Part shown: piece by piece, positions 1 to 24,510 of the stretch
How the letters are laid out: every line of letters starts with the position of its first letter
Position numbering within the stretch: the first letter of the stretch is position 1
IMG/VR virus record: IMGVR_UViG_3300044506_000026
Location: 1 to 24,510 of that record
Reading direction: 5' to 3' (one strand)
DNA from: a virus
Taxonomy: Duplodnaviria; Caudoviricetes
DNA: 24,510 nt
Notes under the pieces: generated by a model
Told to the model about the DNA's origin: nothing
Seen by the model: the letters and a program-made list of their open reading frames with translations, nothing else
Databases searched by the model: none
Position numbers and translations under genes: made by a program

Positions 1-247
1 TGACCGTTCCATCAGAAGCCCACAGTCCAAGGAGGTACGTCTGGATCGGGCGGCTGACCTCGGCGAAATAGTCATGGCGGACTGACTCCACGCGCAACTG
101 GAACGGGCTCTTGAGGCCGAGCTTGTGGCCGATTGTTTTGAGGGCGCTTTCTGTACGCCCGAGCTCTTGAGCGAGTTGCTGCGGCCCCTTGAGGTGGTAG
201 TTCTCGCAGAGGTAGCGGAGCTCATCTTCTTTCCAGCGCCTACGCAT
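1..247 (-). CDS. LAGLIDADG homing endonuclease with N-terminal HTH/Myb-like repeat (3' end outside the window; absent from the ORF track)
   Basis: Hand translation from ATG 247: MRRRWKEDELRYLCENYHLKGPQQLAQELGRTESALKTIGHKLGLKSPFQLRVESVRHDYFAEVSRPIQTYLLGLWASDGTV. The segment DYF...YLLGLWASDG resembles the first LAGLIDADG helix of phage HEGs. GC is lower than in the flanks. Confidence 0.75.
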   Translation of the reverse strand, partial: MRRRWKEDELRYLCENYHLKGPQQLAQELGRTESALKTIGHKLGLKSPFQLRVESVRHDYFAEVSRPIQTYLLGLWASDGTV

Positions 248-253
248 GACGCC

Positions 254-259
254 ACGTTA
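254..259 (-). promoter_or_regulatory. Putative -10 (TAACGT) for a leaderless LAGLIDADG transcript
   Basis: TANNNT lies 6 nt upstream of the ATG. There is no SD and no clear -35. Confidence 0.45.
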
Positions 260-293
260 GCAACTCGCTCAGCTCAAAAGCTACTCGCTCTGA

Positions 294-974
294 CTATGCC
301 ACACGTTCCGACCAGCCGCCCAAAAGCTGGATGCTGTTGCCGGTCGCGCCGGGGGTCACGTCGAGGACCCACGCCTTGGTGGTGGTCAGGGACACGGTGA
401 CCGCTGAGGTCGAAGCCGCGAGGAAGGCGCTGGCGGCGCCGCCGACTGCGGTGTCGATGAGGAGTTCAGTCATGCACGACACGGTTGTCGGGGAAAGGAA
501 GTTGATCAAGGTCTCGTGCTTCCACTGCGCGGCCGTCAGCGACGCCGTCAGCGCGATGTTCGCCGTCGCCACAAGGGAGGTCCCGGCGACGCCGCCCAGG
601 CGCGACGTGAAGACGGTGTTACCCGGGGTGCCGGTGGAGGTGAACACGCCCCAGCCGACCATCTTGTACACCGCGCCGGCGATCGCGTCGTTCGCGGGAA
701 GGCTCATCGACTGCAGCACCGTCTCCGCCGTGACGCCGGTGATCGCCGTGCCCGCAGCGGTCTGGCCGCCCTGCGACCCGACGATCGTCTGCACCAGGCC
801 CTGCGGGTTGATGTACGTCATCACGCCGCCGGTCGCGTAGAGCACCGCGGCACCAGCCGGGGTCGCGGGCTGCGACGCCTGGTTGTTCAGCGTGAGCGGA
901 CCGTTGAAGCTGTCGCCGACGGTCTCGGCCGCGAGGGGGCCGTTGGTGCCGCCGGTCACGATCGTTGTGGGCAT
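294..974 (-). CDS. Putative virion structural protein (Thr/Gly/Ala-rich, beta-rich), 226 aa
   Basis: GGAGG RBS, high GC3, position downstream of the capsid gene. No family recognised. Confidence 0.7.
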   Translation of the reverse strand: MPTTIVTGGTNGPLAAETVGDSFNGPLTLNNQASQPATPAGAAVLYATGGVMTYINPQGLVQTIVGSQGGQTAAGTAITGVTAETVLQSMSLPANDAIAGAVYKMVGWGVFTSTGTPGNTVFTSRLGGVAGTSLVATANIALTASLTAAQWKHETLINFLSPTTVSCMTELLIDTAVGGAASAFLAASTSAVTVSLTTTKAWVLDVTPGATGNSIQLLGGWSERVA

Positions 975-1035
975 GGGGTACCTCCATGGGGTTCGGCGCG
1001 GCGCGCCGTACGGCTCGGGTCAGGGATGAACTGGC

Positions 1036-1392
1036 TCAGGCCTGCTCGGCCTTGGCCGGGCTGCGGCGCGCACGGGTCGCCTTCACCGGCGAAGCCGGCT
1101 CCTCGGCGCCCTCGCTGTCCTTCGCAACGCCCACCGTGCGGGCCGCCGCGACCAACTGCTCCACGGCCTGCAGCAGCGTCGCCGGATCCTTGCGGCGCTC
1201 CAACTCCTCGGAGATCAGGCGCCGCTGACGCTCCACATCGGTCTCCCACAGCGGCCTGCCGCCGCTGGCGAAGCCGTGGAGCTGGTCGGAGAGTTCGTTG
1301 GGGAAGTCGAAGCCGCCGTGCTCGTCGGCGTCGTAGTGCCCGAAGACCGGGTGGTCGAGCGCGGTTGCGCCCGTGCGCGTGTACAGGCGCAT
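1036..1392 (-). CDS. Phage hypothetical protein, 118 aa, with a basic low-complexity tail
   Basis: AAGGAG RBS, typical codon bias, post-capsid position. Confidence 0.75.
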   Translation of the reverse strand: MRLYTRTGATALDHPVFGHYDADEHGGFDFPNELSDQLHGFASGGRPLWETDVERQRRLISEELERRKDPATLLQAVEQLVAAARTVGVAKDSEGAEEPASPVKATRARRSPAKAEQA

Positions 1393-1461
1393 GCCTGCTC
1401 TCCTTCGAAGAGTGAGGGGATCGGGGCCGGAACCTTGGCGTGCCCAGGGGTGTCGCTGGAG

Positions 1462-1917
1462 TCAGCGGCCGAACAAGCTGAACGAGACGCCAGTGAACGT
1501 CGGGCTTGCGGTTCCCGTGATCGTCCACCGGATACGACCGCTGTAGGTCAGGTTGTAGCCAGTGGAGATGTTGCCAGCGACGGTGCCCGCGAACTGAAGG
1601 GCAGCCCCGGAGATGGCCGTGGCGTTCGACGTCAGCCACCAGTTCCCGTAGGCGTCCACGACATCGAAGAACACCGCCAGCGCGGGGTTGGTGCCGGTCG
1701 GCGCGTTCGCGACGGTCACGACCAGCAGACCGTTGGACACCGATGACACGTCGATGTAGCCGCTGGTCTGGTTGTTCAGCTGGTTCTTGACGTTCGAGGT
1801 GACCGTGTCCGAGTTGCTGTTCAGCGTCAGGCCGTCGGCGCGGAACAGCTCCTGCGTGGCAACGAAGTTGGGCAGGGGGACACCGGCGCGAACAGGCGGG
1901 GCTGGGGGCGGGGCCAT
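1462..1917 (-). CDS. Putative virion structural/decoration protein, 151 aa
   Basis: GGAGG precedes ATG 1917 (MAPPPAPP...). The sequence is rich in Ser/Thr/Asn beta-strands. Confidence 0.7.
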   Translation of the reverse strand: MAPPPAPPVRAGVPLPNFVATQELFRADGLTLNSNSDTVTSNVKNQLNNQTSGYIDVSSVSNGLLVVTVANAPTGTNPALAVFFDVVDAYGNWWLTSNATAISGAALQFAGTVAGNISTGYNLTYSGRIRWTITGTASPTFTGVSFSLFGR

Positions 1918-1945
1918 CGAGACCTCCAGATCTCCGGGCATACGA

Positions 1946-1974
1946 AAGGCCGAGAGCAGAAAGCTCTCGGCCTT
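1946..1974 (-). terminator. Hairpin/terminator after the EndoVII gene
   Basis: 12-bp perfect stem AAGGCCGAGAGC/GCTCTCGGCCTT with a 5-nt loop, followed by TCGTATGCCC. Confidence 0.65.
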
Positions 1975-1989
1975 GAGGGGGATGGAGTG

Positions 1990-2703
1990 CTAGTAGGACG
2001 CCTCGCGGTACTTGGCAAGGTACTGGATTGCGGCGAGCATCCGCTCGGGGTCGTCCTTGAAATGGCCAAGCCCCTTATTGCAGCTGCTGCAGATCAAACC
2101 GCGTACCGCGCCGGTCTCATGGCAGTGATCAACGCAGATGCCCGTGCCGCGGACGGACCCATCCTTGTTGAGGTTCAGGACAAGGTGCAGCTCTATCCCG
2201 CAGATCTCGCACCGACCGTCCTGTTGTACCAGCCTCTCTTTGAACTCCTCGGGAGTCATCCCATAGTTCCACTGGCGCTTGTACGAGCGGACCTTCTCGC
2301 GGTTCGCGAGCGCCCACTTCCGGTTCGCAGCAAGGATCTTGTCTCGATCCTTGGTGTACCTCCGGCGGTAGTACTGCCTGAAACGTTCGGGGTCTGCCGC
2401 TCGCGCTTCACGAGCTCGGCGCGCGTTCTGTTCCTTGTGTCGATCCGATGACGCGCGCTTCTGCTCAAGGATCTTCTCGCGCTGCGGTCCTTCGCGGCGC
2501 GCCTTTCGGTTGGCCTTGTTCTTCTCCGATGCGGAGTACTTCCGATCGGCTTCGCGCTTGGCCTCGGGGTTGCGTAAGGCTCGCTCGCGGGCGGCAGCAA
2601 CGGCGCACGGCTTGCACCAGTACTGCCGCCCGTCCGGCGATTTGGCTGCCTTATGGAACTCGTCCAGCGGCTTCTCGATGCCGCACTTGGTGCATCGCTT
2701 CAC
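1990..2703 (-). CDS. Endonuclease VII-family (HNH) homing endonuclease, 237 aa
   Basis: GTG start gives MKRCTKCGIEKPLDEF...YWCKPC (Zn finger). C-terminal QDGRCEICG...VDHCHETGAVRGLICSSCNKGLGHFKDDP is the EndoVII signature. Lower GC than the flanks. Confidence 0.9.
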   Translation of the reverse strand: MKRCTKCGIEKPLDEFHKAAKSPDGRQYWCKPCAVAAARERALRNPEAKREADRKYSASEKNKANRKARREGPQREKILEQKRASSDRHKEQNARRAREARAADPERFRQYYRRRYTKDRDKILAANRKWALANREKVRSYKRQWNYGMTPEEFKERLVQQDGRCEICGIELHLVLNLNKDGSVRGTGICVDHCHETGAVRGLICSSCNKGLGHFKDDPERMLAAIQYLAKYREASY

Positions 2704-2709
2704 CCGCCT

Positions 2710-2739
2710 ATCATAACCGAGCTCCTGTCGGCATGTCAG
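2710..2739 (-). promoter_or_regulatory. Sigma70/HrdB-like promoter CTGACA-N18-TATGAT, leaderless EndoVII mRNA
   Basis: -35 at 2739-2734 overlaps the capsid stop codon. -10 at 2715-2710 lies 6 nt before the GTG. Confidence 0.6.
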
Positions 2740-4232
2740 CTGACGTTTTGGAGCGTGGCCATCGCGACCGGGGCGCGGTTCAGGAACGCGCCGACCGACC
2801 GGATTTCGAACTCCTTGCGGGGGCCGCCGCCGGCGGTGTTCGCGACGCGGGCGATGCCGTAGTCGAACTGGGCGGTGTCGCGGAGGGCCCTGTACTCGAG
2901 CACCGAGCTGATGTTCGCCTGGGGGAAGGGAACGCGGTCGGTGCGGGCGACGATGGTGCCCGGCGGCACGGAGACGTGGACCTCGATCGGCACGGTGACG
3001 CCGCCGGCGGGTGCGTTCACGATCTCGCCGACCCGGCCACCGGCGGTGACGGACACACGGCCCGAAGCGTCGGTGTTGAGGAAGGTGGTGGCCGAGCTCG
3101 CGCCGAGGATCAGGTTCGCGATCTCCTGGGCCTGCGAGGCGTTCACCATCAGCGCGGTCGGGGAGCACTTGACCTGCTGCCACAGCGGCAGGAACAGGTA
3201 CTGCTCGATCTCGGTGACCGTTCCACCGGTGAGGGTGAGGGCCGCGCCGTTCAGCGAGTTGTTGATCGACGGGTTGGCGGTGCCGGTGCCGGGCTGGACC
3301 CACTGGCCGGAGCCGTTGTAGTCGCCTGCGAGGGACGCGAGGAAGCCGTCGTAGTCGTTGGCGTTCGCGGAGCCGTTGTCGGCTGCGGAGTTGTAGGTCG
3401 GGACGGCGTTGGCGGTGCCCTTCCACGACGTGGACAGGTCCGGGACGGTCGTGCCGGTCGGCAGCGCGTTGTTGCTGGTGATCGTCGCGGTGATGGTGAC
3501 CGTGTTGGTGGTCGTGGTCGTGTAGTAGTACCAGGTGGTGCCGTTCGCGGAGTAGAACCAGTCGTAGCAGACCGCGCCGCGGATGCTGGTCACGGTCGCG
3601 GTGATGCTGTTCGCGGATCCGGAGCCGAACGTGGTGCTCGCCGACGCACCCTGCGAGTTGCCGGAGCCGTAGTAGTAGCCGGAGCCGGTGCGCGCTGCGA
3701 CGCCGACGTACGCGGTGACGGCGCCGATGGTGCCGCCGGTGGCGTGCTGGGTCAGGACGGGTGCGGCCGCGGCGGCGAGCGCGAACGACTGACCGCCGAC
3801 GAGCTTGCGGTCGTCCGCGATGAGGACCTGGTTGAGCACCTGAAACGTTGCGATCGCGTACGGGTCACCATAGCCCTTGGCCAGGTCGTAGGCGTCCTGG
3901 GTGACGAGGCCGGCGTACCCGGTGGGCTTGTACCGGGCCTGGAAGTCCTGCTCGAGGAACGAGGTCTCGTTGGCCGCGTAGTCGAAGCCCATCGCCGGGT
4001 CGGGCTGGCTGTTGGTGAGGTTCATGATCGCACGCCAGACCGCGTACGGGTTACCGTCGGGGCTCTGCTTGCGGGCGACGTGGTCGCGGAACGGGGTGAC
4101 GACCGGGACCAGGGAGACGAGCTCGGAGAGGTCGTAGCTGTAGATGCCGGTCGATTCGAGGATGCCGCTGGTCTGCGCCTTGCTGATCGCGGCGAGGGTC
4201 TCCTCGGTGATGGTGCTGAGCGGTGCGCTCAA
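2736..4232 (-). CDS. Major capsid protein (probable HK97 fold) with internal Thr-rich insertion, 498 aa
   Basis: AGGAGG then TTG at 4232; very strong codon bias; follows the protease and scaffold genes. N-terminal YSYDLSELVSLVPVVTPFRDHVAR is capsid-like. Confidence 0.8.
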   Translation of the reverse strand: MSAPLSTITEETLAAISKAQTSGILESTGIYSYDLSELVSLVPVVTPFRDHVARKQSPDGNPYAVWRAIMNLTNSQPDPAMGFDYAANETSFLEQDFQARYKPTGYAGLVTQDAYDLAKGYGDPYAIATFQVLNQVLIADDRKLVGGQSFALAAAAAPVLTQHATGGTIGAVTAYVGVAARTGSGYYYGSGNSQGASASTTFGSGSANSITATVTSIRGAVCYDWFYSANGTTWYYYTTTTTNTVTITATITSNNALPTGTTVPDLSTSWKGTANAVPTYNSAADNGSANANDYDGFLASLAGDYNGSGQWVQPGTGTANPSINNSLNGAALTLTGGTVTEIEQYLFLPLWQQVKCSPTALMVNASQAQEIANLILGASSATTFLNTDASGRVSVTAGGRVGEIVNAPAGGVTVPIEVHVSVPPGTIVARTDRVPFPQANISSVLEYRALRDTAQFDYGIARVANTAGGGPRKEFEIRSVGAFLNRAPVAMATLQNVS

Positions 4233-4255
4233 GGTGTGCCTCCTGGGCATGCGAA

Positions 4256-4286
4256 AGCCCCCGGGCGCGTGGCGCTCTCGGGGGCT
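4256..4286 (-). terminator. AGCCCC/GGGGCTT-type hairpin between scaffold and capsid genes
   Basis: Stem AGCCCCCG...CGGGGGCT followed by TTCGCATGCCC. The AGCCCC/GGGGCTT arms match those described for actinophage phiC31 terminators. Confidence 0.55.
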
Positions 4287-4309
4287 GGTTCAGGCTGGGG
4301 TGCGGGCGG

Positions 4310-6127
4310 TCAGCGCCGCTGGTGGATCTCCTGGAGCTGGGCGATGGCGAGGCCCTGCAGTTCGAGTGCGGCCCGGTTCTGGGTGCCGGCGTCCTGGCCT
4401 CGGTAGAGCTCGGTCTTGAGCTCGCGGGCCTTGGCGACGTCGACGGGCGTGGCGCCTCGGTCCTGACCGCGCATCTGGTGTGCGGGCGGGACGGCTCCGT
4501 TGGTGAACACCTTCGGCTCGGCGGGCTGCTCCTCCAGCGCCTTGACCTGGCCCTTGAGCGTCGCGACGAGGTCCGCCAGTTCCACGATGGCGTCCGCCTG
4601 CTTGGCGAACTCCTCGCGCTGGGTGGCGCTGTACTCGTCGAGCGCGGTGGTGACCACGTTCAGGATGCTGCTCTTGAGAACGTCCGAGTTGGTGTCGTAC
4701 TGCTGCTTGGTGACGCCGTCGGGTACGGCGTCGGCGGGGGTCCCGGCCTCGGCCTGCGGCTGCGGGGTGAGGTCGGTGGTCTCGGGGGCACCGTCGTCGG
4801 TGCCGTCGGTGCCGGCGGGGGCGTCGTCCATGTCGTCGGCGTCCGCCTCGGCGTTCGCGACCGGGGTGACGTCGCCGGGGTCGACGATGCCGATGAGGCG
4901 GCCCTTCTGGTCATAGACGACGACCATCGGGGTCTTCTCACCGTCGGCCTTGGCGATGCCCATCTCGGGCTCCTCGCCGTGGGCGGCGGTGGTCTCGGCG
5001 GAGGTGGTGGGCTCGGGCATGCTGGTCTCCTTGTCATCGGTGACCGGCTGCGCGGCCTCCTTCTCGATGGGCGCCGTGGGCAGCGAGGTGAGGACCTTCT
5101 GCAGGGACTCGACGGCGCCGCGGATCGCGGCCTCGTTGGCGGCGGACAGGACCCGGCCGGCCTTGGCGATGTGCGCGAGGGCCTCGATCGTGTCGAGCGG
5201 CGCCAGGTCGAAGCCTCCCAGGGCCTTGCCGACGGCCTGCATCTCCTCGCCGCAGTCGGCCTCGGCCTGCTCGGCGACGGCGAACGGGGCGAGGACGGAG
5301 ATGGCGTAGTCGATCGCGCAGCACGCGTCCTGCAGGTCGAACGCCTTCATGGCGTCGTCCTCGTCGCCAGCTGCGGCTTCCAGCAGTTCGCGGTCGGCGA
5401 GCATGTCGATGGCGGCCTTCGCGCGGGCGAGGATGCTGGTCCACTTGCGTGCGGTGGCGGCGTCGACGGCTTCCCATGCGGGGGAGCCGGGGTCGGTGTC
5501 CATGCCCTGGTGGTCGCCGTCGGTCTCGGCGAGGGCGGTCATCGGGTCGAGGACGTCGTCCATGTCCATCTCCTTCGCCACGTCGCCCTTCAGCGAGCCG
5601 TCGGCGTTCCAGTTGTCCGGGATCTCGGACGAGGCGCCGAGGGCCTTGGCTCGTGCGATGACGTGCCGTCGGATCGCGTTGTGGTCTGCGCCGCCGCGGC
5701 CGACTGCGCGGATGGCCCGGTCGAGGTCTTCGCGGTCGGCGACCGGGTAGGATTCGTCGTCCATGGCCTGGCCGTTGGCGGCCATGCGGCGCAGGTCGTC
5801 GGCGTTGTACTTCGCCTTGACGAGCTGTTCGTACGTGGGCTCTACGGCGGCCTTGGCGACCTGCCGGGCAGCGGCCTCGTGGATAAGGCGGGCGATCGCG
5901 GCGGGGCTACCGGACATGGTCACCTTGTCCTCAGTCGACGGGGTGGGGTCGGCCTTCGCGATAAGGTCACGGACGAACGCGGGGTCCATCAGGCCGGCCT
6001 GCGAGTCCTGCTTCATCAGCAGAAACCCGGGTGCACCGTTCGCAGGCATCCCGACGAGGTCGACGCGAGGCACGTTGGCGTCCACCAGTTCCGTGAACTC
6101 GGTGTCGTCGCCGAGTACGTCCGTCAT
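4310..6127 (-). CDS. Capsid scaffold / protease-associated protein, 605 aa
   Basis: AAGGAG RBS and ATGA overlap with the upstream gene. N-terminal VDLVGMPANG motif, DUF6582-like YPVADREDLDRAIRAVGRG...IARAKALG segment, KAGRVLSAANE motif, acidic coiled-coil C-terminus. Confidence 0.8.
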   Translation of the reverse strand: MTDVLGDDTEFTELVDANVPRVDLVGMPANGAPGFLLMKQDSQAGLMDPAFVRDLIAKADPTPSTEDKVTMSGSPAAIARLIHEAAARQVAKAAVEPTYEQLVKAKYNADDLRRMAANGQAMDDESYPVADREDLDRAIRAVGRGGADHNAIRRHVIARAKALGASSEIPDNWNADGSLKGDVAKEMDMDDVLDPMTALAETDGDHQGMDTDPGSPAWEAVDAATARKWTSILARAKAAIDMLADRELLEAAAGDEDDAMKAFDLQDACCAIDYAISVLAPFAVAEQAEADCGEEMQAVGKALGGFDLAPLDTIEALAHIAKAGRVLSAANEAAIRGAVESLQKVLTSLPTAPIEKEAAQPVTDDKETSMPEPTTSAETTAAHGEEPEMGIAKADGEKTPMVVVYDQKGRLIGIVDPGDVTPVANAEADADDMDDAPAGTDGTDDGAPETTDLTPQPQAEAGTPADAVPDGVTKQQYDTNSDVLKSSILNVVTTALDEYSATQREEFAKQADAIVELADLVATLKGQVKALEEQPAEPKVFTNGAVPPAHQMRGQDRGATPVDVAKARELKTELYRGQDAGTQNRAALELQGLAIAQLQEIHQRR

Positions 6128-6501
6128 GTCTCGCTCCTTGGTCGGATCCGGCGTGCCACGCCTTGCGGGCTGAAGCCGTTGACGCGGCCGGACTTGACGA
6201 GCCGCCAGGCGGTTTCGTCGCAGATGCCGCCGATGAGCCAGTCGCCAGCCTTGATGACTGTGCCGTCGGGCTGTTCCCAGTCCGGGCCGCGGTAGATGTA
6301 GCTCTCGGTTACGGTCATGTGGCCGGTCGTACCGTCGGCGTGGAACAGGCCGACCTCCGCGCCGCCGGGCAGGAACGACCAGCACGCCTTCTCCAGCTCG
6401 GATGGGGTGAAGAAGTCCCGCCCGCCGTCTGCTCCCTTCGCGATCCGTGGATCCCGACCGGCCTGATAGGCCAGGCCGAGGACGAATCTCTGCTCGGGCA
6501 T
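6124..6501 (-). CDS. XkdF-like prohead serine protease, 125 aa
   Basis: VLGLAY...ELEKACWSF...GLFH...ESYIY...GDWL...W..VKSGRVNGFSPQG matches the XkdF pattern with His and Ser retained. AGGAGG RBS. Confidence 0.85.
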   Translation of the reverse strand: MPEQRFVLGLAYQAGRDPRIAKGADGGRDFFTPSELEKACWSFLPGGAEVGLFHADGTTGHMTVTESYIYRGPDWEQPDGTVIKAGDWLIGGICDETAWRLVKSGRVNGFSPQGVARRIRPRSET

Positions 6502-6510
6502 TGCCACCTC

Positions 6511-9500
6511 CTAGGCGGGCATCAGGGCACACCGGCAGTGCGGATGCTGTGGCGGGTAGGCGGGGCCGCCCGGGTAGGGCTGGCCGATCGGGATCGGCCC
6601 GGCGTCGGCGTTCGCCTGGCAGGCCGGGCAGACCTTGCGGTCCTGTTCGGTGACCCACCGGCCGTGCGTGATGAGCCGGGCCTGGTAGGCGCCGACGGCG
6701 GCTTGGCTGGACCCGCGGGTGATCTCAGTGAGCGCGACAGCGAGTGCCCGACCCGGGTCGGCAAGCGTGTCGACGAGGGTGTGGGCGATGGTGACGATGC
6801 TGTCGCCTGCGAGGACCCCGACGGCGAGTGCGCGGGCAAGGTCGGTGACACGAGCGTGGGCGATGCCTTGAGCGGTTTCGTCGGCCTGGTCGGTGAGTTC
6901 GACCAGACCGGTGGTGGCACCAAGTTGCTCGAGCTGCTCGCGGGCCGCGGCGGTGTCGCCGGGCTGCCAGTGGCCGGTGTCGGGGTTGGTGTGGTCGGCG
7001 GTGGCGATCGCCGCTGCGCTGCCGATCAGGAACGCGTCGGTGTACAGCGCCGTCAAGGCGTCGGCGATCGGCTGCGCGAGGTTGAGGCCTTGGGCGGCGA
7101 GCCACGCCGCGGCCGCCTCGACGACAGCCTTGCGGTCGGTCTGCTCCGGGTCGTGCTGGTTCAGGTAGGAGCGGACCAGGTCGGTTGCCTGCTGGACAGT
7201 GAAGGCCGTAGCGGTGGCAGCGGCGATGCGCGGCGCCCAGTGGTGGGCGGCGCGCATGTCCATCTGCCAGCCGTGCCAGGTGTCAGCGGCTGGCCCGTCG
7301 GCTTTTGGGCCGTCATCACCAGACTTCGCGAGCCCCGCGCCGGTGCAGCCGAAGGCTTCGAGGACGGTATCGATGTCAGCGATGAGCTCCGGCCTCACGG
7401 CAGGGTTCCCCGGTAGCTGCGCCGGGTCCCACCAGGCGATCGCCTCTACCTGGTCGCCGTCCGGGTCGTCCGGATTCGTGATCTCCCGACCGCCGTTGAC
7501 CGGCACGCAGTCCTCGGACGGAACCGTCCAGACGATGCCCTGGTAGATGCCGCTGGCCCACGTACCGCTCTGGACGCCCGGTGGCGGGATGCATCCTGTC
7601 TCCTCGGACCACTCCCGCCACGCGCCCATGAGCGGTGACTCGGTGCCTTCGAGATGGCCGCCAGGGAATTCCCAGCAGCCAGCGGCGGGATCGTCCGGGT
7701 CCAACGCCCGCTGCAGCATCAGCACCCGGCCCGTGTCCTCCGCGCGGACCGCGAGGCCGGCGACGGCGATCTCGCCGGCTGCCTTGCGGACTGCGGCTCG
7801 GCCGCCCTGGTTGAGACGCCGAGCGCGGACAGGGTCGACGGCCCGGAACTCGAAGTCGTGCCAGACGCCCTTCCGGCGACGGCCTTTGACGAAGGACCGG
7901 AACGCTGCCATCTCCGACTTCGCGAGCTGCGCCCGATCCTCGTCGTCCTCATCGTCCTCGTCCTCGCGCTGGCCGACGAGGTCGTAGGAGGTGACGCCCG
8001 TCGCCGTGGTGATCCCGGCGGCTGGCGCGCCGTCCTTCGCTACCGGAGCGCCCGTGGCGTCCGACGGCTGCATGACGGGCTGCGGCGGCGGGGCCAGGGG
8101 CATCGCGGACGCGCCGAACTCCTGCTCCGCGAGCGACATCACCTTGATCGGCGGGTTCGGAAGGACACCTTCCACACCACCGAACACGGTGTGCGGCAGC
8201 GGCTCCCCTGGTTCGGGAGCGGCGGTCGCCTCATCGACCGGGCCGGCGACCGCGTACAGCGACGACAGCGGGATCGGGCCGGAGCGGGTGGTGTAGATGA
8301 AGCGCGGCATCGGCTGGCCATCGGGCTCGGGCAGGCCGTAGCGCATCTCGCGGATGTCACTGCCGCCGATGACTCCGAGCTCCATGTAGATCTTGTCGGC
8401 CTGGGCCTGCTGCAGCCGGTCGGCCTGCTCCTCGCCGAGGTCGAACGCGAACTGCAAGGGCAGCCCGAGGTCGTCCTGGAGGAAGGCGGTGAGGATCGTC
8501 TGAATGTGCCGGATCAGCGGGAGATCGCCGACGCGGTGCTGAACGTCGGCCTGTGACTCGCCCGAGGACCGGTTGACGTTCTCGGTGAAACCGAGGTCGC
8601 TGGGCACGACGTGGTACGCCGCGCAGGTCTTCCGCATCAGGAACAAGCTGAAGTGGTCAGAGAAGTCCTTCTCGTTGGACCACTCGATACCCGACCCGCC
8701 AGGCAGCCACTTGATCTGCGACTTGACGGCCTGGTCGCCGAGCATGAAAGCGTCCCAGTATTCCTGGAACTGCTCGATCTGCTGCGGCGTCCACGTCTCT
8801 GGCGCCGATGCGAACGCGGCCGGAATGTTCCCCTCGGTGAACCGCTCCAAGAAATACTGCTGGAACCGCAGATCCGTGTTGGCGTTGAGAAGAATCGACT
8901 CCAACGGGGCGTGCCCGTACGGGGAATTCGCGCGCATCCGGAACGGCACGTACACGAGGTCGCCGCGGGTCAGCCAGTTCCACGGCAGACCGTTGACGTA
9001 CTGCACGTACGCCTCGGCCGGCTCCTCAGGGGAGTTACCCCAGTAGTCGAGAAGCGGCGCGATGCTCGTACCGTCAACCACGCGCAGGCCGACCGCGTCA
9101 CCGCGGCGGTTCCGCAGCCGGTACAGGGTGCCGGCGTCGTAGGCGAGGATGTCGTACAGCCACTGGGCGAGCCACACCGAGAACGGCTGCTGCCGGTCGG
9201 GCTTGGCGAGGGCCTTCATGCCGACCTGGATGTGGTCGGTGGTGTCGCCGCTGTGGCCCTTCGCGGCGATCAACGACCAGTCGAGGGACCGGATCGAGTC
9301 GATGCGGTGCCAGATGCACATCTGGGCGACGTCGTAGGCCTCGACGAGGCCGCGCAGGGTTTCGAACGCGACGCGCTCGTGGGTGCGGGGCCGGGTTGCG
9401 ATGTTGTAGCCGGTGACGAAGTTCTGGGACCGGGGGGTGCGGGAGAACCCGTCGTAGGGGCCGATTGGCTCGCCGGGGGAGAACGCGTTGGCGGGGGTCA

Positions 9501-9591
9501 TGCCGGAGGCGATCTCGCCCTGGCGCATCGCCGCAGGTTCGGTGTTGCCGAAGACCTTGCGGAGGTTGGCGAGGCGGTCTCGGACACCCAT
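6511..9591 (-). CDS. Portal protein fused to a Nudix hydrolase and a MuF/SPP1 gp7-like minor head domain, 1026 aa
   Basis: N-terminal ~430 aa are portal-like (YGHAPLE, F.EGNIP) and follow terL. Nudix box GHLEGTESPLMGAWREWSEETGC at 7659-7591. C-terminal W..EQDRKVCPAC...PPQHPHCRC is the MuF motif. Confidence 0.9.
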   Translation of the reverse strand: MGVRDRLANLRKVFGNTEPAAMRQGEIASGMTPANAFSPGEPIGPYDGFSRTPRSQNFVTGYNIATRPRTHERVAFETLRGLVEAYDVAQMCIWHRIDSIRSLDWSLIAAKGHSGDTTDHIQVGMKALAKPDRQQPFSVWLAQWLYDILAYDAGTLYRLRNRRGDAVGLRVVDGTSIAPLLDYWGNSPEEPAEAYVQYVNGLPWNWLTRGDLVYVPFRMRANSPYGHAPLESILLNANTDLRFQQYFLERFTEGNIPAAFASAPETWTPQQIEQFQEYWDAFMLGDQAVKSQIKWLPGGSGIEWSNEKDFSDHFSLFLMRKTCAAYHVVPSDLGFTENVNRSSGESQADVQHRVGDLPLIRHIQTILTAFLQDDLGLPLQFAFDLGEEQADRLQQAQADKIYMELGVIGGSDIREMRYGLPEPDGQPMPRFIYTTRSGPIPLSSLYAVAGPVDEATAAPEPGEPLPHTVFGGVEGVLPNPPIKVMSLAEQEFGASAMPLAPPPQPVMQPSDATGAPVAKDGAPAAGITTATGVTSYDLVGQREDEDDEDDEDRAQLAKSEMAAFRSFVKGRRRKGVWHDFEFRAVDPVRARRLNQGGRAAVRKAAGEIAVAGLAVRAEDTGRVLMLQRALDPDDPAAGCWEFPGGHLEGTESPLMGAWREWSEETGCIPPPGVQSGTWASGIYQGIVWTVPSEDCVPVNGGREITNPDDPDGDQVEAIAWWDPAQLPGNPAVRPELIADIDTVLEAFGCTGAGLAKSGDDGPKADGPAADTWHGWQMDMRAAHHWAPRIAAATATAFTVQQATDLVRSYLNQHDPEQTDRKAVVEAAAAWLAAQGLNLAQPIADALTALYTDAFLIGSAAAIATADHTNPDTGHWQPGDTAAAREQLEQLGATTGLVELTDQADETAQGIAHARVTDLARALAVGVLAGDSIVTIAHTLVDTLADPGRALAVALTEITRGSSQAAVGAYQARLITHGRWVTEQDRKVCPACQANADAGPIPIGQPYPGGPAYPPQHPHCRCALMPA

Positions 9592-9612
9592 GCGGCGCGA
9601 CCCCCTCTGCGG

Positions 9613-11304
9613 CTATCGGTGGTTCCGGTAGGCGGCGTCGCGGGCGCGTTTGCGTGCTGCGGCGGGGTCTTCGGTCTGTGGTTCGTCTGGCGTCGCGGTG
9701 GGTTCGACGGCTGTCGTCGGCGCGGCCTGCTGGGCGGCGGCCTCGGCCTTGCGGCGTACCCAGTTGATCCAGGCGGCGGCTCCGTTGCCGTCGAGGAGCA
9801 TGTGGGCGAGGGCCTGGCTGGTCGCATCGACCTGGTCGTCGTGGCTGCCGTGGGGGAACGCGGCGGCCTCGTCGATGAGCGGGTCCGGGTCGGCCAGGGC
9901 GATCCCTGTTTCGGGCAGGAAGACGTTGCCGGCCTCGATCAGCGGGGCGACCGCGTTGGCGCGGGCGTATTTCGACTCGGTCGGGGTCACGGCGATGATC
10001 CCCGGGATCTTCGACTTCAGGGTGTCGATGATCGCCGTGCCGTTGGCCTTGTCCTCGACGAGCTTGGTCGTGGCCTGCGGCCAGCGGGCGGCCAGCGCGG
10101 TGAACGCCGCGAGGGTGTCAGTGAAGCTGAGGCGCTTGTGGACCTGGTCGAGGAGGTACACGTTGGCGCCGCGCCGCGCCCACACCTGCCCGACCACGTA
10201 GTCACTGCTCTTGGTGTCCTTGAACGCCATGTCCCACGACATGACCAGCTCGTCGGCCTCGTCTACGAGGTACGCGTCTGGCACGGTCGGGTGCTGCGAC
10301 CACAGCGGCGTGAGGTAGCGACGCCACCACGGCCGCTGCCACACGTTTCCCGCATCGGGCGACGGACGCCCTTGGTAGAGGGCGTTGAACACGCGCGTGC
10401 CGGCCTGGATGCGGATCGCTTCCCACTCCTTGGCGGTGCGGCCACGGGCCGAGACGAGCCACTCGCCGGGCTGCCGGCCGAGCGCGTCGCTCTCGCCCTT
10501 GTTCGGGTCGTGGTCGGCGAGCGCGGGGATGTTGACGACCTGCCACCGGTGGCCGTCCTCGGCGGCGAGGAACCGGCCTGCGATGTCGTCCTCGTGCCAG
10601 CGGGTGAGGATGCAGATCACCGGGGCGCCGGGGGCGAGTCGGGTGGAGCCGACGGCCTGCCACCACGACCAGACCCGCTCGCGGTAGTAGGCGGACGCGG
10701 CCTGTTCCTTGTCGGCGAACGGGTCGTCGATGACCAGGGCGTCCAGCGGCCGGCCGGTGAGGCCGGAGCCGATGCCGACGCAGACGATGCCGCCGCGGTG
10801 CCCTGCGAGTTGCCAGCGTTTCGCGGAGCCGTAGTCGCGGGCGATGCGCAGGCCGATGTCGAAGGTGCCCTCGTCGCCGTCGTTGGAGACGATCCAGTTA
10901 CGGACTTCTCGGCCGAACGTTTCGGCGAGGGACTGGGAGTAGGAGACGATGCCGAGTCGGAGTTCGGGGTTGCGGGTGAGCGCCCACAGGGAGCCGACCT
11001 TGGTGACCCTGGAGCTTTTCCCTTCCTGTGGCGGCAGGGAGATGATCAGGCGGGCGCCGGGGGTGGTGTACGCCCGCATGATCTCCTGGTCGACCAGGTC
11101 GAGTGCGACGGTCTGTACGGTGCTGCCGTCGACGAGGGCCGCGAGGTCGCCGGGGGTGGTCCACTTCGGCCCGCGGGCGCGGCGGGCTTCCCGCCGCTGC
11201 TCGATCTCAGCGTGGAGATCCCTCAGCTGCTTCATCATCGCCAGCTTCGTCGCCAAAAGCGGCGAGCTGCTGTTCAGCGTCGACGATTGCCTGGTTGAGG
11301 GCAT
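9613..11304 (-). CDS. terL: Terminase large subunit (start uncertain, ~11235-11328)
   Basis: Walker A PPQEGKS, Walker B LVIDDP, coupling motif LTRWHEDD, nuclease motifs SWDMAFKD and HDDQVDA. Confidence 0.93.
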   Translation of the reverse strand: MPSTRQSSTLNSSSPLLATKLAMMKQLRDLHAEIEQRREARRARGPKWTTPGDLAALVDGSTVQTVALDLVDQEIMRAYTTPGARLIISLPPQEGKSSRVTKVGSLWALTRNPELRLGIVSYSQSLAETFGREVRNWIVSNDGDEGTFDIGLRIARDYGSAKRWQLAGHRGGIVCVGIGSGLTGRPLDALVIDDPFADKEQAASAYYRERVWSWWQAVGSTRLAPGAPVICILTRWHEDDIAGRFLAAEDGHRWQVVNIPALADHDPNKGESDALGRQPGEWLVSARGRTAKEWEAIRIQAGTRVFNALYQGRPSPDAGNVWQRPWWRRYLTPLWSQHPTVPDAYLVDEADELVMSWDMAFKDTKSSDYVVGQVWARRGANVYLLDQVHKRLSFTDTLAAFTALAARWPQATTKLVEDKANGTAIIDTLKSKIPGIIAVTPTESKYARANAVAPLIEAGNVFLPETGIALADPDPLIDEAAAFPHGSHDDQVDATSQALAHMLLDGNGAAAWINWVRRKAEAAAQQAAPTTAVEPTATPDEPQTEDPAAARKRARDAAYRNHR

Positions 11305-11743
11305 CGATCGTGAACACCCCCTCGACACGTTGCGGGGAGTCGAGCCCGCGGAGTTTGGCGACCTGCGCCGCGATCTTCAGGAGCCGGTCGGCGGCGGCGA
11401 GGTTCGGCCCGTGGTCAAGGAGGGGTTCCTGCGTGACCGGGTGGGTTGCGGTCTTTCCGGTCGTGACCGAGACATGGAAGTGGGGCTCGCGGAAGATCCG
11501 GTGGATCTCCTCGGCGAGGTACTCCAGTTCGCCGAGCTGTTCTTCGCGGTACACCTCGACGCTGGCGTCCTGCCGGGCGATGGACTCTTCGAGGGCTCGG
11601 GTGAAGTCCTTGCTGGCGGCGGTTGGGGACTTGTAGCCGAGCTCCTCGTAGATCTCCGAGTAGGGGATCTTCTTCCTGCGGTACTGGACGAGCTTGGCGC
11701 GGCGTGCGGCGATGGCTGCTCGTTCGGCTCGGGAGACTGGCAT
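11207..11743 (-). CDS. terS: Terminase small subunit (putative), 178 aa
   Basis: N-terminal HTH (YSEIYEELGYKSPTAASKDF) and helical body ending AKLRGLDSP. Directly upstream of and overlapping terL. Confidence 0.75.
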   Translation of the reverse strand: MPVSRAERAAIAARRAKLVQYRRKKIPYSEIYEELGYKSPTAASKDFTRALEESIARQDASVEVYREEQLGELEYLAEEIHRIFREPHFHVSVTTGKTATHPVTQEPLLDHGPNLAAADRLLKIAAQVAKLRGLDSPQRVEGVFTIDALNQAIVDAEQQLAAFGDEAGDDEAAEGSPR

Positions 11744-11761
11744 TGGGCCTCCTCTGCCCTG

Positions 11762-11935
11762 TCAGGGTGTGCTGGTCTGCTGGATGATCGGGTTGAGGGC
11801 AGTCGGGATCGCGAACACGGTGACGGGTTCGTTCTGCTTGCTGATGACGAAGGTCACGAAGTCCCGGGCGAGGTGGTGGCCCTCGGCGCGGAGCTGGTCG
11901 GTGAGGGCGTGGAGCTCGTCGAGGATCTTCGACAC
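11762..11935 (-). CDS. Small hypothetical protein, 57 aa (not in ORF track)
   Basis: AAGGAG then GTG; MSKILDELHALTDQLRAEGHHLARDF...; fills the gap between neighbours. Confidence 0.65.
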   Translation of the reverse strand: MSKILDELHALTDQLRAEGHHLARDFVTFVISKQNEPVTVFAIPTALNPIIQQTSTP

Positions 11936-11962
11936 GGGGTTCTCCTTGAGGGTGGGGGTGAG

Positions 11963-12304
11963 TCAGAGCTCGGGGTGTGCGCCGATTCGGGTGCCGTCGG
12001 CGCGGTGCCACTCGATGTGGTCGAGGACGGTGCTGTACTCGTGGGGACCGGTGCGCTCGGTGCGGAACACGGGTTCGGCGGTGACAGCTTCGGCGGGGGC
12101 GCCGGGGATGTGCACGTGGAGCTCGGAGGCCAGCCAGGGCAGTTCGGTTCGTCCGTAGATGCGGGTTCCGGGGCCGAGGAGGTCGAGGCTTTCGCGGAAC
12201 AGCGGCTCGGCTTGGGTGGAGACGCGGATGCGGACGGTGCGCCAGAACTCGGCGCGGGAGTTTCGCTTCGCGTTGATCCGGGCCTGGCCGGATGTCGGGA
12301 TCAC
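11963..12304 (-). CDS. Hypothetical protein, 113 aa
   Basis: GTGA overlap with the upstream stop; codon bias. Confidence 0.6.
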   Translation of the reverse strand: MIPTSGQARINAKRNSRAEFWRTVRIRVSTQAEPLFRESLDLLGPGTRIYGRTELPWLASELHVHIPGAPAEAVTAEPVFRTERTGPHEYSTVLDHIEWHRADGTRIGAHPEL

Positions 12305-12471
12305 TGGGTGTCGCCGTTGCAGCGCTTGCAAGGCAGCTTGCGGTGATGGGTGTCGCAGGTGTCGTTCCGAGCGGGCTCGTACCGGGGCGCGGGCCCGTTG
12401 TAGAACGCGTACTGACGGGCGAGCTTCCGGGATACGGCGCGCCGCTGGGATCGGGTGGGCAGGACGAGCAT
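12301..12471 (-). CDS. Small Cys/His protein, 56 aa
   Basis: GGAG RBS; C-terminal CDTHHRKLPCKRC. Confidence 0.55.
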   Translation of the reverse strand: MLVLPTRSQRRAVSRKLARQYAFYNGPAPRYEPARNDTCDTHHRKLPCKRCNGDTQ

Positions 12472-12494
12472 GAGGGTGCTCCGAGGGTGAGGGG

Positions 12495-12719
12495 TCAGCT
12501 GAGGGTGGCTGAGGGAGGGTCGGGGATGAACTCGGCCGGTACCGGCTGGGTGAGGCGGTCGGTGCGGCGTGCTCGGCATGGTGGTCCGTCGTGCCACCAG
12601 CGGGTCTCGCCGAGGAACGCTCGGCTGCCGCAGCGGGAGCAGGTGCCGGGGATCGGGTCCCAGTCGGGTTCGGGGGTGAACGGCGCGTCGAGAGCGCGGT
12701 GCGGGTTGTCCAGGGTCAC
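12495..12719 (-). CDS. Small Zn-finger-like protein, 74 aa
   Basis: GTGA overlap with the upstream stop; CSRCG...WWHDGPPC. Confidence 0.55.
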   Translation of the reverse strand: MTLDNPHRALDAPFTPEPDWDPIPGTCSRCGSRAFLGETRWWHDGPPCRARRTDRLTQPVPAEFIPDPPSATLS

Positions 12720-13150
12720 CAGGATCCAGACCAGTCGCCGGGCCCGTTCCACATCGCCTCAACCGTCGCCACGTTGAGGTGTTCGTCGCACAGCGGCGCG
12801 TTGAAGTGCATCGGCGGGATGTCGGCGCAGTTCTTCGTCGGCACGTCGCAGATCGAGCCGTCGGGCCGCGGTGCGCGGCATCCTGCCCAGTCGGTGTACT
12901 GGGAGTGCCCGAGCCGCAGCTTCCCGATGAGGACTTCCCGCATGTGCGCGTGCGCCTCGTCGGCGGTGTCGTGGCCGATGTTCTCCCATGCCGGGGAGGT
13001 GTCGCGGTGGTCGGCGGGGGTTTCGAGTATCTCCAGCCAGGGCTCGGAGCAGCACTCGGCGTACCGTCCTATGCGGTGGTTCCCGCCGGTGTAGATCCAC
13101 TTGCCGGTTCGGGGGCCGTGATCGATCTGTTGGACGGTGTGGTGCTGCAT
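12716..13150 (-). CDS. Cys/His-rich hypothetical protein, 144 aa
   Basis: AGGAGG RBS; MQHHTVQQ...CC...C...C...LCDEH. Confidence 0.7.
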   Translation of the reverse strand: MQHHTVQQIDHGPRTGKWIYTGGNHRIGRYAECCSEPWLEILETPADHRDTSPAWENIGHDTADEAHAHMREVLIGKLRLGHSQYTDWAGCRAPRPDGSICDVPTKNCADIPPMHFNAPLCDEHLNVATVEAMWNGPGDWSGSW

Positions 13151-13317
13151 CACGCCTCCTGGTGTGTCGCGGCGTGGATGGTGATCGGGGCGAGGTCTGG
13201 GGTGAGGGTGACCGGGAGTCGGTTGCTCTCGGCTTCGCCAAAGACGGCTTCGAGCGGAATAGTGATGGTCTCGCCGCACGTTGGGCAACCGACCTGGACG
13301 GAGTTGAGCGCGGCCAC
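13150..13317 (-). CDS. Small CxxC protein, 55 aa (not in ORF track)
   Basis: MAALNSVQVGCPTCGETITIPL...; coupled to both neighbours. Confidence 0.6.
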   Translation of the reverse strand: MAALNSVQVGCPTCGETITIPLEAVFGEAESNRLPVTLTPDLAPITIHAATHQEA

Positions 13318-13318
13318 G

Positions 13319-13429
13319 TCAGTCCCCTTCCGGTGTCTCGTTGGCCCATCGGAGTCCGCAGACGGTGGAGCAGAACTCGCCGTCGACGTCGTCGGGTACG
13401 GGGCGTCCGCACCACAGGCACTCGGCCAC
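13319..13429 (-). CDS. Tiny treble-clef Zn-finger protein (CxxC...FCSxxC), 36 aa
   Basis: GTG start gives MAECLWCGRPVPDDVDGEFCSTVCGLRW. Confidence 0.55.
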   Translation of the reverse strand: MAECLWCGRPVPDDVDGEFCSTVCGLRWANETPEGD

Positions 13430-13564
13430 GATCCACCGCCTTCGGTGTTCGCCGGGCCTGGCCGGGGACGGTAGGGCCAGGCCGGCGAACCCGGGCCCGC
13501 TCACCCTCGGAAGCGGGCCAGCCCTGCCGGGCAACAGCCGCACAGCAGGGAACTCAAGAGGCCG

Positions 13565-13792
13565 TCAGGCAGCCATCGGGTAGGAACGCCGGGCCTTCTC
13601 CCGCGTCGCCTTCTCCGCGCGAATCACATCGACAGCACGGAACAGCGGACGTCCCCGCCAGTCCGTACCGGCCTGCTCCAGACGGCCGCGGTACTTCCAG
13701 TTCCGCACCACGTTCGGCGACACCTGCGCCGCCTCAGCCGACTCCTCCACGGTCCACAAGGTGGTGGCCAGATCAACCGACAGATCAACCAC
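13565..13792 (-). CDS. MerR-like HTH DNA-binding protein, 75 aa
   Basis: WTVEESAEAAQVSPNVVRNWKYRGRL...GRPLFRAVDV; GGAGG RBS. Confidence 0.8.
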   Translation of the reverse strand: MVDLSVDLATTLWTVEESAEAAQVSPNVVRNWKYRGRLEQAGTDWRGRPLFRAVDVIRAEKATREKARRSYPMAA

Positions 13793-13816
13793 GACGACCT
13801 CCCCCTGAAACGCCGA

Positions 13817-13846
13817 CAGCCCCGAGCCGTTGGGGCGTCGGGGCTG
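13817..13846. other. 9-bp hairpin CAGCCCCGA/TCGGGGCTG in the leader of the HTH gene
   Basis: Perfect inverted repeat with AGCCCC/GGGGCT arms. Confidence 0.5.
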
Positions 13847-13907
13847 GAGAGAGCAAAAGCGGGCATGCCGAACCTGCGCCCAGGATCATGCATGATGCGA
13901 AAGAAAG

Positions 13908-14636
13908 TCAAGCAGCCCTCTTGACAGCCGTCCGGATCGCCCGGACGTAGTCCTCGTACTCGGCTTGTGTGAGGACCCGTCGACAGTCCGGGTCACGGCA
14001 TTCGATCATCCCGTCCTCGGGTGACGTCACGAGGTACGGGCCGTGGCAGCGCGGGCACGGGGCAAGACGCTGGACCTCGCGCAGGTCGTCCTGCTTGGTG
14101 AAGCGTTCGGCGGCGACGTACCAGCAGCGGATCTGCCAGGCAGGGTTGCCGCCCATGCCGCCGTGGGGCTCGTCGGCGAGGGGGTGATGTTCGAGGGCCC
14201 AGTCGAGGTGCGCGGTAAGGAAGGTGACGGAGGCGTTCACCGTGGTGCCTTCACTGCCGTATTCGGGCCGGGGGTTGAGGGCGCGGAGTTCGCGGATGTC
14301 GTCTTCGAGGGCGGTGAGCGCGCCGGTTATGTGGTCGGCGAGGATCCGGGCGTGCTGGCCGGGCCAGGCCGGGGTGGTGCTGCCGCTGGTGGTGGGGACG
14401 AGTTTGAGGGCGCTGCTGCCGAAGCGGCCGTTGCGGGCTTCGAGGCTGATGTCGACGAGGAGATAGGGGAGTGCTGCGAGTCGGGTGTGCGCGGTGGCCT
14501 GGCAGTTCGGGCAGTGGACGGGCTGGCCCCATGCGGGCTGGAGGTCGTGGGGTGTGCCGTGCTGATCGTATTCGGCTTGGGCGGTGCGCCACCGGTTGTT
14601 ATGGGTGCCTGGGCAAGGTGTCTGGGCGTGGCGCAT
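13908..14636 (-). CDS. Double Zn-finger protein, putative late-transcription regulator, 242 aa
   Basis: N-terminal CPG...HCPNC and C-terminal PCPRC...IECRDPDC. It occupies the slot before the packaging genes, so the function is inferred from position. Confidence 0.65.
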   Translation of the reverse strand: MRHAQTPCPGTHNNRWRTAQAEYDQHGTPHDLQPAWGQPVHCPNCQATAHTRLAALPYLLVDISLEARNGRFGSSALKLVPTTSGSTTPAWPGQHARILADHITGALTALEDDIRELRALNPRPEYGSEGTTVNASVTFLTAHLDWALEHHPLADEPHGGMGGNPAWQIRCWYVAAERFTKQDDLREVQRLAPCPRCHGPYLVTSPEDGMIECRDPDCRRVLTQAEYEDYVRAIRTAVKRAA

Positions 14637-14746
14637 TCAGGGCTCCCGGGTTGCTCTGGCTGATCAGTGCCCAGTGTTACAGGACCGTCTGCCGGGACGC
14701 GGTAAACGCAACGGCGCCCGCCCCGAGTTGGGTGGGCCGGTGCGAC

Positions 14747-14989
14747 TCAGGTGCCGTAGAAGCCGTCGAGTTGGACGTTGAGCTCTGCGAGGTCCGGGTG
14801 CTCGGCGATCTCTGAAGCCTCGGCCTCAGCGAGCGCGGCGACGAAGCGTCTCATGGCGGCGGTTGCCTCGATCGCGGTTGCGTTGAGTTCGTCGCGTGAG
14901 GCTGCCAGGCGGTAGGCCTGGGCGCGGAGGCGGTAGAGGGCGGCCCAGAACTGGTCGAGTTCTTCGGGCGTCATGTCGCCGTTCGCCAT
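14747..14989 (-). CDS. Hypothetical helical protein, 80 aa
   Basis: AAGGAGG RBS; MANGDMTPEELDQFW... Confidence 0.65.
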   Translation of the reverse strand: MANGDMTPEELDQFWAALYRLRAQAYRLAASRDELNATAIEATAAMRRFVAALAEAEASEIAEHPDLAELNVQLDGFYGT

Positions 14990-15246
14990 GTCCCGTCCTC
15001 CTTGAGGTGCATAGTCCGGCCGCAGCCCGTGCACATCGTGCTGCCCGCACCTGCCTGGACGGGCTTGTGCTCGATGCAGGTCCCGGCCTTGCGGAGGACA
15101 ACGGCGAGGGCGGCGATGGTGCCTGGCTCGGGTTGGATGCCGAGGAGGTCGTGTTCGAGGACGGCGATCCGGGTGGGGTTGGCCGGGGGCCGTTGAGTGG
15201 GGAGGCGGTCGTCTCGCTGTCGGAAGGCGCGGAGGGTGCGCATCAT
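14971..15246 (-). CDS. Hypothetical protein with C-terminal Zn ribbon, 91 aa
   Basis: MMRTLRAF...RIAVLEHDLLGI...C..H...CTGCG. CATACT lies 7 nt upstream (possibly leaderless). Confidence 0.6.
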   Translation of the reverse strand: MMRTLRAFRQRDDRLPTQRPPANPTRIAVLEHDLLGIQPEPGTIAALAVVLRKAGTCIEHKPVQAGAGSTMCTGCGRTMHLKEDGTWRTAT

Positions 15247-15275
15247 GCCGTCCAGTATGTCGCCCGGGCATGCGA

Positions 15276-15304
15276 AACGCCCCGCCCGGTGTGGGCGGGG
15301 CGTT
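15276..15304 (-). terminator. Terminator-like hairpin at the end of the conjugation module
   Basis: 12-bp perfect stem AACGCCCCGCCC/GGGCGGGGCGTT followed by TCGCATGCCC. Confidence 0.65.
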
Positions 15305-15307
15305 GGT

Positions 15308-15856
15308 TCAGCGTGCGGCGGCTCGCTCGAGCAGGCGGTGGACATCGTGCCTCGTCGTGGTCGGCAGGTCGTTGAACGAGTCGACGGGCATCGGCTGGCC
15401 GAGGTAGCCGAGTTCGTTGCCGAGTCGCTGGCGGGCGCGGCGGATGGTCTCGGCGGTGCCGTACCCGGCGGCGTGGACGCGAAGCTGCGCGCCGAGGATG
15501 CACGCGGCGCCGCAGCCGGTCCACAGGACGCCCTGTGCCCAGCCGTAGTGGGCGATGTAGCGGGCGGTGAGCTGCAGGTGTTCGGCGGGGGCGACGTCGA
15601 GGACGGGGCGGCGGTGCCGGAGCCGGTCGATCAGGGTGAGCTGCGGCAGCGGGTGCTCAGCGTTCCACGGCTGAAGCACGCTGCCGTGCGGATTCGGCGG
15701 CGGCATGCTGGCGAGGATCCGGGCGAGATCGATCGGGCCCGGCCCGGCCGCTGTGGGGGCGACCGAGCGCAGGTAGTCCTCGATCTCGGCGACCAGGAGC
15801 AGCCCGGCAGCGTCCAGGTCGAAGCTCGCTGCGGTGAGCACGGCGGCGGCCATCAC
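15308..15856 (-). CDS. DUF6197-like protein, 182 aa
   Basis: ARYIAHYGWAQG...ACILGA...FND motif; start overlaps the traB stop. Confidence 0.65.
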   Translation of the reverse strand: MMAAAVLTAASFDLDAAGLLLVAEIEDYLRSVAPTAAGPGPIDLARILASMPPPNPHGSVLQPWNAEHPLPQLTLIDRLRHRRPVLDVAPAEHLQLTARYIAHYGWAQGVLWTGCGAACILGAQLRVHAAGYGTAETIRRARQRLGNELGYLGQPMPVDSFNDLPTTTRHDVHRLLERAAAR

Positions 15857-17784
15857 GCGTCCCTGGTCTCATCGGCGTCGGGCAGGTAGAACTGCTCCGT
15901 TCGGCCAGCCTTCCGCACGAGGACACCGCGCTGCACCCACACGTCCATGGCCCGGCGGGCGGTGTCGCGGGATGCGAACGGGCCGTTCTCGACCAGGTCG
16001 TCCTTCGTGGCCGCGCCGTTGGTCTCACACAGGCGGCAGAACACGCGGTACAGGTCCGGCCACTCGTCCCGAGGAACGGTGGTGCCGTCCGGGTACACCG
16101 GCGCGGGCGGCCCGGCGGGCTTCGGCGGGGTCGTCTGGCGGAGCAGGTGGAGGGTGCCGCCCTCCGGCGCGAACCGACCGACCGGGAGGACGGGCTTCCT
16201 GACGGCGTGCAGGTGCGCCACGTCCGCCGCGATGTCCCTGTCGCTGACCCACTCGGCCCGGCACCGCGGCGGCTCGATCTGCGGCATCTCCGGCGACTGC
16301 AGGAAGAACTCGCCCGGCCGGGTCAGCTTCTCCGGAACGAACCCGGCACCGCGACAGCCCTTGCCGAACACGAACTCGGCGTGACCCGCCTCGCCCGCCC
16401 GTGTGGAGATCCGGTTGGCGTAGTTCCCCCGCATGTCGGTGTTCCCGCCGAACACCCTGGCCGAGGGCTGCTGGGTGGCGGCGATGAAGTGGATGGCGAG
16501 GAAGCGGAGGACTGCGAGCCCCGACTCGTACAGGGTGGTGACCGCTGGCTCGGGCGGCAGCGCGTTCTCCTTGTCGAGCTTGCGGTACTCGGCTTCTTCC
16601 TTGCGGAGTTGCTCGTCCTGGCGGATCAGCTCGCCGAGCTCGTCGGTGATGACGTAGATCGAGGTTCCGTGCTTACCGGGGATCCACTTGCGGACGGGTT
16701 CGCGGCCGGCGGTGAGTTCGGTGAGGGAGAGCTGCTGGAGGTGGGCGCCACGCCGGTCGCCTTCGGCTTTGATCGCTCGGAGCAGGTCGCGTGCTTCTTC
16801 GGGGGTGCTGGCGATCTTCTTGAACAGTGGCGCCCAGGGGCCGAGTTCGGGTGTTCCCGGCTTGAGGTCGATGCCGTACAGCTCGACGTGGTCCTTGCGG
16901 ATGAGCTTCTTGATGATCAGGTTGAGGATGCCGGACTTGCCCCAGTCGGCGGCACCGGCGATGAGGGTGTGCCGGTACAGGAGGGTGAGGTGGACGGGCT
17001 GGCCGTTCTCGTCCCAGCCGATTCGGATGGGGTCGGCGATGTCCTTGCTGGTGTCGTCCTGGTAGGGGATGGCGTTGTCGTAGAACGGTCCGGCCGCCGT
17101 CACGGTGATGCTGGCGCCCTCGGGCGCCTCGATGGCGTCGGGCTCCGCAGTGCTGAGCACGCTGGGCGCCACAGCGGCGGTGATGGGATTGTGGGACGTG
17201 CGGTGCCGGATGAGCCACGGCACGTACGCGCCGTACGCCAGGGCCGTGCTCACCGCGGTGGCGGTCAGAGACATCGCGCCGGGGCCGCCTCCGGCTGCGG
17301 CGGCGATGTCGCCGAACGCCACGGCCAGGGCGGCGCCACCGGCGGTGACTCTGTCGTGCTTCCGCTCGAGCCCGTATGCGGCTACTGCTGCGCCGGCCAC
17401 GGCGAGGGCGGTGCATGCGCCGGTGGCGTAGTGGCTGGCCGTGGTGAAGTGCTGCCACCAGCCGAGCGCGGTGAGGCTGCTGGTAGTGATGGCGGGGGCG
17501 AGTTCGACCTTGTAGCGGACGACCAGGCTGACGGCGCGTCCGGCCACGGCGACGCAGCTGGTCAGGAAGCCGTGGGCGACGCGGCGCGGAGGCTTGGCGG
17601 GGAGGTAAACGGTGTCGTTGATCGCTGATGCCGACGGCGTGTAGTCGGCCGGAATCTGATCGGCGACCTGCGGGAACGAGTCCACGGGGGCCGTCGTCGT
17701 CGGCATCGTCGGCGTGATCGTTGCGGAGGCCGCCCGCTGCGGGCGAGGCAGGAACGTGATGGGTCCGATGTAGTCCTGGGCCAC
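15853..17784 (-). CDS. traB: TraB-like FtsK/SpoIIIE conjugative DNA translocase, 643 aa
   Basis: N-terminal TM segments, Walker A HTLIAGAADWGKS, IDLKPG, Walker B YVITDE, R...IHFIAATQQP, C-terminal winged-helix-like domain. AAGGAG precedes GTG 17784. Confidence 0.85.
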   Translation of the reverse strand: MAQDYIGPITFLPRPQRAASATITPTMPTTTAPVDSFPQVADQIPADYTPSASAINDTVYLPAKPPRRVAHGFLTSCVAVAGRAVSLVVRYKVELAPAITTSSLTALGWWQHFTTASHYATGACTALAVAGAAVAAYGLERKHDRVTAGGAALAVAFGDIAAAAGGGPGAMSLTATAVSTALAYGAYVPWLIRHRTSHNPITAAVAPSVLSTAEPDAIEAPEGASITVTAAGPFYDNAIPYQDDTSKDIADPIRIGWDENGQPVHLTLLYRHTLIAGAADWGKSGILNLIIKKLIRKDHVELYGIDLKPGTPELGPWAPLFKKIASTPEEARDLLRAIKAEGDRRGAHLQQLSLTELTAGREPVRKWIPGKHGTSIYVITDELGELIRQDEQLRKEEAEYRKLDKENALPPEPAVTTLYESGLAVLRFLAIHFIAATQQPSARVFGGNTDMRGNYANRISTRAGEAGHAEFVFGKGCRGAGFVPEKLTRPGEFFLQSPEMPQIEPPRCRAEWVSDRDIAADVAHLHAVRKPVLPVGRFAPEGGTLHLLRQTTPPKPAGPPAPVYPDGTTVPRDEWPDLYRVFCRLCETNGAATKDDLVENGPFASRDTARRAMDVWVQRGVLVRKAGRTEQFYLPDADETRDA

Positions 17785-17898
17785 GGGGAAGCATCTCCTT
17801 CGAAAAGTCAGCAGGTCAAAGAGGGTGCGGAACTGAGTGCTTGCGGCGGCCACCCCAGGTGGGTGCGGGGGCTGGGGTGTCACCGGCGGGCCGTCAGG

Positions 17899-19077
17899 TC
17901 AGCTGTCGGTGCCGGTGAGGGGCCGCACGTTGTCGGAGCCGAGGGCTGCGAGGCTGGGGTCGGCCTTCTCGATCTCGGCGCGGATCTTGTTGGCGAACTG
18001 ACGCGAGCCGTACGGCGACTTGATCGCCTTCAGGCGGGCGACCATCTCGGACTCCAGGGGGCGCCTTCCGAGCTCTGTGTAGAGCGCCTTGATGGCGTCC
18101 CTCGCGGCGTCCCTCGGGGCGCTCTTGGGGCGCTTTGTGGCGGCCTGTCGTGGCGCCTTCGGGGCGGCCGGTGTGGCGTCGGCGGGGCGCGTCTGAGGCG
18201 CCTCGGTGGCGCTCTGTGTGGCGGTCTGAGGGCGCCTCACGGCGTCTTCCGTGGCGCCTTGCGGGGCGCCCTCCGTGGCGAGCTGGGGCGCCATGCCGGG
18301 CTCGTGCGTAGCGCTCTCGTGGCGCTCCAGATGGGCTGCCCGTGGCGCTTCGAGGGCGCCCTCGATGGCGGTTGTGGGGCGCTCTGCGATGGCGTTCTGA
18401 AGCGCCATCGGAGCGAGCTCTCCCATGCGCAGCAGGGCGCGCTCGCGGATCGGAGCCCGCCACCGCCATCGCCAGCCGTGGCGCTCACGGAGCTCGGCTC
18501 GCGCCATGACCCGGCCGCGCTCACGGGAGAGGGCAGTGCCGTAGGAGGTCTCCTCCCACAGGACCATCCGGCGCCACAGGCGACTCGTGCTCAAGGGGGC
18601 GAGGAGGAACCGGGAGCGGCGGATCCGCTCCATGCGCCTGCCCGTGGCGTGTCCGATGAGGACGCGGTAGACGTGCCCGGCGATCTCGGAGCAGACGACC
18701 CAGACGAGAGGGAGGGCGCCGTGGGCGAGCTTGGCGCCGATCCCGTGGCCGGCCTGGATGTTGAGGTAGATCGTGACGAAGGTGAGGAGGAAAGGGACGG
18801 CGCGGACCCAGGCGAGCTCCATGTCCATCCGGATCAGGAGGAGGTGGGCGATGGTGAAACCGGGGATGGCCAGGTCGATGGCGATCGGCAGGAGCTGCGG
18901 GGTCTGGAAGCCCCAAGCGGCGGCCTTGGTGGAGACGGACTGGAAGGAGACGAACAGGCCGATGGTGCCCACGGCGAGGAGCAGGGTGACAGTGACGTAG
19001 AGGAGTTTGATCTCGCGGGGGGAGAGCTTGGGGGGCTGCTTGAGGGGGGTCTGAGCGGCGCTCAGGGTGTCGCTCAT
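17899..19077 (-). CDS. DUF2637 / SpdB2-like plasmid-spreading membrane protein, 392 aa
   Basis: Four TM helices (SFQSVSTKAAAWG...LLPIAIDLAI...IYLNI), then RMERIRRSRFLLAPLSTSRLWRRMVLWEETSY, a repeat-rich linker and a C-terminal HTH-like segment. Confidence 0.8.
   Translation of the reverse strand: MSDTLSAAQTPLKQPPKLSPREIKLLYVTVTLLLAVGTIGLFVSFQSVSTKAAAWGFQTPQLLPIAIDLAIPGFTIAHLLLIRMDMELAWVRAVPFLLTFVTIYLNIQAGHGIGAKLAHGALPLVWVVCSEIAGHVYRVLIGHATGRRMERIRRSRFLLAPLSTSRLWRRMVLWEETSYGTALSRERGRVMARAELRERHGWRWRWRAPIRERALLRMGELAPMALQNAIAERPTTAIEGALEAPRAAHLERHESATHEPGMAPQLATEGAPQGATEDAVRRPQTATQSATEAPQTRPADATPAAPKAPRQAATKRPKSAPRDAARDAIKALYTELGRRPLESEMVARLKAIKSPYGSRQFANKIRAEIEKADPSLAALGSDNVRPLTGTDS
18090..18400. 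repeat. About 24 phased copies of (G/A)(T/G)GGCG(C), period 10-13 bp
   Basis: GGCG cores at 18094, 106, 118, 129, 139, 152, 163, 175, 186, 197, 208, 220, 231, 241, 253, 265, 277, 287, 321, 344, 355, 367, 378 and 391. Confidence 0.8.
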
Positions 19078-19100
19078 GGCTTGGGCCTCTTTCGGGGTGG

Positions 19101-19436
19101 TTAGGCGGCGGTGGTGTAGCGGATGTTGGTGAGGTGCTGGGTGGCGGTGTTGAGGAGCCACAGCAGCGCGGTGGCGATAGTCCGGATGGCCCAGGCGGTG
19201 GCGCGGAGTGTGGCGGCGATCGTGTGGCGGAGGATCAGGTTGGTGGCGGCCAGGGTGTGCGGGGTGTGCCAGCGCAGGGCCCAGCTGCCGCCGGTGGTGA
19301 CGGCGAGGTAGGTGAGGACTGCGGCGATGACGGGGGTTGCCAGGCCGGGTGTCCAGGTGAAGGCGAGGGTGGCGAGGCTGATCGCGGTGGTGGTGAGGGC
19401 TTGGAGTTCGGGGTGGGTGGCGGTGCGTCGGCTCAT
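19101..19436 (-). CDS. Small membrane protein (Spd-like), 111 aa
   Basis: GGAGG RBS, hydrophobic helices, directly upstream of the DUF2637 gene. Confidence 0.7.
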   Translation of the reverse strand: MSRRTATHPELQALTTTAISLATLAFTWTPGLATPVIAAVLTYLAVTTGGSWALRWHTPHTLAATNLILRHTIAATLRATAWAIRTIATALLWLLNTATQHLTNIRYTTAA

Positions 19437-19526
19437 GGGATGGTTCCTCCCTTCGGGTGCTGGTCGGGTGGTCTGAGTGCCTGCGGCTGCCGCACAGAGC
19501 TGGGGCTGTGCGGCGCCGTACGGCGA

Positions 19527-19793
19527 TCAGATGCCGTTGAACAGCTGGTTGTAGAGGTCGAGTCGGCCGACAGCGTGCTTGGCAATGGCGTAGGCCTTGA
19601 CCTGGGCGGTGAGCTGGTCCTGCAGAGCCGGGTCGCGGTGGGCGTCGGTGAAGCTGACGGTGAAGATCCGGGCCGCGTCGGGGTCGATGCGGCAGAGCTG
19701 GGCGAGGTTCGCGTCGCACTGGGCGGCCTGGCCGGCTTCGAAGCGTTCCTCGACGCGGCTGCGGTTGATCCGCTCACGCAGCACGGTGAACAT
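19527..19793 (-). CDS. Hypothetical protein, 88 aa
   Basis: TGATG coupling with the upstream gene; MFTVLRERINRSR... Confidence 0.65.
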   Translation of the reverse strand: MFTVLRERINRSRVEERFEAGQAAQCDANLAQLCRIDPDAARIFTVSFTDAHRDPALQDQLTAQVKAYAIAKHAVGRLDLYNQLFNGI

Positions 19794-20278
19794 CAGCGGG
19801 CCCCCGCCAGGGCCTTCACGGACTCGGGGTAGCGGCGGCTGACGTCGGCCATCGCCCGCTCGTGGGTCGCGCGGGCGCCCGGGTCGATCGCGCCGAGCAG
19901 CAGCCTCTGGAACGCGCCGCTTGAGAGCGTCTCCGCTTCGGCGAGCTCGTCCTGAAGCTGGTAGTGCTCCTGGGTGGGCTTCCACTCGGTCGAGAGGGGG
20001 CCGTGCGCGGACCACGTCTGCCAGGACAGGGCGCCGTTGGTGGCGCGGAGCTGGTTGTTGTACGGCCACTGCCCCATGCGGCCGTCGAAGACGTAGGTCA
20101 GGTGGATGTCACGGGTCCACGCCATGTCGTTGCGGTGGGGGAAGACCGCCGCGAGGGTGTAGTAGGGGACGCCGAACTGGACGGTGCGCATCCATTCGTC
20201 GTGCTCGCGGCGGATCTTGCGGAGGGCGCCGTTGTTGTTGGTGAACAAGCCGACCTGTCCGCCGAGGGTGAGGTTCAT
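19793..20278 (-). CDS. Hypothetical protein, 161 aa
   Basis: MNLTLGGQVGLF...; high GC3. Confidence 0.7.
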   Translation of the reverse strand: MNLTLGGQVGLFTNNNGALRKIRREHDEWMRTVQFGVPYYTLAAVFPHRNDMAWTRDIHLTYVFDGRMGQWPYNNQLRATNGALSWQTWSAHGPLSTEWKPTQEHYQLQDELAEAETLSSGAFQRLLLGAIDPGARATHERAMADVSRRYPESVKALAGAR

Positions 20279-20370
20279 ACTGGGTGTGTCCTGTCTGCTC
20301 GGTAGGGGTGGATTGGGTGGGCCCGGGGCGGTCGCGTGCTTGGCGGCTGGTTGGCCGCCCCGGGGCGGAG

Positions 20371-20562
20371 TTACTGGTGCTGGCAGTTGCCGGAGCAGGT
20401 GCACTGGTCGACGCCGGTGAGGCGTCGGGCGCTGCCGAGGGTCGCGTTCGTGATGGTGTCGGCGACGCGGCCGCCCGCCTCGCCGCCGATGGCGGTGCCG
20501 GTGTCGTAGGCCTTGCGGGCGGTGGCGTCGAGGGCCTTGGCGATGCTGTTGCGGATTGCCAT
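20371..20562 (-). CDS. Small hypothetical protein, 63 aa
   Basis: GAAAGG RBS; MAIRNSIAKALD...CTCSGNC. Confidence 0.65.
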   Translation of the reverse strand: MAIRNSIAKALDATARKAYDTGTAIGGEAGGRVADTITNATLGSARRLTGVDQCTCSGNCQHQ

Positions 20563-20588
20563 GTGGGTGCCTTTCTCGGGCTGTTGGG

Positions 20589-20792
20589 TCAGTTCTGGGG
20601 GAAACGGCGGCAGGTGGCGGCGTGGCCCTGGACCCATGTGGTGACGGCGGTCCTCGGCCAGTCGAGCAGCCGGGCGATCGTGCAGCCGGTGCACTGCACG
20701 GAGTAGGTGGTCTCGCCGGGGTAGGTGTTCTCGGTGACGCTGACGATTCCGCCGCCCTGGGTGAAGACCCGCAGGATGTCGTTGCCGGTCAT
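20589..20792 (-). CDS. Small Zn-binding protein (CxxC...HAxxCR), 67 aa
   Basis: QCTGC...WVQGHAATCR; ATGA coupling. Confidence 0.65.
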   Translation of the reverse strand: MTGNDILRVFTQGGGIVSVTENTYPGETTYSVQCTGCTIARLLDWPRTAVTTWVQGHAATCRRFPQN

Positions 20793-20971
20793 CGGGTGGC
20801 TTCCTGGTGGCCGAGGGTGCGCAGGAGGCGTTCGGCGTTCGCGAGGATCCGTTCATCGGTCATGGCGTCGAGGAGCCGGTCGAGCTGCTGGGGCGTGGCG
20901 CTCGCGGGGACCTGGCCGAGGGTGGTGGCGATGCTGGCGGCGTTGCGGCGGTACTCGTGCATGGTGGGCAC
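20789..20971 (-). CDS. Small hypothetical protein, 60 aa
   Basis: AAGGAG then GTG; MPTMHEYRRNAASIATTLG... Confidence 0.6.
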   Translation of the reverse strand: MPTMHEYRRNAASIATTLGQVPASATPQQLDRLLDAMTDERILANAERLLRTLGHQEATR

Positions 20972-20991
20972 TTGCTGCTCCTTGAGTCGCT

Positions 20992-21192
20992 TCAGTCGCT
21001 GGCGGGCCTGGGTCGGGGGAAGGGCGGGATGGCCGGGCCGTTCGGGTCCTCGTCGTCCCAGGTGTCCCGCCAGCCGAGTCCGAGGTCGGGCGCACCGAGC
21101 TCGGGGGTGGGGCGGGACGAACGGGCGCGGTGGTCGAAGTCCTCGCGGGTCTCGGCGGCGAGGTCGGCGAGCGCGTCGGGTTCGAGGATCAC
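20992..21192 (-). CDS. Small hypothetical protein, 66 aa
   Basis: GTGA coupling with the upstream micro-ORF. Confidence 0.5.
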   Translation of the reverse strand: MILEPDALADLAAETREDFDHRARSSRPTPELGAPDLGLGWRDTWDDEDPNGPAIPPFPRPRPASD

Positions 21193-21275
21193 TCGTCGCC
21201 ACCGGAGGGCGGCGAGGGAGGGGGCGGCGAGGGGGTGTGGTCGCGGTTGCCGTTGTTGATCTGGTGGTCGGGCAT
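21189..21275 (-). CDS. Pro-rich micro-ORF, 28 aa
   Basis: AAGGGAG RBS; MPDHQINNGNRDHTPSPPPPSPPSGGDE. Confidence 0.4.
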   Translation of the reverse strand: MPDHQINNGNRDHTPSPPPPSPPSGGDE

Positions 21276-21297
21276 GGTCGAGTTCTCCCTTCGAGGC

Positions 21298-21525
21298 TCA
21301 GGCGGCGGTGGTGAGGTCGTGGATGGCCTGCAGCTTCGCGGCGACCACAGAGGCCGGGATTCGGATGGCGCCTCCGCGGCCAGCCTGGCCACGGGACCAC
21401 TGCTTGCCGTGGCGGATGGCTTCGAGTTCGCCGTCCTTCACCCAGCGGTAGACGGTGGGGACGCTGACCCGAAGGGCTTTGGCTACCTCTCGTACGGTCA
21501 GCACTGGCGGGCTCTCGGGCAGCAC
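21298..21525 (-). CDS. Excisionase-like HTH (HTH_17/MerR-type) DNA-binding protein, 75 aa
   Basis: LTVREVAKALRVSVPTVYRWVKDGELEAIR...IRIP; AAAGGAGG RBS. Confidence 0.85.
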   Translation of the reverse strand: MLPESPPVLTVREVAKALRVSVPTVYRWVKDGELEAIRHGKQWSRGQAGRGGAIRIPASVVAAKLQAIHDLTTAA

Positions 21526-21574
21526 GGTTACGCCCTCCTTTCGAGGGGTTGTGGGGCTTTGCAGTGCTCTCGAC

Positions 21575-21670
21575 TGTACAAGTTCTCTTGAAAGGTTGCA
21601 AGGTTCTCGGGATGTCCCCAGCTACCCGGCGGGCAACCTTGTGCCTTAACTTGAGAAGCAACAAGGTTTC
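21575..21670. promoter_or_regulatory. Divergent promoter region with repeated CAAG(G)TT operator-like half-sites
   Basis: AT-richer tract containing CAAGTTCTC 21579, AAGGTTGC 21592, CAAGGTTCTC 21599, GCAACCTTG 21633, AACTTG 21648 and ACAAGGTTT 21661. Confidence 0.65.
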
Positions 21671-21696
21671 GGTCACGGACGGTGTAAGGGGGTGGC

Positions 21697-22239
21697 ATGA
21701 ACAGCAAGAAGTGGGCAGACCGGGCGGCGCCCTATCTACAGCCGGTCACCGAAGGGCCGGGCGACGCCTGGAGTCGCGAGGCGGCGAAGATGGGCCGGAC
21801 CGGTAGCCAACAGTTGCTGTTCGCAGGCGAGGTAGCCGCCCCGCAGCGGGTCGCAGTTGCTCTCGGCGTCACACCGGGGGACCCGATCGTCCTGCGTAGT
21901 CGCTTGATCCTCCTTGACGGTGAGCCCGTGGAGCAGGCGCACTCGTACTATCCGAGCACCGTCGCAGCGGGGACCCCGCTGTCCGAGCCGCGCAAGATCC
22001 GTGGCGGCGCGGTGAACTTGCTAGCTGAACTGGGGTTCGTCGCGCACGCGGCTAACGAGGAGGTCATGTCCAGGCCGGCCAGCCTCTTGGAGTCGGAGAC
22101 GCTCGAACTACCCGCGAGCGACTGGGTGCTGGATGTCTTCCGAGTCGTCAAAGCCAGTGACGGCAGACCTTTCGAGGCCACTTCGATGATCATGCGCGCT
22201 CGCGGGCGCACCCTCACGTACACCACCGAGATCGGCTGA
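21697..22239 (+). CDS. UTRA-domain protein lacking the GntR HTH, 180 aa
   Basis: RSRLILLDGEPVEQAHSYYP...KIRGG...RPAS..E...L.L. Paralogous to the C-terminal part of the next gene. Confidence 0.8.
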   Translation: MNSKKWADRAAPYLQPVTEGPGDAWSREAAKMGRTGSQQLLFAGEVAAPQRVAVALGVTPGDPIVLRSRLILLDGEPVEQAHSYYPSTVAAGTPLSEPRKIRGGAVNLLAELGFVAHAANEEVMSRPASLLESETLELPASDWVLDVFRVVKASDGRPFEATSMIMRARGRTLTYTTEIG

Positions 22240-22243
22240 CACG

Positions 22244-23038
22244 ATGACCGACAACGCTCCAGGCGAAGAGGACAAGAGGCCTCTCCTCGAAAGGCAGAAG
22301 GGAGCGTGGCCGCAGCACGAGCTGCTGGCAAGCTACCTTCGGGACGGCATCCTGTCCGGCGACTACCCGCCAGGTAGCGCCCTGCCGTCGACCCGAATCC
22401 TCAAGCAGAAGTTCGGCGTAGCTCCCCAGACCATCAAGAACGCCAACGACCAGCTCGCAGAGGAAGGCCTCGTCCTCAGCCACAAGGGAAAGGGCATCAT
22501 CGTCCGGGACCACCGGGTGAGGACTATGGTCCCGGCCGCATACAAGGAGCCGGCTGCTCCCGGCGAGTCGTACCGGTGGATCTCCGAGGCCGAGAAGCGC
22601 GGCCTCGCAGCGCAGAGCACTCTGCTCGCGGTCGAGGAAGTCGCCCCTCCGGCTGACGTCGCGGCGTCTCTAGGTCTGCCCAAGGGTGGGGTTGCCGTGA
22701 TGCGGGCTCAGATCCTGTCGCTGGATGGCGAGCCAGCCGAACTCGTGAAGTCCTACTACCCGGTTGAGCTTGCTCGAGGCACGGCTATCTCGGAGCAGCG
22801 GAGGATCAAGGGCGGCACCCCGCGGCTCCTGGCCGACATGGGCTACCCGCCGGTGCGTTGCGTCGACACCGTCTCAGCTCGCATCCCGACGCCTGAAGAG
22901 GTGGTCGCGCTCAATGCGCCGACGAAGCTTCCCGTGTTGCGGACGCTCCGGGTGGTTCACAGCGCCAACGACCGAGTCATCGAGGTCACGGTGATGGCGA
23001 AGGCCGGCCACCTCTACGAGCTCCGGTACGAGTTCTAG
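22244..23038 (+). CDS. GntR/HutC-family repressor (KorSA/TraR-like), 264 aa
   Basis: LRDGILSGDYPPGSALPSTRILKQKFGVAPQTIKNA..QLAEEGLV..HKGKG winged HTH plus a UTRA domain. Confidence 0.92.
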   Translation: MTDNAPGEEDKRPLLERQKGAWPQHELLASYLRDGILSGDYPPGSALPSTRILKQKFGVAPQTIKNANDQLAEEGLVLSHKGKGIIVRDHRVRTMVPAAYKEPAAPGESYRWISEAEKRGLAAQSTLLAVEEVAPPADVAASLGLPKGGVAVMRAQILSLDGEPAELVKSYYPVELARGTAISEQRRIKGGTPRLLADMGYPPVRCVDTVSARIPTPEEVVALNAPTKLPVLRTLRVVHSANDRVIEVTVMAKAGHLYELRYEF

Positions 23039-23190
23039 CGTCGGCGCCGCAGGGTGCCTGGCCGGCCCACAGATACAGTCGGATCACGGTCGCCCTTGTC
23101 GCGGTGATGCACCCCGACAGGCTGCGCCACCTCGTCACGGTCTGGTCACACGGTCAACACTCGGCCCTGGGCTCTGCCACGCTGGCCGGC

Positions 23191-23637
23191 ATGCGTAGAG
23201 CCCTCGCCGCCGTAGCCCTTGCCCTGCTCACCGCCGCCTGCTCGAGCACCCCGGCCAGCGCGCCCGACCAGATCGGCGACTGGAGTAAGAGCGGCGGCCA
23301 GGCCCATCTCCAAGCGATCCTCGACGACAACCAGGCCATCGGCGGCGACACCGGCAACAACGCTGCGTTCACCGCGGACTGCACCCGGCTTCGCGACCAC
23401 GTCCAGGCAGCGCGTACCTACAAGGCCGTTCCCGATCAGGAGGCCCAGCGGCACTGGGCCGCAGCCCTCGATGACGCGGCCTCCTCCGCGCAGGCATGCC
23501 TCACTGCGGCCGGCGGCAACAGCTCCGACAGCTGGAGCCAGGCCGCAGCATCCGCCACTGCGGCCCAGACGGAGCTGAAAGCGATGATCGACCGGATCGC
23601 CGCCATCAACAGCGGCAGCCAGCAGTCCGACAGCTGA
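23191..23637 (+). CDS. Lipoprotein, 148 aa
   Basis: MRRALAAVALALLTAA-C lipobox; helical mature domain with two Cys. Confidence 0.8.
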   Translation: MRRALAAVALALLTAACSSTPASAPDQIGDWSKSGGQAHLQAILDDNQAIGGDTGNNAAFTADCTRLRDHVQAARTYKAVPDQEAQRHWAAALDDAASSAQACLTAAGGNSSDSWSQAAASATAAQTELKAMIDRIAAINSGSQQSDS

Positions 23638-23651
23638 CCAGGGAGCCCGCC

Positions 23652-24104
23652 GTGACCGTCACCGCCGCTAGCCGCATCGCCGCCGTCACCTTCGACGGCC
23701 ACACCATCACCATCAACCGGCCCAAGTCCGGCTTCGTCGACCGCGGCACCCGCACCATCCCCATCGCCCAGGTCACCGCCGTCCAGTTCAAGCCCGCCGG
23801 CATGATGACCGGCGGCTACATCCGCTTCGTCATCCCCGGCACGCTCGAGCACCGCGGGCACCGCACGGGCGCGTTGCAGACCGACGTGCTCAAGGACGAG
23901 AACGCGGTGCCGTTCGGCGGCAAGCAGCAGGCCCAGTTCGAGGCGCTGCGGGACGCGGTCGAGAACGCCATCGCCGGCCGCGGTCCTGCGGGCCCCGCAG
24001 TGTCGGTGGCGGACGAGCTCGCCAAGCTTCACGGCCTAATGGAGTCCGGCGCGCTCACCCAGGCCGAGTTCGAGAAGGCCAAAGCCCAACTCCTGGGCCG
24101 CTGA
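23652..24104 (+). CDS. DUF4429-like (bPH) + SHOCT domain protein, 150 aa
   Basis: FDGHTITI...IPIAQVTAVQFKPAG...GYIRF...DENAV.F; C-terminal ADELAKLHGLMESGALTQAEFEKAKAQLL. Confidence 0.85.
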   Translation: MTVTAASRIAAVTFDGHTITINRPKSGFVDRGTRTIPIAQVTAVQFKPAGMMTGGYIRFVIPGTLEHRGHRTGALQTDVLKDENAVPFGGKQQAQFEALRDAVENAIAGRGPAGPAVSVADELAKLHGLMESGALTQAEFEKAKAQLLGR

Positions 24105-24121
24105 CCCGCACCCGACCCTAG

Positions 24122-24151
24122 GAAGCCCCGCCCATTACCAGGCGGGGCTTC
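24122..24151 (+). terminator. Intrinsic terminator
   Basis: GAAGCCCCGCC-N8-GGCGGGGCTTC followed by TTC. Confidence 0.75.
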
Positions 24152-24318
24152 TTCACGCCCCGGCACTACCACAGCACCCCAGCCCCGAGCCGACACGCCT
24201 GTCAGCCAAATGGGCCATCATGGGCTCATAGCACTTGCGGCAACCCGACCCGGCAACCAACCGGACTCGATTCCGTAACGCCGAGACATCCATGACACCC
24301 CGTCACCCGGAGGCGCCC

Positions 24319-24510
24319 GTGCACGTCACCACCCTCCCTCTCGACCGCATCTCCGTCGGATCCCGTGCCCGACGCGAGATGCGGAACATCGACTCCCTCG
24401 CCAAGTCCATCGAGGACCGCGGCCTGCTCCAGCCGATCGTGGTCCGCCCCGACGGCGTCGGCTATGCACTCGTTGCCGGGGGCCGGCGCATCGAGGCACA
24501 CCGCAAACTC
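24319..24510 (+). CDS. ParB N-terminal (ParB/Srx) domain protein, truncated by the window edge (not in ORF track)
   Basis: GGAGG then GTG; ...IDSLAKSIEDRGLLQPIVVRPDGVGYALVAGGRRIEAHRKL with the GxRR motif. Confidence 0.85.
   Translation, partial: MHVTTLPLDRISVGSRARREMRNIDSLAKSIEDRGLLQPIVVRPDGVGYALVAGGRRIEAHRKL

Follow-up and report, generated by a model that had tools for sequence, protein, structure and literature searches.

A probable −1 ribosomal slip at the portal/MuF boundary of portal fusion genes in tailed phages

Described frameshifts and the portal–MuF fusion

A close described counterpart of the arrangement reported here is the −1 frameshift of dnaX, in which a slippery heptamer, a 5′ Shine–Dalgarno (SD)-like element, a 3′ stem-loop and an early −1 stop that removes the C-terminal part give rise to two products, tau and gamma, with a common ring-forming N-terminus (PMC5009743). 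In Escherichia coli the efficiency of this event is 50% at the site A AAA AAG, which is read with a single Lys tRNA, and the layout is reversed in some bacteria (PMC5009743). The product of dnaX is a cellular clamp loader, whereas the gene considered here is a phage portal gene and its sites are C CCA AAA or G GGA AAA. The lambda-type G/GT frameshift is likewise a −1 slip that has been conserved in a morphogenesis gene of tailed phages, and it fixes the ratio of a short to an extended product; these tail chaperones, however, are absent from the virion and the slip always extends (PMC5009743, PMC10885494), whereas here a head structural gene is affected, the slip would mostly truncate and both layouts occur in one family. 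Chaperone genes of the G/GT type immediately precede the tape measure gene, while the present gene lies between those for terminase and protease. Major capsid or tail proteins are extended by a −1 slip in Lactobacillus phage A2, T3/T7 and Listeria phages A118/A500, giving two virion proteins from one gene that are mixed in one structure, as is predicted here, but the added parts are Ig-like or similar surface domains and none of these cases concerns a portal or MuF (PMC5009743).

The MuF protein of SPP1, gp7, is present in 1–2 copies per capsid, bound to the portal (PMC5576092), and supports infection (PMC6316719). MuF adjoins the portal in SPP1 as it does here and enters the head in few copies, but gp6 and gp7 are separate genes with a copy number set by binding (PMC6316719, PMC5576092), whereas the present gene is a fusion. 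A portal–MuF frameshift is not reported in the accessible portions of PMC6316719 and PMC5576092 ('frameshift' is absent from that of the latter), the word 'portal' is absent from the first 300,000 characters of PMC5009743 and from the accessible text of PMC10885494, and those portions of PMC7302621, PMC7260188, PMC7911831, PMC4378225 and PMC2628397 contain no portal-gene frameshift. None was found by a literature search largely limited to open-access papers. The portal slip is very probably real and ordinary in mechanism and, as far as this literature goes, new in gene and in its proposed purpose.

The stretch of DNA that we analysed (the window), a virus record of 24.5 kb, has a GC content of ~69%. 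Its head module lies on the minus strand and comprises the large terminase gene (9613..11328), the portal–Nudix–MuF fusion gene (6511..9591), a small prohead protease gene directly downstream of the fusion (6124..6507; PHROG 3017), a scaffold-like ORF and the major capsid protein gene (2736..4250). The fusion gene is an ORF of 1026 aa (~111 kDa) within the packaging module that holds both the portal domain (8344..9327, minus strand; Pfam PF04860, aa 89–416; PHROG 2662) and the MuF part (6514..7278, minus strand), which runs from W772 to the end, matches PF04233 at aa 918–1024 and would be confined to the unshifted product. Between them lies a Nudix domain (7402..7761, minus strand; PF00293, aa 611–730) with a Nudix box that is complete in sequence; among the matches listed in a fold search the Nudix part alone was matched, its model resembling MutT/RppH-type structures with an E value of about 1e-4. 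Unlike the MuF polymorphic toxins (Jamet 2017), in which the toxin is C-terminal to MuF, the protein ends with MuF and the Nudix domain is N-terminal to it. The same architecture and gene order are found in the cultured Arthrobacter phages Sonali and Mufasa8, whose gp3 proteins have ~44% identity to the window in the portal; both carry C CCA AAA followed 9 codons later by a −1 stop, and both are annotated as a plain CDS with no frameshift (Sonali gp3 as 'portal and MuF-like fusion protein'). The predicted −1 products have 748 aa in Sonali (ending NPK-SAYPSVLEG) and 749 aa in Mufasa8 (ending FPK-STYPSLVEG), as compared to 995 and 1000 aa for the unshifted proteins. The window gene and Sonali gp3 are homologous (44% over the portal part), and the window protease and capsid proteins have 51% and 40% identity to Sonali gp5 and gp7, annotated as capsid maturation protease and major capsid protein, respectively.

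Outside these genes, the major capsid gene is followed by an overlapping ORF (1990–3426, minus strand) that encodes zinc fingers and an endonuclease VII domain; the actual start of this ORF probably lies after 2736. Upstream of the packaging module are FtsK/SpoIIIE and DUF2637 genes (15853–19719, minus strand), which are characteristic of conjugative elements in actinomycetes, and a GntR/UTRA regulator is found at 22244–23038 (plus strand).

The proposed slip site, its stop and its candidate stimulators

A sequence-only reading of the window had proposed a −1 frameshift at the junction of Nudix and MuF, and its description of the site was accurate. The heptamer C CCA AAA (7303..7309, minus strand) is in frame in the 1026-aa ORF (9591..6511), consisting of the third base of Gly761 followed by Pro762 and Lys763, and the next base is G. 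Its two codons are rare in the gene, as had been stated (CCA provides 8/79 Pro codons and AAA 2/19 Lys codons). Of three heptamers in the fusion gene, C CCA AAA is the only in-frame X XXY YYZ with A or U at Y; the same seven bases reportedly form the slip site of Lactobacillus phage A2. The −1 frame would read PKSRRASR and then end at a TGA (7283..7285, minus strand), 6 codons past the slip site, for a predicted product of 769 aa and about 84 kDa that agrees with the proposed short form of ~770 aa. An AlphaFold model of residues 545–1026 places the slip site between Nudix and MuF in a linker with pLDDT <50 that is predicted to be disordered. Neither a terminator nor a sigma-70 promoter was found at the slip site in a search of 6000–10000.

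Both suggested stimulators were also located; in bacterial tandem −1 slips the 3′ structure is expected 5–9 nt past the heptamer and the SD-like element, which is optional, 9–14 nt ahead of it. The predicted 3′ stimulator is an 8-bp stem-loop (7266..7294, minus strand) that starts 8 nt past the heptamer, with GCCAGCCG (7294–7287) pairing with CGGCTGGC (7273–7266); the 3′ arm is formed by conserved W-x-G-W codons and the 5′ arm lies in the linker, a pairing also seen in a few relatives. The stem has an energy of −16.3 kcal/mol (z −2.9 against shuffles) and is unlikely by chance, as 8-bp Watson–Crick stems at such spacing arise in 0.2% of 3000 synonymous recodings; across 1010 in-frame positions of the fusion gene the figure is 0.6%. 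Its pair probability is 0.76–0.98 in folds of 40–83 nt and 0 in a 120-nt fold; it competes with other folds in longer windows and is not the minimum-energy structure at 63 or 131 nt. A second strong hairpin (7257–7226, minus strand; 7 + 6 bp) is present 9 nt past the first stem. The possible 5′ stimulator, an SD-like GGTGAT, occupies 7315..7320 (minus strand), 5 nt before the heptamer or 9 nt if the count starts where the AGGAGG register ends; the anti-SD was taken from a 16S gene in L216.

Relatives were collected by scanning viral, genome and metagenome collections with the whole protein or its portal part as query, two of these scans contributing the best 80 of 234 and the best 80 of 121 matches, and four phage records were added, giving at least 215 loci with a portal match. 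The MuF start could be placed in 141 loci, which were dereplicated at 90% junction similarity to 89, the window included; the remaining portal loci (incomplete, without MuF or with a more distant MuF) were inspected separately. A heptamer was scored if it was in frame and at most 120 nt before the MuF start. The 89 loci are related to one another and the counts that follow overstate their independence. A scan with the Sonali portal as query matched Sonali alone, and a tblastn search of phage records with the MuF part as query produced no match. One contig of run X1 spans 7241–8524 with zero differences to the window, and is not independent as this run is possibly the source sample.

An in-frame heptamer was present in 81/89 loci (76 with C CCA AAA and 5 with G GGA AAA) and in 29 of the 31 clusters formed at 80% portal identity. 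Outside the junction of the same genes, CCA AAA encodes 2/102 Pro-Lys pairs, one being the site of L129, and GGA AAA encodes 0/190 Gly-Lys pairs, while 76 of the 78 Pro-Lys pairs in junction linkers are C CCA AAA and 2 are encoded otherwise. The heptamer opens with the wobble base of a codon that, across the loci, specifies 14 different amino acids, yet this base is always C before CCA and G before GGA. The switch from C CCA AAA to G GGA AAA, which needs two changes on the tree, alters the amino acid but leaves the sequence slippery. The base after the heptamer is G in 77/81 loci as compared to ~47% after other Lys codons. The synonymous positions, together with the alternative heptamers G GGA AAA and C CCT TTC (the latter in a distant pair of loci), indicate selection on the RNA beyond what the protein needs.

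In the 72 heptamer loci with MuF in frame, the −1 stop comes after a median of 4 codons, as compared to 64 following synonymous recoding and 60 at other positions. This stop falls within 10 codons in 62/72 of these loci, whereas the synonymous null has a mean of 9.2 and a maximum of 21 loci (500 runs) and the positional control is 12.7%. There is no such excess in the +1 frame (3/72), and a +1 slip at AAA G was rejected on this ground and through the absence of any heptamer locus with MuF in +1.

Computed folds show a stem of at least 6 bp at a spacer of 3–8 in 42/72 in-frame loci versus 19% of control positions, leaving 30/72 with no 6-bp stem. The excess of structure peaks right after the slip site, with 50/72 loci below their own null, and is modest: z averages −0.73 at 30 nt and −0.42 at 45 nt. 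One hairpin register is common to 22 loci, in 4 of which a C-G to U-A double change is compensatory and alters two amino acids. The window lacks this commonest form, and relatives use other hairpins. SD-like runs occur in register in a minority of loci, 13 times at 9 nt versus 3.4 expected and 6 times at 12 nt versus 1.7 (81 loci), and the SD-like duplex is stronger than the null in 57/72 loci, although these signals could reflect Gly codon choice. In the proposed check of synonymous-site conservation CCCAAAA is kept, but the window's own 8-bp stem and the exact GGTGAT were not found conserved as sequence among relatives, GGTGAT occurring within 20 nt upstream of the heptamer in the window only. 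Homologues encoding Pro-Lys as CCG or CCC with AAG and having no stem had been named as evidence against a frameshift; what homologues carry is C CCA AAA, a near −1 stop and a hairpin.

Flipped layouts and the distribution of the site

The strongest evidence for a slip is provided by relatives whose MuF lies solely in the −1 frame. In 9/81 heptamer loci the portal frame stops 9–27 codons past the heptamer and MuF continues in −1, with no start codon in the MuF frame of 5/9. These nine layouts need 8 changes on the portal tree, a quick tree with long branches for three rows, and 6 of the changes are forced by well-supported branches. Among 401 genomes from the family to which G001 belongs, 10 contained the portal. 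Of the 7 bacterial genomes from this set that we examined, 4 have MuF confined to −1 and preceded by C CCA AAA; the other three have MuF in frame with a heptamer, two of them repeating junctions already counted. All four −1 MuF copies extend 261 aa from the site with no indels and no stops, and they differ by up to ~22% of bases with third positions the commonest in 6/6 pairwise comparisons. A distant pair, L205/L206, has the same layout via C CCT TTC. With MuF present in the −1 frame alone, such phages have no route to this protein other than a −1 event at the site. Assembly errors or pseudogenes are an unlikely source of flipped loci because all 13 are −1, no frame change occurs inside MuF in any of the 89 loci, and the four genome copies have diverged with the frame kept. 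The proposed truncation would apply to the window and to the 72 in-frame loci with their −1 stop, while some relatives would gain the long form by slipping. Given such a slip, genes of both layouts are misannotated, as one product is missed or MuF is called a separate or broken gene.

The site had been assigned to a Nudix/MuF junction, which is correct for its position, but it belongs to the boundary of portal and MuF. A Nudix-specific role was rejected as 19/81 site-bearing loci have no Nudix motif before the site and the heptamer of L129 precedes an insert. Most of MuF and the site are both lost in L012 and L031; the site is kept without Nudix and gone from these two loci, and hence tracks MuF. 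It is also kept before more distant MuF types (L099, L107, L108, L124, L165, L189 and L208), and in L209 it lies ahead of a different, Nudix-like stretch. Among the 8/89 loci without a junction heptamer, L009 carries one that shares the frame of MuF and follows a break, in L129 it comes 772 nt earlier, before an insert, and six (L045–L048, L076 and L204) have MuF in frame and no heptamer. There is also no A/U heptamer at the junction of the portal fusions of Microbacterium cluster EB (3/3 examined), in which MuF was undetected by Pfam in the three proteins, or in the portal–MuF fusion of Brevundimonas phage Polewnik; EA3, EA5 and EA8 records are annotated as protease–MuF and not portal–MuF fusions. 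Universality of the site is thus not supported, and its absence from six of 89 loci and from four unrelated portal–MuF fusions means that it is not obligatory. The EB and Polewnik fusions suggest that a portal can tolerate MuF on all of its subunits.

Several coding regions in this set are interrupted. The Nudix stretch is broken at two spots: in the N-terminal part of L084, L088, L174, L182, L187, L192 and L199 a stop comes soon past 'QRA(L/V)' and is followed by foreign DNA, and in the C-terminal part the break is past 'DRV.DR.GR', with an inserted HNH-like ORF in L002 and L175 and resumption in the −1 frame with no insert in L009. These stretches may be a split gene, an intron or a homing target. 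Insertions of ~1.1–1.2 kb, possibly introns, split the portal coding region of L019 (4310–5503) and L036 (5840–6931). Two distant loci with no heptamer, L207 (near 8214) and L210 (near 3714), have a stop ~48 codons into MuF and a +1 continuation at nearly the same place, and may represent a second type of recoding or a split gene.

Mechanism, purpose and rival explanations

Heptamer, −1 stop and hairpin conservation, together with relatives having MuF in −1 only, support the −1 frameshift reading, and we assign a probability of roughly 0.87 to a tandem −1 ribosomal slip at C CCA AAA that is helped by a 3′ hairpin and sometimes by an SD-like element. Ribosomes would slip back one base at C CCA AAA before MuF, with tRNA-Pro and tRNA-Lys leaving CCA AAA to re-pair on CCC AAA, as expected from known −1 mechanics, while the ribosome is stalled by the 3′ hairpin and perhaps also by the SD-like GGTGAT. 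One gene would in this way yield a 769-aa portal–Nudix protein and a 1026-aa portal–Nudix–MuF protein, and with this mix MuF would probably be carried by only some of the twelve portal subunits. Because both products keep the portal domain, mixed rings with fewer than twelve copies of MuF are predicted, and it is reasonably likely that the two products co-assemble in the portal ring and that slip frequency sets the amount of MuF entering the head. Such a slip could reconcile the low copy number of MuF, a protein that aids DNA entry in SPP1, with its fusion to a ring of twelve subunits.

For MuF to be scarce in the in-frame layout, the majority of ribosomes would have to slip, more than the 50% measured for E. 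coli dnaX; either slip efficiency is very high in this layout or the MuF ratio is loose. One tentative extension, which we consider rather improbable as a whole, is that the number of MuF subunits in mixed rings is dialled by a slip wired either way, with stimulators retuned at each flip and MuF kept scarce. Loci with MuF in frame, such as the window, would then have strong signals and a slip by most ribosomes, and loci that reach MuF only by slipping would have weak signals; the shorter, shifted protein would be the main portal and the product of the annotated full-length ORF the minor one. The 30-nt fold past the site is stronger in in-frame than in −1 loci (−12.5 versus −9.4 kcal/mol, p 0.014, n 72 versus 9), but support is thin, as the 45-nt fold does not differ (p 0.27), the best hairpin is borderline (p 0.054) and −1 loci show no weakening of the SD-like signal. 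Product, efficiency and purpose are all directly testable in the cultured Sonali and Mufasa8, with flipped layouts as built-in comparisons.

The rival that survives best, although we think it less probable than a role in the ring, accepts the slip and gives it another purpose: MuF would be cut off by the prohead protease or act as a free protein, and the slip would merely lower MuF synthesis, for example limiting a DNA-binding protein in the cell, or would provide a MuF-free portal that nucleates assembly. A Lys followed by Ala, Gly, Ser or Val sits 2–6 residues before the slip site in 72/81 loci, with like motifs at other domain borders, and the protease gene is directly downstream of the fusion; in addition, the layout flips freely and is sometimes lost, suggesting a loose ratio. 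However, the whole portal domain is in both products, so both should enter the ring, SPP1 gp7 enters the head through the portal in few copies (PMC6316719), and cleavage after assembly is compatible with the ring explanation too. In the window the motif ahead of the site is an Ala-Lys-Ser (7321..7329, minus strand), a candidate cut site, and Lys-Ala-type motifs in this place are a possible target of the prohead protease. Whether MuF and Nudix are later cut free at such motifs is close to an even question, with the balance slightly against. Motifs of a hydrophobic residue, any residue, Lys and Ala or a small residue (VAK, LAK, IAK) are frequent at domain borders of the portal fusion (6511–9591, minus strand) and occur throughout the scaffold-like protein (4310–6100, minus strand), and are candidate prohead-protease sites.

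Explanations that dispense with a working slip fare much worse. Pro-Lys could be kept for protein reasons, with rare codons pausing the ribosome for inter-domain folding, as the site is at a domain boundary and CCA and AAA are rare; but a pause leaves the fixed wobble base, the switch to G GGA AAA, the excess of −1 and not +1 stops and the 13 loci with MuF reachable by −1 only unexplained, and we regard it as very improbable. Similarly remote is the idea that the family slips while the window's site is a nearly silent relic: its lack of the commonest hairpin form and the competition between its stem and other folds would fit, but the window keeps the heptamer, the following G and a nearby −1 stop, along with an 8-bp stem of its own that few recodings produce and the sole exact GGTGAT. 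Least probable of all is slippage of RNA polymerase, which by adding a base would cause the same frame change and is the route of Thermus dnaX (PMC5009743), as the run is of four A's only, its phase to the frame is fixed in 81/81 loci and the hairpin is at a ribosomal spacing.

A further candidate site was seen elsewhere in the Sonali genome (L212). Gene 13 (12051–12548), upstream of the tape measure gene, contains an in-frame C CCT TTT after which the −1 frame is open for 84 codons, and is likely to be an unannotated tail chaperone frameshift.
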